In this document: positions 1-64,000 of the stretch, in pieces
Position numbering within the stretch: position 1 is the stretch's first letter
Layout of the letters: every line of letters begins with the position of its first letter
NCBI RefSeq assembly: GCF_032062105.1
Contig: NW_026920697.1
Span: forward strand, 62,001-126,000
From: Saccostrea cucullata
Taxonomy: Eukaryota
Length of the DNA: 64,000 bases
Direction: 5' to 3'
The notes under the pieces: generated by a model
What the model was told of the DNA's origin: nothing
Databases searched by the model: none
What the model saw: the letters and a program-made list of their open reading frames with translations, nothing else
Position numbers and translations under genes: made by a program

Positions 1-1146
1 TGAATTTGTTAAAAATTAATGGCATTTTTAAAAAACTTCTTCTCCAGAACCGCTGGGCCAGGAAAGATGAAACTCATGTGGAAGCATCCTTGTGTTCAAG
101 TTTGTGTTGACCCCCAGGGCAAGGGTGGGGTAATTCTATAATTTTTACATAGGAATATATATGAAAAATCTTTAAAAATCTTCTTCTCAAGAACCACTGG
201 GCCAGGAAAGATGAAATTCATGTGGAATCATCCTCAGGTAGTGTAGATTCAAGTTTGTTCAAATCATGACCCCCGGGGCAAGGGTGGGGCCAAAATGGCC
301 AACCCAAGTTTTACATAGGAATATATGGGAAAAATCTTTAAAAATCCTCTTCTCCAGAACCACTGGGCCAGGAAAGATGAAATTCTTGTGGAATCATCCT
401 CAGGTAGTGTAGATTCAAGTTTGTTCAAATCATGACCCCCGGGGCAAGGGTGGGGCCAAAATGGCCGACCCAAGTTTTACATAGGAATATATAGGAAAAA
501 TCTTTAAACATCTTCTTCTCCAGAACCACTGGGCCAGGAAAGATGAAACTTATGTGGAGTCATCCTCAGGTAGTGTAGATTCAAGTTTTTTCAAATCATG
601 ACCCCCGGGGCAAGGGTTAGTGTGTTTTACATTCAATATATAAGAAAAATCTTTAAAAATCTTCTTCTCAAGAACCAATAGGACAGAAAAGATGAAACTC
701 ATGTGGATTCATCCTCAGGTAGTGTAGATTCAAGTTTGTTCAAATCATGACCCCCGGGGCAAGGGTGGGGCCAAAATGGCCGACCCAAGTTTTACATAGG
801 AATATATAGGAAAAATCTTTAAAAATCTTCTCCAGAACCACTGGGCCAGGAAAGATGAAACTCATGTGGAATCATCCTCAGGTATTGTTGATTCAAGTTT
901 TTCAAATCATGACCCCCGGCCCTGGGGATACGGTGGGGCCAAAATGGCCGACCCAAGTTTTACATAGGGATATATAGGGAAACCTTTTAAAATCTTCTTT
1001 TCAAGTACTTTATGATAGTGATACCCGGGGTATTTTGAATCATCCTCAGGTAGTGTAGATTCTAGTTAGTTCAAATGATGAACGCCTGTGTTTTGTTTCA
1101 AGCCCGATGTGCTCAGGTGAGCGCTGTGGCCCCTGGGCCTCTTGTT
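1..1146 (+). mobile_element. Non-autonomous Helentron/HINE-like element (3' part) carrying a ~166-bp tandem satellite (about 6 monomers, some deleted)
   Basis: CCAGAACCACTGGGCCAGGAAAGATGAAA recurs at ~145-166 bp spacing; the array ends in CTCAGGTGAGCGCTGTGGCCCCTGGGCCTCTTGTT (subterminal repeat plus short hairpin), typical of oyster HINE 3' ends; resembles the oyster Cg170-type satellite. Confidence 0.8.
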
Positions 1147-1168
1147 ATAGCTGTTGTTTTGTTTACAG

Positions 1169-1394
1169 AAAGAGAAGAAGGGAAACATTAAGAATAGGAA
1201 GAGGAAGCTATGTCGATTGTTTTGAGTTCTGTGATTTCAACCTTCCATTTCTTTGTCTGCAGTTTGTGATGCAATATACAGCTCACTCCAAAATCACTTC
1301 CAGCACTGGTCAGGAAAATTCACTTCCATTGTCAGCTTGTAGAAAATCAAACAAAATCACCCCAATCCTCTACATTTATTGGTACAAGCTGTAA
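1169..1394 (+). CDS. Possible terminal coding exon of an upstream gene (product unidentified)
   Basis: Acceptor-like TTTTGTTTACAG, then an open frame KRRRETLRIGRGSYVDCFEFCDFNLPFLCLQFVMQY...YIYWYKL*, followed by ~2 kb of AT-rich UTR-like sequence; no family recognised. Confidence 0.4.
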
Positions 1395-3969
1395 CAAACT
1401 TAAAATTTTATAAACAGCATATTGATTTGATAATAAATTATATGTGGACAGTTAATTTTATTTTACCTATAAGGCTATTTTTTGTGATACTTGCATTTCA
1501 CAGTGTATTTCCTGTTTTTTTAAAGACTGATTAGTGTATTTGTAGTTAACTTCATTTGTAGTGGCATTGGTTTTTAGGAATTTACATATGCCTCATTAAT
1601 GCCAAGCAAATGTTATTTTGTTAATTTATAAAACTGCTTCTATACATAGCTCTGATATGAATGTGATTGGATTTATAAGCAGTGGCTATGTTTTATTCTC
1701 ATTTTATTATTTGGGTGTTTTTTCTTGACTTATACATGTAACTGCATTTAAAAGTCATGTAAAACAATTTATTTATCATTGTATTGGAACATTATAGCAA
1801 TTTTTATGTTCATGACTGTGGTCTGATTTTTTCTTGATAAATAGTGTACTCACTATAAAAAAATTCAATGAAAAGGTTATTTAAACTGTAATAATTTCAT
1901 TTAATGTTGGTAACCGCATATGTATTAAATATAAGTATAAATTGTGAAGATTCAATGTTTGAATAAACATGTTATCTAAATCTGTGTAATAGAGAATCCA
2001 AAGAAAGAAAGAATTATGTGATAGTTAATTTGGATTAGGGAATGAATCCTGTGATTATTTACATAATTAGACCATATTTGTAAGATTTGTGACTGTTTCT
2101 CCTAATTGTTAACATGAATATAAAATGATTTAGATTCAAAATTCCTCCGCTCACTCTTATAAAATTTTGCTTTAAAACTAAAAATTTTTAATAATATATT
2201 TTTTTTAAATGCTTATAATTTCAGCATACCTTATGGCTTTGACAGGCATGGGTAAAAATTCTAAAGCTCTATATAAAGGAATATTAACCATTTATCCCAG
2301 TAAGAGTTATGGCTCTTATTTTAGGGCTAGTGATCCTTAAGACCTGATATACTGACTCTGTGTCAATGAAGTAAATAAAAAATATGAAGTATATAAAATG
2401 CTTATGTAAGTGTAATGCTAATCTGTATGTTAATTATGAATATAAATTTTTAACATTAATATTTTTAGAGGTGGCTGTTTAAGGAACCTAAGCTGTAAAA
2501 TTTATTTTTGTCTGCTATGAAAAAACATTTCCATTTTAAAGTTCAATAAGCAGCTACAAGTTTAACCTGATTTTTTTTTTGGTGTAGAATAAATAACAAA
2601 AACTGCACATGTTTCATTTAAATGAAATAACATTTTTATATAGGTTGTAGTCACAAACTTAAAATGAAGGAAATTCTTTGACCAAAAACTGCACATGTGG
2701 ACAACTTTTTTTTCAAAAAGTTCCACCATTTAAATGAAATAACATTTCCTCAATAGTTCGAGTTGCATGATTGGTCTGTATATGACTTCCAGTGATGAAC
2801 AATGCTTAGCTTATAAGACATTACCTAATGAGTAAGTGGAGAATGTACCGCATGGTTCTCTACATTTAGCTAGTGCATGGGTCATGTCACAGAACAGTAG
2901 CCAAGCTTCTGCTATAGTAGATGTGCTGCTATTTATGATCAATGGAGGTAAATAGAAAGTGAAGTATTAAATTTAATTCACTGTTTTCTAAGGGAGTTAG
3001 TTTACAATAGATGTGGACAGTTGTGTTGTTATTTATTGAGCTTGAGCTCAGTTAATGAGGAGGCTTGATGCACTGACGGTAGCTTAAGAAAACTTGCAAT
3101 TAAGTTTCTATTTTTCTTTACATTTAGTTAAATTAATTGGTACTTAATGAACACAAGAAAAAGATAGGCTCCATATTGATGAGTGTGACAATAACTTGTA
3201 TGTTTTGTTAATGTAAAAATAATCTTTGCTTGGGACTGGAAAAATAAATCAGGTAACAGCAAAGTGTATTAAAGTTGTGGTTGACTTTTTGTATGGTTAA
3301 TGTTAAAACAGGACTGCAGCAGGGTTACCCTGTATAACGGTTATTATCTATAATGATTTAATCTTATTAAAAATTGTATAAGTGTCATTGTTTCTACTTT
3401 ATTAAAATGTAGTAAAAGATTTGTATTGTTTATGAATTATGCACTTTGAGTTTCGTTTTCGTATTACGCAGCTTGAATGACTGCGTCTCAAACTCTGCAA
3501 TAGTCCGGTAGAAGAGGAGCGTAAAGGAACCTACGTATCTGACAACAAACGCTCACATAGAGGTTCAACTGCACATGGTAGCATAGGCAAAGTTGGCAAA
3601 TATTATGTCAGACACTAAGTCAATGGCTACATTGATAATATGACCCTAAATGCACCACAGGACAGAGACTGTGCAGTTGGTTTTCATCATTGCTTTAATT
3701 ATTGCAATCCCCGTTTTATGCAATGGAAGCGGAGGTATAAAAGAAACAAGGGTTCTTTTGGTAAACAACGCCTCATTTGTTCGAGGAACTGTGAAAGCAC
3801 TTGTAGTCAACATTGTAGTCTGCATTCGATTATCGTATTGCAAAAGTCTATAGGTGAGAGCGTTCTAATTTATGCCTTGGTCACATTTCCCGGCCGGTGG
3901 CCGTAGACCAGTGGTAATCCGTGGTGTGAGCGATGCCCTAACATCGGTCCACAGCGGCCTAGTAGTCCT

Positions 3970-4609
3970 TAAAGTATCGGTCACATTATCCAGCGATGGG
4001 GTATACGATGGACAACCAATGCGTTTTATATAAAATGGCGTGGTTGCCGACCGGACTTACAAAGGTCCAGCGATGCATTGCTAATCATAAAACGATGTTT
4101 ATTACATCGCTCATACATTGGTGAACATCGTTCGTACGTCGGTCGGCTAAGGACCAATGTTTGGTCGAACATCGACCGATAATCGGCCGATGTCTGTTGC
4201 CCACCACTCAACCCAACGATGACCTCAGATTCAACGGTCTCTTGATGGTCGGCCATACATCGGTCAATCCTTGAAAGATGTGTTAATGATGGGTTGCCGA
4301 TGAGGAGCGATGTGGGCCATCGGTGGAGACATCGCTGATTTTTAACTACAACTTATTTTCTACCGATGACCCCACCGATTCGCCAATTGGCCTCAGTCAC
4401 CGTCCGATTACTATAGGTGTCCGGTCGGCAACCACGCCATTTTTATATATAAAAAAAAAAAACCATCGGTTTCTCATCGTATTGTCCTTTCTGACATAAT
4501 TTATTTTATCAAATAAACTCTGCAATATATTGCAGAGTTTATTTGATAAAATAAATTATGTCAAAAAGGACAATATACCCCATCGCTGGATAATGTGACT
4601 GATACTTTA
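3970..4609. mobile_element. MITE / non-autonomous DNA transposon with long terminal inverted repeats
   Basis: TAAAGTATCGGTCACATTATCCAGCGATGGGGTAT (3970-4004) is the reverse complement of 4575-4609 with 1 mismatch; inner pair 4030-4056 / 4419-4445; flanks TTAA/TTAG (Kolobok-like, tentative). Confidence 0.8.
4482..4573. mobile_element. 92-bp near-perfect palindromic insertion with TA duplication, nested in the MITE's right inverted repeat
   Basis: TTGTCCTTTCTGACATAA...GCAATA|TATTGC...TTATGTCAAAAAGGACAA flanked by TA on both sides; comparison with the left repeat (GGGGTATACGATG) gives the pre-insertion state. Confidence 0.8.
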
Positions 4610-7413
4610 GTAGACATCCGCGTACTCTGCCTTCCTCTCATAAAAAGGACCTCTTTACGCATATGACACTACCAATGAGAGATTTTCTATAAAATTTAGT
4701 TGGAATCAAATGTAATCCACGACCAAAAAAAAAAAAAAACTGGTCGTTTTGTTTGGTCGTAACTAGTCTTTTCGTTCTCAAAATTATCCCCCCTCCACAT
4801 ATGAAATTTTGGATCCACCCTGATATAATCTTAACTACTTGCATACCTGTTTATCTATTATTTAGTGTAATATATTGATAAAGAAAGATTTATTATCAGA
4901 GGTATATGTGTACTGTTACAATTATCTTTATCAAATACAAATATTTCAAAGAATAAACATCATAAACCTAATTACCATTATAGCTGTACCTTCCATCTGA
5001 TTTTCATAAACCCTATCACACAGATCTTGTATATAGCTTAGAAGGTTTATATAAAATGAGTTTCTCTTTATAGACAAATATGAGAAGTATAAGTTAAAGA
5101 TGCTTTTATTTATATTTATTTATATACAGTTAAAAGTAATGAAGATGGGAAGTTAATTCAAGTTGATGTTTTATTACTACTTTAAGGAGTATAAACTGGG
5201 AAATTAACGTGACACATTTAAGTTAAGACATCCCTTGTTTAATAAATGATCTTTGTTATTATAATTAATATTTAAAGATTTTTTTTTTCATGTTATGAAA
5301 GCTTAGGAATGTAGGTAACGAAAAAAATGTTCCGTTAAGTTGACGTTATTTTCGTGCTGTACTATACATAAGAAAATGGTTAATAATTTATTGTTGTCAT
5401 GATACTTTGTATTAGATAAATCAAAGCTAAATTTATTACGCAAAATACTGTGCCAAACTGGCACAAGAATAAAACCCTTACCAAAATACTCACCTTCTAG
5501 CAACACTTTCTTGCATTATTGCAGCAATATTGCAGCAACATTCTAGCAATACATTGCAGCAATAGCAATATCGTTATTCATGCTAGGTCGGGACATTTAA
5601 AATCAATAATAGGATATAAAAATAGTTGCAGGTTCCTTGAAAATAAACCGAAAGAAGAAACAAAATACACTTAATTATGTTTTGATATGGCGGCGTACAG
5701 GTAGCATAAATTTACCTTCTGTAATTAAAAAAATCTATTCTTTTTTTTTTAGTAATTTCAAAGTAGTGCTTTTAAAGAGGTAATCAAATACTGTTTCGTA
5801 CACAGAAATTCTACTGCTGTATTTTCTAAGACTCTTTCAGTAGCTCCTCAATCGATTAATTTTTATTGGCCCAGTTCATACAATTTCATGATACACTGTA
5901 TTAGATAAATCAAAGCTAACTTTATTACGAAAATACTGTGCCAAACTGGCACATTTTCTTGGAGAATAAAACCTTCAAACGTTTAATAATCAATTTGAAA
6001 TCGATTTTTGAAACTCTTAGTATACATGCATCACAAGCACTAGTTGAAATACATATAATTTTTCTTATTTTATCTCCATAGAATCATTTATTTAAAAAAG
6101 AATATGGATTTGACTTACCAAGTTTGATATATATACCATGAAAACAGAGTTAGACATTCCTATAATTCTTTCAAAAGGCCATGCCACTGGAAACTGCTAA
6201 ATTTCTGGCTATTCCACGTTATTCAGTCTTACTAGTCATCATGTCTAATCCTACTGTATTGTTTGCTTCACTCTGTCTTAATTTATCTTTTCTCTTAATT
6301 AATATATATTTTGAAAAATTCTATTTCAAACAATGCCAAAGAACTAGCAATTATTCACTTCAATTCATGTAAAAAAAAAAACAACAACAAAAAACCCCTA
6401 TTATATACACTTATTTCAATAACAGCGCTTCGTAGATCGCCCGGAAGATTTTCTGAAAACATTTATACACTGTCACTGACTGAGTTTTTAAGAAGGATGG
6501 GTTCAAGTAGCAGTAAGTAATACTTTCTCTCTCTCTCTTTCTTTCTCTCTCGATTCTTAATTTTCAAACGGATTCTAGTATAAATTAAAACGAAGCCTTC
6601 AAAATAGAGGAAAGCAAAACAGAAAAACCTAATATTAAACAGTTCAATGTATTTCTTGTCAAATATATTTTGAAAAAATTCTATGCCAAAGAACTAGCAA
6701 TTATTTCAAACAACAAAAAACCCCTGTTATATGCCAATAAGAACTAGCAATTATTTACTGTCACTGAAAAAATATACAAAAAACTTTCTCTCTCTCTCTC
6801 TTATATACTTTCTCTCTCGATTCTTAATTTCAATAACTGAATTAAAACGAAGCCTTTGATTGTGTGTATAAAAAATGATATATATATATTTTTTTAACAC
6901 CTTAAATTTTTTTCTAGGCGAAGGCTAAAATCCAAAACAGAAAAGCCGAATATTAAACAGTTCAATGTATTTCTTGTCAAAAGTTTGATAAAATCCACAG
7001 GCCTTTGGATCGCCTAAAATAAACGGTACGGGTTGGGAATTTCATATTTTTACAATTTTTTATTTTGGATAATTTGAAACTCGAAATTTATTTCTTAATT
7101 TTGGCTAAAAGTATTTCTAAAAATATACAGAAATTTTTCCAAAAAAGAAAAAAAGAATACAGATTTGATCCGAAGGGGGGTCATGTCTACAGCACTCACC
7201 AAGAAAGAAACGTGCCTCTGAAAGAAAAAAAAAACCCTGAAAAACTAGCTGTTATATAAGGATAGAATAAGTTTTAGACCTAAGATCTAAACCTTCCACA
7301 GTGTTCAAACAACAAACACTTGAGTTTTTGTTAAAACATTCTGGTAATTTAAAGGACATGAAAAAAGTATTTTATGTGTGACTAAGATCAATACGATATG
7401 CATCTTTCAGAAA

Positions 7414-10400
7414 ATGGATGACTCTGTGAGGGGATTCAGGGGGAGGGGAAGAGGAGGACGAAGGCCGAGAAGAAATAGATCCCACACTCCACACAGAACC
7501 ACAGAAAACACTTTATCATCAAATCTAGTCCATGTCTACGACGATGACAACGATGGGGAAGAGGAAGAGGAGCGGATGCACACCTTGCCAATCTATGACT
7601 CGTCAGAATTCGACGACAACCAAGGAGGATCACAGCGAAGAAGAGGTGGAAGAGGGAGACCGAACTTTAGATGGAGGGGAAGAGGCGGTGATTCATATCA
7701 GGGTAGAGGATCAGCTTCTGATTCTAGTCGAGGAAGAGGCAGTGGACGTGGTAACCCCAGAGGTCAACGATCAAACTATGGTCACGGTGGTGGTGGTCAA
7801 TCCAGAACAAGAACGATGGGATACAAAAGACTGGAAGAACTCGATCTCGAAGACGATCCCGATGATGTCCTCCTTCAGTTAGTTACAACCAGAAATGGAT
7901 TTGAGGATTTACTCGAAAGAAAGTTACAAAAGGATTGGATGGTTCTACTTGTTTCAATCTTGGTAAAAGCATATAAATCAAACAAAGAACAAAGTTGCAT
8001 GGAGCTCACAAAGATTTTAAGTGCAAAAAATCTTATAGCAAACCACGTAATACCTTTTGTATGTAATGTCGAAGTTGGTGTGATTGAATTTGCAGATGAC
8101 ATCATGGTGAAGATTCTGTGGGACATGACCCAGTTGACTTTCATTTTGTTGCACCGTATGCAGAGCAGTGTGTTTTTGCTTAACACAGTCTTGGATACAC
8201 TAGAAAGACTGATATCCAGTAAATACAAAAACATCTGCGCCTTATCATGTCCAGACATATTTAAGCAGCTTGATGAACTGAGGGAGGCAAAAGAAGCCAT
8301 ACAAAGAGAGTACATTAAACGTCAAGAAGAAGAAGTGAAGCCAAAAAGACGTCCTCAGCCTTTAGAGCAAGAGCCACCAGATGATTTCCGAGAATTATCT
8401 GTTCTTCCAACTCTTCAAGACCTACAGTTTGACAGAAAACCCTTTTTACGATGTAACAAAACTAAAGGTGGCTATGCTAATCTGCAACAGTATCTAGACA
8501 TACAATTTCGCCTATTAAGAGAGGATTACTTGCATCCTTTGAGAGAGGGAATTCTTGATTACCGCAGAGATTTTGAGAGGTTCAAGAACGTGAAAGGTAA
8601 ACGACAGACAGACATCAGAATGTACGAGAATGTGGAGGTTCTTCGTCCGCTGTGTTCTAAACACGGAGTCAGGCACGTCATTAAATTTGATAACAGTAAA
8701 CTGACTCACGTACGCTGGGAATCATCGAGAAGATTGCTATATGGGTCATTACTTTGTCTGTCATCGGATGCATTCCAGACAATGCTATTTGCCACAGTGA
8801 CTGAAAGGAAGATCACAGATTTACAAAATGGAATTGTGGAAGTTCAATTCACAGAGGAGACAGAAGCAAGTGCCCTCTCCTCTACACAGACATATGTCAT
8901 GGCGGAAACAACAGCCTATTTCGAAGCTTATAAATATATACTTCAAGGATTACAAGAAGTTGGAGATGAAATGCCACTACAGTCCTGTATTGTTCATTGC
9001 AAGCCAAATGCAAAACCCCCAAAGTATTTGATAAAAGGTGGAACTGTACTACCATATGATTTCAGTCCACTGCTAAAGACCCAAAGGAGACCCAAAGTGT
9101 ACAACTGTCCTGTACTTAGCACCAATAGATGGCCTTCAGCTAGAGATATTGGAATGGACGATTCACAACACAAGGCCTTACAAATGGCCATCACAAGGGA
9201 AATTGCAATCATTCAAGGACCTCCAGGTACAGGCAAGACATACGTTGGCCTAAAAATCGTTCATCTTTTACTGCATAATAAAGAAATGTGGACTGAAAAC
9301 GTAAAAATGGATCCCATTTTAGTGGTATGTTATACCAATCATGCCTTAGATCAGTTTCTTGTTGGGATCTCCAAGCACTCGGATAAATTAGTGCGAATTG
9401 GTGGACGATGCAAAACGCAAGATTTAGAAGAATTTACTCTTCAAAGCTACCGGAAAAAAGCTCGTGAAGACAAGTCGATTTCGAGAACGATCCACGAAAA
9501 AAAGTCCGATTGTCTGAAAAACATGTGGAATTGCAGAGACCAAATAGAACGTGTCAGTCAGAAATTGAAATGTGCAAAGCAAGGTATTCTACATCTTAAT
9601 GAATTAAGCCGTTTTATGGACGATGATCATGTGCAATGTTTCCAAAATAATGCATTTGAAAATGAAATGTTTATGACCTCAATTCCAAGTAATCGATTGG
9701 ACGAATGGCTTGGTTTTAATGCCGACATTACATTTGATCCAGATGACATTGAAAATCAGCGTAAAAATATGTTGATGACAGAATGGGAGGAGGAACTAAC
9801 GAATGGATCTAAAATAGAGAGATTTACAAAAGACGAGGCAAGACAAGTAAAGCAACCGTGGCAACTACCTTTACAGGAAAGAGGATCTTTATATAAGTAT
9901 CTTTTGGTGGAATTCCAGGATTTTTTAAGTAATGAGATTATGGTTCTTGAAAACCAAACAGGAAAAACAAAAGTTTCAAAAAAGCAACAAAAGCTACCCA
10001 CAAATAAGCAAATAGAGGAACTTACGAAACTTCGAACAAAAAGTGAAAAGGTTGTCTTACAAATCGATACCTTGGTTGACCATATTCCCAAATATCTGAG
10101 GAGAATACCAAAGATGATTCAAGATCAGGGTGACATTTTGGACTGGTTGTGTCTTGATGGCTCACCAGAAAGCTGCAGCCGAATTGCAGAAGTTCTTAAG
10201 GAAGAGTGTGTAAATGCTAAAGAGGAGGCAGAGTTCGAAGATGAAGAAAGAAGATTGGAGGACGAAGAGGATGAAAACGACGATGAACTTCGATTCTTTT
10301 CTGGATATAGCAGTGAAACTGAAGCAAACCCCTCACAGAATTTAAGTCAAACATCCATTGAAATTCTTTACAAAAGAAACGAACGATCGTCAAATACCGA

Positions 10401-13400
10401 AGGCTGGGTTTATCAAATCAATCGCAATAAATTGCGTCGAAATCTTAAAAAGATTATTGACAGCAGCGACATTATGAGTGAAAGAGAAGTTCAGCAGGTG
10501 GGAAATGTATGGAAACTTGATTCTGCTAAACGAGAGAAGCTTTATCGTTATTGGTTGAAGTGCTATACCACCCATATGAAAGAATCCATAAAAGAAGCAG
10601 AAAAACAGTATGATGATCTATGCAAAGGTTATAGAGAAGTTTTAGATGCTGAGGATGTAGATATAATGAGAGGAGCTGACGTCATAGGAATGACTACCAC
10701 AGGTGCAGCAAAATACAGGAATATTCTTCAATCTATCAAACCAAAAATAATTATTGTTGAGGAAGCTGCCGAAGTGTTGGAGTCACACATCGTCACTACA
10801 ATTAATTCAAACTGTCAACACCTCATTCTGATTGGCGATCACAAGCAACTGCGTCCTACCCCTACCGTTTATCACCTTGCAAAGAATTTCAATCTGGATA
10901 TTTCCTTATTTGAAAGAATGGTTAACAATGAATTGAATTATGTGACATTAGGCATACAACACAGAATGAGACCGGAAATATCAATGTTAATGAAATACAA
11001 AGATCTCTATCCAAATCTTGATGACCATGAAGACGTGAAAAAGTACGAACATATCAAGGGTGTAATTTCTGATGTTTATTTCATTAACCACAACGAACCA
11101 GAGTTGGAACAAAGGGAGACGAAAAGCAAATCAAATATCCACGAAGCAAAGTTAGTCAAAAGACTTTGTAGATATTTTATTCAGCAAGAATATGAGCGAA
11201 GCCAAATAACGATTCTTACAGCATACACAGGTCAAATTCTTGCATTAAAGAAAGAAATGCCAAAACATGAATTTGAAGGCATTCGCATCACATCGGTAGA
11301 CAACTTCCAGGGCGAAGAAAATGACATCATCATACTTTCACTTGTGCGTAGCAACAACTTAGGAAGCACGGGATTTCTAAAAATAGACAATAGAATTTGT
11401 GTTGCGTTATCAAGAGCTAGAAAAGGGATGTTTGTTATTGGCAATTTTGATCTCTTATGCTCAGAGAGTGAATTTTGGAAGTACATAGTAGAGACGATGG
11501 ACGGAAAGGGGAATTACGGAAGAAGTCTTGTACTACGGTGCGGAAACCATCCTAGAAATAGTGTTCATGTCAGTCGAGATACTGACTTTGATCAGGTACC
11601 AAATGGAGGCTGTTCTCTCCCTTGTAATTTCGACCTGAATTGCTCTCATAAATGTGGCCAAATCTGTCACATTTCTGATCCAAAGCATGAGCATTACAAG
11701 TGCCTTCAACCATGTTTGAAGAAATGCATAAAAGGACACAATTGTCCACGAAAATGTTTTCAAGACTGTGGAGACTGTCCTGTGAAAGTCCCAAAAATAA
11801 TTCCTTCCTGTGGACATACTGAAAACGTCCCATGCTCTGTGGACGAAAATATGTGGAATTGCAAATCTCAGTGTGGACAAATTCTTCCTTGTTTACATAA
11901 ATGTAAAGGAGAATGTGGTAATTGTAGATTAAAAAATGCGCATAAGGAATGTCAAGAACTATGTGAGAAACGCCTCCCTTGTGGTCACTTTATTATTACA
12001 AAGTGCTGTGAAGATGTAGAAACCGTTATTTGCGAAAGAGAGTGCGTCATTGAGCTTGAGTGTGGTCATATTTGCAGCGGAACTTGTGGTTACTGTCAAC
12101 AAAGTCGATTACACATTCCATGTCAATTAAAATGTGGACGTAAACTTGTATGTGGACACACATGTGCAAGACTTTGTGTTGAAGGCTGTCCACCTTGCAA
12201 CCAAAAATGTCGAACCATGTGCACCCATAGACAATGTAAGGCAAAATGTGTAGACCCCTGTCACGAGTGCGACAAGCCTTGTACGCGATCCTGTGAACAT
12301 CAGGAATGTCTAAATAGGTGTGATGAAAAGTGCAGTTCACTACCGTGTTCGAAAAACTGCTCGAAGAAGCTTCGATGTGAACACGAATGCTTAGGGGTTT
12401 GTGGTGGAAAATGTCCACCAGTGTGCCAAACATGCCATCGTATAACATTCGAAGGTTCCATAGACACTATAGACAACGACATACGCTTCGTATCACTGAA
12501 TTGTAATCACACATTCAGTCTTAATTCTATGGACTCGTACATGTTTAACCCTGGAAGGATTCAGAGTTCATCAGTGCCTGTAGGTATTAGGCAGTGTCCT
12601 GCATGTCCACGGCAAATAACAAAAAGTGTGAGATACAAGTCAGTAGTCGAAGAAATCAGAAAAGATATAGAAGTTATTAAGAAGAAAATAACAACTGACG
12701 ATATGTCATCTCTTAAAAGGGGAGTAGACTATATCAAAGAAAAATCAGTCTTTTTGCGAAAAAAAGATTCAGAGGCCGTTGATCGAATCATCAAGCAACT
12801 TGAAGAGAAAGATATGCTGCCAATTGAAAAAGTAACTTTAGCTCACTTACAGACAGTTATCCTAGAAATAATTTATCACATTTTTCAAACAATTCTTCAA
12901 TCTGACATTGAAGAAACTAGAGAGGAAAAAATAATCGGATCACAGTTAACGAGGATTCGTCAATGGTTGTTTGAAAATATCTACATTGTTACAGAAAATA
13001 AGAAAAAGATACAAAAGGCAAGAAAACGAACATGTTTTTCAAAACAGGAACTTCTCGATGTTCGTATGGAATTGCTACGACTTGCATACCAGGTCCAGTT
13101 CCTGAAATTAACGAACAGGTCAAGTACGGACAGAGATGATATCAGAAGCAAATATGGTCCTATTGTTGATTTACTATTAACGGAAAAATTGCCACTTTTG
13201 GATAAAAAGTATCAGAGAGTCCGTTTATTGGCGAGGGCATACGGTGTAGGACTGGACGACAAAATATTTGATGAGTTGCTGAATCTTGCAGATTTGGGAA
13301 GTCGTAGAATATGGCAATATGGAACCTGGTACAAATGTAAAAATGGTAAGATTATATCTTTTGACAGAAGAATTCGATTTATATTTTTCTTAATAAAATC

Positions 13401-15147
13401 ATTTTCTTTCATAGTGAGATGTATTTTGTCTATTTTAGGGCATGTTTCCAGTACCTACAAAGAAGAAGAGCAGTGTCCATCTTGTATTCTATTTATTGGA
13501 AAAAAAACCTACGATGAGATAGTACCTCCGAGACGAGTTCTATCAGAACCAATACCAGAGGATCAGAGGAAGAAATCAACGCAGTTTTCTGACAATAAAG
13601 CAAATTTAGAAAGCAAGACTCGAACAAGTCAGGAAAACTTCGAATTTTTAACAGATGCTTCGAAATTAGCTTCTCGTGAAATTGTTTTTAAAAATGAATT
13701 CAAAAGACCAATCAGCACGCCAGAATATACAGCGTCAGGATATACTCCAAACATAAAACCAAAAACTATGTCTCGATTGGAAACTGTTACTCCACTACAG
13801 GAAATGGATAACGAAGGCATAATATGGAGTCCATCCGTGGTGTCTGGATATTCTTCGAAGGCAAAATATTATGACAGACCCTCATCCGTTGGGGCAGTTC
13901 CAAAAGATACCAGACAAAGCACTAGCAAAACCGAACAAAAGGCTAAGCAATATGCTTCTTTAAACACGCAGCCAGAAACAAAGTATGCATGGCAGAAAAC
14001 TAACCTTGTCCCAAAAGACGAAAATGATGTTTATAAACCAACGTTTCCTCAACCAACTCTCTCATCACCCTCGGCTAGCGATAAGAAACAAACCGATAGG
14101 AAAAGTGTCTACACCTCAAAAGAACTTTATACACCTACCCACATTAAGAGCGCTGAACCAAATGGTGCAGATGTGGGACTTGATAAAGGAAAAGTGAGTT
14201 ATGAGACCGAAAAACACTCTGAAATTTTATCTACGTCACAGGTATTCGAAAGACAATTGAAGCCCATGAGAAGTCCCATAGATATCGATATCAGCTTTGA
14301 CCTTGCCAAAGAAAAGGAAGCTCAAGTACCGGTTACAAAGACGACCCGCAAAGAAGCAACGTCGTCCAATCTGGAGAAAAGATCAACAGGGGATGAACAT
14401 AAGAGACCTTCACTTTCCAAATGTCCAAATGGTAAGATTCAACATTAAGGGCATGTTAAATTATGTGGTTATACTTAAAAGTTTGCTAAAACACAATGCA
14501 TTTGCTGTCACACGTTTGAGGTGATTCTTCAAATAATTTCAATTGTAGCTTGAATAGGTATACCAATGAGTAGTAGCTGATTTTAACTAGAGAGAGATTT
14601 CATAAATTCAGATTTGATAGAAACATTTTTTAATGTCAAGGGATAGTATGTAACAACAACAATATTGGGTCTAGATCGATATTATCTCTGGAAAAATTTA
14701 TATTGGCATGTCGTATTAACTTGCTGCACAATGTAATCGGAATCAGCTAGAACTTGTCAATGGAATTGCCATTACTTCCTGGCGGAGGGTTGCAAATTTA
14801 AATTTATACTTACACTGTATACTCAGCACTGAGGACCATTGAACAGTGAGGGATCTTTTTCGTGCCAGCACTTACTGCGACACAGGTTAATAAGAGGACT
14901 GCCTGATCAGCGGGTTTTCTCAAAAAGTAAACTTAGGACAAAGGACCAAAATATTCAGTGATATGCGTTTTTGACATTATATCATAAATCAAATACAGGT
15001 CATTTTTATATCAGTATTATTATGATTATACATGAAGTTTGATATGATGAGAAGTTTCTGTTATATGCTTTTGTTACAGGTCATCTAATGCTAAGAAACG
15101 AGATCCAGTGTCGCTGGTGCAGCAGAAGTTATGACAGTGAGGTGTAA
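7414..15147 (+). CDS. ZNFX1: NFX1-type zinc finger-containing protein 1 (UPF1-like SF1 RNA helicase). Exons 7414-13345, 13439-14431, 15080-15147
   Basis: RGG-rich N-terminus; PPDDFRELSVLPT and YLDIQFRLLREDY; WESSRRLLYGSLLCLS; IQGPPGTGKT, VEEAAEV, LIGDHKQLRP, SLFERM, QHRMRPEI, VDNFQGEE, NRICVALSRA; long NF-X1-type Cys/His array; ATG follows a TTTCAG acceptor; GT-AG introns restore two C-x-N-G-H motifs. Confidence 0.95.
14770..14886 (-). mobile_element. SINE fragment (Meta/MESC-like core) in the last ZNFX1 intron
   Basis: GAGGGTTGCAAATTT...CCATTGAACAGTGAGGGATCTTTTTCGTGCCAGCACTTACTGCGACAC is inverse-similar to 26190-26285. Confidence 0.55.
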
Positions 15148-17099
15148 TGCTAAATAATACAAATTAAGTAGACAAACAGGCCAATTAAGCTTTGGTTAAA
15201 TACATTTTATACAGTTTTAGAAAATAATTACTTTCTAGATTTTAGCAAAGAAATGATGTATTGTACATATTTTGGTTTCGAATACCCTTCAGCTCTTTGT
15301 ACTTTTAAATGTATCATGGTTACAGAGGGTCTGTTTTATTTTATTACAAATTTTAATCTTCGAGGTAAAGTAAATGCTATATGTTATCTATAAAATAAAG
15401 TATGGAAAAGGGAAACAAAAAAAAAAAAATAGATGCAGTTATATCCGCATACACGGTATGTGTCACGAGTAAATATGTGTAATCAGCAATTTCATATCTT
15501 AGGAAATTTCTTAAATTCCTTTTCTATATTTTCTGGAAGGAAATGCTGCATACAGTAAAACTTGTCTTATCCGGATGTTGTAAATTCCGAAATCTTGTCT
15601 AATGCGATGGAATTTTTTTTTTTTTTTTTTTTTGTATATAAAATCCCTTTCAGTATATTCAATTATTAAAGATGTTGTCTTACCCCATCGTCGCAAACCA
15701 CTGCCAAAATGTAGGACCCTCTCCCATTCAGGAGATAGTGGACTCTGAACCGTGGCTTCAGACGATGGGCTTATCCGGAATACTGTGTTATCCGGTCAAT
15801 TTGTTTGGAACCAGTGGAGAATTTAGTTTCACTTGTATATTTACTGAATTTTCTATTACTTTATAAACAATGAGGGAGTCATTTTTTGTGTGTCAGAAAA
15901 ATGTATGTCGTATTCCATTTTCTACCCCAATCGCCACCATGATCGAAATAAAATGTAACAATTTGATACATAACTACAGGATACCGAATAGAAACAAACA
16001 AAATACATCAAACTTTATAAAGTTTTTTTTCCGAATCGGTCACCCCAAATTTAACTACAAAATCTATTGAAATTTGGTAGTTAAACCTATGTGTTGTTTT
16101 GAGATGTGTAGTAATAGCTACCAGCAATTTCAAAATTTTTGTACCCTATTTTTTTGTATCGTATATTACTGTAACATGATTGAGTTGTAGATTTCAGATT
16201 TAATAGTAATGCTGCTGGAAATTGAAGTCTGTACACTTGAAGTTTGTACACCTATAGAATTCCAATTCTAACAAAATAAATACATTGTAAATAAACAAAA
16301 CCAAAACAAATAAAAAAAAAGAGAAGAAAAAACAAAAAAAGAGAGAAAAAAACAAAACGAACACAAAACAAAACAATAAAAAAAACTAACAACATTTAAA
16401 AATGATTAATTTATCAACTAGAATATATTCTTTCGATCATTGACATATACTTGAGGTTTCGCACATGATGATATTAGATGTAAATGAATGGCTATCAATC
16501 AATATTATAATTTATCAATACTTTCAAAGAAAAAAATTGTAATATCTATAATTACATCGGGTATTTATAAATATTTCATTAATATTTCATTAATATGTAT
16601 ATCAGAACAGGATAGTGTTTCTAGGAATTCCTTAATGACAATGCTAAATCGTGATAGATTCAAAAAGATATCAAAGCGATAAGTAACGCCTCATGTAACA
16701 GGTAGATAAAGGAGATACACGAAAAGAAAGGCTATATCGCATAAACTCATGCATGCTCGGTATAAAAAAGAACAAGAGCAATGTAGTTGAGAAAAAAACG
16801 AGTAGAGAATACTGTATATATTCGTACAGTGTACCGACTACTGTGAGTGAGAAACAATGAATAAGGCTTTTCTAGATCCTAGCATGTAGAAAAGTTAAAA
16901 TGGAGTAATTGCAAAACACCAAGTGTTTGCAAATTAAATCATATACAAGCGTTTAAAATTGAATTTGAAGATTTGTAAAGTGAATGAATCCCCCCGTTTG
17001 GGGGATAGTTTGTTAAACCCCGCCACGCGGGTGCCGAACTGTAATCATTTTGTCTAACGTCTTTCGATCCTTTCCGTAGGGTGCTTCGACTTTTTTTTG

Positions 17100-17508
17100 G
17101 TTATACCTTTAAAAATTTGTTCCTGTACATATCTTTACGAAAAAATCTAACATTTCTAATGTTTTGATGAGCGGGTGTAAAAAATCGATGTTGGACCGGT
17201 CGATGAGATGTTGGACCGCTTACGTCACAGAATGGGCGGAGCTTAATCTCTTTTTCATTCGTTGGTGTTCAACAGTGACGGACCTGAGGTTACATCACGG
17301 AAGACAGTACAAAATATATATTACAAAAAAATGAAAATGAAAGGTATAACAAAACATTTATTGACTAATGTATGTTCTAGGGCAAAATGCGTTTTGTCGA
17401 CCCTCGAACCAAACTGTCTGCGTTCGGCCTAAAGGTCTCAGACAGACAGTTTGGTTCTTGGGTTCGACAAAACGCATATTGCCCTCGAAATCAGTCAATA
17501 ATTGTATA
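17100..17508. repeat. Interspersed repeat, copy 1, ending in a long hairpin
   Basis: ~400 bp highly similar to 18457-18868; GGGCAAAATGCGTTTTGTCGACCCTCGAACCAAACTGTCTG...CAGACAGTTTGGTTCTTGGGTTCGACAAAACGCATATTGCCC. Confidence 0.8.
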
Positions 17509-18456
17509 TTTTAAAATATCCAAAAATATATGCATTTCTAATTGTTTTTTTTTCTGTGATAACTCTTTGAAAGATAGGTAAGTTGATTTCTTGATAATCA
17601 AACCTGAATATAAATTTTGCAAGTGAAATGCCAAGAGACTGAAATGCATGTCGATCTCGTGTGGCTGTCTTTGCTACAGGTACTTGTGGACAGACTTATA
17701 GTAGGGTATTTTTTGTTGAGCGAATATTTTGGGGTTTTTACGATTTATTCCAGTTGTACACGTAATGAATACTATAGTAAGTGTATTAAATATAATTTGT
17801 GAAAAAAATGTCCAGTAAGCCCCGGGATTAAATATGGGGGGGGGGGGGGTCCTGTCCACAAGTACCTGTGGTCTTTGCCAGACGTCAGTTGGTGGGGACT
17901 ATTGACATGGGGGGGAGGGGGGGGGGGCTCGTGTATTTTTTTGTTAAAAAATCCATCAGACAGGTTTCTCCTTATAACTTTAGATTGAGAAGAGATAGGG
18001 CTTTCATATTTGACATGTGTATTACCTGTGACAAGATACCTCCGAGCATGCAACTGACCCCTTGTCCTTTACGATTGGCCTAATATTTTTTTTTTAAAAA
18101 CTTCAACTTTGGTGATAACTTCTGAATGACATATGAAAGGGCGTCCATATTTCACACAATATCATGAATATGCCGTAAACATGACATTTTCCCACAAAGA
18201 CACCGAAAGCGAGGGAACGACATTTCTTTGAATTTGCTTGTTCTCTTTCAATTAGCCAATGCCCCTCCTTTCAATTTACTTCCGACGCCAATGCCTTACA
18301 TCAGAAAATTCTGACGCCTGTATTATGATTGAAAGATATTATCGATGGTTTATCACAGTCTTGTCAAAAAAAAAAATGTTCTCTTGGATAAGAAAATAGA
18401 AAATTCATTTTCAATTCTATCTAATATGACTGATGAGTATACAATATAATAATTTG

Positions 18457-18868
18457 TTATACCTTTAAAAATTTGTTCCTATACAAATCCATACGAAAAA
18501 AAGTCTAACATTTCTAATGTTTTGCTGAGCGGGCATAAAAAATCGATGTTGGATCGCTGAATGTAGTGAATGAGATGTTGGACCGCTTACGTCACAGAAT
18601 GGGCGGAGCTTAATCTCATGTCATTCGTTGGTGTTTAAAAGTGACGGTCTTGTTGTTACATCACGAAAGACAGTACAAAGTACATTTAAAAACAATAATA
18701 AAATGAAAGGTATAACAAAACATGTATTGACTGATTTCTCGAGCAAAATGCGTTTTGTCGACCCTCGAACCAAACTATCTGCCTTCGGCCTAACGGCCTC
18801 AGGCAGACAGTTTGGTTCTTGGGTCCGACAAAACGCATGTTGTCCTCGAACTCAGTCAATAAATGTAT
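18457..18868. repeat. Interspersed repeat, copy 2
   Basis: Direct repeat of 17100-17508; both copies yield the same spurious ORF MRFVDPRTKLSAFGL. Confidence 0.8.
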
Positions 18869-20497
18869 AATATTATACTTTCATGTAGTTGAATCTGATT
18901 GATCGAGAAACATTTGTTAAAAAACACTATTACCCGCTGAATAATGAAGCCACGCCCTCCAGCATAGCAACAGTCAACAGTGCTTGACGACGGGTGATAT
19001 TCCAAACAAAATAGCGACTGCGCAGAATTTATGCGCGCACGGTTCACTGTTATATGTATTTGTATAAAACATTCAGTATAATAAAATAAATATTGCATGT
19101 AGTTGAGTGTAACATTGAAAATTTTCACCCCAAGAAAACCATTGTCAACCTCGGCTTACGGTATATAATGTTCTTTGGTTTGCAATATAGATGCCCTCCC
19201 TTGCTGACATTGTCTCTATTTTTGCAAAGGCGGGTGCGGCCAGATAACAGGATGTTTGCTTCTGCAAGGCATCTGATCCAACCTCTCGAATGTTTGGAGG
19301 TCTGTACGTGTTGTAGCCCCCTCCCCTTTGTATCATTCTGTATTGTTTGTAAATGTTTTTTTCTTAGATCACTCGCTATTCGTTATCTTAAGTTTTTCAT
19401 TGAAATGTGTTGCTTTTTTCAGTGCTATAATATAGTTAATATTCACCTTCAATTCTTTAAAGTAAATATGATTTTTATCTAGAACCATGTTGAATTTCTA
19501 TAGTTTAAACAATTCTGTACATCGTTATGCTTCTATACTAAAGTTAAATTGATAATAAAATTATTAAAGGCATGCGATTAATATACGGCATATGCCTTAA
19601 ACTATTGACAAAGGCTAAACATGTAGTATTTAAACAGACACTGTTTTAAAAAGCTTCAAAGGAATTGTTTTAAGTGAAAAAAATATTTAAAATAACCATT
19701 TAAAAGTTGAAATTCCCCAGCAACCTAAATGTTCATTGCATCAGTTTATGTTTGTGAAAAATGTATTACTTAACGTTGCATTTTTTAAAAGCTGTCTTTA
19801 TGAATATTTTTAGAATACTAGTCAACTACTCAAGAATAAAATAAAATTGTTTGCATTGAGACCTGTGTTTACTTTCGCTCTTATGTTGTTTTAAAATAGT
19901 GTTAATAAATAAACTTTGTGAGTTACATTCGTTTATTTTCTTTTTTTTCCATTTTTGTCAACTTGGTCGACTTACGTCTTAGGACACCTAAATCTATCTA
20001 TTTTTGTCCGTCATCATCCGTCGGGTAAGGGTGTTAAAATCATCAAAATCTTTAAAATATCTTTACGACGTACTGGCCATCAAGAAGTTGAACTTTATTC
20101 TTGCTTTTAATAAGCATTGAACACTCTATCCAGACTAATAAATTCTTGGGTAAAAGATTCTACAGCCAAATTTAATGTCCATGTTGCATAAATTCCTTAT
20201 TCCATATAAAACATTTCCCTTTTAATTAAGCAGATAAACGAGGCGCATGTTAACACAAGCAAGTGTGTCCGTCTCAAAATTGTAAACATTATGGCCCCCG
20301 GATTAAGAAACGGAAGGGGGGAAGTTGGTTGGATTCAGGTGTTCCAGACTCTTTTGATTCTGTGGAAATCTTCTCTACTCGGGCTGCTTTCTCAGCAGAT
20401 AAAATAAGTGTACTGTTAAAAGAGCAAGTGTACCGTATGGTGTCTGAATAAAACTAAAGCACTGATTTCTTAGTCTATAAGGTAAAGTTTACTTCTC

Positions 20498-20841
20498 CAT
20501 GCGCGGATCTGGGGGGGGGGGGGGGGGGGTCAGGACCCCCCACCTGTAATTTGCAAGATTATTAAATTCATATACTAAAGCAAGATAAAAGTTACCTTGG
20601 ACCCCCCCCCCCCCTCGGAAAACTCAGACCCCCCTGATAAACGCATATTTGTGTTAAATCGGTATGAAAAGTCAAAGATTTGAAGTATTAGAAGTCATCG
20701 ACTCCCCCCCCCCCCCCCCCCCACGAAATAGGAGTTTGGAGTTGTTAAGGTTTTTTTTTTTTGCTTGTCAAGAAATTTGTGGGTTGGATTTTTTTTGGAC
20801 AGGGGTGGACCCCCCTGGAAAAAATTTATGGATCCGCACCT
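20498..20841. mobile_element. Small MITE-like element with G/C homopolymer runs
   Basis: Imperfect inverted ends CATGCGCGGATCT ... GGATCCGCACCTG. Confidence 0.45.
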
Positions 20842-21308
20842 GTTCTCTATAGTATTCCTAAAACTGAATCAGGGTTTGGCATAAATTACCTAGAGAGCAT
20901 ATCTTTTGACTTTTGTGGTCTTAGAATGCAAAATATCCAGAACATATCTAAAGGACACCACTATGATGCTTTTTAAAACAACATTCACAAATACAATATT
21001 CAGAACATATCTTTTTAATGTCAACGATATTTTCTACGAAGCATACACTGTAGTTAAAAAGTATTGGGTTTTATTTGTGAGCAATTCACACATGTAATGC
21101 AATAAAAGATATAAATGTCACTGAGAAAAAAATGGAGGAATTGAAGGTATTATTAGGCAAGAAATGACTTAATGATACAAAAAATCTTTTAAAAGATTAA
21201 TTGCGAATAATTTCCTTTTTTAAAACGCTTGCTTACTTTAATCATATTTGAAAATACATGAGAACGCAATGATTTTAAACCATTATGAAGCTGACCCTAA
21301 TAGCGACC

Positions 21309-22916
21309 TTAGCTGAGAGACACTCGGTTTGTTGGTCCTCTATGAATGGGCGGAATCGAGGCGGGGACTGAATCTGTCCTCTTTGGTTTCCATGGAGACC
21401 TGGGACTGTACGTGTAGCACTTGGGTATGCTCACGTGACGTTCAGCGAGATTTTGATTGGAGTCAGGTAGGACATACGTCACTCCGAGATCTTTTACCGC
21501 AAATTTCTGAATTGGAGGAATGTTGACTGTGTTCCCTGTAGTCGTCTCCTTCTTTGTTAAGCAAGCTTTAAAGCCGTTTCGCCGATAGAGAAAGTCAATT
21601 CTACTTGGATTTCTCTCGGGGGCCCATCGAACCGGTGGAATATTTGGTGCACACTTTTCGTGAATAAACTTTGACCTTTGAAGATAAAAACCCTCTGTAA
21701 ATTCAATGTTAGGAGTATCTTTTGGGGATACATAATTTGTCAAAGACTTCTCTCTTAACATTTTTTGTGGAGAAGACTTTGTCATTTTACAAGGTGACAC
21801 GATATTAGAGTACCGTCTAGGGACTGGAGATACGGGGGTGGATCCTACAGAAGAGGTTGGCGGAACGGGAGGAGGAGACCTGTGTTTAAAGATCATTTCT
21901 TCCTCTGCGACAGGCGTAGAGGACGAAGCGGTATTTCGAGATTGCCGAGAAAATCTTTCATAGAAATCATGGCTGTAATTTATCGTATCGATATCCTTGA
22001 ATAACGGTTTAGGTGTAACTTGCTGAATGTCACACAGAATACATTCATCATTATTAACATCTGAAGCAAAGCCTTTCCTCCACTTAATTATTCGGCGATA
22101 ATATTCCTCCCTGGCGTGCGAGCCGAGCTGAGGATAGTGACAGAGTGTATTCCACACTTTTTTACCAAACCACTTCTCTGGCACATCGTCTTCCGTGGCG
22201 TTACCGAGCGGTACTTTATGTACTTTACATTTCTTTTTCTTCTTCAGTTTTTCCAGACGTTTCCCCTCTTGTTTATTACATACGTGCAATCGAAATATTC
22301 CACCAAAAATAGTTTCCCCATCCTGTTTCAGGGTTCCTAGTTCTTTGATTGGTAACTTTTTCATTTTTACCTTCTTGTTTATCGGGCGAAGTAAATCCTT
22401 TCCCCTTTTCCTCATTCTCTGTTTGGATACTTTTGGTACCACGTTTTCTTCTTCGTCTCTGACAGAAGCGAACTCCTGTAAAACATCGGGAGCAGTAGGG
22501 GAGTTGGTGTGTTCTTGTTTTGCTTCTTCTCGGTATTCATTTTTCTCCTGTTTTCTACAATTAATTTGGTTTTCTGAAGATTCTTTTAACGCATCAGCAG
22601 AGCTACTGTTATTGTGTTTCCCCTCTAGACCATCATATTCATTAATAAGAAGTTCTGCATTTTCCAAAGAATGTAAAGAATTTTTTTGTGTCGAATAATT
22701 TTTCTCCATAGAGCAAGATATTATGGCAGCATTTCCTTTTTCATCTCTAAGTCGTGAACAAGTTTCATATTCAAATTTTGTATTTATTTCCTTTCGGTTT
22801 CCCGAGTTCTTTGGCTTTTCTGGCCTCGGTGTATTTTTTGGAGGTTCACATCCTTGGCAAGGGTAATTACTTTCACCATCTACTTCCTTTTTTGTCGTGA
22901 GATTGGAAAAAGACAT
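21309..22916 (-). CDS. Uncharacterised single-exon 535-aa protein (basic, S/P-rich, largely disordered, with a central ordered segment)
   Basis: 1.6-kb ATG-initiated open frame in AT-rich DNA; no recognised domain. Confidence 0.75.
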   Translation of the reverse strand: MSFSNLTTKKEVDGESNYPCQGCEPPKNTPRPEKPKNSGNRKEINTKFEYETCSRLRDEKGNAAIISCSMEKNYSTQKNSLHSLENAELLINEYDGLEGKHNNSSSADALKESSENQINCRKQEKNEYREEAKQEHTNSPTAPDVLQEFASVRDEEENVVPKVSKQRMRKRGKDLLRPINKKVKMKKLPIKELGTLKQDGETIFGGIFRLHVCNKQEGKRLEKLKKKKKCKVHKVPLGNATEDDVPEKWFGKKVWNTLCHYPQLGSHAREEYYRRIIKWRKGFASDVNNDECILCDIQQVTPKPLFKDIDTINYSHDFYERFSRQSRNTASSSTPVAEEEMIFKHRSPPPVPPTSSVGSTPVSPVPRRYSNIVSPCKMTKSSPQKMLREKSLTNYVSPKDTPNIEFTEGFYLQRSKFIHEKCAPNIPPVRWAPERNPSRIDFLYRRNGFKACLTKKETTTGNTVNIPPIQKFAVKDLGVTYVLPDSNQNLAERHVSIPKCYTYSPRSPWKPKRTDSVPASIPPIHRGPTNRVSLS

Positions 22917-22952
22917 ACTTTCTAGATCTAACCCATGACACTATGTTGCTAA

Positions 22953-23023
22953 TGACTCAGATACATAGATGACGTCATAGACAAAATCGATAGAAAAAGT
23001 GTTACGTCACAATAGTAACGTCA
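22953..23023. promoter_or_regulatory. AP-1/CRE-like bZIP site cluster upstream of the 535-aa ORF
   Basis: TGACTCA 22953, TGACGTCA 22970, TTACGTCA 23002, TAACGTCA 23016. Confidence 0.4.
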
Positions 23024-23135
23024 TAATACAACAATGAAGGTAAATAATGAAAGACATCAAATCATTATCTCACACCCTTTTCAGTGTAAATGAAAGAAAG
23101 CACAGACATGTGTCTAGACAGTACGTAGAAATGCA

Positions 23136-26100
23136 TTATCTATCTTTTTTGGCCGCTGTTGACATCCTATTAACGACTTTGTTAATTTGTTCGGGTGTGG
23201 GGTCCAAAAATATATTGTCTTTGTTTGAAGGTTCTTGTTTACTTGGCACTTTATCATTACTTTCTATCGTATATGGCTTTCGGGCAAGTGGATCGACTTT
23301 CTGTATTAACACAATACCATCCGGTGGATTAGCCCAGGGCTGCTCCTCACCTGTCAAAGTACAGGGGGTCTTACGTCACAAAATATTTAAGAAAATCTAG
23401 AATATTGACATTTGCCACAAACCGAAGTAATTTAACACAAAATATAAAATCCAATACAATACCTGATCCAAAAACTAAAAACACCAAGGCAGCAAATAGT
23501 ACTATTGCCCCTGTGACGTAAAAAGTGAAGTTCCATCCCCTCAAACTCTACAAAAATATATAGCTGTTTAAAATGAAATAATATCTTTAGGTGGTATCAT
23601 GTAACTTGATCAAATGAAACAATTTATCTTTTACTTTTGAAATTTACAACTGATATGTACTCACATTTGGAGACAAAAATTCTCCGGCAACAAGTGGAGT
23701 GATCACTCCCGCCAAAGCAGCGAAGGATGACGACACACTCACTATGATGTTGGCATAGCGACTGGAAAGGTCGTAATAGTTTACCTGCCACCCTTAACAG
23801 AAAGTCAAAATGTCAATTTAGGGAAAAAGTGTTTTCAATGTTTTAAAATTCTGTAGTTTTAAATTTTATGGTTAGCAAAGCAACTGGATAGGTCGTAATA
23901 CTGTACTTGCCATCTGAGAGGTGAAACCATTTCAATACCAATGTGGGAGAGAAACAAAACCAGTTGACATTAAATGCTTTGTATAATTATCATTTTTAAT
24001 ATTATAATGAGTCAGTCTTAACAAAATAGTAAGTACCGGAGACAGAAAGGCCAAAGAAGCCCATGGCTAACGAAAGAACAACAAGAACGGATGCCCCTGT
24101 CTGAAGGAGGGTCAACACGAAAAAGCAGGCGCCTTGTAATATAAAACCTGCAAAAAATAGATAAATAAATAAAAAATAAAAAAAAAATAAAAAAAGGAAA
24201 TAAAATTTTATATTCTCTTGTGTTTACAATGCATAATTATGAAATCATTAAATATTTCGTTAGAGTTTTGGACATACCTATCCCTGTCAGCAGTTTCCGG
24301 ATAAAGGTGGTGGAATACTTGGGATTCAGCTGAAGGAAGTCCGCAATGTACCCGCTGGTGAACGTGCATAGAACCAGAAGCACGTGTGGGATCGAGGAAT
24401 ACACGCCATTCTAGTAATTAAATAATAAAATAAATTATATTACAAGTTTTTAACAATTTCATCTTTTCAAAAAAAATGTAAGTATCAAAGAGTTCTCTAA
24501 TTTGCTTCTAATTTGTTTCTTATCAATTAAATAATTTAAATTCATAAATTATAAAATCATGATAATTCACATTAGATTAAACCTTATTTTACCTAAAAGA
24601 CTGATTTAAAAAATACTTACTTCGGCAACGCTAAAACCAAACATACTGAGATAATACGGCTCATTGGTCAGGAGTAAAATAATGACCCAATTTCTGGCAA
24701 AATGGCACAAACATATAGAGACTACGGGTAATGACGTCAGAATCTGCCGGTATGGTACTTTTAAATTCTGCAAAGAACGCCGTAAAATTACCAGTGACTT
24801 GTATTGATTGACGATCGAAATACATGAATTTGTGATAGCCAATTTTAAAATACTCACCTCGTATTCTACAGTATATTCCCCTTGGTTCTTTAAAATATAA
24901 TCGAATTCCGATTGGCTAATTGATGTGTCATGTGATGGTTTCTCAAAGACAAAACATAACCACGCAAAATACCACAGAATGCACATACCGCCTGTTGTAG
25001 AACAAAACGTGATACAGACAGACAAACCGACAAATTATATTAGTACACACGCCTCTCAGAAGATGACTCTTACTTACTCGACACATAGTAGACGTATTCC
25101 CATGAAATGTAGTGAGTAATAAATCCACTTATGGGGAATCCTACGATGGCACCGGTATATGTCCCTAAAACAAACAGATGTACTTTGGAAAATAATACAT
25201 GATTATGAGACTGAATATTTATTCAAATTGACTGGGTTTATGGGCAACAATATACATTTATTGTCTGTATTCGAGGGCAACATGCGTTTTGTTGGACCAA
25301 AGAACCAATTTAACAGTCTTTCTGGGGCTGTTAGGGCATTTTAGGCGAAAAGTTTCGTACGAGGAGTCGACAAAACGCTTTCGCTCTAGAACCCAGTCAA
25401 AAATGTTCTCCCTCCAACTTTCTAGCGATCAATATATATCTACATTGCTCATATCTCGCTATCTAAACCATCCAACATCGATTTTTAAGTATGAAATTAT
25501 CATGATTATATCGGAAACAACTAATGAAAGGCATACGAATTTACTTTAAACTGATTTGCATTTAAATATTCATATATATACTGTCGACACTGCGTTAAAT
25601 CATTCACAGACAATAATGACTAGAAAAAACTCAACCTTGTTTTCTGCCCTTCGTGCATGTTTTGTAATATGATTTGTAGACCATTGTGACATACATTCTG
25701 CTGAACCCACCTGTCAGAACGGCTGCCACAAGACGCCCCCTTTCATTGGCTGTCGTCCAGTGACGTAGTACGCCATAGACTGCTGGATAAAGAAAGCCCT
25801 GGGAAACAAAGAAAATGATTGAAATCGTTCATATAATCATAAACAGTAATGGGATGTTATTTATTAGATTTTCAACAGTGATATATTGTTATTTTGTATG
25901 CTGTATTTTTTCATCGCAACTGGACGTTTTGTCAAAGTGTTAAAACATATATGACAAGTGCGATAAAACTCGAGAATTTCCTTCCTTGGCTTGTTATAAG
26001 AAAGAGAAAATAAACGACCCTGACAGTTTCTCCAAATCTGTATAAAATGTTTTCAATCTCACAACTGTCGTCCATTTGGTTTAGAGGGCTCTAGAATTCG

Positions 26101-28736
26101 TATTGATTCTTTTATATGTTGCGGGTTCAAAACCGATTGCCTTACGTGGTGGCTGGTCAATCTATGAGAACACGTATACTTTAAAAAAAGGTCTCGTGTC
26201 GCAGTAGTGCAAGATAAAAGATCTCTCACTGCTCAAAGACCCTAAGTGCCGAACAAAGGTCTGAATTTGCAGCCCTCTACCGGCACACACACTATGACGT
26301 CATAGTCTACAACACCGCGTTTCAAAAATCAAAGAAAATGTGATAAACACTTTTTGTAGATGATTGAATATGGAATTTATCTACTTATATAAGAGGATTT
26401 TATATTCTGTTATACTCGCAGTGCTTCGCGAAATAACTTTCACATTCAACTACAAAGCATTGAATATTTTCATTTATCTATATAATTTATCTAATATCAT
26501 GACTTGTTTTTTATTTACAGGAATAAATAATGCAATCCGTCGACCTCATGACAAGTCCTATTGACAACTACTTTTGCATGCTTTGATTAAATCAGCAAAA
26601 ATATCGATCACTGATAAAGTTTGTTTTATTCTTTATAAAGTCTTGTTAAAATAACAATTGTAGCAGATGGTATAATAACGATCCGTGAAACATTTGTATA
26701 TAAAGGTAAACGTAAAAATCCTATCTGAAGCGAGATAGATAATAAACTGTCACTTAATAAAGAGAGAAGACTTTTTTTCTTTACTTCCCCGGCTCCCTGG
26801 AAAAATCTGATGACGCAGCTGATCGTGTATCCCAAATGTTCTATACTGACCGGAAGTAGAACGTTCAGACAGGCCGAAAATAGTATACAGGCACCAAATG
26901 TTCTAAAAGAAATTTAGAAAGACCATGCAGAAGTTACGTTAAGTCATGTGGTCATGAAGGGTTCAGTCTCCGAAAACAAATATTAGTAATTTCAGTAAAG
27001 TGTGAAGTTTTGCATTACGTCACGATCTTTTTTGACAGATGCATCCAGCATAAACAATTCAGTCGCCGCTATCTGATTGGTCAATTCATATTATCAACAT
27101 TGACACGGAAATAGTCTGTTGCATGAGCAACCAATGGGGATTAGAAGAAACTTCCAGTCGTAAAGCTTGCGGTTTGGAGGCGTGTACTATTTACCTTGAG
27201 CGCAGCTGACATCATAGGTTGTGACGTAATGCAAAACTTCACACTTAACTGAAATTACTAATACTTCTTTTCAAAAAGTTATTGGAAGTCGTTGGCATTT
27301 TATTCATGTATTACATGTGTAAGAAACTTGATCAGTATTTTATACTTGTGACATGGCCACTTTGTGGTGAGGTACCCAGAGGGTAACTGAGACAGGAAGA
27401 AACCGATATAGAACAAACTGTGGAGAAGCTCAGCCATTCTTGTGTTCCATTCTACAGTAGGGAGCTAAAACAAAGAGGGGTCAAATTAGTAGAGCTAAAG
27501 ATTGATTTTGAGAGAATTTTGCAAATAATACGCGTACAGCGTACCATTTATTACAAAATCCAGAGACTGCTATATTATAAGAAGATACACGTAAATGTAA
27601 TTTATGAACCTAGTGACCAATTGCAGCTTGAAATTCAAAAGCGGGTAGATTTTTTGAGTCGTGAGACCTTTCTAAACACACAGATAACTGAGGGGAAATG
27701 GCGAAGCACTATTTCCATACTGGACAAGACATTCTTTTTTTCCACAGAAAAATGCTTAATGTTATTTATATGATTCCGAAACATGCAATATTATGGGACC
27801 CAATATTTTCAAGAATTGATGTATTCATCAAACATGCATGCAAAAATTCGCCTTTTTTCAATTTCCGCGTTTTTGAGTCACTTTGCTCTTTTGTTTGTTT
27901 GTTGCAAATAGTAAAGTTCTAAACGTTTTCATACGAACTAAAATCAGACTAGCTCTGTTTACATAAGGCCCTTGAGTGCTTGAATTTGTGGTGCTAGTGT
28001 TTGGAGTGGGAGTTAATTTCAACTATGGTTTTGTCAATCACTTCTCTAACAGTTCAGAAAAAGTTGCAAAACGTGTCCTTAAGTACCATTCAGAAGGCCC
28101 ATCCAATATATTAATATGGCTTCTGATGATTTGAAATGAGCGGGTCTAGTATGAGCGTGCACAGACACTTAACATTTTTTTTTAAAAGACTTTATTCGTT
28201 GCTTGAATATGATCGAACAGCAGGCTTGAGCTCTGACCATAAACTCCAAAGCTCAACAGACTGTGAGTAAGTAACATTTGAGTACTGTATTTGAATAATG
28301 TAGCATTGCATTTGGTAAAGAAACTAAGAATATCTAATACTCTAAAAATAATTTAATGACATTGTCAAAAAACTGAACATTGTCACCTGACTTTTGTTGA
28401 AAGAACTAATTTCTACCAATTTTTCATTTTTTAACTTACATTCCATTTAGCTTGTTGTGTTCCGACTTTCATATGAGCTTCTTCATCCAAAATAGTTATC
28501 ATGGTAATTCCAACGTTTGTTCTCATACAATATACAACAACCATTCCAAGCGTCGCTAAGATCGTCACAATGTACCTTCTGGGGAAATAAAAATCCGAGC
28601 AGCAACAAACGGAAGCTGTCAAACTGTCACTTTCTGTAGGACTTTGAGGTTCACTCTTCTGTGTGAGTTCAACATCACCCTCCATTTTCTGATTATGTCC
28701 GCCAAGATCCCCTTTATCTGAAGCTTGTAACGACAT
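23136..28736 (-). CDS. SLC17-family MFS anion transporter (sialin/VGLUT-like). Exons 28736-28440, 27464-27346, 26902-26785, 25798-25711, 25164-25078, 24991-24858, 24767-24621, 24410-24278, 24147-24037, 23792-23665, 23547-23463, 23350-23136
   Basis: PRRYIVTILATLGMVVVYCMRTNVGITM; LFYIGFFLSQLPSGYL; RFFQGAGEGFLYPAVYGVLRHWTTANERGRL; VPYRQILTSLPV; VNYYDLSSRYA; FGSGEEQPWA; consistent GT-AG phases. Confidence 0.92.
26187..26285 (+). mobile_element. SINE fragment (same family as 14770-14886) in an SLC17 intron
   Basis: GGTCTCGTGTCGCAGTAGTG...AAAGATCTCTCACTGCTCAAAG...AATTTGCAGCCCT. Confidence 0.55.
26981..27263. mobile_element. ~280-bp MITE in an SLC17 intron
   Basis: ~43-bp inverted repeats TATTAGTAATTTCAGTAAAGTGTGAAGTTTTGCATTACGTCAC / GTGACGTAATGCAAAACTTCACACTTAACTGAAATTACTAATA. 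Confidence 0.8.
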
Positions 28737-29542
28737 TGTCTAGTTTAAAAATGGCATCTTTTCTCCAGCCTTGTGTCCATCTACCTCGGAAACTGCTGAA
28801 ATTTCATGAACCTAGGAGAAAAAGCGACCAATTTTTTTTAGTAAAATTCAGATCTTTTATTATTTTGCTATATAAAAAATTATTTTAAAATACTTTTCAT
28901 TTCAATATATTGAATAGATGATCGAATCATCGATACAAGAATAATAGTACAATTCTCAGTTAACCTTGGACTTTCAGTAAGGCATGGCATTTCCGACGTT
29001 ACATAATTAGGGTCTAAAACTTACACGGATTTCATTCACTGTTGAAATATATATGGGATAGAAATTCGGCGAATGTCAACGAGTGTAGCATTTATCCAAT
29101 ACAGTGTCTCGTACGGCAAAGAGGTGGGGAATAAGTCGTCTCATCGTTGTCAACAACAATTTAAAGTACCTGATGTTATTATATTTTTTACCAATGAGAA
29201 TCTATTCGCCATTTGACAGACGCTTATGACGTAGCACTGAGAATGCCATGTCTTACTGAAATTCCAAGGTTTACTGAGAACTGTACTATGTTGACGGACA
29301 CTTCTATTGTTTTAATTGAGATCTGGTTCGTCAAACCGAACGTGACATTGGTGTGTCTAGACGTCGTGCGTAAGTTGCGCTACCAAAAAGAAACAGTGCT
29401 GAAAGTACATGAAGACCGTTCGGTTTACTTTTTATCTTCAAAAAATATCCATTAATTTAATCAAGGCGAGTTAACTGTTGAACTTTTGCCTTTTTTGGCG
29501 AGAGCGTATCTCAAACAAGTGATGCATTAAGTGGGTCTAGAG

Positions 29543-29643
29543 CACAGGCGCTTGACCTTTTTAACCTTTCTTATCATAAATAAAAATAGTGGATATAGAT
29601 TTTTATTTATGAAAAGAAAGGTTAAAAATGTCAAGCGCCTGTG
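29543..29643. repeat. ~100-bp hairpin (micro-MITE-like)
   Basis: CACAGGCGCTTGACCTTTTTAACCTTTCTTATCATAAATAAAAAT ... ATTTTTATTTATGAAAAGAAAGGTTAAAAATGTCAAGCGCCTGTG. Confidence 0.75.
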
Positions 29644-30756
29644 TATCCGTTGTATTTTTAGAGACCGTCTTTTATCCAAATCAAACACTAGATGAGGTTA
29701 ACAGTCATCATTGGGTCTAGGACTGCAGTAAGATTTGAACCACGAGCCTCCGGAAAAAATTATGCAGATATTTCCCAAAACATTACATATATATTACCTA
29801 TATACGTTTGGTTTATTTATAATTAAAACCTTTAATTATTTTTTGAAAGTTTAGGTAACTATTACAATACTGCTTTCATACATTTGAAGAACTATACCAA
29901 GCCACTACCAACCTCCTTCCAATTTAAGTCCTTGGCTCGCTGTGATCTTGTTAATTTTCCAAGTGAATCATTCGTTACATTGCAAACAACGCTTCAAGAA
30001 CCGCCCAACAAAACTGTTATTCGTGACTATTTAAAAAAAAAAAATAGACAAACACTTTAAAATCGATAACCACAAATAGAAGGTAAATGTGCCATTTTGC
30101 TCTTCCTCCGTCAAGATTTAACTGCAGGAACACCAATCTAGCAACAGGTCGGCTGAAAAGCCTTGTTACAGGTTAAAACAAACCTCGGAGATAATAAAAA
30201 AATATTTCAATACAAAACAACACGAAGTTTAACATCTGTTGACAGAAAGATCGAAGTAGATGTATCAGCTGTTAGGTTTGTTATAATGATACAGAGAGAG
30301 ACCATTACATACAGTCACATGCCAGGGTTTACATGTGTTTATCTCTCACTACAAATTGTTACATGTATTTGTAATTTGCTGTGTTTTTTTATGAATCCAT
30401 TTACTTGCAGGCATGCAATTATTTGTGACAATAGTTTGGCAATAATTTGTAAATACATATATACTGTTAAATATATTTTATTTACTTTTCTGTACTTCAT
30501 GATGGTACTTGTTTGACGTGTGTGTTTATATAAGTACTACTAGAAGGTTTGATTCACCATTGAAAAACCTTTCCTATTTTGGAATGTAGATAAAAGATAC
30601 CAGTATTTATAAAAGTATAACAGTACTAAATCTAGAGTATAATCATATAAATCAATAGTGAGGATCATTTAGATACGGAAAACAAAGTATGCTGGCTTCT
30701 CCAAAACAGACCATTACTTGGTGTTGGAAATAATATTCGAACTTAATGCTAAGACA

Positions 30757-31330
30757 TTTTTATGCCCTATATCGAAAGATACCGGGGGTGTATTGTTTTT
30801 GTCCTGTCTGTCTGTTTGTCTCTCTGTCTGTTTGTTGTCAACTTTAACCTAGCCCATAACTATTGAGTGGGTGGGGCTATATGGCTTTCATATTTCACAC
30901 GTGTATTCCTTGTGACAAGACCTGTCCATTGGTACCACCATATTTGACCTCTTGACCTTTGAGTTTGACCTACTTTTACAAAAAAAAAATTACCACACTT
31001 TAACCTTGGCCATAAATTTTGAACAGTTGGAGCTAGGGCTTTCATCATCCACATGTGTATTAATTGTAACAAGACCTTTCAGCTGGTTTAAATATTTTTG
31101 ACCTTGACGTAATAGTTTGACCCATTTTTTAAAAAAAATTAACCTTGGTCATAACTTTTGAACAGTTAGAAATATGGCTTTCATATTTCACAGGTGTATT
31201 CCCTGTAACAAGACCTTTCTTTGGGTACCAACACTTTTGACCTTTTGAGTTTGACATGCATTTAAGAGAATTCAACCTTCGCCATAAGCTGCCATAAGGG
31301 GGCATCAGTGTTTCACAACACACCTTATTA
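30757..31330 (+). mobile_element. HINE/Helentron-like non-autonomous element with a (GTCT)n microsatellite and internal tandem repeats
   Basis: TTTTTATGCCC start; TGTCTGTCTGT; repeated TTAACCTTGGCCATAA...GGCTTTCATATTTCACA...ACAAGACCTTTC units; GGGGGCATCAGTGTTTCACAACACACCTT end. Confidence 0.7.
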
Positions 31331-31916
31331 TGTTTTAATAGTGGATCTCTCCTTGTCAATAATGTCCCGGCGGGAGTTAAAGATATTTGTTTATTTCGGC
31401 CTAATTTTACAACAGAAACCTAGATTATCTATGTGATTTCACTAAGATCTATTCTTAAGAATTTGTCGAAAAATCAGTACTGTACTACAGATGTATTATC
31501 TAATTCAAATAAAATCTTTGTTTGAAAAACATCATAATATTTGTGCATTCGGTAGATAATGAACGTCTTTTAAACAATTGAATAGACACTTGAAATTTTT
31601 AGTTTTTGTCAAAAGGTTACTTTTCCTTGTAAAAAAAACCAAAAATTGAAATTGTCCTTCTTTTGAACACTAATAAATTGAAATTCAAAGCGTACACAAA
31701 TTATAACACAATTCAGAGAAAGATCATAATATGTATAACATGTATAACATCAATCTGATAAAACAGTCTGATATTTCTTCAGTCCAGATGAGCCACTACT
31801 TTTGTCTGGATATTAGCTGTAGGCCTACCGTCTCAAAACTGATTTTGCATATAACCACCATGTAATATTTACTTTACGTTACTTGACTTACCTTACTCTT
31901 GTTTTTGCAGTATAAC

Positions 31917-31961
31917 TTACGTAAGAAATTACGTCACTCTCTGAACATGTCGATGACGTCA
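31917..31961. promoter_or_regulatory. bZIP/CRE site cluster upstream of the EGF-domain gene
   Basis: TTACGTAA 31917, TTACGTCA 31929, TGACGTCA 31954. Confidence 0.35.
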
Positions 31962-31985
31962 TAAAGGATTCTTTTTCAGAAAAAA

Positions 31986-33116
31986 ATGAAGGAACATATT
32001 TTTGCGCTTTGTATGATCTATTCGGCTTTAATCACATTGGCTGATTTTAGGAAGAGTGAAAATCATGGAACATTTAGCTGGCTTCATTCTATTCCACGAG
32101 ATGACCCACGAGTTCAAGACGTCATCATGAATCCAATGAGGGAGAAACTGAGAATTGTAGGACCGTTCCTAGCCGCTCATAAGTATTTCGCAGTAGATCC
32201 ACGATCCATAAACGGACGTGTCGAAAGAAAAGGCGGATTACATAGAAGTTTTCCTAACCCAAGAATAGTACAGTGGGACCCTAGTATTACCAAGGCTTGC
32301 GAGGATGGTGAAGTGTCTTGTATAAACGAAATCTACAGGAAAGCCATCATGGCGAATTCTGTATGGAAACTTCACGATTCCGATAAATACTCTAAACATT
32401 CAATATTCTCGCCATTCAAAACCGAATTGGAGATGTTTCGATATCGGGCCACAGCAGTTTATTACATGTGTTGGTATACAGAACTGAAATGTGCATTGTT
32501 AGCGTATGTTGAAAACCACGAAAAGGGGTGTCTGGATTCTTTGTCAAACACTGTTGAAGCAAATGGTAGACACATTGTTGATTTTAGATCCGACTATGGC
32601 GGAAATCAGTCAGATCCTATTTCCCTGTGGACCTGTGCCTATTTATGGTTTTGTCCAGACCCCTGTTACGGAAGAAGTTCAAATGGAAATGTGAAAGACG
32701 AAACATCGGCCAAAGCTGACCCACAAAACCCTTGCACCAAACTAAAGGACAAAACCTGTACGTGGATTACTGGGAAAAACATTGACTTCCAAGATCTGAC
32801 CAAAAACAGGTTTAATTATTCCTGTGTCTGTGATAAGCAGGGCTATATATGGAGCCCTAGGTACCGACTTTGCTTTGACCAGGACGAGTGCTTTGACCAA
32901 GTGGCACAATGTCCCGACGATAAAATCTGCAGGAATACCATTGGTTCCTATGATTGTAGTTGCAGGCGGGGATTCTTTCAACACGAGATGACTGGGAATT
33001 GTGTTCGTAGTCCTATTTTTAAGGGATCACTTGACAGAATTCGCCAAAGAGCAAAGAAGAAGGATAAAAATGTACCATTTTGGATCAAAATAATGGAAAA
33101 AATACTTGGGAAATAA
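31986..33116 (+). CDS. Secreted Cys-rich protein with a C-terminal calcium-binding EGF-like domain (single coding exon)
   Basis: Signal-peptide-like MKEHIFALCMIYSALITLA; DQDECFDQVAQCPDDKICRNTIGSYDCSCRRGF fits the EGF_CA pattern. Confidence 0.88.
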   Translation: MKEHIFALCMIYSALITLADFRKSENHGTFSWLHSIPRDDPRVQDVIMNPMREKLRIVGPFLAAHKYFAVDPRSINGRVERKGGLHRSFPNPRIVQWDPSITKACEDGEVSCINEIYRKAIMANSVWKLHDSDKYSKHSIFSPFKTELEMFRYRATAVYYMCWYTELKCALLAYVENHEKGCLDSLSNTVEANGRHIVDFRSDYGGNQSDPISLWTCAYLWFCPDPCYGRSSNGNVKDETSAKADPQNPCTKLKDKTCTWITGKNIDFQDLTKNRFNYSCVCDKQGYIWSPRYRLCFDQDECFDQVAQCPDDKICRNTIGSYDCSCRRGFFQHEMTGNCVRSPIFKGSLDRIRQRAKKKDKNVPFWIKIMEKILGK

Positions 33117-34203
33117 CATTGTATTTACCTTAAATAGAACATGTTGAAGCAAAAAGTTATTTTTATAATTCATAATACCGAATGTATGCAACTTTAGTTT
33201 ATATTTTTATAAAACAATCATGAATCATTTTCCAAAGGCTCACAGATTATACAATGTAAATTTATTTTGTGCTTATCTGTTATTTTCCTATACATTGCAT
33301 AACGACCACTAAACTTTCTAAAAGGTAACGTTACCTTGACTGGTGTGCAATTGTGTATTCAGCAGCTGTAAACATTTTTAATTACATTTTGCCTGAAAAA
33401 ATATATATTCTATGCCTTACAGCCAGGAACAATGGTCATTAATTAAATTGAAAATAATGAAAGAATTGTTGAAAAAAGGTTAGATTTGTAAACCTATCAG
33501 TTTATTTACAATTGCGAAATGTAACCACTATATACAATGTATGGTATTTTATAAAGTGACAACTCCAACCTGTCACTCAGTTGATGTTTTATGCACGGAC
33601 CATATATAGTTCTGCTTTAGTCCTAGGAATTAATTATCATATTTTGCAATTCATAAAGTGCATAATGTTCAAAATTAAGAAAACTTTTGCATTTGAACAA
33701 AAATGTGATGTGAAAAATCCAACAACATTCATATCAGCATGTAGATTTAATTTAAAAAAGAGAAAAAAGTTTGAAATTGTTCTAGTGTCATGTCTTTATG
33801 TACAAATACAATGTAGGTTTCATGATGTAGTGTGTACAGTTTGCTTCGTGTTTTTGTGCCATTACTTATAATGACCCCGTGTGATTAGATACAACCACAG
33901 CATATATATTAACAATTTCCATAGAAAAAAGGAGTAATTCATCGTGTAATGCTTCTCTCAATATAAATACGGCCAGCGCGTGAATTTTAAATAGGTAAAA
34001 CTAATTTTGACGTTGAATATGTTTACTGGATATAATGTTAATTCTTAATGCCCACGTCAGACATAAAGAATATATTTTTGCTTCACGTATTTTCTATGCA
34101 AATAAATCATGTGTACACCAATTAATTACTTTGAGTGATTAAGACTTCTCTGCAAAACATGCTTCACTAATGCGAGTCAGGACAATTTTTGGTTCGAGAT
34201 CTG

Positions 34204-37200
34204 ATGATGCGCGCACTGGTTCTTCTAAGTTTACACCTACTGACAGACATCTGGGGATGGCCCTCCTTTAACGACTACATACCAAACGGTGACAAGGTCC
34301 CCAATCCGTGCAACCCCTCCCTAATATGGTACGGGGTGGGGCACCTTGGTGCCCATGGATCAGGACCTAGAAATCAATTTGGAAAAGATTTTCTGAAAGC
34401 CAATAAGGTAAGTTGATTTGAAGTTTTCCTTCGTATAAATAGGTAACAATGAGTACTTTCGTTTGATCTGTACACACTAAGCGCTAGAAGACCCTGGAAG
34501 TAAGGTGACATTGTGGTCAGTATGGACAGGTCATTTACCTATAAGTCATACCTTTATTTACACTTGTGTCCCATGCCCAGTAATTAGTGACTTGATATAC
34601 ACAGCTGACTAAATCTGACCAGTCCATGACAATTGAGTAGCGCATGATTTTATGCATCATTTCCAAAATTAAGACGATAAACATATCTTCACTTGTCTTT
34701 TACCAAAAAGAATAAAATCTGCAATAAACTGGTTTGCATCGTTTGTCACTGATATGTGATTTTTTTTCTCTTCAGAACCAAGCCATAGTAACCAAAGTAT
34801 TTTAAAGTTCAATAATGAATAATAGGATATTTACAGTTACAAATTCATATTTCACATTGTAGGAACATTATATCCACTGTGTACTCATTACTTTCTCTCT
34901 CTCTCACTCTCATTTTTTTTTAAATCCTGGACCCTACCTATTTCATCACACCTGAACTGACAACTCAAGTGAACTTTTCTGATCACCCATTCTCTGTCGT
35001 CCGTCCGTCTGTAAACTTTTCACATTTTCAACTTCTCCTCAAGAACCACTGGACCAATTTTAACCAAACTTGGTACAAAGCATCCCTGGGTGAAGGAGAG
35101 TTTAAATTTTTTAATAAAGCACCAAGCCCTCAGGTACCTGTGGACAGGACCCTCACCCCCCATACCCAACATATTCAAAAACCGGGACTTGTTGGACATT
35201 TTTTTCGCAAATTATATGTACTCGTATTACACTTAATTATCATGTTTACAATAGGGAAAAAATTGTAAAAACCTCAAAATAATCGCTCCACAAAAAAAAC
35301 CCCTCCACTCCACAGTATAGTGGAGTATTTTTTGTGGAGCGATTATTTTGGGGGTTTTACGATTTTTCCTCTTGTACACATGATGAATACGTGTAATAAA
35401 TATAATTTGTGAAAAGAAATTGTCCAACAAGCTCCGGGGTTCCTGGGGCCAGGGGTAGAACCAATGGACCAGGAAAGCTGATATTTATGTGAAAGCATCC
35501 TGGGGCCAGGGGTAGTGTAGATTCTAAATTGTTCAAACATGACCCAAGGGGGAAAAGCGAGGCGACAATAGGGAATCCAAGTTTTTAATTGAAATATACA
35601 GGAAAAATCTTCTTCTCAAGAAACACAAGGCCAGGAAGGCTGAAACTTATGTGGAAGCATTATAAGGGAGGGGGTTGGTCTGGTGAAAAACGGCATGGCT
35701 AATGTATTCAGCCATCAGGTGAGCGTTGTGGCCCATGGGCCTTTTTGGTATAGTAGAACGAATTACTATAGTATAACATGTGCAATAGTTATTCATATGT
35801 TCAAATCCAACTTAATACCAATAAAGAGAGACTGGTTCTTTGGTTTCCCTCCAGAAATGGGAGGACATTTGTCGTCTGGATTCGGACGGGGACGGTCAGT
35901 ACAATGGGCTGGAGCTAGGGGACCCAAACTGTGAGTGGTCCACCACCAACAGGAACCTGACCCTCCCGGCCTTTTCACATCCAGGTAAGGCACGGGGATA
36001 TATTGGAAGTTAAACTGTTGTATTCAATATCTTAAAATTAAAGGAAAGTTTTAATGGTGGGTGGGAATATGTGCCGAAATGTGTTCTCCTATTCTCCACC
36101 CAAAGTTGTCCCGCTTGGCTCCCAACACCTCAGGTGTCTGTGGGAGCGTATTGGAACGGCATACAGAATAATCTCTTGCTCGCTTTGTTTCTTAGATTTT
36201 ATGCTTTCCTCATTTTTAATAACATTTAGATTCAAAATCCTCTAGGTATTTCAACTTAATCGAAGAATTCAAAGGTTTCATTTTTTGCCTAATATGATAC
36301 ACTGGAAGAAAATGGCCATGATTCATAAAACCGACAGACAGCGTAGGTTTGAAAAAAGTGTATTTTTGGATTAACATTCTGAGCGCCATTTGTGTTTAGC
36401 ATATTTGCTAATTTCTGAAAGTTGTCTGAAGATATATTTCACACTGAATGCAAAATCAAATGCAGGAACAATTTCATTACTAGTATATCCTTAGTCTCCC
36501 TCTTCTATACCTGATTTATACAATATTCCAACCTTTGAAAGTGTATTTCAATTTTGTCATAATTTTGCAAACCTTTTGGCAAACAATCTCGAAATCCATT
36601 TCTTTGGCGTAACAGATGTGGAAAATCAGCATCTGTACTTATTTTAAAATAGCATATCTGCATGTAAAATAACACCAGTAGGATTTCCTTAACAATACCA
36701 TCTCTTTACTAATTTGATATTAGGTATCTGTGAACCCTGGGACAGCCCGAGATGTCTTGCTATGAATGGCTCTTTGGACTGCGATGCCGACAAAGTCTCC
36801 ACTAAATGTGAACAAATTGATGAACCAGGTCATTAGAGGATTTTATTTTTTATTGCAATTTTGGCATTATTTTACACAATTTGACATACTGAATATAATT
36901 AAATAACTTTTTATTTCCCCATTTCATTGTAGGTGTAAAGAAGTATGACATGTTCCTTAACAACTATTCCATTCCATTAAAAGAGTGGAGCTTTGTTTGC
37001 CGAATATTCAATTTGCCGACGAATAAAGACTATCACGTGATAGCATCTAAACCAATCAACCACCAGCATAAACTTCTGAAAAAAGTAGCAGTCTATGGAT
37101 GCAGTTAGTATCAATGTATTCTTGGATTGTACATGAGTGTATATTCATTTTTATTCATTAATTTTTTTTATTTTAGATTGAATATAAGACAGTATTTATA

Positions 37201-38815
37201 TATGTAACATTTTAGTCTAAGGATGTAGAGAACAATTTCAAATTTTCTAACAAGGAGCAGAAAAAAGGTCAAACATGAAAATCCATTTATAGGGGGGTAG
37301 GATATATTTTTTTTGAGGGGGGGGGGTAAATTTTCCCTATAGACCAGGCAAGCACTCATTTCATTTTACTACTCATTTAACTCATGAAGATTGAAATGCC
37401 GTTATCATGATTGTAGATCCAAACATGGAACGGATTACACGACTGGGGGTTTTTGAATGCTCCTCGATAATCGCCAAACCTTGTCAAGATCTCATTGCAA
37501 TAATGACCACCGACCAAATGGACCAGGGCAACTGTTTTCCACGTGACGTGGGGCTACAGATTGGCAAAACAGGATACAAGCAAATTCTTATGAAGGTTCG
37601 TACATCTCATTTGTTAGTGAACTTTTCATTCGAGTTGTTCCGATATAACAATATACTATTCTTTACAGTGGACATTTGTCAATCCAAGGAAAGAACAATC
37701 CGTGACACAGGCGGGAATGTCACTGTTCATCACCCCAAATCTGAAGAAATATAACGCCGGGGTGGCCATTCTGGAGGAGACGCACTTCAGCGTGCCGGGA
37801 AACCTCCCTAGTTACTCGGTGTCGTCTGCTTGTCCTAGTTCCTGTACACAGCTCCAAATGAGATCACCAGTTACCATCGTGGCGGGAGTTAACGTCATGA
37901 GGCATTATGGTAATTATAGCTATAACTACCTCCTTGTTAACACCATCTTTCCCGGAAGTCAACGGTTTCTGATCCACTCCTCTCTGCATTAATGCGGAGC
38001 AGAATAGGTCAGAAAGTTTCGACTTGGGAAGATGGAATATCATGCTATTTAGTAAAATTGATCACTGGAGAATTGATTCAAATTGACTGTAAAGATAGTT
38101 TGAATCCCTTGTAGGTGTTAAACAGCGAGTGGATGTTGAAAGAAATGACAGGATCTACAACTCTATTACAAATGACACTAGCTATGACGTTTTCGACCCA
38201 ACTGTTTTCTGGTATAGTGTTATTCAAAATAATGTCTATGCATTGCACAGAGACCTCAGAGTTAAATTGTTCTAATAAGCAAAATAATTTTTTTTTACAT
38301 ATACTAGGTACACAACCCCTGTGCCAGTCCTTCCCGGTGATATGTTGAAGCTGACTTGTGAGTACAACACAATGAATGTGCGCAGTGATGTTAACTGGGG
38401 AATGGGGCCAAATCAGGAGCTGTGTAAAACCATCCTCATCTTTTACCCAAAGGAAAACTGGGACGACCATCACTGTGAAAGCTTTAAAAATATCCCCCTT
38501 TGTGCCTTGGAGATCGGTGATTCTGTGTTTGGGTGTACCTACGGTGGATTTATGACGGCCTTAAATTCAAATCCTCTCTACGACCTCACAAAATGTTCAA
38601 TTTTGTCCACATGTACAGACGAATGCCTGCAACGCGTAACGGCTGTCCGAGGGACGCCTTGTCTCTCAGGAGATATGTACGAATTGTGGAAACTCATGGC
38701 GAGGTCACTGAGAAATAACAAATTAATTACTTTGTTTAAAGCACTTGTAACCTGCGAGGAAAGATATACCACCACTTTGTTAGGAACAAGGTCTCAAAGC
38801 CATGGTAGAGGATAG
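34204..38815 (+). CDS. Temptin domain plus copper type II ascorbate-dependent monooxygenase fold (DBH/MOXD1-like), probably catalytically dead. Exons 34204-34407, 35855-35984, 36724-36828, 36933-37103, 37417-37595, 37669-37909, 38115-38211, 38308-38815
   Basis: Signal peptide; IPNGDKVPNPC...GVGH...GPRNQFGKDF; ICRLDSDGDGQYNGLELGDPNCEW...SHPG (temptin); FNLPTNKDYHVIA, FPRDVGLQIG, TPNLKKYNAG, VLPGDMLKLTCEYNT, ELC...FYP. Confidence 0.9.
34945..35748 (+). mobile_element. HINE-like element in intron 1 of the temptin gene, interrupted by a nested palindromic repeat (~35130-35435)
   Basis: CACCTGAACTGACAACTCAAGTGAACTTTTCTGATCA...GTCCGTCCGTCTGTAAAC start; one satellite monomer like that of 1-1100; CAGGTGAGCGTTGTGGCCCATGGGCCT end. 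Confidence 0.75.
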
Positions 38816-39459
38816 CATTTAAACCTATGCTACCCGTAATCAAATATAGTATATCCTCACTAAGGCTATTCAAAGACTGACAGGAAATTGTATGTTTGTT
38901 TGTTAACTTTATATTAACATGTTACCCCATGCCATATTTTTTTAATGTGAAATGAAGTGTTTCATTGCATTTATGTTTTAAGTGTGCATTACAAAGAATT
39001 TGATTTTTCACCTAACCAGCTTCTTTGACAATTTAACCAAACATCTCTGAAGAGACTGTAACTCTCCTGGTTCTTACTTAGTAAGCAAAGGTAGAGAAAA
39101 GGTGCACTTTGAATTGAACCTATGGCAACAGCAATACATTAAAAAAGTGGAAAACTGTCACTATGACAGCAATCCAGAGGCCTGTTCAACAGTGAGAATA
39201 TTTGCAAACTCTTGCCAAAATTCCTAATACCTCCAACAAAGGTGTTTGCAAGCACTTGCTCTGTTGAACTGGGCCCTGGTTTTGGTTTTCATTGTGTGAA
39301 CAATTTAATTATACACTATCCAAGAAAATCTATTTTAAATGTAGTAGAATGAAAAGTGTGTAGGTTGTCCCAAGATTGGCTCTAGATGGAAAATAACTCT
39401 TGTAAATATGGACATTGTATATTAAAAAAAAAATATATCCTAAAAATTCACTGGTTTGA

Positions 39460-41350
39460 GATAAAACCGATGCACAGAATTAATCTTAGTGTATCTACTT
39501 GTGTGATGAGTTATATTGAAATCAGACCAAAACTGTAGAAGGAGTAGCATTTTAAAGGAATTTCTCAGAAAATTCTATTTTTAGTAACCATGATCAAATG
39601 TTTAAATCAAAAACCGATGCACTATTTTATGTATCTTATAGTCTAATGTCAAGTGATATTGAAATGAGACCAAAACTTTAGAAGGAGTTAGCATTTTAAA
39701 GGAATTTCTGAGAAAATTCTATTTTTAGTAACCATTGCAACACTGCTCATCGAAATCAAAAACCGATGCACTATTTTATGCATCTTAGTGTAGTCTACTT
39801 GTGTGCCAAGTGATACTGAAATGAGACTAAAACTGTAGAAAGAGACAGAGTAGCGTTTTAAAGGAATTTCACAGAAAATTCTATTTTTAGTAACCATGGC
39901 AACATCGTTCATCGAAATCAAAAACCGATGCACTATTTTATGTATCTTAGTGTAGTCTACTTGTGTGCCATGTGATATTTAAATGAGACTCAAACTGTAG
40001 AAGGAGTAGCATTTTAAAGGAATTTCACAGAAAATTCTATTTTTAGTAACCATGGCAACATCGTTCATCAAAATCAAAAACTGATGCACTATTTTATGTA
40101 TCTTAGTGTAGTCTACTTGTTTGCCAAGTGATATTGAAATGAGACTAAAACTGTAGAAGGAGTAGCGTTTTAAAGGAATTTCACAGAAAATTCTATTTTT
40201 AGTAACCATGGCAACACTGTTCATCGAAATAAAAAACAGATGCACTATTTTACGTATCTTAGTATAGTTTACTTGTGTGCCAAGTGATATTTAAATGAGA
40301 CTAAAACTGTAGAAGGAGTAGAGTTTTAAAGGAATTTCTCAGAAAATTCTATTTTTAGTAACCATGGCCACATCGTTCATCGAAATCAAAAACCGATGCA
40401 CTATTTTATGTATCTTTGTGTAGTCTACTTGTGTGTCAAGTGATATTGAAATGAGACCAAAACTTTAGAAGGAGTTAGCATTTTAAAGGAATTTCTCAGA
40501 AAATTCTATTTTTAGTAACCATTGCAACACTGCTCATCGAAATCAAAAACCGATGCACTATTTTATGCATCTTAGTGTAGTCTACTTGTGTGCCAAGTGA
40601 TACTGAAATGAGACTAAAACTGTAGAAAGAGACAGAGTAGCGTTTTAAAGGAATTTCACAGAAAATTCTATTTTTAGTAACCATGACAACATCGTTCATC
40701 GAAATCAAAAACCTATGCACTATTTTATGTATCTTAGTGTAGTCTACTTGTGTGCCATGTGACAGTGAAATGAGACCAAAACTGTAGAAGGAGTAGCATT
40801 TTAAAGGAATTTCACAGAAAATTCTATTTTTAGTAACCATGGCAACATCGTTCAACAAAATCAAAAACCGACAAACTAATTTATGTATCTTAGTGTAGTC
40901 TACTTGTGTGTTAAGTAATATTGAAATCAGACCAAAACTGTAGAAGGAGTAGCGTTTTAAAGGATTTCTCAGAAAATCCTATTTTTAGTAACCATGGCAT
41001 CACCATTCATCGAAATCAAAAACCGGTGCACTAACTTATGTATCTTAGTGTAGTCTACTTGTGTGCCAAGTTATATTGAAATCGGACCAAAACTGTAGAA
41101 AGAATAGCGTTTTAAAGGAATTTTTCAGAAAATTCTATTTTTAGTAACCATGGCAACACCGTTCATCAAAATCAAAAACCGACATATTATTTATGTACCT
41201 TAGTGTAGTCTACTTGTGTGCCAAGTTATATTGAAATCAGACTAAAATTGTAGGAGGAGTAGCGTTTTGAAAAATTGTTTACAGACAGACGCCGGACGCA
41301 TTACTATCGCATAAGTTCTTCTGGTCTCTGACCAGTAGAGCAAAAAAAAT
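39460..41350 (-). repeat. ~156-bp tandem satellite (11-12 copies) within a HINE-like element
   Basis: TAGTAACCA at 39582, 39726, 39888, 40044, 40200, 40356, 40513, 40675, 40831, 40986, 41142; ends with GACAGACAGAC...CTTCTGGTCTCTGACCAGTAGAGCAAAAAA. Confidence 0.92.
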
Positions 41351-41664
41351 TTTATTCTAAAAACTCAAGGAGATAACACTCCTTCCAACAAAATCAATGT
41401 ACCATATTAGGATATTTTGCGTAGAAATAACTACGTTCAACAGCTGGTACTTTCATAATGATCAAATGTTTAAATCCAAGTAATATGCATACCTTTGATA
41501 AATGTCCAATTGATCTTAACAAGCAAATTCAAAGAATTGTGGTCCCCCACTTTCGGTGTCATTGTGGTTGAGATGCTATTTTTTATGACATATGGTGTCT
41601 AATATGAACACCCTATCATATGTCATTTATTTAGAAATTATCATTGAAGTTGATTTTTTTTAAA

Positions 41665-42632
41665 GACAAGGTCAATCATGAAGGTCAAAGGGTAAGAAAT
41701 CATGGCATGCTCGGAATTATCTTGTCACAGGTAATGCACATGTCAAGTATGAAAGCCCTATTTCTTCTCAATATAAGGAACAAGATGTGTTTGTGAAGCA
41801 CTGATGACCCCGTATGGCAACATAACAAACTTTTCTTAAATGCAAATTAAATATATTATTATATTACCCAAAGTAGGGTTTTTCTCACAAGAAATATGAT
41901 TGTGAAATACAAAATCCCTAGCACCACCTGTTCAAAAGTTAAAGTCGAGTATAAATTTTTGAAAGATAGGTTAAACTCCAAGATGAAAGGGTCTGAGTTG
42001 TTGGTTTCCTAAGAAAGGTCTTATCACAAGTAATACATATGTGAAGGATGAAAACCCTAACCATTCCAAAGTTATGGCCAAGGTTAAAGTTTTTTAAAAG
42101 TAGGTCAACTCCAAAGTCAAGGTCAAAGGGTTAAAGTTCTTGGTATCCAATGAAAGGTCTTCTCACAAGGATTACATATGTGAAGTACAAAAGCCCTAGC
42201 CCTTACCGTTCAAAAGTTATGGTCAAGATTAAATTTTTTTCATAAGTACAGAAATCTCCAAGGTCAAAGTTGTTGGTATCCAATGAAAGATCTTGTCACA
42301 AAGAAAACATATGTCATATGTGAAATATGATATGTCATATGTGAAATATGAAAGTCCTAGTACCTACCATTCAAAAGTTATGGTCAAAGTAAAAGTTTAG
42401 AATTTTTGTGTAAAAGTGGGTCAAACTCCAAGGTCAAGGTCAAAAGGTCACATTTGGTGGTGCCCAAAGAAAGGTATTGTCATAAGGAATACACACGTGA
42501 AATATGAAAATCGTAGCTCCACTAAATCAAAAGTTATGGGCAAGGTTTAAGTTTTTGTGACGGACAGACAGACTGACAGACAAGACGATTGAGATTTAAT
42601 GTCCCCTCGCTTTCGCAAAAGGGGGGGACAAC
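41665..42632 (-). mobile_element. HINE-like element(s) with degenerate tandem units (family of 30757-31330)
   Basis: Repeated CAAAAGTTATGG.CAAG...AGGTCAAGGTCAAA...AAAGGTCTT.TCACAAG; GACGGACAGACAGAC terminus. Confidence 0.7.
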
Positions 42633-42647
42633 TTGTGTGCCAAGTTA

Positions 42648-42876
42648 TACCGTATAAGTAGAAATTTTAGAAAGATGCAAATTAAGCTATTTGACCTTTA
42701 AATCTGGTATTTAATTTTAGCGAGAAGTAATTTAAGCGATTTTAAAATGTTCAACTAAGAAGCAATTGCAAATAAAACGCAATTAATTTTTAGCAATATT
42801 CAATTTTAGCGATCTAAGCACCCTCGCCAATAATGCCAAAATTAAATCCTTGCCAAAAATTCTTGCTTATACGGTA
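42648..42876. mobile_element. MITE (family copy at 53918-54147)
   Basis: TACCGTATAAGTAGAAATTTT ... AAAATTCTTGCTTATACGGTA inverted ends. Confidence 0.75.
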
Positions 42877-43192
42877 TTAAAATCAGTAGGAGTAGAAATT
42901 TGAACTACTGAGTAGAAATTTGAATTTCTAGACAGATGGACAAAGGACACCTTACTATTGCATAAGTTCTTCTGGTCTTTAACCAGCAGAGCTTAAAATA
43001 AAATAACACAATCCCATCTGGAAGTAGCAATTTATTGCATGATAGATGTGAACCTTATTAAATAACAAACACCTGGGACAAAAAAATATATGAGTTATGA
43101 AAAATATCCTGCACATAAACTGGGAAATCACAGACAAATGCCTTGATTGTCCACAATGGGATTATGCTTCCAGAATCGGATGGACTGACCTT

Positions 43193-44676
43193 TCACCTCT
43201 TGGCTGTGGACTTCCTGGACTGCCACATATCAAACTTCCTGTTAGCTGTGGCCAGTAGTTCCTCCATATGACCAGTCAGCTGTGGAACAAAATTATCATT
43301 GTAATCTGTTACTGTCATTACAACAGAAAAAAGTTGAGAAGTTTGAATTAGGAAATAAAAACATAAGCTTGGTGTTTAGTGATGTTCCTTTTAGAAGAAT
43401 TGTGTTTCCCCTAGATAGGAAAATGACATCTTTATGGTGAATAGTACAAATTAATCACAGGTAGTGTTGGATAATATTCATGAATGAATGCCTTTTCACA
43501 AGATTAGGACCTTTACTGAGTGTTCCATGATTATACTGTACTAAAAAAAAAGTAATACACGGGCCTTATAGGTCACCTGAGCATTATGCAACAACTATCC
43601 AGTTACAGTGTATTGAATTTGATTCATGTTTTAAGCCAGATGCTATATGGCATTACAATTTTAAAAATTGATCATCATAACAATAAACTTAGCAGTTGTA
43701 GCTTGGTTATTGAATACCCATAAGCAGGGTAGTGGAATAAGAACTCCAACTAATCAGTAATATTAATCAATCTCTAGTGCCCCTAACACTCTCACATAAA
43801 CCCCTGACCCTAGGTTGCACAAATTTTTAAAAGGCACCCTTAAAATTGCCTATCAAAAAGTAAATAAATGTTTTATAAATACAAAGGATAATTTCAAACA
43901 ATTAATTCATTTTCAGTATATAAAAAGCCCCCACCCCAAACCTGGGGCCTTGAAATTACAATTCTGAGAAAAATTGTTCATCATAACTATATAGGTAGTC
44001 ATCTTTCATAAAGACATAAATTTGATTTAATGTACAATGTATTTTCATAAAATTCAATACAGCCCCACCCTGTGCATATACAGACCCTGGGGTAAATTCA
44101 TAATTTTAGAAGAGGCATTCTTGCTCATCATAACTATGCACTTACTGTATTTAATACCTAGGAGCAGAGAAGAAGATTTTCAAAGAATTCATGTATTTTC
44201 ACTATATAATCAATAAACCCCCCCCCCCCCTACCAGAACCACTGACGCTGGGGCCATAAAATTCACAATTTTTGTAGAGGCACTCTTACTCATCATAACT
44301 ATGTACTTAGTTTATTTAATACTCAGAAGCAGAGAAGAAGATTTTCAAAGAATTCATGTATTTTCACCATATGAGAAAATACTGATCCCCCCCCCCCCCC
44401 CCCCAACACCATAACCCTTGACCCTGGGGCCATAAAATTCACAATTTTGGTAGAGGCACTCTTGCTCATCATAATTATTTACTTACTTGGTTTATTTAAT
44501 ACACAGGGGCAGAGAAGAAGATTTTCAAAGAAATCATGTATTTTTACTATATAATCAATAGAGCCCCACCCTAACACCAGAACCCCTGACCCTGGGGCCA
44601 TAAAATTCATAATTTTGTAAGGCAATCTTGCTCATTATAACCATGTACTTAGTTGGTTTATTTAATACACAGGAGC

Positions 44677-44710
<34 letters not shown>

Positions 44711-47700
44711 CACTATATACTTATTTAGCCCTGCCCTAGCACTAGAACCCCTGACCCCAGGGCCATGAATTTCACAATTTTGGTAGAGGACTCAATGCTG
44801 ATTACAATCATGCAAATAGTTTGACTGCTTGATGTCCAGGAGTAAAGAAGAAGATTTTTAAAGATTGCATTAATTTTAGTGGTTTTGGCCCCACCCCTCA
44901 CCCCAGGGGGGCAGGGATCATGAAATTCACAATTTTTGTTCCCCTTCACCCATAGATGCTTTGTGCCAAATTTGGTTGAATTGGTTCAGTGGTTGCAGAG
45001 AAGAAGCTGAAAATGTTCAAATGTTAACACACGACACACGACACACAACACACGACACACGACGGACGACGACGGACGAAAACGGATAGCAATAGGTCAC
45101 CTGAGTTTACTCAGGTGACCTAAAAAAGTAATACATCTATAAGTAGGAAACAAGAAGACCTATCAGTACTTGGAATGTGTAATGATCTTCCTGAATGGGA
45201 AATACATATTAGAAAGTTAGACTTACATTGAGTGTGTAGTGGTACTCCTGAAGTCGTTCCTTTAGGGGAATAAGCTTTGCCATTTGAAACCTCTCTAGTG
45301 TAGACTTCATTCGTATAACCTTCAGCGCAAAGAAAAATAAATTTATGTATTTATTTTAAAAATAATTTCATAAGGACATGGCAAAAAAAAAACCTAGGTA
45401 GATTTACAGATAGAGAAAAATTGTGAATGTCTTTTATAAATCATATACTTGATTTCGAACAAATATAAAATTCAATACATTTATGTGCATATAAATTGTA
45501 AATGCTTGGGATTTCTCTTAATTTCTGTGTGTAATGGATGGCTAGATCTTTATGCAATGATTATACCTAATGTATCTCAGAAGTCTGATAAGCACATACA
45601 TGTACATATACTGGTACATACAGAATAGGAAACCATGTAATGTGCCATTTTTACCAAAGAAAATACTGATCATCCAGCAGTTTGAAGAGGTACAAAACAA
45701 AGTGGAAAATTTATATTGATGAAATACATGTACACAGTTCAATATATTCATGGCAGAAAATGCACCATTTTAAAACTCAAAACACTTGTAAAACTTTACC
45801 GGTAATAAGATTTCTACTGAAATATGCAATGAAAATCTTCTGACCATCCTTGGGTAAGCTCTGTAGAAGAGGCACACTTAGCATTTAGTGTGCTTGGATA
45901 AATGGCCTATGTATCCCCTACCTTTTCCTCCAGTGATTTAGATGACACAGGAAAACAGGTCCAGAAATGTCGGAGTAGCTCCAGCAGAGCGCTGTAGTTA
46001 GCCTTCACTTCCTCCTGAACATCTTGTGGGACTATCTCTGTCGACAATCGGGATCAGAATGAGTCAGAAGAAAATGATACTTTTATTTGATTAGCGACCT
46101 GCGCCCATCACCATGTGCAGTTAAGAATTGAGCAAAATTTTACATCACTTCATTTAAACGTTTTTTGATTGGGAAAAAGCTACATGACCAATCATGCCTC
46201 AATATTCCAAAATAGGATCAAGACTTTGATACTCACGATTAAGCTGTTGATGACTTGTTCCTTTCATTAATGCCCCTCCTGGTGACAATTCACTGAGTAT
46301 TACAATGGCCCGGGACCCCTGAAGTACCTGAATAATAAATAACACCTCATCTTCAGATAGTCACAATGTAAGGGCTTGATATGTACTATTTCACAAAGCA
46401 ATGAAATAATGAGTACATGCCAAATTTTAAAATGACCATAAAAGATCTCCATCTATATACAATGTTAGCATCCACAATCATATCACTAATTAAAAACATC
46501 ATATCACTTTCATTTTAAATTTTCACAAAAAATTTAAATATCTAATTAAACATTCAGTCAATCATTTGCATTGATGATTGACTTTTCCTACAATTACATA
46601 CAGTGACCTACATTTGAGAGATCAGGTGACCAGTATTCAACGTCACGCATCACTGACTCTGATGCTTGAACAAGATCTTCACTAGTTGTATATCGGGACA
46701 GAGTGACGGGTGTCGGCCCATGTAAATAGCCCTCCATCTTGTGTAACTGGAGATTCACATTCTTTTTACTGTTTGTATCTCTCAGATCATCCATGTGAAT
46801 TTTTTCCTGAAGTCTTTGTTTTTTCACAGCTGGTTCCCAGTAGTCTTTACTGGTACCTGGCTCGGAGTCTTCTCTGGCCACCCCATTCACCTTGGGAGCA
46901 TCACTGCCATTTTGAGTATTGCTCTGCTGTGAAGCATGGTCTTTCTGATTAGAGTTCAGAGCGCTTTGTGAGACTTTTGTACAAGCCTTTAGCACCATTG
47001 TTGAGTGATGATTAAATCTACGAATCATGGTTCCGTTCGTTACATTACTACTGATCCGTGTGTCTTCTGTTTGTCCTCGATAATCCTGGAATTATAAAAC
47101 TCAATAAAAGATCTTACTAGTAAGACAAGCCCAATAAAAGTCACTGTGCAGAATTACAATGGCACCTTACGTACCTCGTGAACAGAGGAGTCTGAGATTT
47201 TAGTGAGATCCAGGAAGGGGTCGGACATTTTCACAGAAATCTCTTCTTTCATGTCTGAAATAAAAACAAATTTTCAAACGTGGACACCATGAGATATCAA
47301 AATGTTATAAACATTATGCATGACATAAGTTTCATGTTAACATTTTCTCAGCAAAATTCATACATTTTTGATAATTTTATCACCAACCTTTTTCATCACT
47401 TTTGGCACAATCTGAGAATACATCTTTTGTTCCCATCACGGTCCGATCTCTGTGGAAGTAATGGGACTGGAAAAACCTCGTCCAGAACTCACTCTCCGTC
47501 ATGTCATGTGGAACATGCTCTGCATGCTTCTTCTTCACTGTTGAAAAACATAAAATAAGTATATAAATTCAGATTTTTCAGCTTTGCATTACTTTTATTT
47601 CGTTTACATGTATCTTACCCATGGGATAGGTTCAGGAAATAGACTAGACAATGTTTGTTATCTTACCCATGGGATAGGTTCAGGAAATAGACTAGACAAT

Positions 47701-50700
47701 GTTTGTTTGTTATCTTACCCATGGGATAGGTTCGAAATAGACTAGACAATGTTTGTTATCTTACCCATGGGATAGGTTAAGGAAATAGACTAGACAATGT
47801 TTGTTTGTTATCTTACCCATGGGATAGGTTCAGGAAATAGACTAGACAACGTTTGTTTGTTATCTTACCCATGGGATAGGTTCAGGAAATAGACTAGACA
47901 ATGTTTGTTTGTTATCTTACCCATGGGATAGGTTCAGGAAATAGACTAGACAATGTTTGTTATCTTACCCATGGGATAGGTTCGAAATAGACTAGACAAT
48001 GTTTGTTTGTTATCTTACCCATGGGATAGGTTAAGGAAATAGACTAGACAATGTTTGTTTGTTATCTTACCCATGGGATAGGTTCCAGAAATAGACTAGA
48101 CAATGTTTGTTTGTTATCTTACCCATGGGATAGGTTCAGGAAATAGACTAGACAATGTTTGTTTGTTATCTTACCCATGGGATAGGTTCGGAAAATAGAC
48201 TCAATGATGTCTGCTGTCAGGTTGTATTTTAATCCATTACATCCATCTGTCTGAGGCTTTATATCAGCCTATACAAGTAAACAAAGGGTTAAAGTTATAT
48301 TTCAAACAAAATTAAACTATTCATATTATACTTGTAATATTACCATTTTCCTCCTTCTTTTGTCAAATCTGGAACTAAACTAGGATACATGTATTTATGT
48401 ACCAGGTATTTAGATAAAAGAACAGATGTCTTTACATATTAATCAAAGTGAACAAATCAGATCAGAATAATCATATCTAAGATAAATTCATCTGCATTCT
48501 AGATCTATATCAAAGCTGCAATATTCCGAATTTAAGTCAGACTGATAAAATAAATCTGAAAATTGATGTAAGATGGTATACATTCTTAGTGGCAATTAAA
48601 AAATCTGAGTCAGAATAATGTGCCTATTTAAGAAACTGATGTAAAATTTCTACCAAGAAAGCTGCTGATACTCCAACGCTCTGTGACTTCTCTGGTTTTG
48701 TATTGCTTTGGTTTTTCTAAAATGAGACAAGATGAACATGAAGGATAACACAGGACTCTCAAAGGAAGTATTCAGAGTCAAACTGGATTCATATGCTGCT
48801 GGTTTTGGCACAGATTGTAATTAGCCAATATAAGACCAATCAGAGTAAAGATAATATAATTATAAAGATAGGGCTTAACAATAGCAGAGTAAAATGTTGA
48901 ATAAAAACTCTTCTGTTAAAATATCACAAAACAAGATCTAGAATTCTTATAGAAGTTTTTAAATCATTTATCACTGAGGACATAAAGTTAATTTAAAAAA
49001 TTATACTGCTTACAACATACCTGTCAACTCTCCCGAATTTATCGGGAGTCTACCGATTTTTAAGCATCCCTACCGACTGTCTACCGATTTTTTTTTAAAC
49101 TGCCGTTTCTACCGATTTTGAAAAAATCCGGATTTTTTACCTACTTGGGTTCGTAAAATACCGATTAGTCAACACAAAAATGGAGGACATGCAGTGTTTA
49201 CCGATAGCTAATCTGTTTATTGCCACTGATAACAGGTAATCAACAAGGTGTCAACTGTGCTAGCAGATGTAATTGCAGTTGTAATTGCTCCTTGTTCTCA
49301 TTAAAAGTGTATATTATCAAAGACAGAGATGCCAATGTGAAAATTTTTACAGAACATGATGGTAAATAACATACTTGACACTTTGCTGCAAATAAGTTTA
49401 CAAGTGTCTAAGACAAAACTATTTCTCCATAAACAATACAGTGATCAGGAAAGATGTAGCTACAGTACTCTATTATTAATTTAACAAGGAGAGGGAAACA
49501 ATTTCATGGAAGCTAATATAAATGAAGAGTCTGAAGATTTCCCCACAGATTTTGAGATTCAATCTCTTAGTAAATCCTGCATCAACATCAGCATATAACA
49601 GCCCCTGGAACTACAGAGCAACAAGACAGTCAGTGTCTTTAGAAGACTTCTTTAAAGCTAAACAGGGTAATACATTTCTGAATTAAAATATAAAATTAGC
49701 ACATTAGAACATTACTAATTAAAAAAGTTTTATATTTAAAAATTCTGATATATGTTATGAGATTAAAAGGAAAAAAAAATACAGGGTCAATTATTTCATT
49801 CATACTAGATTACACATTATTTTAAGAATATAAGCATGAAATTTTGACATTTATTTCAATTTCAGATCTTTAAATCCAGGACACAACTCATGTAGACTTA
49901 ATGAGAAAATCCATTCATCCATCTATTAAAAGCTGAAAACTTGGACTGTCTGCAGAACCTTATTAATTTTTCTAATTGCCAAGTTGAACTATGACACTTG
50001 CCATGAATATTATATAAATGATGGTCTTATGGACAGACAGAATATATAGCATGTATAGTGAACATAAATTTTTATGATTTCAAAATTAAATCACATTGCA
50101 CAAGTTTCTAAACAATGTATGAATAAACAGTAAATTTTATGAATTATTGATAATGTTAATATTAATAATAAAGTTTTATCTTGTAAGTTGTTTATTTTTT
50201 TCTATTAAACAGTAAAATGAACGACTTTTTGTATTTGCAAAAGGTCGTCGCGCGTTTTCTCCCCCGAAAAATTTTGGCCATGTTGACAGGTATGTTACAA
50301 GGCTTTAGCCTTAACGATATCATGTAGTAGAGTTTAACTCTTAATTTTAAAGTCTCAACCCTTAAAGTTTTTAATTTATGAGAAAAAAAATTTACCCTTG
50401 AGGCCCAGAATTCATCAGCTGTGATGACTCCAGTTACTACCAGGTCTTTGTACAACTGGAATAACTCAGGGTTATCCTGCAGCATCCTGTGTAAACAAGA
50501 TTCAAGACAAGTTGTACAAATTGAACTTTGTTCTTGAACAAGATCTTACATTTCATACATTTTGTTTGCTATTAACCTTTACTGGAATGAATTAACCATC
50601 AGTTTTCAATTGTTACAGATCATAAGACAAAAGTTTGGCTAGCATGTATCAGAAGATGCTTCCTGCTGCAGAATCTAATTCCAGTTTTTCTTTTAAGATG

Positions 50701-52264
50701 TGACTGTATGTTTTGGTTGTGCAAAATTGAAAATTTAACTTTTTAAAGCCTTGAACAAAAATAATATTTCATGATAAAAGTGCTGGCGGGTGATAAAAAT
50801 ATTCTGGACTTTCTTAAGTTTATTTTCCATAAATAAATAGTTATGGATTCTATAAACTTAAGAGAACCATTGAGATCCAATTTTAATTTAAGATCTACTC
50901 GTTTATATTGACCTGTTTTTCTCCTCCAATTCACTGCTGAGTTTCCGTCGGAATTTTGGTATCAGCTGTTGTAGGAGGTCCTTTACACTGTCTCGGTCAG
51001 CAATAGCTGCTGCCCGTCCCTTAGGGTTGATGAAGTGAAATGTGTTGGCCCCTCCATCATGTAGAACCAACTGTAACTGAACCTTCTCTTTAGAGTCGGG
51101 AGAAATTTTCTGGGCTAAAATGACAATTTCACAATAAAATACATGATTATTATAAGGCTTTTCTATACAAAAAAAAATTAGGATCTTCCTCCCAGGTCTC
51201 TTCTGATGATTTTCTGATTTTAACTTGATTTTTTCCCCCAAAAATAAACGCAAATATGTATCATTACTTTCAAATGTATCTGCTATTGTTATTTTTGATG
51301 AAAATATAACATTTCGAACCTTTTAATCATTTTTCCTCCTTTAATAGACAATCAGCAGGTAACATAAAATCTATTGACTAGGGGTGGGACGATACACACA
51401 TCTTGCCTACGTATCCAGGTCTCTTCTGATATTATGATAAATTATAAAACTATTCCAAATAATAAGTATTTTATAGACATTAAATCAACAAATTATTCTA
51501 CATCAAATCATGTTAACTTTGCTTTGAAATTAATACTTGAAGTTCATCAATTTCAATAAAACTCTACAAAACATGATACATGTACATACTATTATTACAG
51601 AATTTGTTTACAAATAGTTGTGTATTTCTACTAAAATTCATTTAAAAACATCGATCATATTTACATTATTATTAAATCATTGCTGAAAGTGTGTCGCCAA
51701 GTTGAGATTACAAAAAAAGTACGAGATAGATTAACAATTTATAATATCAAATGTACTGGAAACGATATTTTCTGTGTATAGAACGCATTTCATACTGAAT
51801 AGCCTGCTTAAAAGTGAAAACGTTTTACCCTTAATCAACGACTTATTAGTTCTAAAGTGTGTCTTCAATATCAAAATGATCTCTTCACTTCGTAAATCAT
51901 TTTCAAAGGACAGGTACTTTCATTTTCAATTTTTGGATGGGTCGTTCGTGTATCGTTTCGTACCGATATTTGAATGCTTGTATCGTAAACCGTATCTTGA
52001 AGGAAAAATATCGGTATGTATCGGTGTATCGGTATATCGTCCCACCCCTACTATTGACCTTTAATGTCAGCGTACATAGAGCTGTCAGATGGAGTATAAA
52101 AGCTACTGACCTTTAATGTCGGCATACATATAGCTGATGGAGAATGTGCTTTTGCTGCCCTGCATCCATCCCATTCTCTCGCCCATCATGTATAACGTCC
52201 CATCCGTCTTCTTGTTGCGGACATTGTTAACAATGAGCAGCACTTCCTCTGACCTTGCTGCCAT
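43193..52264 (-). CDS. GTF2H1: General transcription factor IIH subunit 1 (p62). Exons 52264-52111, 51114-50913, 50486-50396, 48716-48654, 48268-48175, 47537-47388, 47254-47175, 47085-46612, 46327-46237, 46037-45922, 45319-45227, 43279-43193
   Basis: [25 protein letters not shown]; [24 protein letters not shown]; [27 protein letters not shown]; [30 protein letters not shown]; [16 protein letters not shown]; [13 protein letters not shown]; [12 protein letters not shown]. Confidence 0.96.
43555..45126 (-). mobile_element. HINE/Helentron-like element with ~180-bp tandem satellite in the last GTF2H1 intron
   Basis: TAGGTCACCTGAGTTTACTCAGGTGACCTAAAAA palindromic end; (GACAC/GACG)n microsatellite; repeated GCAGAGAAGAAGATTTTCAAAGAA; GGGCCTTATAGGTCACCTGAG at the other end. 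Confidence 0.8.
47611..48200. repeat. 46-52-bp minisatellite (12 copies) derived from a GTF2H1 exon end plus 5' splice site
   Basis: Unit TATCTTACCCATGGGATAGGTTCAGGAAATAGACTAGACAATGTTTGT(TTGT). Confidence 0.95.
49016..50294. mobile_element. 1.28-kb non-autonomous DNA transposon, 13-bp inverted ends, 6-bp target-site duplication
   Basis: CATACCTGTCAAC ... GTTGACAGGTATG flanked by TTACAA on both sides. Confidence 0.82.
51379..52050. mobile_element. hAT-type MITE (672 bp)
   Basis: Inverted ends TAGGGGTGGGACGATA / TATCGTCCCACCCCTA; 8-bp duplication CTATTGAC at 51371-51378 and 52051-52058. Confidence 0.88.
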
Positions 52265-52689
52265 CCTGGTTTATCTGAGATTCCTGCTTAAATAAATGAT
52301 GGATACTAAACAAATAGAAAGCAATAAAATTGCTACAACCCATATTATTTTTTCTTATGGGCCTATTATTCACAGACACCAAATAAAATAATTAAATAAT
52401 CCCTGTCTTGCAAACAATACACTAAAAAAAACAAAGGATGTCAAAATATTATATAGTCAACTTAAGATCACTTCGGGAGACTTTCACACACACGAGAGAG
52501 ACTGAGAGGCACTTACTGCGTTGTGCCTTGTGAAGTCAGAACTTGTTTAATAAATAAAACAACTTACAGCAATTGTTATTGTAGATTTCTCTTGTTAGTT
52601 CATCTTCTACATTACCTTCTGACTTCTATGACACGGGTTTCATGGTTTCTGTAAACGTTAGTTCATTTTCCCGTTCTTTTCTTCAGGTG

Positions 52690-52800
52690 CTCACCTCTTC
52701 TACTTTTCCTTCGCCGGTGATTTATCGGATCCGGAAGTTTAACGCTTACGCTTGCGCATAGGTCATAGCAACATCGACGCATACAAGAAAAAAATAGTAT
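52690..52800. promoter_or_regulatory. Putative bidirectional promoter for GTF2H1 and CIMAP3
   Basis: Divergent genes with ATGs ~590 bp apart; CpG-richer patch with ETS-like CCGGAAGT (52731), TGCGCA and X-box-like GGTCATAGCAAC (52761). Confidence 0.6.
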
Positions 52801-52856
52801 TTTTTAGAAAAGTTTGTTAAACATATTTTTGTTGTTGTGAGCACATTTACAACAGG

Positions 52857-55746
52857 ATGGAGGGTGAGTAATTTTCTTGCAAATTATTTATTGTCCGGTA
52901 TTATATGAGGATAATCATTCTATAGAGCAAGTTAGATGTCCGTAAGATGGCAAGTTTAATGTATCAGTCCGCATTTCCTCTAGCCATTTACACATTACTT
53001 CCAGTCATTCATGAGTAAGTTTTTTTTTCTCTGATGTTCTTTTATCTCGTTCATTGACACAACAAAACAAAAAATTACAATCATGCAATTTCTCCCCTCC
53101 AAAAAAAAAAAATTACAAAACATTCTGAATATTTTCAAAATGATGAACAAATTTCCCATAAAAACAAAAACATTTCTTTAGATAGTGCAGATTAAAAGAG
53201 TAAGCCAAAGTTTTACATTTAAACACTTACTGTCACTTTACACATGGAACTGCAATTGAAATGTTTCTTATAGCAAGTAAATTAAATTTTAACCCAGTAA
53301 TATGAAGTTTAACCAAACAAAGTTATCTTTATTTTTAATAAATATAGTTTAAATACACCTGCATATGACTTTTGATAATTTTTTGCAGTGGAAAAGAAAC
53401 AAAAGGTTTCTTTCATGACCACTATGGACAGGGAGCTCTTCCCTGTTAAAATGCCTCCAAACAGATTTGGGAATGAGATAGTACCTTTACGAGGAGCACC
53501 ACACAGGGGGCCTGGCTGTTATGAAAATGAGGATGTAAGTATCTTACATAGGTGTATTTTTTTCAAATAATAGGTTTTTTTTTAAATCAAATTAGAAAGT
53601 TTGGAAAATATCAGTTCATTTCAATCTTGTTCACTGACAGGTGGTTTCAAAATTGATTAATTTTGAAGTGCATGTCTTATGACATTGTATACTGCAGTTA
53701 AATGTACATTGAATATGCTTCTGATATCAAAATAAAGCCCCCCTCCCCTCTCCATTACAAGAAAAGGAAATGGTTCATGTCAATACAGAATCTGTATAAA
53801 TATTCTCAACTGTATATAAATTATTTTGAATATATCAGCTAGCATATTTATTGGTTCAGACAAGATTCTGAAAAAAAATTATTATGATTTATCTTTTCAA
53901 TCAACATGTAAATGATATACCGTATAAGTAGAATTTTTTGCGAGGATTTAATTTTGGCATTATTAGCGAGGGTGCTGACATCGCTAAAATTGAATATCGC
54001 TAAAAATTAATTGTGTTTTATTTGTAATAGCTTCTTTAATTAACATTTTGAAATCACTAAAATTACTTCTCGAGAAAAATAATTAAAATACCAGATTTTA
54101 GGTAGAAATCGCTAAATTTGCGTCTCGCTAAAATTTCACTTATATGGAATGTCTTTCTGATTTATTATTAGAAAACCAGCTTCATGTACCAGATTGAGCA
54201 CAACATTAACAGCACAAAGGGGTATACACTGGGAGCAAGAACTTCACGGAGATTTCCTAGAACAGTAGTGGTGAGTTTCATTGGTAAATTGTGAAATGTC
54301 CAAACTCTTCTAGATTCTTTTATGGCCTATGAAGATCAGGACACGAGTCATTGTGTGCAGTTTGCCTCCCTTTTTGTTTTTCAATCTTTCTGTCGACAGG
54401 TTAAACTTTGGTAAAAAATTGAAATTTGGCCTCCTTAACAATTGTATATAAAGATAGTGAACAGAGAATTTAAATTCAAAGTTACCATAAATTTCCAAAG
54501 GTCACATCAGTGATATATTTTCCTCAATCAAGCCAAAAAAAAAAAAGATTTAGAGAAGCATATGATTGAAATTCCAAAATTTAAAAGTTTAACTTTATCT
54601 AAATTACCAATCAATATCAAATAAGAAATTTGGAACTAGTTCCCATGGAATGGATTAACCATAATCCAGTGATAAAATGACTGTATTTTATTTTTCAGTT
54701 TGAAACGCCATGTCCTACAGAATATCAGCAGCAGAATTCTAATCTTAAGGAATTTGAGACGGATCAGAAACCATTTCTAGTTGGTGCTGACAGATTCCCC
54801 ATTTATAAGAGAGACATTGTGGATGTTTTACCGGGGTATGTTAATACATTTTTACAATGTCATTCTGATAAAATACAGTCACTGTCAGACTATGCTTTTG
54901 TTGTATAAAAAGACAGGCATACATATATGAAACAATTAGTAGATGAAAATAACCAATTTGTTTCAAATTCAGACCTATGATTACCTGCATATATGCTATT
55001 TGATAAAAGATCATCATGCATCTTTATAAAGGCGTGAAACTTACTGGTATAAAAATCATGATTTAACACCATTTGGTTTAGGAAGTTAAAATAATCTTTT
55101 TGTCAAACTGTCTTACAAATTAAAATTATTTCGTTTTAGAACAAATGGTAATACTAGACTGACCTACAGTTATTTATTATCACTTTTACATTTTCAAAGT
55201 ATATGGACCTTGAAGCTTATGTTGAAATATTGGGTCTTTTATTGTAATCTAATGCAAAATCTTTAGATTAATACATGTACTTGTTTTTTTTTTTTCATAA
55301 AGATCATGACCAGGTTTTTCTTTTTGTATAGTCCTGGAACATATGAGCATCAAGTTCCACGGAACCGCAAAGTTCAGTGGCACCAATCCTTTGGTGGCTC
55401 CCCAGTATATCTCCCTGAAATATCAGTACAAAGTACAATAGGACAGAATACAGAAAAGGTAAGTTATTACTACATCTCTAAGAAATATCAGTACAAGTAC
55501 AATAGGATAGAATTCAAAGAAGGTTGGTTATTACTAATATCAATACAAAGTACATATATACAATAGAACAGAAAACAGAAAAACATATCAATTATACTAT
55601 ATTAAATTTCTGTTATAAAAATATGCTATTAAGACATTTCAGCTCATTGAATGTTTTGTGTTTTTTTTTTATAGTTATACAGTACAAAAGAAGAAAGGAA
55701 ATACCACAGAAAGCTTGCCTACCTCAAACTTTACTATAATGACTGA
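52857..55746 (+). CDS. CIMAP3: Ciliary microtubule-associated protein 3 (pitchfork/PIFO). Exons 52857-52863, 53389-53534, 54172-54270, 54699-54835, 55332-55458, 55675-55746
   Basis: VSFMTTMDRELFP...PLRGAPHRGPGCY; STKGYTLGARTSRRF; PGPGTYE; C-terminal KEERKYHRKLAYLKLYYND matches the pitchfork pattern. Confidence 0.88.
53918..54147. mobile_element. MITE in a CIMAP3 intron (same family as 42648-42876, opposite orientation)
   Basis: TACCGTATAAGTAGAATTTTT ... AAAATTTCACTTATATGGA; interior is inverse-similar to the other copy. Confidence 0.7.
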
Positions 55747-57399
55747 CAGATGTGGAGATTTAACACTCTAAGTATATTTTATGATCCACATTCTTACTTT
55801 GATGACAACAAGAATATATAAAGAATCAAGATGTCTACTATCTTAACAACCCAGAAAAGCTCATTTCTTCTCCATTCTAATTTTTATATTGGTTGTATTT
55901 TGATTTTAATCTGTGCCTAGCTATTTTTATCTCTGCACAGTCTTGCAAAAAATACAGCTGTATTTTTTTTTTACATTTGATGCAACATAAGTACTTGGTA
56001 CATATAATTACTTATTTGATATTTTTAGCATTTCAAAGAAATCTCCAAGATTTATTGATAAAATGTTCAAATCATGTATATAAAAAGATCACTTTTATTG
56101 AACAAAAGCATTATGTTAAATGCTAAAATAAATATAAGGATATAAACTTCTCAAGAGAACACTTTTTTGAGATTTTATTTTATATTTTTTATTTTGAATG
56201 TTATATGGTATCACTAGAAATTTTTTTTATTTTTGGTTAAATATGATAATAAAATGATAATAAATTAACATGTTTAGCCTTGAGGAAAATCAAGATAACA
56301 TTACTGTCTGTTAAAATCTGCATTTAATTGATCAAATTATATATATTTTTAAAAATATGTCCTTGGTTTACCTTTTTGCTTTGTTATTATTTTGTTATGT
56401 GTCTACGTAAATACTTTAAATGTTTTGTGACATGGAAAGTATTTAAAAAGGCCTTTGTTTAATGGTAACTTGATATTAAATATGTAGACCATATTATTTT
56501 TGTACAGGAAGACAATGTCATGTTATTTTTCATAAGAATGAGAGTGTGAATGTTTCAGTTGGCACAGATCTAATAATTATAAAATTAAAAGAAAGTGTTA
56601 CCATTAGATTGTTTCTCATACTTCTTCCACCCTTCCTGCTGTCTGTCACAATATGTTTAGGCATTGAGCTCAGTTTCAAAGAAACTGTTAAAGAGATATT
56701 TATCCAGTTTTAATCACTGATAAATATTGGTTGAGCTATAATTCAGCTGTAAGAAAATTGACCTTGGAATTCCTATGACCTCATTTTTTTTCATCCAGCA
56801 TTTAGCTCAGTTTCTAAGAAACTTTTCAACAGTTTTCAAAGTTGGGTCTACATCAAATCCACACAAGCTTTACTCTGTCCCTTTGAAACTTTTAAAAAGT
56901 CTTCTTGAAAAGGTCATGGAAAGTCCATTTTTTGATTCCTTCACACCAGAATATAGGCTAGGATCTGTGGATAGTGATATTGCAAATCATAAGCTTTTAA
57001 ATCCCCATGTTTCACAGAAGAAAATGCAGCTAAAACAATCCTTTTTTTTCTTAAACTTTAATATGCCGACAAAGGAATTGACACTGTTAATATAAATAAT
57101 ATTCTTAATCACAAAAGGGTCCAGTCTAGCTTGTATTCCACCATATTTCAAGTTAAAGACTACACCTTGTATATCCTACAATTGTACAAGGCCGTAACTA
57201 CCATTGAGGCAAGTGAGGCAAATGCCTCACTAATTTTTTCGAGTTTTTGAAAAGTGAAAAAGTTTTATTGTACTTATGTGTGTCTTCGTGCTCAATTAAT
57301 ATTTTCAACTTTTATTTCCATTTCTGTAAATCGTTTATCTCCCCAGGTGCCTCATTTACATTCTGATTTAATTCTATAAATGGTAATCCAAATTATACT

Positions 57400-58730
57400 C
57401 ATAGTCCTCTTTCTAAGGAAAATCATGTGTCAGTTTTGAATACAGTATTTTAAATATCCCAAATAAACAAAATGAATTTGAAATACCATATTTATATTGG
57501 ATTCCGAAACTTCCTAAGAATCATTACAAACAAAGTTACAAAGCAGGTTCCAGTAATTGTTCAACCAAGCCTCTTTCTTTACTCTTCACTAAGATATTAA
57601 CAGTAGTGAAGGAGAAACTTCTAGAGTACTGTGCAACAATATATTCAAGAAGTGGTGTAAATCAGATGTGGATACTTAAAAATTCCAATGAGCTTTTGGA
57701 AAATTTGAAATCACGAGATTTCACCAAAATCAACAGCTTAAAAACTTACGACTTATCAACTTTATATACACAACCATTATCCAACGATAAATTAAAGTCC
57801 AGGCTTTTTGAAATCATTGACAGCTAATTTTATTGACAGCTTTTTAAAATAAAAATGGAACTCTTAAATTTACTTACCTTGTCAATGGTCATTTGCAAAA
57901 TTGTTTTGTTAAAAACATTCTGATTGTACACACAAGTACTCTGGTTGACATAAAAAAGATGCTTGAGTTTCTGGTAGACAATATCTATGTGGTTTTGGAG
58001 ACCATGCAGGCCCAAAGACCATACTAGTAAACTGAGAATGTACTTCAGTCAAAATTTTGAGTTTTAATATTTTGAGTTTAATTAAACAATTTTGCTTGAT
58101 ATTGTGCAATTTAAAATAATATTTAACAAATTTGTTTCATTATCAAAATTATTTCACTTAAGTCTGTTCTCAGTTTATGGTCTTGGGGCCAGGTCTTCCA
58201 ACAATCTATTGGAAATCCCATGGGTATCAATTGCGCCCTGTTGTTAACAGACCTATTTTTGTATTCATATGAAGCAGAATTTGTCCAAAATCTTATGCGT
58301 GGAAAGAAGAAAACACTTGCTGTAGCCTTCAACTCATCAATTAGATATATCGACAACGTACATGTAATGTCAATTGACAATGGTAATTTTCATTCTTATG
58401 TCGATACGATATATCCTGGCGAGCTTGAGATAAAAGGTATCACAACGTCTGGCACCTCTGTTTCATATTTGGATATTTTACTTGAAAAAGACGCCAATGG
58501 TAATCTAACAACCAAGCTCTATGATAAACGTGATTCTTTAACTTTTTTATTATCAATTTCCCTTATTATGCAGCAATATACCTTCATCACCTGCATATTG
58601 AATTTGTATATCTTAGTTGATTCAATATGCAAGAGCAAGCAAAAGCACAAACAATTTCTAAAACGAGGTAAATTATTGACAAACAAGTTTATGGAGCAAG
58701 AATTTCAACAGTCTCGTTTAAAGTCATGTA
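57400..58730 (+). mobile_element. Decayed Penelope-like retroelement reverse transcriptase fragment
   Basis: YWIPKLP, SRSGVNQMWILKNS, KTYDLSTLYT, PMGINCALLLTDLFLYSYE, RYIDN (degenerate YxDD), IYPGELEIK, SYLDI, TKLYDKRD; frameshifts and an unrelated insert at ~58000-58185. Confidence 0.8.
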
Positions 58731-59818
58731 TGTTGATCACTGCTTTGTCAGCTGGGACAAGTAGGGCTATCTAATTCTTTTTTTACTTTTGAATTACTGA
58801 AGACAAAAGGATAGATGGTTTCTTTGGCCCATGGCCGCTTAATTTAAGACTGTAACATGCCACTGATAATTTTATTCCATTCTGACAAGTTGTTGTTTTT
58901 TTTCTTGTTTCGTCAATCGCCTTAGGAATTTTCCACAAAATTTATAATATTAATGACTTTTTCAACTTCAAAGATCGTCGTTCCCTTCCTTTTGACCTTT
59001 TGAAAACAAGTGATATAAGCTTCCCGTTAAAATGATTAGATAAGTAGATGCTGAAAGGCCGTAAGTGCTTTATATAGGTGTAAATTTGCATCCATCCACA
59101 TGCATATACATCAATATGACTAAAACCGGTGGCGGGCTGCTAATTTAGTCATAATTGAAAACATTGGAAGGACTGGTCCACACGTCCTGCAACGGGATTT
59201 GAACCGTCGACGATAGAATTAACTCCTTACTCCGAACTTCATAGACGTTCAGACTGAACATAAATATATCATATTATATAATTACAACTTGATCTAAAAC
59301 CAAATTTATTTCCTACATTTCTTGGAATTTATTGAGTACTTTACACGAAATAACTGTCTATTAGTACAAGTATTTCTCTTATACAACACAATTAAGTAAG
59401 AATTTGGTTCAGTTGATGTGATACCATGTCCTCAAATTTACCAAAAGAAAATTAACTGTATAGAACTGTTTTAGTATCAATGAGTATGATTTTTTATAAA
59501 AGGTAATTAAGTTTTAGCTAAAATTTAGGATTTTTTCAGTTATAATACTTTGTAAATATGTCATAGAAGAATACTAATAATTTATATTAAAAAGGTCAAA
59601 GAAGCTTTGGGATACGGAACACAGGGGTGGGGGGCTGGGCGAATTGTCCCGCCCCCAAGCACCTGTGCTTTCTTTGCGGCCAATGAAGCTCTCCAGCCAT
59701 ATTTACAAACCGTTCTTGTTCTATAAAAGGCGTGATTAAGCTTTGTTAAAATGTTAAATTGTTTGTTATTTGATTTTATAAGATAAGGAAAATAATACTT
59801 TTTCACTAAGCAATGCTT

Positions 59819-62074
59819 TCACACTATTGTGAACATTTCGCTTTTTTCTTCTGTGTAATTCAGTAGTTCTCCGGAGTCTTGTATGTTGACAACAGTGCTT
59901 CCTGTTCTTTCGTGAACGAGATTACAATCAGTCATATATACAACTTCCTCATTTACATAAGTCACCACTTCCGCTGTTGGTGCTTCTTTCCCAGAAGTTC
60001 TGTCTGATTTCAGTGTAGACTCTATCACTGTGATCTGTCCTTGTGCATCATCCAAATTTTCCTCCGAAACAGTTTCTGATTGTATTTCCCTCTCCTCGAG
60101 TATCGTGCTTTGTTCATTGTGTCTTTTTGTGTCTATTATTGCTAAGTAATCCGCGGAGCTTCTTTTTTCAAGGTCATCTTCAACACTGACACTTTTATTT
60201 TTATCTAATATAAACATGACACCAAGGCTTTGCGAAGACTTGGAACCTAATGTCTTGTTCTCCCGTGGATCACAAGGCCTTTTTCGTCCCATACATCCCG
60301 TTTTAGACCTCTGTAATATATATGGATGTTTTTCCTTAAGCCTTTGAATGTACCAAGTTAACTGTGGGGTGAATTCCTCTTTACTGTCATCTGTGTCTGA
60401 ATCATCGTCACTGCTGATATTCCAACTCCTTGAAGCAGTTACATCTAGAGACATACTTCTAGTAGCTCCACGGTCTCTCGGGATAGGCAAAGAACATCCG
60501 ATGTTGAGATTGCGCGTGTCCTTTACTACTTTTGTATGACAAGTTCCCCAGTCTAGGTACTCCGTATTTTCCACCTTTTTGGATTTAATTTTCTTTTTTC
60601 GTTTAGAACCCGTTTGTGACCGAGGTCTGTGAAGCTTATTTTGAATTGGGTTTGGAGGTATCTTAATCTTTTGATTCCTACAAGGTGTCGGGCATTTCTC
60701 TCTGACGGTTCTTCCCCTGTGGTCTAATACTGGAGGTTGCTTTATGTCCTCTGCAGATGAGTTAGGTACGGAAGCTCTATCGAGTCCCTGTACCATAACA
60801 GAAGTTGTATAATCATACACCTTTTCAATTTTGTCTTTTGTCGATGGAGTTGATTCTTGGGAATTTGGGACCAACGAATTATTAGAATACACAGTTTCAG
60901 TACTCTTCTGTTTGCAATATCCGAGTGCTTTCACATTATTTTCCCAATTATCACTTTTTGTATTTTTTAAATCAGATCGACTGGTATGGATTTGCACTTC
61001 AGCGTTAGAGGTGACGCATTTTAACACAGTATCCCCCGCCGAATCTTTCTCGTCTTTTGGGGCCTTGTAGTCTTCTGGTTAGAATTAAAAAGTTTAAGAT
61101 TACAGAAGACATATATAATTCTATAATAACAGTTAATCAATCTTTCATCAAGAGAAATTAAAGATAAGAGATCAAAATGCACACGATACTTATATAGAAT
61201 TTTGAAAATTTATTAAGTTGTAGATTTGTTTGTGTAAATACATCTTTTTCTTTTTAAAAAAAATACATTTAATTAAACAATAGTTTTTGTTTCAGTGTCC
61301 CGTTTTAAAAAATGTAAAATAAGTATAGAATTCATGAATTACCAGTCTTTGGCATAGATCCAGTTACATCTTGATCCCTTCCCGAGTTTTGAGATTCCAT
61401 CCGATGTCTTTTCCAGGGGGCTGTCCTATTACAGAGAGAATCAGTTTTAACACAACTTCATGTCTACCATTCTGTATTCTGAAGATAAGGATTGATGCCT
61501 TGTGAAATGTAACAGGTATATACCTACCCTATTTTCCACCTCTTTCTAAACATGTAAAGCTGAAACACTTGGAGGATGATGGCAATGCCAAGGAGAATAA
61601 AAACTGGAAGAAAATAATAATAACCCAATCCTTTCATATTGAAAACTGGAAAAAGTTTTCAAATAAACATTTTATAACATGTATAAGATAACATAAAGCA
61701 ATAGATATAAAAAAAAAATATTGAGCCTGAAAAAGCATTGGTCTCAAATAAACACAAACTATTTTCTTAACTTTCTCGCATTTATCAACATGCACAAGAA
61801 AGTTATTATAGTAAGTAGATCGCAAATTTAGTAATATTTTTACCGATGACACCTTCTTTAGTTATAGTCCCTGCTCTTATTTCCTCGGCATAAGTGGCAC
61901 ACCTTTCTTTGTCCCCAAAACAGCAGGTCGAGTTCTTGCTATCAAAGCAAAGAATGAAAACATTGACATAGGACAAAATTTTAATCAGCGCCACTACACA
62001 TTTAATACATTTCACATATAAATTGGAGAGTATAGGTCCGTTGATTAAGTAGATCTAACTTACATTTTATCCAT
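59819..62074 (-). CDS. Uncharacterised single-pass membrane protein with a long low-complexity tail. Approximate exons 62074-62064, 61938-61844, 61603-61529, 61425-61343, 61074-59819
   Basis: Spliced frame MDKIKNSTCCFGDKERCATYAEEIRAGTITKEGVIVFILLGIAIILQVFQLYMFRKRWKIG...EDYKAPKDEK joins the 402-aa ORF; start exon uncertain. Confidence 0.7.
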
Positions 62075-62399
62075 CTTTACATGAAAGACTTCGCTAACTC
62101 CGCGTCGTTTGCCAGTCGAAGAGACCTTGCAATGTCATGCTGTTTTTTAATCATTTTGGCATTACCTGAATAATATGATAATTTCTGTAATTCCAAATGC
62201 ATGTAAAATAACCATCAAATAAAATTCTAAAAAATTCGAACCACTAGATTTGAAAGGGCGTGTGCAGATTGCTGTTACAATATGTTTAAAGTGTTGTTTT
62301 TTTTCAAACATCAAAATTCTAATAAAATGATATTGCTTGAAAACAACATATTTATACAACTTCAATACTCATACCAATTTTGTTAGGCCATTATTTACA

Positions 62400-62600
62400 C
62401 TATTGTCGACGGATTTTTTCCTTTATTTCACGATTATAACAAGGAACACAAAGCGGGCGTGACCAGTCGGCAGGGGATGCTCACTCCTCCATGGCACCTG
62501 ATCCCACCTCTGATGTTTTGGAGGTCCGTGTTTGCTCTGTATCGTTTTATGGAGTTTTGAGATTGAATACTGTTCGTTATCTCTATATATTTCATCCTTA
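62400..62600 (+). repeat. Fragment of an interspersed repeat (resembles a Penelope-associated terminal segment)
   Basis: GGGCGTGACCAGTCGGCAGGGGATGCTCACTCCTCCATGGCACCTGATCCCACCTCTG, recognised from memory only. Confidence 0.45.
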
Positions 62601-62975
62601 GGAAGGATGATACTCAAATACCATTTCCTGAATGAGAATTCAGAATGAAAGTATTTAGCAAGTGCAGTTCAAGTTGCTATTTTCGTTTTCCATTGTGATT
62701 TTTATACCTTCTCTTAATGTAGTCAAAATATCATAAATAAGCAACATCAATGGACAAATAAGTTCTTAACCCAATGCCTTAGATTAAAAAAAAAAGAAGA
62801 AATCATCAAAGGTATATGCATACTAGTATCTGAAAAAAAGAATATTCAAGTAGAATCTATGAAAAAGAGCATAAGAAATATGTTTTCATAAAAGTAGTTT
62901 AACAAAATAGATATCATTGCCTATATCTTTTTTTTCTTTTTTTTTTTTTTTTTGCATTATCTTCTTTCATAAGGT

Positions 62976-63770
62976 TTGAAAACCTTTCCATTGTGTACAT
63001 ATGAAAAACTCCACTTGAAATTTTGTAAATCAGTACTAGGTGTGCATAAAACTGCAACTAATTTTGCTGTATTGTCTGATTTAGGTAGATTTCCCCTGCA
63101 CTTTGACATTGTAAGATCAATGATAAGGTACTGGTATAGGCTTGAAAATCTAGGCCATTCTTTCCCAATTTTAAAAGATGCATATTGTGAATCCAAATCA
63201 TTGTTTGAGAAAAACATCCCTTCTTGGTACAGCTCCATTAATTTTCTTATTACCAATATCGAGGGTATTCGTGATTTAACTTCAGTCAAAATGCACAAAT
63301 TCAAACGTGAACTTAAAGATTGTTTATTTAGATATTATATACAAGAGTGGAATTCTCAACTTAAATCACACTCTGATAAAAAGCTGAGATGCTATAGCAC
63401 TTTTAAACAAAATTTTGGTCAAGAAAAGTATCTTTATTTAATTAAGAATTTTGAGCAGAGGAGAAGTTTTACTCGTTTTCGCATATCAGCTCACAGACTT
63501 AATATTGAAAGGGGTCGATATATAGGTATTCCTAGAGAAGAAAGACACTGCAATAGATGCAATAACAAAACAGTTGATGATGAGAAACATTTTCTCTTTT
63601 CATGTAATCACATTAAGGATGAAAGAAAAGTCTTGTATGAATTAATAAACAATTCCTGTAAGAATTTCCACAACTTGGACAGTGAAAATAAGTTAAATTG
63701 GCTCATGACTAATGAGGATGTGCAAATACTGATTCAAGTCAGTAAAATGATTATGAGAGCTGAAGTATGA
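62976..63770 (+). mobile_element. 5'-truncated non-LTR retrotransposon (L2/CR1-group-like) ORF2 C-terminus
   Basis: EKLHLKFCKSVLGV...NFAVLSDLGRFPL; KLRCYSTFK...EKYL; RFRISAHRLNIERGRY..IPREERHCNRC....DDEKHFLFSC (CCHC); followed by (TTGT)n and poly-T. Confidence 0.85.
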
Positions 63771-64000
63771 AAAGTATTAGTAAACCTGGTTTGTTTGTTT
63801 GTTTGTTTTTTTTTTTTTTTTTTTTTTTTTTTTGAAATTTAATGTGTCCCCTCATTCCCTTCTTAAATGTACAGAATCAGTCAGAATGGGTGTCTTGAAT
63901 ACTTAGAGTACGGGTTTGCCAGTATAATCGGCTGTGCAGAATCGTCCCCTGGTACCCTCTGTATCCAAGTTACCTTTTCTTTACATTAATTGTATGCTAC

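What the first reader, a model, noticed from the sequence alone, without database searches (positions are those of the whole stretch)
13321..15147. ZNFX1 ends in two degenerate RZ-like fingers, each split by an intron at the same position and lacking the catalytic Cys
Seen: splicing 13346-13438 gives GTWYKCKNG|HVSSTYKEEEQCPSC, and splicing 14432-15079 gives LSKCPNG|HLMLRNEIQCRWC. Both donors read AAATG|GTAAGATT, and a ~300-aa S/T/K/P-rich linker separates the two motifs. Known: ZNFX1 and RNF213 carry one RZ finger (C-x3-H...GxC...CxxC...IGG..H), and in RNF213 the GxC cysteine is the E3 nucleophile. Inference: an exon-module duplication left two shortened fingers that keep the four Zn ligands but lack the GxC Cys and the downstream His. 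This would be an RNA-sensing paralogue uncoupled from RZ-dependent ubiquitin ligation (decoy, scaffold or dominant-negative regulator).
Basis: partly seen in the sequence, partly recalled or inferred. Interest (0 to 1): 0.8.

Follow-up and report, generated by a model that had tools for sequence, protein, structure and literature searches.

The report
Oyster ZNFX1 paralogue with two stripped RZ fingers
A hooded-oyster antiviral-type RNA helicase gene (ZNFX1-like) really does end in two shortened zinc knuckles derived from the RZ ubiquitin-ligase finger, both lacking the catalytic cysteine; the layout is conserved across oysters, but the rest of the enzyme looks intact, so this is a variant ligase rather than a proven decoy.

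Summary
The window is Saccostrea cucullata. It matches the 2330-aa public model P0001 exactly. One RNA contig crosses each junction.

The same two-knuckle C-terminus is present in S. echinata, Ostrea edulis and Crassostrea gigas, and in a 33%-identical paralogue of this genome.

Finger 1 aligns column for column with canonical RZ fingers. It lacks five residues, including the nucleophile Cys, and IGGxxH has become IGKKTY. Finger 2 (C-x3-H-x8-CRWC) is shorter still.

The Gly|His phase-1 intron is also found in canonical RZ paralogues of this genome, so it is ancestral to the finger.

Loss of the RZ thioester relay is a sound inference. However, the helicase (dN/dS 0.12) and the Miz-like RING (Zn ligands invariant) are conserved. 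A RING-only E3, as proposed for C. elegans ZNFX-1, is therefore more likely than a decoy.

Nucleophile-less RZ fingers recur in ZNFX1-like paralogues of other marine animals. Only the tandem form appears oyster-specific. I class this as a new variant of a known kind, of moderate interest.

The parts
7414..13345 (+). Exon 1 of the ZNFX1-like gene (1977 codons plus 1 base). It encodes an RG-rich N-terminus, the ZNFX1 domain, the SF1 helicase core, NFX1-type Cys-rich fingers, a Miz-like RING, a helical region and the N-half of finger 1.
   Evidence: Pfam gives ZNFX1 116.9 bits, AAA_11 88.9 bits and AAA_12 144.3 bits. The sequence aligns to the human ZNFX1 chain 9q9z_A at E 1e-269. It is identical to P0001. 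dN/dS against S. echinata is 0.147.
12415..12687 (+). Miz-like (SP-RING/U-box hybrid) domain candidate, P0001 residues 1668-1758. It carries the C-x-H ... C-P-x-C motif.
   Evidence: C, H, C-P-x-C, L and R-Y are invariant or nearly invariant across 33 ZNFX1-like proteins. The AF2 model has pLDDT 71. Foldseek and VIA top hits are almost all RING E3 domains, but the scores are weak: E >= 0.13 and Z <= 4.5.
13327..13345 (+). Finger 1 N-half, W-Y-K-C-K-N-G(1st base). The Cys is Zn ligand 1.
   Evidence: It aligns with G-H-W-[FY]-K-C-P-N-G of canonical RZ fingers. Pfam RZ model positions 7-17 match here.
13346..13438 (+). Intron 1 (93 nt, GT-AG, phase 1, in frame without a stop).
   Evidence: An X1 RNA contig crosses the junction. 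The S. echinata intron is 434 nt and unalignable. The same intron position occurs in canonical paralogues L001 and L002.
13439..13512 (+). Finger 1 C-half, H-x10-C-P-S-C-I-L-F-I-G-K-K-T-Y. It provides ligands 2-4. The catalytic loop is shortened by 5 residues, and Tyr stands where the general-base His should be.
   Evidence: Alignment A2. The ligand, nucleophile and base positions come from bioRxiv 10.1101/2025.10.14.682297. The motif is conserved in S. echinata, O. edulis and C. gigas.
13513..14418 (+). Disordered linker, rich in S, K, T, E and P and free of Cys. It contains conserved islands, including S-P-I-D-I-D-I-S-F-D-L-A at 14272-14334.
   Evidence: Composition. dN/dS is 0.57 and all indels are multiples of 3. 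The conserved islands appear in the four-oyster alignment A4.
14419..14431 (+). Finger 2 N-half, K-C-P-N-G(1st base).
   Evidence: Canonical paralogue L002 has an identical K-C-P-N-G|H layout.
14432..15079 (+). Intron 2 (648 nt, GT-AG, phase 1). It holds an interspersed-repeat fragment at about 14818-14886.
   Evidence: An X3 contig crosses the junction. The S. echinata intron is 331 nt. The repeat has at least 1930 candidate copies in the genome.
15080..15147 (+). Exon 3 coding part: finger 2 C-half H-x8-C-R-W-C, an 8-residue tail ending S-E-V, and the stop codon.
   Evidence: C-R-W-C and the terminal [ST]-x-V are invariant in four oyster orthologues. dN/dS is 0.18 over 21 codons.

Best explanation
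This is the 3' end of a functional Saccostrea cucullata ZNFX1-like helicase gene. It belongs to an oyster-wide orthologue group in which the C-terminal RZ finger has been remodelled.

Finger 1 sits exactly where the RZ finger sits in canonical ZNFX1. It keeps the four metal ligands (C-x3-H-x10-C-x2-C). It has lost five loop residues, including the thioester-forming Cys. It carries Tyr in place of the general-base His.

Finger 2 is a second, shorter copy (C-x3-H-x8-C-R-W-C) at the extreme C-terminus, behind a roughly 310-aa disordered linker.

Both fingers are split by the ancestral phase-1 Gly|His intron of the RZ finger. This indicates that an intron-containing finger module was copied once, before the oyster genera and the two Saccostrea paralogues diverged.

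Shown here:
- the gene structure;
- homology of finger 1 to RZ;
- loss of the catalytic pair;
- conservation and purifying selection.

Inferred:
- The protein can no longer relay ubiquitin through an RZ thioester.
- It keeps helicase activity and RING-type (E2-to-substrate) ligase activity through its Miz-like domain, as proposed for C. elegans ZNFX-1.
- The two Zn knuckles serve as structural or binding modules, for ubiquitin, E2~Ub, RNA or partner ZNFX1 protomers.
For: Gene model and splicing:
- The splice model equals the public protein P0001.
- One RNA contig crosses each junction.
- GT-AG sites, intron phase and a 3n exon 2 (993 and 987 nt) are conserved in S. echinata, while the introns are unalignable and of different length.

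Conservation of the architecture:
- The same two-knuckle layout occurs in O. edulis P0175 and C. gigas P0163.
- It also occurs in the paralogue, seen as P0008 and as L019 in this genome.
- Loop lengths of 10 and 8 are invariant in all of these.

Homology to RZ:
- Alignment A2 places the four finger 1 ligands in the invariant or near-invariant C/H/C/C columns of 33 ZNFX1-like proteins, with a 5-column gap over the nucleophile.
- Canonical paralogues L001 and L002 have ...KC[KP]NG|GTAAG and ag|GTCAT at the same position and phase.

Selection and retained domains:
- dN/dS is 0.12 for the helicase, 0.13 for the Miz-like region, 0.57 for the linker and 0.18 for exon 3.
- The Miz-like C-x-H...C-P-x-C motif is invariant, and fold hits are RING domains.

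Literature:
- Human ZNFX1 uses C1849/H1853/C1869/C1872 as ligands, C1860 as nucleophile and H1881 as base.
- The Miz domain alone supports E3 activity in vitro.
- C. elegans ZNFX-1 lacks RZ altogether.
Against: - No biochemical data exist for this protein.
- Zn binding by the shortened loops is inferred from ligand conservation only.
- Fold matches for the Miz-like domain are weak (E >= 0.13, Z <= 4.5).
- In human cells, mutations in either Miz or RZ strongly reduce autoubiquitylation, so an RZ-less protein could be a poor ligase in vivo.
- RNA support is one contig per junction, from runs that differ by 1-5% from the assembly.
- Finger 2 gives no Pfam RZ hit at all. Its RZ origin rests on the C-x-[NK]-G|H motif plus intron phase.
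Confidence: 0.6

Rival explanations
1. The paralogue is a ligase-dead decoy, scaffold or dominant-negative regulator that binds RNA or canonical ZNFX1 polymers but cannot ubiquitylate.
For: Both fingers lack the catalytic Cys/His pair. In human cells an RZ nucleophile mutant severely impairs autoubiquitylation, and ZNFX1 acts in polymers with trans activity. At least 9 ZNFX1-like loci coexist in this genome, so co-assembly partners are available.
Against: The Miz-like RING ligands are invariant and that region evolves at dN/dS 0.13. In vitro the human C1860S mutant keeps wild-type E3 activity through Miz. The helicase motifs are intact. Nothing here tests co-assembly.
Confidence: 0.15
2. The knuckles are trans-acting partners in a split-site ligase. 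The paralogue supplies helicase, Miz and ubiquitin-docking knuckles, and it borrows the catalytic RZ of a canonical paralogue inside mixed oligomers.
For: A split-site or trans mechanism between protomers has been proposed for ZNFX1 (PMC13710534). The hydrophobic helix preceding finger 1 is retained in the alignment, with a short insertion. Canonical RZ-bearing ZNFX1 genes exist in the genome.
Against: This is purely inferential. No co-expression or interaction data exist. The helix-to-finger connector is 4-6 residues longer and was modelled with low confidence, with pLDDT 48-60.
Confidence: 0.15
3. Finger 2 did not arise by internal duplication. It was captured from the terminal exons of another ZNFX1 paralogue, by exon shuffling or fusion after tandem gene duplication.
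For: Finger 2 reads K-C-P-N-G|H exactly like canonical paralogue L002, whereas finger 1 reads K-C-K-N-G|H like L001. ZNFX1 genes are clustered, for example three on contig C6117.
Against: Both P and K variants occur among canonical genes, so this is not discriminating. Both fingers share a shortened, Cys-less loop. That is more simply explained by copying an already degenerate finger.
Confidence: 0.2
4. The tail is a gene-model artefact or a decaying pseudo-exon pair, and the real protein ends at or near exon 1.
For: A predicted C. angulata isoform (P0161) stops right after exon 1. A S. echinata paralogue model (P0157) uses a different last exon. Read depth is very low.
Against: The ORF, intron phases, ligand residues and loop lengths are conserved in four genera and in a paralogue. 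dN/dS is below 1 with only 3n indels. RNA contigs cross both junctions.
Confidence: 0.04

Closest known systems
Canonical RZ finger of ZNFX1 and RNF213 (Pfam PF20173 ZnF_RZ-type)
   Same: Finger 1 occupies the same C-terminal position after the helical region and has the same G-x-W-[FY]-K-C-x-N-G-H start. Its four Zn ligands fall in the same alignment columns. A residual I-G follows the C-x-x-C. The phase-1 intron matches that of canonical oyster paralogues.
   Different: The loop is 10 residues in finger 1 and 8 in finger 2, against 15 in the canonical finger. There is no nucleophile Cys (human C1860 / RNF213 C4516) and no general-base His (H1881 / H4537). The Pfam score is below the gathering cut-off for finger 1 and absent for finger 2. 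There are two copies instead of one.
C. elegans ZNFX-1 (a ZNFX1 homologue without an RZ domain)
   Same: It is a ZNFX1-family helicase that has lost RZ catalysis while keeping the Miz-type domain. It is proposed to act as a RING-like ligase.
   Different: The nematode protein lacks the RZ domain entirely. The oyster protein keeps, and has duplicated, a stripped Zn-binding core and has added a 310-aa linker.
Nucleophile-less RZ-like fingers in other ZNFX1-like paralogues (Argopecten, Dreissena, Haliotis, Gigantopelta, Lytechinus, Clavelina, Albula, Megalops)
   Same: They share the C-x2-G-H ... C-x2-C core at the same position, without the G-x-C-G-G loop and without I-G-G-x-x-H.
   Different: They have single fingers with other loop lengths (12-17). 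Only the scallop protein also has a long disordered tail, and it ends in a different Cys cluster. None of the 150 best representatives outside oysters shows the tandem 10+8 form.
Pseudo-catalytic domains in paralogue families (for example pseudo-E2 UEV domains and pseudokinases)
   Same: The fold and metal scaffold are retained while the catalytic residue has been lost, and the domain is conserved under selection. This suggests a binding or regulatory role.
   Different: This is an analogy only. No binding function has been shown here.

Membership tests
RZ-type zinc finger (PF20173) | Four metal ligands C-x3-H ... C-x2-C | tested here: met
   Finger 1 is C-K-N-G-H-x10-C-P-S-C and finger 2 is C-P-N-G-H-x8-C-R-W-C. 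The finger 1 ligands fall in the invariant or near-invariant columns of alignment A2.
RZ-type zinc finger (PF20173) | 15-residue loop carrying the nucleophile Cys (H-x-Y-x-I-G-x-C-G-G) | tested here: not met
   The loops are 10 and 8 residues with no Cys. A 5-column gap covers the E-C-G-G-A stretch.
RZ-type zinc finger (PF20173) | I-G-G-x-x-H after C-x-x-C (general-base His) | tested here: not met
   Finger 1 has I-G-K-K-T-Y, with Tyr at the His column. Finger 2 ends 8 residues after its last Cys, with no His.
RZ-type zinc finger (PF20173) | Pfam gathering score (27 bits) | tested here: not met
   Finger 1 scores 16.7 bits (P0001) and 17.0 bits (P0002), matching model positions 8-46. Finger 2 gives no hit at E <= 10.
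RZ-type zinc finger (PF20173) | Homologous position and gene structure (descent from an RZ finger) | tested here: met
   The position in the protein matches 26 canonical relatives. The phase-1 Gly|His intron matches canonical paralogues L001 and L002.
RZ-type zinc finger (PF20173) | E2-dependent transthiolation / E3 activity | not testable with these tools
   This needs activity-based probes or autoubiquitylation assays.
ZNFX1 helicase family | ZNFX1 domain plus SF1 helicase core (AAA_11/AAA_12) | tested here: met
   PF25396 scores 116.9 bits, PF13086 88.9 bits and PF13087 144.3 bits. The match to the human ZNFX1 chain 9q9z_A has E 1e-269.
ZNFX1 helicase family | Miz-like (SP-RING/U-box hybrid) E2-binding domain before the helical region | tested here: inconclusive
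   C-x-H...C-P-x-C, L and R-Y are invariant or nearly so across 33 relatives. AF2 pLDDT is 71. Top structural hits are RING E3 domains, but at only E 0.13-1.5 and Z <= 4.5. No Pfam model hit was found.

The most novel reading that the evidence does not exclude
The stripped, duplicated RZ knuckles are non-catalytic readers of ubiquitin, E2~Ub or RNA. They let this oyster-specific paralogue co-assemble with canonical ZNFX1 polymers. There it would tune, or redirect from ester-linked RNA marking to RING-type protein marking, the ubiquitin output of the antiviral ZNFX1 system. That would make it a naturally evolved separation-of-function allele of the Miz/RZ two-step ligase.
Probability: 0.15. Interest if true: 0.6.

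Novelty: new variant of a known kind. Interest (0 to 1): 0.4.

Why it matters
Work from 2025-26 showed that ZNFX1 is a two-component E3. A Miz-type RING hands ubiquitin to the RZ Cys, and this relay has been linked to ubiquitylation of RNA.

The oyster lineage described here has kept the helicase and the Miz-like RING under purifying selection for the whole history of the Ostreidae. Over the same time it has deleted exactly the catalytic loop of RZ and duplicated the remaining metal core. It is therefore a natural separation-of-function experiment.

It could show two things. The first is what the RZ scaffold does apart from catalysis. The second is what a Miz-only ZNFX1 does in an animal that relies heavily on innate antiviral defence, for example against OsHV-1.

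The finding also warns annotators. 'ZNFX1-like' genes in expanded invertebrate families differ in whether they can perform RZ chemistry, and nucleophile-less RZ fingers are recurrent in marine animals.

Tried and rejected
- PDB sequence search with the C-terminal 481 aa gave no hit. The only ZNFX1 entry (9q9z_A) stops at residue 1451, so human Miz and RZ numbering could not be mapped by direct alignment.
- Foldseek with the whole 371-aa C-terminal model returned only helical-bundle noise such as GPCRs and V-ATPase stalks. I then folded the Miz-like piece alone.
- The model coordinates are not exposed, so I could not measure the Zn-site geometry of finger 1.
- I looked for an alternative terminal exon that would restore a full RZ finger. 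A six-frame regex for the RZ C-half (C-G...C-x-x-C...G-G, I-G-G-x-x-H) found none in the 64 kb window. The genome-wide PF20173 scan listed no match on this contig.
- The 13-nt donor identity is not evidence of recent duplication or gene conversion, because the S. echinata orthologue does not share it.
- Blasi et al. 2022 (Fish Shellfish Immunol 121:456), the most relevant survey of metazoan ZNFX1, is not in the held library. I cannot exclude that it mentions these variants.
- I did not send a complex-prediction job for knuckle plus ubiquitin. I do not claim binding.
Spliced sequence was used only through the stored public proteins P0001, P0002, P0175, P0163 and P0008, by reference. All window and locus exons were analysed separately.
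Full report
**What is at the locus.** The window is contig C2834 of a 1.17-Gb Saccostrea cucullata assembly. A 2356-codon mechanical ORF (7378-14448, + strand) dominates the region. Pfam finds a ZNFX1 domain, AAA_11 and AAA_12 in it. It aligns to the human ZNFX1 cryo-EM chain 9q9z_A at E 1e-269. The gene is one of at least nine ZNFX1-domain loci in this genome.

**Checking the observation.**
- Exon 1 ends ...TGG TAC AAA TGT AAA AAT G at 13345.
- Intron 1 (13346-13438) is GT...AG.
- Exon 2 starts GG CAT at 13439 and ends ...AAA TGT CCA AAT G at 14431.
- Intron 2 (14432-15079) is GT...AG.
- Exon 3 starts GT CAT at 15080 and stops at TAA 15145-15147.

Both introns are phase 1, inside the Gly codon that precedes His. 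Exon 2 is 993 nt, so it is symmetric with respect to reading frame. Intron 1 is 93 nt, in frame and free of stops, which is why the ORF list reads through it.

The spliced protein has 2330 residues. It is identical to the public model P0001, named 'NFX1-type zinc finger-containing protein 1-like [Saccostrea cucullata]'.

The 13-mer AAATGGTAAGATT occurs only at the two donors, against 0.01 expected. The S. echinata orthologue has GTAAGAAA and GTAGGTCT after its donors. The exact identity is therefore partly coincidence and not a mark of recent copying.

The linker between the fingers is 312 aa. It is S/K/T/E/P-rich and contains no Cys.

**Are the junctions used?** Only one read-laying run was allowed, and depth was low. 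Two contigs are informative.
- Run X1, record 2, lies on 13182-13346. It continues with 16 letters that match exon 2 from 13440 at 15 of 16 positions. The single difference is a synonymous change in the His codon.
- A contig of run X3 stops fitting at 14433. It continues with 11 letters identical to 15082-15092. X3 covers the end of exon 2 and exon 3 at word depths of 100-350. It covers intron 2 at about 5, apart from a repeat.

Each junction is therefore seen once. The laid reads are mostly 95-99% identical to the assembly, so the RNA probably comes from a divergent lineage of the species complex.

**Comparative support.** This evidence is stronger than the RNA evidence.
- In S. echinata (locus L022) the exons align at 87.5%, 77.8% and 83.9% nucleotide identity.
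- Neither intron aligns between the two species. Their lengths differ: 434 and 331 nt in S. echinata against 93 and 648 nt here.
- All four splice sites are GT-AG at the same codon positions, and exon 2 is again a multiple of three at 987 nt.
- RefSeq-type models from Ostrea edulis (P0175, 2331 aa) and Crassostrea gigas (P0163, 2408 aa) have the same C-terminus.
- Unspliced Logan contigs from two of these clusters show the intron at the same place.
- The only paralogue in this genome that shares the C-terminal helical region (contig C14080, locus L019, 33% identity) has the same three-exon layout. It reads ...WFKCKYG|H-x10-CGSC, then a linker of about 110 aa, then ...RCDKG|H-x8-CTYC.
- Loop lengths of 10 and 8 are invariant in all six proteins.

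**What the fingers are.** According to bioRxiv 10.1101/2025.10.14.682297, the human ZNFX1 RZ finger coordinates Zn through C1849, H1853, C1869 and C1872. It uses C1860 as nucleophile and H1881 as general base. That gives the spacing C-x3-H-x6-C-x8-C-x2-C-x8-H.

A profile search of 1.84 billion representatives with the C-terminal region returned 1537 relatives. Most of the best-scoring relatives whose C-termini are present carry the canonical C-x2-G-H-x15-C-x2-C finger. These have H-x-Y-x-I-G-x-C-G-G in the loop and I-G-G-x-x-H after the C-x-x-C.

In a 33-sequence alignment (A2), the C, H, C, C of finger 1 fall in the invariant or near-invariant ligand columns. A five-column gap removes exactly the E-C-G-G-A stretch, and I-G-G-x-x-H reads I-G-K-K-T-Y.

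On the spliced protein, Pfam's RZ model matches finger 1 over model positions 8-46. The score is only 16.7 bits against a 27-bit cut-off. Finger 2 gives no hit. Finger 1 is thus a genuine but stripped RZ finger.

The RZ ancestry of finger 2 rests on three points:
- the K-C-P-N-G|H start, identical to canonical paralogue L002;
- the same intron phase;
- the same Cys-less short loop.

**The intron.** A genome-wide scan with PF20173 found 16 canonical RZ C-halves above the cut-off. Two of them (L001, L002) begin right after an acceptor ...ag|GT CAT. They have upstream exons ending HW[YF]KC[KP]NG|GTAAG. This is the same position and phase as both introns here. Most other RZ loci are split one exon boundary later, just before the C-G of the loop.

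The Gly|His intron is therefore an ancestral feature of one class of oyster RZ fingers. Its presence in both knuckles indicates that a segment spanning the intron was copied. The duplication predates the two Saccostrea paralogues and the Saccostrea/Ostrea/Crassostrea splits.

**Selection.** Against S. echinata, Nei-Gojobori dN/dS values are:

| Region | dN/dS |
|---|---|
| Exon 1 overall | 0.147 |
| Helicase | 0.116 |
| Miz-like region | 0.133 |
| Helical region plus finger 1 N-half | 0.130 |
| Exon 2 overall | 0.53 |
| Linker | 0.57 |
| Exon 3 (21 codons) | 0.18 |

The linker evolves fast but stays open, with only 3n indels. It contains conserved islands: V-P-P-[RK], V-Y-[TG]-[ST]-[KE]-E-L, and S-P-[IL]-D-[IL]-D-I...D-L-A...A-Q-V-x-V.

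**Function.** Loss of the RZ thioester relay is a fair inference, because both the nucleophile and the base are gone. The cited work adds two points. ZNFX1 has a second ligase element, a Miz-type RING (human residues 1566-1632). The RZ nucleophile mutant keeps wild-type E3 activity in vitro, and C. elegans ZNFX-1 lacks RZ altogether.

The corresponding oyster segment (P0001 1668-1758) keeps the C-x-H ... C-P-x-C ligands, the L before C-x-H and the R-Y after. All of these are invariant or nearly so across 33 relatives. An AF2 model of it (pLDDT 71) retrieves almost exclusively RING E3 domains: RNF4, BRCA1, APC11, RBX, RBR RING1 and the MYCBP2 RING. The scores are weak, with Foldseek E >= 0.13 and VIA Z <= 4.5. 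I therefore rate fold membership as inconclusive but consistent.

The helicase motifs are intact. The most economical reading is a helicase with RING-only ligase chemistry, whose two Zn knuckles serve a non-catalytic role. The decoy reading and the trans-complementation reading remain open, and nothing here tests them.

**Novelty.** I found no description of degenerate or duplicated RZ fingers in the held literature. The key survey, Blasi et al. 2022, is not held.

Nucleophile-less or shortened RZ-like fingers are not unique to oysters. Among the 150 best representatives they also occur in ZNFX1-like proteins of Argopecten, Dreissena, Haliotis, Gigantopelta, Lytechinus, Clavelina, Albula and Megalops. 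The tandem 10+8 arrangement with a long linker was seen only in oysters.

I class the finding as a new variant of a known kind. It is real, conserved and mechanistically suggestive, but it is not a new kind of system.

Noticed in passing
window 13346-13438: Intron 1 is 93 nt, in frame and free of stops. Retention would insert 31 hydrophobic residues between ligand 1 and ligand 2 of finger 1. ORF callers read straight through it, giving the ORF 7378-14448. The S. echinata intron is 434 nt, so the open frame is probably accidental.
   Followed up: partly
window 14818-14886 (inside intron 2): A fragment of an interspersed repeat with at least 1930 candidate copies in the genome and 90-94% identity over a core of about 69 nt. 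It dominates read depth in every RNA run laid. It partly accounts for intron 2 being 648 nt here against 331 nt in S. echinata.
   Followed up: partly
window 15136-15144; P0002, P0175 and P0163 C-termini: All four oyster orthologues end in [S/T]-x-V-COOH (SEV, SAV, TPV, SPV), the consensus of a class I PDZ-binding motif. The paralogue does not.
   Followed up: no
window 14272-14334: An acidic, hydrophobic island S-P-I-D-I-D-I-S-F-D-L-A-K-E-K-E-A-Q-V-P-V is nearly invariant in four oyster genera within an otherwise fast-evolving linker. It is a candidate short linear motif or helix.
   Followed up: partly
P0161 (C. angulata isoform X2); P0157 (S. echinata paralogue): Predicted isoforms exist that stop one codon after exon 1 (...WFKCRSGK*), or that replace the finger 2 C-half with another terminal exon. 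Exon 2 here is phase-symmetric (993 nt), so skipping it would join the finger 1 N-half to the finger 2 C-half in frame.
   Followed up: no
P0011/P0158 (Argopecten irradians): The scallop relative has a degenerate finger (C-x4-H-x11-C-P-R-C). This is followed by a tail of about 470 aa with repeated W-T-x-P-K-P motifs and a different C-terminal Cys cluster. It may be a sister architecture.
   Followed up: no
G000 loci L005-L016: Most RZ C-halves in this genome are split by an intron just before the C-G of the catalytic loop, and not at Gly|His. There are thus two intron classes of RZ finger. I did not determine which genes the second class belongs to (RNF213-like or other).
   Followed up: no
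window 12800-15800, runs X23, X24, X1 and X3: Nearly all reads and contigs labelled with the same species are 95-99% identical rather than at least 99% identical to the assembly. They carry many fixed differences, which suggests a different lineage of the S. cucullata complex.
   Followed up: no
window 62976-63770 (+): A mechanical ORF with a sub-threshold BTG-family match (20.3 bits against a 23-bit cut-off). The ORFs at 21309-22916 (-) and 59819-61027 (-) have no Pfam match.
   Followed up: no

What the first reader, a model, noticed from the sequence alone, without database searches (positions are those of the whole stretch)
34204..38815. Temptin-monooxygenase fusion that has lost all six copper ligands: a secreted pseudoenzyme
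Known: DBH/PHM-family enzymes use HH plus H for CuH, and HxH plus Met for CuM. Seen at the equivalent positions: LLKKVAVYGC (HH to KK), ILMKWTFVNP (H to T), GVNVMRHYG (HxH to VxR) and NQELC (EMC to ELC). All 8 exons, splice sites and structural cysteines remain intact, and the temptin domain (temptin is an Aplysia water-borne pheromone protein) is well preserved. Inference: a selected non-catalytic monooxygenase fold that may serve as a ligand carrier, chemical cue, shell-matrix protein or inhibitory subunit for active paralogues.
Basis: partly seen in the sequence, partly recalled or inferred. Interest (0 to 1): 0.75.

Follow-up and report, generated by a model that had tools for sequence, protein, structure and literature searches.

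The report
Copper-less oyster temptin–monooxygenase pseudoenzyme
This hooded-oyster gene encodes a secreted protein that keeps the full fold of a copper-dependent hydroxylase but has replaced all six copper-binding residues, is transcribed and conserved, and belongs to a bivalve branch of such "dead" enzymes that includes a known pearl-oyster shell protein.

Summary
Window 34204-38815 (+) is an 8-exon gene with canonical splice sites. Its product is the NCBI record "MOXD1 homolog 1-like [Saccostrea cucullata]" (P0151, 544 aa): Temptin_C + Cu2_monooxygen + Cu2_monoox_C.

In the family alignment the six copper-ligand columns (H,H / H / HxH / M; 92-100% kept in 36 intact relatives) read K196, K197, T265, V339, R341, L414. 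All 24 conserved Cys columns are kept, as are 41 of 42 conserved columns in residues 1-140 (temptin domain and linker). The AlphaFold2 model (pLDDT 90) matches DBH and PHM (Z 28-30).

The gene is not decaying:
- Contigs of 4 runs (4 studies; one on record as RNA) skip all 7 introns exactly as modelled.
- Of 37 listed coding differences to a ~6%-diverged relative, 33 are synonymous.
- 0-of-6 orthologues exist in another unnamed source (79% identity) and in Pinctada (47%).

It is not a one-off. A 10-row clade (SH-aLRT 100; the 8 named rows are pteriomorph bivalves) has no intact member. Ligands were lost in different combinations. The clade contains PU1, a Pinctada fucata prismatic-layer shell-matrix protein. 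This genome holds about ten intact fusion loci and one PU1-like locus.

Function is inferred: a non-catalytic extracellular scaffold or binding protein, with shell or mantle matrix the best lead. I found no printed report of the ligand loss. I rate it a new variant of a known kind, of moderate interest.

The parts
34100..34203 (+). 5' UTR (at least this far)
   Evidence: The X10 contig of 1938 nt lies on 34100-34405, starting at the first base of the laid stretch (table 8).
34204..34407 (+). Exon 1: start codon, hydrophobic N-terminus (putative signal peptide), first half of Temptin_C including the GVGH motif (H47 at 34342-34344)
   Evidence: The junction 34407/35855 is seen in 4 of 4 runs.
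35855..35984 (+). Exon 2: second half of Temptin_C with the DSDGDG motif (35879-35896)
   Evidence: junctions.
36724..36828 (+). Exon 3: Cys-rich linker between the temptin and monooxygenase domains
   Evidence: C114, C122, C131, C140 conserved; junctions.
36933..37103 (+). Exon 4: start of the Cu2_monooxygen (CuH) domain. K196 K197 (37079-37084) stand where the family has H-H.
37417..37595 (+). Exon 5: middle of the CuH domain
   Evidence: weak Pfam hit; junctions.
37669..37909 (+). Exon 6: end of the CuH domain and start of the CuM domain. T265 (37672-37674) replaces H. V339-M340-R341 (37894-37902) stand where the family has H-M-H.
38115..38211 (+). Exon 7: CuM domain strands
   Evidence: junctions 37909/38115 and 38211/38308.
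38308..38815 (+). Exon 8: end of Cu2_monoox_C, with L414 (38420-38422) in place of the CuM Met. Then a Cys-rich helical C-terminal domain and the stop codon (38813-38815).
38816..38893 (+). 3' UTR (at least this far)
   Evidence: The X10 contig piece lies on 38307-38893 (table 8).

Best explanation
The locus is a functional, transcribed gene for a protein that is probably secreted, disulfide-rich and glycosylated. It descends from the lophotrochozoan temptin-DBH-like fusion family (Temptin_C + PHM/DBH catalytic core + a Cys-rich helical tail).

The protein keeps the two-sandwich PHM fold but has neither copper site: CuH H,H,H is now K,K,T and CuM H,H,M is now V,R,L. It therefore cannot work as an ascorbate-dependent copper monooxygenase (inferred).

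It belongs to a clade, pteriomorph bivalves where the sources name the species, in which constraint on copper binding was relaxed early and ligands were then lost independently in different combinations. The oyster/Pinctada branch is the end point, with 0 of 6 ligands.

What selection still maintains is the scaffold: the temptin DSDGDG module, all cysteines and the C-terminal domain. The most likely job is therefore extracellular binding or structure, not chemistry. Because the sister subclade contains PU1, a prismatic-layer shell-matrix protein, I rank the roles as follows, all as inference:
- a mantle-secreted matrix or shell-associated role, about 0.3-0.35;
- a soluble carrier or cue role, about 0.15;
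- a partner of active paralogues, about 0.1.
For: Shown:
- Gene model and its identity to P0151.
- Three Pfam domains over their cut-offs.
- Model pLDDT 90.3.
- Foldseek: DBH E 7.5e-24, PHM about 1e-21, TM 0.8 on PHM.
- VIA-align: Z 28-30, about 280 residues at 2.7-3.0 A.
- Six ligand columns replaced while 24 of 24 Cys columns are kept.
- Only two His (H181, H302) are identical among the three 0-of-6 orthologues in the core.
- PDB entry titles report that single-ligand PHM mutants lose CuH (H107A and H172A entries).
- All 7 introns are skipped at the modelled sites in 4 of 4 runs from 4 studies, and one 1938-nt contig from a run on record as RNA spans the mRNA.
- 33 synonymous against 4 non-synonymous among 37 listed coding differences, with 352 synonymous and 1265 non-synonymous sites; crude dN/dS about 0.03, binomial P 4e-18.
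- Orthologues: P0152 at 79% (GQTIGL) and Pinctada P0003 at 47% (GGIINV).
- A 10-row clade with SH-aLRT 100 has 0 of 10 intact members, against 52 of 60 intact outside it.
- P0013 is PU1: its computed pI 9.49 and 53.6 kDa match the paper's table, where it is listed as prismatic layer, Cu2_monooxygen.
Against: - No copper-binding, activity, tissue or proteome data exist for this protein.
- The synonymous/non-synonymous count uses only the 40 of 117 difference rows that the tool printed.
- Contigs cannot show expression level, and three of the four runs are only guessed to be RNA.
- I could not read model coordinates, so a new metal site built from clade-specific residues (H302, M388, E299, E300) is not excluded.
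- PU1 lies in the sister subclade, not the same one, and it keeps H-M-H.
- Shell proteomes also contain apparently ordinary temptin/TBH-like proteins (Haliotis), so presence in shell does not require ligand loss.
- No named Crassostrea, Magallana or Ostrea orthologue surfaced. That search is word-limited, so the blank says little.
Confidence: 0.8

Rival explanations
1. The protein is still an oxidoreductase. It binds copper or another metal or cofactor through residues other than the canonical six, for example the clade-specific H302, M388, E299 and E300, or H342 next to the lost HxH.
For: Strong purifying selection. 58 positions are identical in the three 0-of-6 orthologues yet rare in intact relatives, including the E-E-T-H motif at 299-302 and M388. 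HMMER could place M340-R341-H342 on H-T-H with one gap.
Against: M340 is the invariant middle residue of H-M-H in 45 of 45 rows, so the gapped register is wrong. H342 is absent in Pinctada P0003. The ligand columns themselves drift among orthologues (K/G/G, K/Q/G, T/T/I, V/I/I, R/G/N, L/L/V), which is not what a rebuilt site would show. Only two His are shared in the core.
Confidence: 0.07
2. The locus is a decaying pseudogene, or an annotation artefact, that merely resembles a monooxygenase gene.
For: All catalytic ligands are gone. 19 of 47 conserved core columns have changed.
Against: The 544-codon frame is open and all splice sites are canonical. Spliced contigs are found in 4 of 4 runs. 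The listed differences split 33 synonymous to 4 non-synonymous. All 24 Cys columns are kept. Orthologues exist at 79% and 47% identity with the same architecture.
Confidence: 0.02
3. The protein is a non-catalytic partner that pairs with the roughly ten intact temptin-monooxygenase paralogues through the shared C-terminal helical domain, and regulates or inhibits them.
For: About ten intact fusion loci sit in the same genome. The C-terminal domain is fully conserved (8 of 8 conserved columns). DBH is known to oligomerise (recalled, not from a call).
Against: There is no evidence of co-expression or interaction. The C-terminal domain was not matched to the DBH dimerisation domain: the VIA alignment covers model residues 19-449 only. 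The nearest paralogue shares only 38% identity in the last exon.
Confidence: 0.1
4. The protein is a water-borne cue or ligand carrier. The temptin module acts as in Aplysia or Biomphalaria pheromone complexes, and the dead enzyme pocket carries a small molecule.
For: The conserved columns of residues 1-140, which hold the temptin signature, are kept almost entirely (41 of 42). Temptin is an attractant in Aplysia and Biomphalaria (passages of PMC10075465).
Against: The same temptin module sits on all intact enzymes of the family, so it is not diagnostic of pheromone function. Oysters are sessile broadcast spawners (general knowledge). No secretion or behavioural data exist.
Confidence: 0.15

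Closest known systems
Human dopamine beta-hydroxylase (PDB 4zel) and rat peptidylglycine alpha-hydroxylating monooxygenase (PDB 1phm and others)
   Same: The two-domain beta-sandwich catalytic core matches. Sequence E is 3.7e-16, Foldseek E is 1e-21 to 1e-24, and VIA Z is 28-30 over about 280-375 residues. Both Pfam domains are found.
   Different: None of the six copper ligands is present. Pfam finds no DOMON domain; a temptin domain sits N-terminal instead. The Cys-rich helical tail was not aligned to DBH.
PU1 of Pinctada fucata (AKV63176.1; prismatic-layer shell-matrix protein with a Cu2_monooxygen domain, Liu et al. 2015, PMC4660305)
   Same: It lies in the same 10-row degenerate clade, has the same architecture in its full-length relative P0186, and also lacks the CuH ligands and the CuM Met (GGRHHI).
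   Different: It is in the sister subclade, shares only about 36% identity, keeps H-M-H, and is basic (pI 9.49 against 6.9). PU1 was found in shell by mass spectrometry; this protein has no such data.
Intact temptin-DBH-like fusions, for example Mya arenaria 'dopamine beta-hydroxylase-like' (P0020), Aplysia 'dopamine beta hydroxylase-like protein precursor' (P0156), and about ten loci in this genome
   Same: The three-domain architecture, cysteine framework, temptin signature and C-terminal domain are the same.
   Different: They keep HH/H/HxH/M. Identity is 25-32%.
Aplysia temptin (stand-alone water-borne pheromone protein)
   Same: The Temptin_C domain with the DSDGDG motif scores 112 bits against a cut-off of 27.
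   Different: Here the domain is the N-terminal module of a 544-aa protein. Pheromone activity was not tested.
MOXD1 (the name NCBI's pipeline gave the gene)
   Same: It is a homologous catalytic core of unknown physiological role.
   Different: MOXD1 has a DOMON domain and intact ligands (recalled). This protein has neither, so the name misleads.

Membership tests
[quoted passage not shown] | Homologous two-domain beta-sandwich core (Pfam PF01082 + PF03712) | tested here: met
   47.6 and 48.1 bits, both over the cut-offs. Foldseek and VIA matches to DBH and PHM.
[quoted passage not shown] | CuH site: H-H plus a third His | tested here: not met
   K196, K197 and T265 stand at columns that are H in 100%, 100% and 92% of 36 intact relatives.
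[quoted passage not shown] | CuM site: H-x-H plus Met | tested here: not met
   V339, R341 and L414 stand at columns that are H, H and M in 100% of 36 intact relatives. The register is fixed by the invariant M340.
[quoted passage not shown] | Copper binding and hydroxylase activity | not testable with these tools
   This needs purified protein.
Temptin (Pfam Temptin_C, PF24784) | Domain match with the conserved Cys, GVGH and DSDGDG motifs | tested here: met
   112.1 bits against a cut-off of 27. 41 of 42 conserved columns in residues 1-140 are kept.
Lophotrochozoan temptin-DBH-like fusion family | Temptin_C + Cu2_monooxygen + Cu2_monoox_C + Cys-rich C-terminal domain in one chain | tested here: met
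   The relatives carry the same three Pfam domains.
Degenerate bivalve clade (contains PU1) | Placement inside the clade on a family tree | tested here: met
   The 10-row clade has SH-aLRT 100 and the subclade of 5 has 99 (quick search, no bootstrap). The 49-row tree gave a 9-row clade at 99.
Shell-matrix proteins | Peptides recovered from shell; mantle expression | not tested
   No Saccostrea shell proteome or tissue-labelled run was available. The only support is the relative PU1.
MOXD1 / DBH proper | N-terminal DOMON domain | tested here: not met
   No DOMON hit at E <= 0.01 on P0151.

The most novel reading that the evidence does not exclude
The whole degenerate bivalve clade records an enzyme-to-matrix co-option. 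After a duplication of a temptin-monooxygenase, copper chemistry became dispensable. The calcium-binding temptin module plus the rigid disulfide-locked PHM scaffold was then kept as an extracellular structural or binding protein of mantle secretions and shell, as PU1 is in Pinctada prisms. The ligands decayed independently in each lineage (HHLQHI, HGQHHM, DQRHHM, GGRHHI, SAHQNL, QQRHHI, GGIINV, GQTIGL, KKTVRL). This gives a natural series of stepwise active-site erosion, ending in the oyster protein with 0 of 6.
Probability: 0.3. Interest if true: 0.65.

Novelty: new variant of a known kind. Interest (0 to 1): 0.5.

Why it matters
PHM/DBH-type enzymes are textbook two-copper catalysts, and I know of no described branch that keeps the fold with both sites erased. 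This statement rests on my searches below and on recall.

Here such a branch is expressed, under purifying selection and shared by several bivalve orders. One member has already been pulled out of shell prisms without anyone remarking that it cannot bind CuH.

There are three practical consequences:
- Automatic names such as 'MOXD1 homolog', 'dopamine beta-hydroxylase-like' and 'tyramine beta-hydroxylase-like' mislead studies of bivalve monoamine synthesis.
- The clade offers a graded natural series for asking what a PHM scaffold does without copper.
- It gives biomineralisation work a concrete candidate family, with one copy fully dead and one half dead in the same oyster genome.

Tried and rejected
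- **Exon-piece searches.** Pieces of 31-80 aa (exons 3, 6, 7) gave no Pfam family. The full-length database record was needed.
- **First paper search.** 'temptin' as a word start matched 'tempting' and was useless. I repeated it with whole words.
- **HMMER's gapped placement** of M-R-H on H-T-H was rejected, because M340 is the invariant middle Met of the family.
- **Clustering near lost ligands.** I asked whether clade-specific conserved residues cluster next to the lost ligands. Reading one search's list by eye, only about 4 of 58 lie within 3 residues of a ligand. I saw no enrichment and make no claim.
- **C-terminal domain.** I tried to see whether the C-terminal helical domain matches the DBH dimerisation domain. 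The VIA alignment to 4zel_A spans model residues 19-449 only, so this stays undecided.
- **Model coordinates.** They are not available to scripts. The test 'which side chains surround the former copper positions' could not be run.
- **Peng et al. 2021** (temptin and the prismatic layer) is not held. I know it only from reference lists and one sentence in PMC10075465.
- **Accession searches** in paper texts found nothing. Supplementary tables are closed. Table S4 of PMC4660305 and the supplements of PMC11464482 and PMC6003135 may hold expression or identity data on PU1-, DBH-like- and temptin-type shell proteins that I could not see.
- **No printed mention of ligand loss in these proteins.** This rests on searches, and on passages only of the papers opened.
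- **Named oyster orthologues.** No named Crassostrea, Magallana or Ostrea orthologue appeared. That search is word-limited, so this is not evidence of absence.
- **Rows left out of the trees:**
  - all hits under 430 aa;
  - P0013 (a fragment; its full-length cluster-mate P0186 was used instead);
  - about 25 further 430-800-aa hits whose ligand strings are listed;
  - P0187, P0172 and P0127, which were in the 49-row tree but not the 70-row tree.
Full report
**Anatomy**

The stretch 34204-38815 carries an eight-exon gene on the + strand. Every intron begins GT and ends AG, and the exons add up to 1635 nt, 544 codons plus stop. Window sequence went to the search tools exon by exon.

Pfam recognised Temptin_C in exons 1 and 2, Cu2_monooxygen in exon 4 (and weakly, below the cut-off, in exon 5), and Cu2_monoox_C in exon 8. 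Exons 3, 6 and 7 were too short or divergent to score.

A search of 1.84 billion representatives with exon 8 alone led to full-length relatives. Through them it led to P0151, the NCBI record 'MOXD1 homolog 1-like [Saccostrea cucullata]', 544 aa. Each of the eight exon translations is identical to the corresponding part of P0151; that is 539 residues, and the other five are split codons.

On P0151 all three Pfam families exceed their curated cut-offs, and no DOMON domain is found.

The N-terminus is hydrophobic and is modelled as a helix of low confidence. There are four N-x-S/T sequons and 24 cysteines. I infer a secreted glycoprotein; no signal-peptide predictor was available.

**The copper sites**

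HMMER aligns P0151 to human DBH (4zel_A, E 3.7e-16). K196-K197 fall on the H-H pair, T265 on the third CuH histidine, and L414 on the CuM methionine.

At the H-x-H motif HMMER opened a gap and put M340-R341-H342 on H-T-H. This register is wrong.

In the 36 relatives of that alignment that lie outside the degenerate groups, the six columns are H, H, H, H, H, M in 100, 100, 92, 100, 100 and 100% of rows.
- P0151 departs from the consensus at 20 of 97 strongly conserved columns, and all six ligand columns are among these (hypergeometric P 3.9e-5).
- The decay is local. 41 of 42 conserved columns in residues 1-140 (temptin domain and linker), 8 of 8 in the C-terminal domain, and 24 of 24 cysteine columns are kept. 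Only 28 of 47 in the catalytic core are kept.
- Besides the ligands, ten further conserved core columns differ in P0151, P0152 and P0003 alike: T165, Y167, N191, M220, W233, W266, D276, S278, G299 and T410.

**Fold**

With the 45-row alignment, AlphaFold2 gives mean pLDDT 90.3 and pTM 0.73.
- Foldseek ranks human DBH first (E 7.5e-24), then about 25 PHM entries (E about 1e-21, TM about 0.8 on the PHM chain).
- VIA-align gives Z 29.8 for DBH and 28 for PHM, with about 280 residues at 2.7-3.0 A covering model residues 143-443. The next unrelated fold scores Z 8.

So the scaffold is that of the enzyme. Several of the PDB entry titles state that single-ligand PHM mutants (H107A, H172A) lack CuH. 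This supports the inference that a protein lacking all six ligands binds no catalytic copper. I could not read the model's coordinates, so I could not check which side chains now line the former sites.

**Is it alive?**

One search found 16 public runs holding small shares of the gene's words. I laid four of them, one per study, on 34100-38900 at 85% likeness.

In 4 of 4 runs, contigs skip all seven introns at exactly the modelled GT..AG borders. In X10, which is on record as RNA-Seq, a single 1938-nt contig covers 34100-38893 minus the introns. The other three runs are only guessed to be RNA, and contigs say nothing about expression level.

The contigs differ from the window by about 6%: 99 other letters in 1720 laid bases of the X10 contig, exon 7 not listed. 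They therefore come from a close relative or a divergent haplotype.

The tool printed 40 of 117 difference rows. 37 of these lie in whole codons of the CDS, and 33 are synonymous against 4 non-synonymous. With 352 synonymous and 1265 non-synonymous sites, that is a crude dN/dS of about 0.03 (binomial P 4e-18 against neutrality). The sample is partial but clear.

A second orthologue, P0152 (79% identity, 544 aa, from unnamed assemblies, 176 member sequences), reads GQTIGL at the six columns. Pinctada imbricata P0003 (47% identity) reads GGIINV. The ligand positions thus drift freely among orthologues while the frame, the cysteines and the architecture are held.

**Family context**

The architecture Temptin_C + Cu2_monooxygen + Cu2_monoox_C is common in molluscs and is also found in a brachiopod hit. 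Most members are intact.

In a 70-row tree (IQ-TREE quick search, SH-aLRT only), 52 rows read HHHHHM. Ten of the 18 exceptions form one clade with support 100. Its eight named members are all pteriomorph bivalves: Saccostrea, Pinctada (two proteins), Mytilus (two), Mizuhopecten, Argopecten and Tegillarca. I checked the lineage only for Tegillarca and Mizuhopecten; the rest is recalled.

No member of the clade is intact, and the patterns differ:

| Member | Ligand columns |
|---|---|
| Mizuhopecten P0004 | HHLQHI |
| Mytilus P0153 | HGQHHM |
| Mytilus P0015 | DQRHHM |
| Pinctada P0186 (PU1 cluster) | GGRHHI |
| P0212 (unnamed) | GGKHHI |
| Argopecten P0005 | QQRHHI |
| Tegillarca P0012 | SAHQNL |
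| Pinctada P0003 | GGIINV |
| P0152 (unnamed) | GQTIGL |
| P0151 (this gene) | KKTVRL |

On the 49-row tree each ligand column needs 2-6 changes of state. The simplest reading, which is inference, is that constraint on copper binding was relaxed at the base of the clade and independent erosion followed. Outside the clade, eight scattered rows have lost one to five ligands (for example Lymnaea LHQRHV, Pecten HQQHHA, Sinanodonta NQHRHL). Ligand loss is therefore recurrent in this family.

**The link to shell**

P0013, in the sister subclade, is GenBank 'P-U1 [Pinctada fucata]'. Its computed pI 9.49 and 53.6 kDa equal the values printed for PU1 (prismatic layer only, domain Cu2_monooxygen) in the table of Liu et al. 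2015 (PMC4660305; passages read; properties).

Other passages point the same way:
- A Pacific-oyster mantle study lists 'DBH-like' and 'Temptin-1/2' among putative shell-matrix genes (PMC11464482).
- A snail genome paper cites a role of temptin in freshwater-mussel biomineralisation (PMC10075465). The cited paper itself is not held.
- In contrast, a Mytilus larval study reports DBH-like paralogues in the larval gut, data not shown (bioRxiv 10.64898/2026.08.17.745212).

None of these passages mentions the missing ligands, and none concerns this gene.

**This genome**

Six-frame searches found about a dozen fusion loci. I cut them out and aligned the intact Mya protein P0020 to them.
- L001, L002/L003, L005, L006, L007, L008/L009, L010, L011 and L012-L014 show HH, H, HxH and M.
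- L004 and L016 are partial and show only intact ligands.
- Some pairs are probably haplotigs (L001/L004, L002/L005, L006/L007).
- L015 (C10009:44800-53500) reads GG, K, HH, I. It is the oyster's PU1-like gene and the nearest paralogue of the window gene (38% identity in the last exon).

The oyster therefore has many apparently active enzymes, one half-dead copy and one fully dead copy.

**Mechanism, with odds**

Shown: the fold, the architecture, the absence of all canonical ligands, transcription and splicing, purifying selection, and clade membership.

Inferred: no copper binding and no hydroxylase activity (about 0.9); secretion (about 0.85).

The positive function is not shown. Given PU1 and the retained calcium-type DSDGDG motif, my estimates are:
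- a mantle-secreted matrix or shell-associated binding protein, 0.3-0.35;
- a soluble carrier or cue, 0.15;
- a partner of active paralogues, 0.1;
- a residual or novel catalytic role, 0.07;
- a dying gene, 0.02.

A set of 58 positions is identical in the three 0-of-6 orthologues and rare elsewhere. It includes E299-E300-T301-H302 in place of G-Q-x-Y, and M388 in place of E. These mark where a new constraint acts and would be the first places to mutate.

**Novelty and verdict**

The gene is annotated, but under a misleading name. The fusion family is visible in databases. One relative is a published shell protein.

What I did not find in print is that a whole bivalve branch of PHM/DBH-fold proteins has lost its copper sites and is nevertheless conserved and expressed, with this oyster protein as the complete case. 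This rests on searches. Supplements are closed and subscription journals are mostly absent.

That makes it a new variant of a known kind (a pseudoenzyme branch of a known enzyme family), of moderate interest. The scan had not noted this gene before. A separate first-stage note (s1-731004) concerns stand-alone temptin genes elsewhere in the genome, and I did not test it.

Noticed in passing
window 31986-33116 (+): A single-exon ORF of 376 aa lies 1.1 kb upstream on the same strand and carries one calcium-binding EGF domain (EGF_CA, E 1.8e-8). It looks like another secreted Ca-binding protein next to the temptin-monooxygenase gene. It was already noted by the scan as s1-707326.
   Followed up: partly
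window 34905-35870 (intron 1): This part of intron 1 attracts very large summed contig depth and many odd joints in all four runs, so it is a dispersed repeat or transposon-like element. Inside it is a 51-nt inverted repeat, 35253-35303 / 35322-35372, 86% complementary with an 18-nt loop.
   Followed up: partly
L015 (G000:C10009:44800-53500, minus strand): This is a second degenerate paralogue in the same genome, PU1-like. The ligand columns read GG, K, H-H, I, the same pattern as the unnamed protein P0212.
   Followed up: partly
P0005 (Argopecten irradians, 1159 aa) and P0012 (Tegillarca granosa, 719 aa): These members of the degenerate clade carry long Pro-, Gln- or Asn-rich low-complexity inserts between the temptin and monooxygenase domains. 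This composition is typical of shell-matrix proteins (recalled).
   Followed up: no
P0002 (134 aa, unnamed source): This protein differs from the last-exon region of P0152 almost only by P>F/L, T>I/M, A>V, H>Y, R>C/W and S>F. Translation of C-to-T converted (bisulfite-type) DNA would give that pattern. It is probably an assembly artefact, not a real protein.
   Followed up: no
P0230 (Lymnaea stagnalis), P0222 (Pecten maximus), P0032/P0053 (Sinanodonta woodiana): These are independent partial or heavy ligand losses outside the main degenerate clade (LHQRHV, HQQHHA, HHYYHI, NQHRHL). Pseudoenzyme formation is recurrent in this family.
   Followed up: partly
P0151 residues 440-541 (window exon 8, about 38500-38810): This Cys-rich, all-helical C-terminal domain is conserved across the whole fusion family (8 of 8 conserved columns kept). 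It was not covered by the matches to DBH or PHM, and its fold and role are unassigned.
   Followed up: no
G000:C21028:472000-487000: Three tandem stand-alone Temptin_C genes appear among the roughly 46 exon-level Temptin_C matches in this genome. This is perhaps the locus of the scan's note s1-731004.
   Followed up: no

Follow-up and report, generated by a model that had tools for sequence, protein, structure and literature searches.

How does a gene fare when the donor that closes one of its exons is followed by eleven further copies of itself, and which of the twelve does the splicing machinery take? The question is raised by the fifth exon of GTF2H1 in the oyster Saccostrea cucullata, in a window of 64,000 nucleotides (the whole stretch of DNA analysed, from whose first letter all positions are counted). 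GTF2H1/p62 is a core transcription and DNA-repair protein, and an earlier, sequence-only reading of this DNA had seen an essential gene obliged to select one of twelve identical 5' splice sites, with the array as a potential U1 decoy, recursive-splicing platform or switch of nonsense-mediated decay (NMD). The answer put forward here, in which we have considerable confidence, is plainer: a piece of the boundary, reaching from ~35 bases before the end of exon 5 into the first part of intron 5, was repeated head-to-tail, spliced contigs use the first donor, and the other eleven donors are likely silent passengers.

The GTF2H1 gene and the array in intron 5

The gene lies on the minus strand, where exons 1–10 (45922..52264) give 505 codons without a stop when joined through the first donor; the last exon, near 43193-43330, falls outside the joined model. 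Its identity is given by exon 6, which matches the p62 structure in the PDB (E 5.6e-22), and BSD and PH_TFIIH Pfam domains were found in five of the eight stretches scanned. Exon 5 (94 nt, 48175..48268, minus strand) carries the start of the second BSD domain, the remainder of which is encoded by exon 6 (150 nt, 47388..47537, minus strand), and the four introns downstream of the array are backed by joints in spliced contigs. GTF2H1 is single-copy in the assembly G000, and a second copy or allele in that assembly was rejected, since each query returned one match. Satellite arrays with a period of 156-166 also occur in the window, at 27-1005, 39483-41268 and 44094-44793, the last of them sitting between exon 10 and the last exon; presumably they resemble the common oyster satellite.

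Intron 5 measures 637 nt, and 556 nt of it are occupied by eleven units of 46-52 nt. Together with the exon end, these units form a minisatellite (47611..48201, minus strand) delimited by TRF, by the donor positions and by alignment, for which TRF gives a period of 52, 11.7 copies, 92% matches and a score of 1021. Its twelve minus-strand donors, each of them ATGG followed across the splice site by GTAAGATA, stand at 48174, 48122, 48070, 48018, 47968, 47920, 47868, 47816, 47764, 47718, 47666 and 47618. The first is the authentic 5' splice site (48167..48174, minus strand), and copies 2-12 extend over 47611..48122 on the same strand. From -14 to +8, 22 nt are identical in all twelve donors, while the other parts of the unit vary. 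Thus, the picture of twelve tandem donors that begin at an exon end and fill most of the intron is borne out in the assembly, as is the need to choose one of them, all twelve being intact.

Each unit opens with the donor, continues with an A/C-rich spacer and closes with a copy of the final ~35 nt of exon 5. The unit aligns to the end of exon 5, the first unit spanning the true exon–intron boundary, which confirms the derivation from the exon end that had been proposed. The proposed make-up of the unit needs amending: a repeat of exon end plus donor it is, but its length is 46, 48, 50 or 52 nt rather than a uniform 52 nt, and the spacer had been missing from the description. Behind the array, the last donor and the non-repeated remainder of the intron, 81 nt with a T-rich acceptor (47538..47618, minus strand), lead into exon 6; this remainder likely represents intron 5 as it was before the expansion. 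Certain changes relative to exon 5 are common to all units, and two variant unit types return at a five-unit spacing, seen by TRF as a higher-order period of 254 nt, a pattern that random sequencing error would not give. Within G000 the unit was matched at the GTF2H1 locus only, in a search that skips very common words, and a dispersed repeat family as its source was rejected on that basis.

Relation to known boundary minisatellites

Judged by its sequence, the array is an exon-boundary minisatellite of the 'mirage' or F7 type, that is, a head-to-tail array derived from a boundary in which the donor is repeated intact. Such minisatellites are already known as a class, to which the GTF2H1 array, taken alone, adds one more example, with a protein that is likely unchanged; the locus itself is ordinary.

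The closest comparison is the 37-bp VNTR of human F7 intron 7, for which it is reported that splicing takes the most upstream donor only, that the next takes over when the first is mutated, and that the choice is unchanged in minigenes with 1-6 or 8-12 monomers (PMC1557585). There too the first monomer spans the exon–intron boundary and identical donor copies stand behind it; however, the F7 monomer has 4 exon bases, 5-9 copies and a weak donor, whereas the GTF2H1 array has ~35 exon bases and 12 strong donors and belongs to an invertebrate, and in F7 the choice of the first donor was put to the test by mutation, whereas in GTF2H1 it is read from contigs (PMC1557585). The same excerpt lists the LMNB2 and PDGF intron 4 minisatellites, in which the first donor only is used, and those of CBS intron 13 and 6-16 intron 2, in which two further nearby donors are used (PMC1557585). 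All four repeat the donor 10-25 times within the intron, as does GTF2H1, and the additional donor use in CBS and 6-16 differs from the GTF2H1 contigs, of one sample, where none was seen (PMC1557585, as excerpted).

Lancelet 'mirage' minisatellites, found in Adh3, in the globins BflGb6 and BflGb9, in troponin C and in PGBD5, are described in the available extracts as tandem copies of exon–intron boundaries that are reportedly harmless to splicing (PMC3087553, PMC3902484). They share with the oyster arrays a marine invertebrate host, an occurrence in many genes and the presence of both donor and acceptor sides, but come from another phylum, and it is there that length instability was shown (PMC3087553, PMC3902484, same extracts). 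In the 25-bp VNTR of human ABCA7 intron 18 the second donor is used, and array length is reportedly related to expression but has no effect on NMD (PMC5954066). As in GTF2H1, the donor opens each ABCA7 unit, and splicing at the second donor keeps one unit in the transcript and shifts the frame; the ABCA7 unit has nothing of the exon beyond the boundary, and its effects on expression were measured, whereas the GTF2H1 unit holds ~35 exon nt (PMC5954066).

Donor usage in spliced contigs

Among the 21 runs listed, four (X1, X2, X5 and X6) were compared with the flank, made up of the last unit and exons 6–10, while X9–X21 (share 0.10) were left out. X1 and X2 consist of spliced contigs from one sample; contigs lose rare forms, and NMD would deplete others. 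In each of these two runs a single contig crosses the acceptor of exon 6, with 27 letters that fit the last unit and a loose end made of exon 5 letters, and in the X2 contig two letters differ from the last unit and match exon 5. Since the loose end runs into exon 5 letters, the junction is that of donor 1. The first-donor junction is thus the only one to appear in both spliced-contig runs, which represent one sample whose exons differ by ~2-4% from the window. None of the contigs aligned from X1 and X2, again of this one sample, carries unit-specific letters, and because of the ~2-4% difference in the exons the animal may itself be without the array. The DNA contigs of organism B (X5 and X6, from one sample) end 77-78 letters past 47542, near the start of the array in the window, and leave the unit uncovered, which counts neither for nor against an array there; a repeat or a heterozygous site could be the cause of these ends.

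Predicted consequences of the other donors

The reading frame is open through donor 1 only. Splicing from donor 2 would lengthen the exon by 52 nt and shift the frame, exactly as had been claimed for the next donor, with a stop at codon 230, and donors 3-12 all run into a stop within unit 2, at codon 220. Donors 4, 7 and 10 add multiples of three, but their in-frame use was rejected because the stop in unit 2 is read. The copies are as strong as donor 1, the U1 duplex at the array donor reaching -9.2 kcal/mol, the best of the five donor positions scored.

On the preferred reading, the array would have begun with a single local duplication across the donor, followed by a few changes, and slippage or unequal crossover would have expanded it, including the duplication of a block of ~254 nt. 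The spliceosome would commit to the most upstream donor, as in human F7, a rule known from mammalian cells only; upstream-donor choice would leave the mRNA unchanged, so that selection would not remove the array. Rare use of donor 2, with its stop at codon 230 and at least four junctions downstream, would presumably be removed through NMD. To the process that built this array the genome likely owes several hundred others of its kind.

How rare that use would be is where the strongest alternative departs, namely a leaky VNTR of the CBS/ABCA7 kind, in which donors 2-3 would send a measurable share of transcripts to NMD and copy number or unit type would shift the GTF2H1 dose as a side effect. 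Donor copies that are intact and equal in strength to donor 1, an early stop from every alternative donor, and the use of nearby copies reported in excerpts for human CBS and 6-16 (PMC1557585) and for ABCA7 (PMC5954066) are what such leakage would build on. We nevertheless consider it unlikely: the two spliced-contig runs, which count only slightly here, hold no unit-bearing junction, donor choice in F7 is independent of monomer number (PMC1557585, as excerpted), and ABCA7 length is without effect on NMD (PMC5954066, likewise). These last two observations also weigh against the NMD switch tuned by copy number that had been suggested for this locus.

Far less probable is a regulatory device maintained by selection, be it a U1 decoy, a micro-exon series or a recursive-splicing platform, despite the 22 nt that remain unchanged at all twelve donors while the rest of the unit varies and despite the genome-wide excess of donor arrays described below. 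An AG does precede each donor, although the distance once given as ~25 nt is in fact 23 or 25 nt within a unit, and each AG has its own upstream donor only 23-27 nt away. In all eleven units the pyrimidine fraction ahead of this AG is 0.41 (A ~0.5), compared with 0.59-0.76 at six acceptor positions of the gene, one of which was taken 3 nt off. Inclusion of a single micro-exon of 23 or 25 nt is out of frame by each of the eleven routes, with a stop at codon 210 or 221. The ratchet point of recursive splicing is an acceptor AG directly before a donor GT inside a long intron, and AGGT has zero occurrences in the 637 nt of intron 5. With unit AGs that lack a pyrimidine tract and an intron without an AG/GT point, the micro-exons and the recursive-splicing platform of the sequence-only reading find no support. 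As to the decoy, eleven extra sites would be negligible beside the cell's U1 pool. The identity of the donors would be explained by a young array.

RNA structure offers no further reason for selection. The fold of the array region is unremarkable (z 0.18 against 20 shuffles), and mean pairing is 0.72-0.83 at donors 1-11 and 0.56 at donor 12. With pairing nearly even across donors 1-11, the fold gives donor 1 no advantage, and the idea that structure hides the extra donors was rejected on these two grounds.

Least credible of all is that the assembler made the array or its length: no run holding the array itself was found (best share of words 0.28), but the units carry their shared changes and the 254-nt pattern, and the same anatomy, with its own units, is present at many other loci.

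Donor arrays across the genome

In the literature searched, no genome-wide census of mirages with controls was found. The pattern counted in G000 consists of three GGTAAG spaced 46-56 nt, which is one period band, and its matches are not in themselves arrays. GGTAAG gave 2892 matches, and the same-letter controls GAATGG, GGATAG and GATAGG gave 761, 461 and 507, respectively. The background was counted in 263 kb, made up of the window and of 20 stretches, each of 10 kb, drawn from six large contigs; it came to 99 for GGTAAG and to 132, 64 and 82 for the controls in the same order. Set against these background counts, the matches amount to a donor excess of ~4-5 fold, in an unannotated assembly and relative to controls matched by letters and not by GC. 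Among contigs up to C1721, a GGTAAG array was present in 20, and each of two controls had an array in 6 (pooled p 0.0008); with GGATAG as the sole comparison, 20 versus 6 contigs is not significant (p 0.065). About 22 clusters per 100 listed matches would extrapolate to ~600 clusters in total, haplotype duplicates included.

Twenty GGTAAG loci, from 19 of the 20 contigs, were examined, 19 of them with a frame long enough to scan. In 11 of the 20, of which 10 are independent, the reading frame ending with the first donor holds a Pfam domain (best E 2.2e-4 or lower): Arf, Rubicon, EF-hand, alpha-mannosidase, carboxyl transferase (two near-identical copies), PH, kringle, ankyrin, FH2 and 5'-nucleotidase. 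As the genes of these 11 loci are unrelated in function, nothing singles out GTF2H1, and the notion of a layout special to an essential gene gives way to one that recurs at many exon ends of the genome.

A donor-blind set of 40 loci was also assembled from two control lists. It leaves out the GTF2H1 locus, C1147, which the donor set had included, six look-alikes or second clusters, and the GGATAG entries after C8495. Frames were selected differently here from the donor set: in 34 loci, with both strands considered, 115 frames ran across the edge of an array, and five loci gave a Pfam match. Four of the five (IMPDH, ZMYND11, Tudor and fibrinogen) have a same-strand donor motif at the 5' edge, and the fifth is a coding repeat (WAP). 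In one of these four, L083, an exact GGTAAG is first met 107 nt into the array. At the 3' array edge, none of the 115 frames from the 34 loci matched Pfam. Arrays that start at a coding donor thus make up 4 of 40, versus 0.6-1.7% expected (p 0.0001-0.005) with an assumed 150,000-400,000 introns. Two further arrays of the control lists, L077 (36 units) and L088 (42 units), have donor motifs and exon-like sequence upstream, with no Pfam match; they are likely further mirages, and 4 of 40 may therefore be an undercount.

Acceptor side and meaning

The acceptor pattern TTTCAG gave 1134 matches in G000, versus 868 for its control GACTTT, and after background correction there is no acceptor-side excess (4.0 versus 4.1 matches per background count). 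A dispersed repeat family with an 11-nt period and TTTCAG, seen on C261, C365, C798 and other contigs of G000, makes up many entries of the acceptor list, and the list is confounded by this one family.

Tentatively, and with the balance tilted somewhat against it, exon ends might be hotspots of minisatellite birth in this genome, with an excess on the donor side only and none on the acceptor side. Were this so, it would speak for a mutational process linked to donors or for a 'first donor wins' filter acting across the genome, and an invertebrate would offer several hundred natural reporters, variable in length, of how a 5' splice site is chosen. A genome-wide donor excess, if it holds, would raise what have been oddities of single genes to a rule of mutation or splicing that can be measured, and hundreds of arrays in one animal could put the upstream-donor rule of F7, and the frequency of leakage, to the test in invertebrates.

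Further observations on individual arrays

The largest donor array seen, at L057 (2284-3871), has 61 copies of a 26-nt unit, 43 of them with the exact donor motif, behind a 5'-nucleotidase exon. At L045, L046 and L052, in EF-hand, alpha-mannosidase and kringle genes, the unit is mostly exon (33-44 of 46-50 nt), and these loci could be cases of in-frame use or of intron sliding. One 47-nt donor array is present on two short contigs that are likely haplotypes, at L041 (G000:C202) as 3.2 + 6.3 units in two clusters and at L049 (G000:C1272) as 15.1 units. Finally, L047 and L048 (G000:C1160, near 35300-41000 and 106800-112500) are near-identical segments of a carboxyl-transferase gene, which we take to be acetyl-CoA carboxylase-like. 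Copy number differs between these paired copies, the donor array having 15.3 units in L047 and 11.0 in L048, and acceptor arrays ahead of an open frame, of 18 copies in L047 and 35 copies in L048, are found on exons near the donor arrays.
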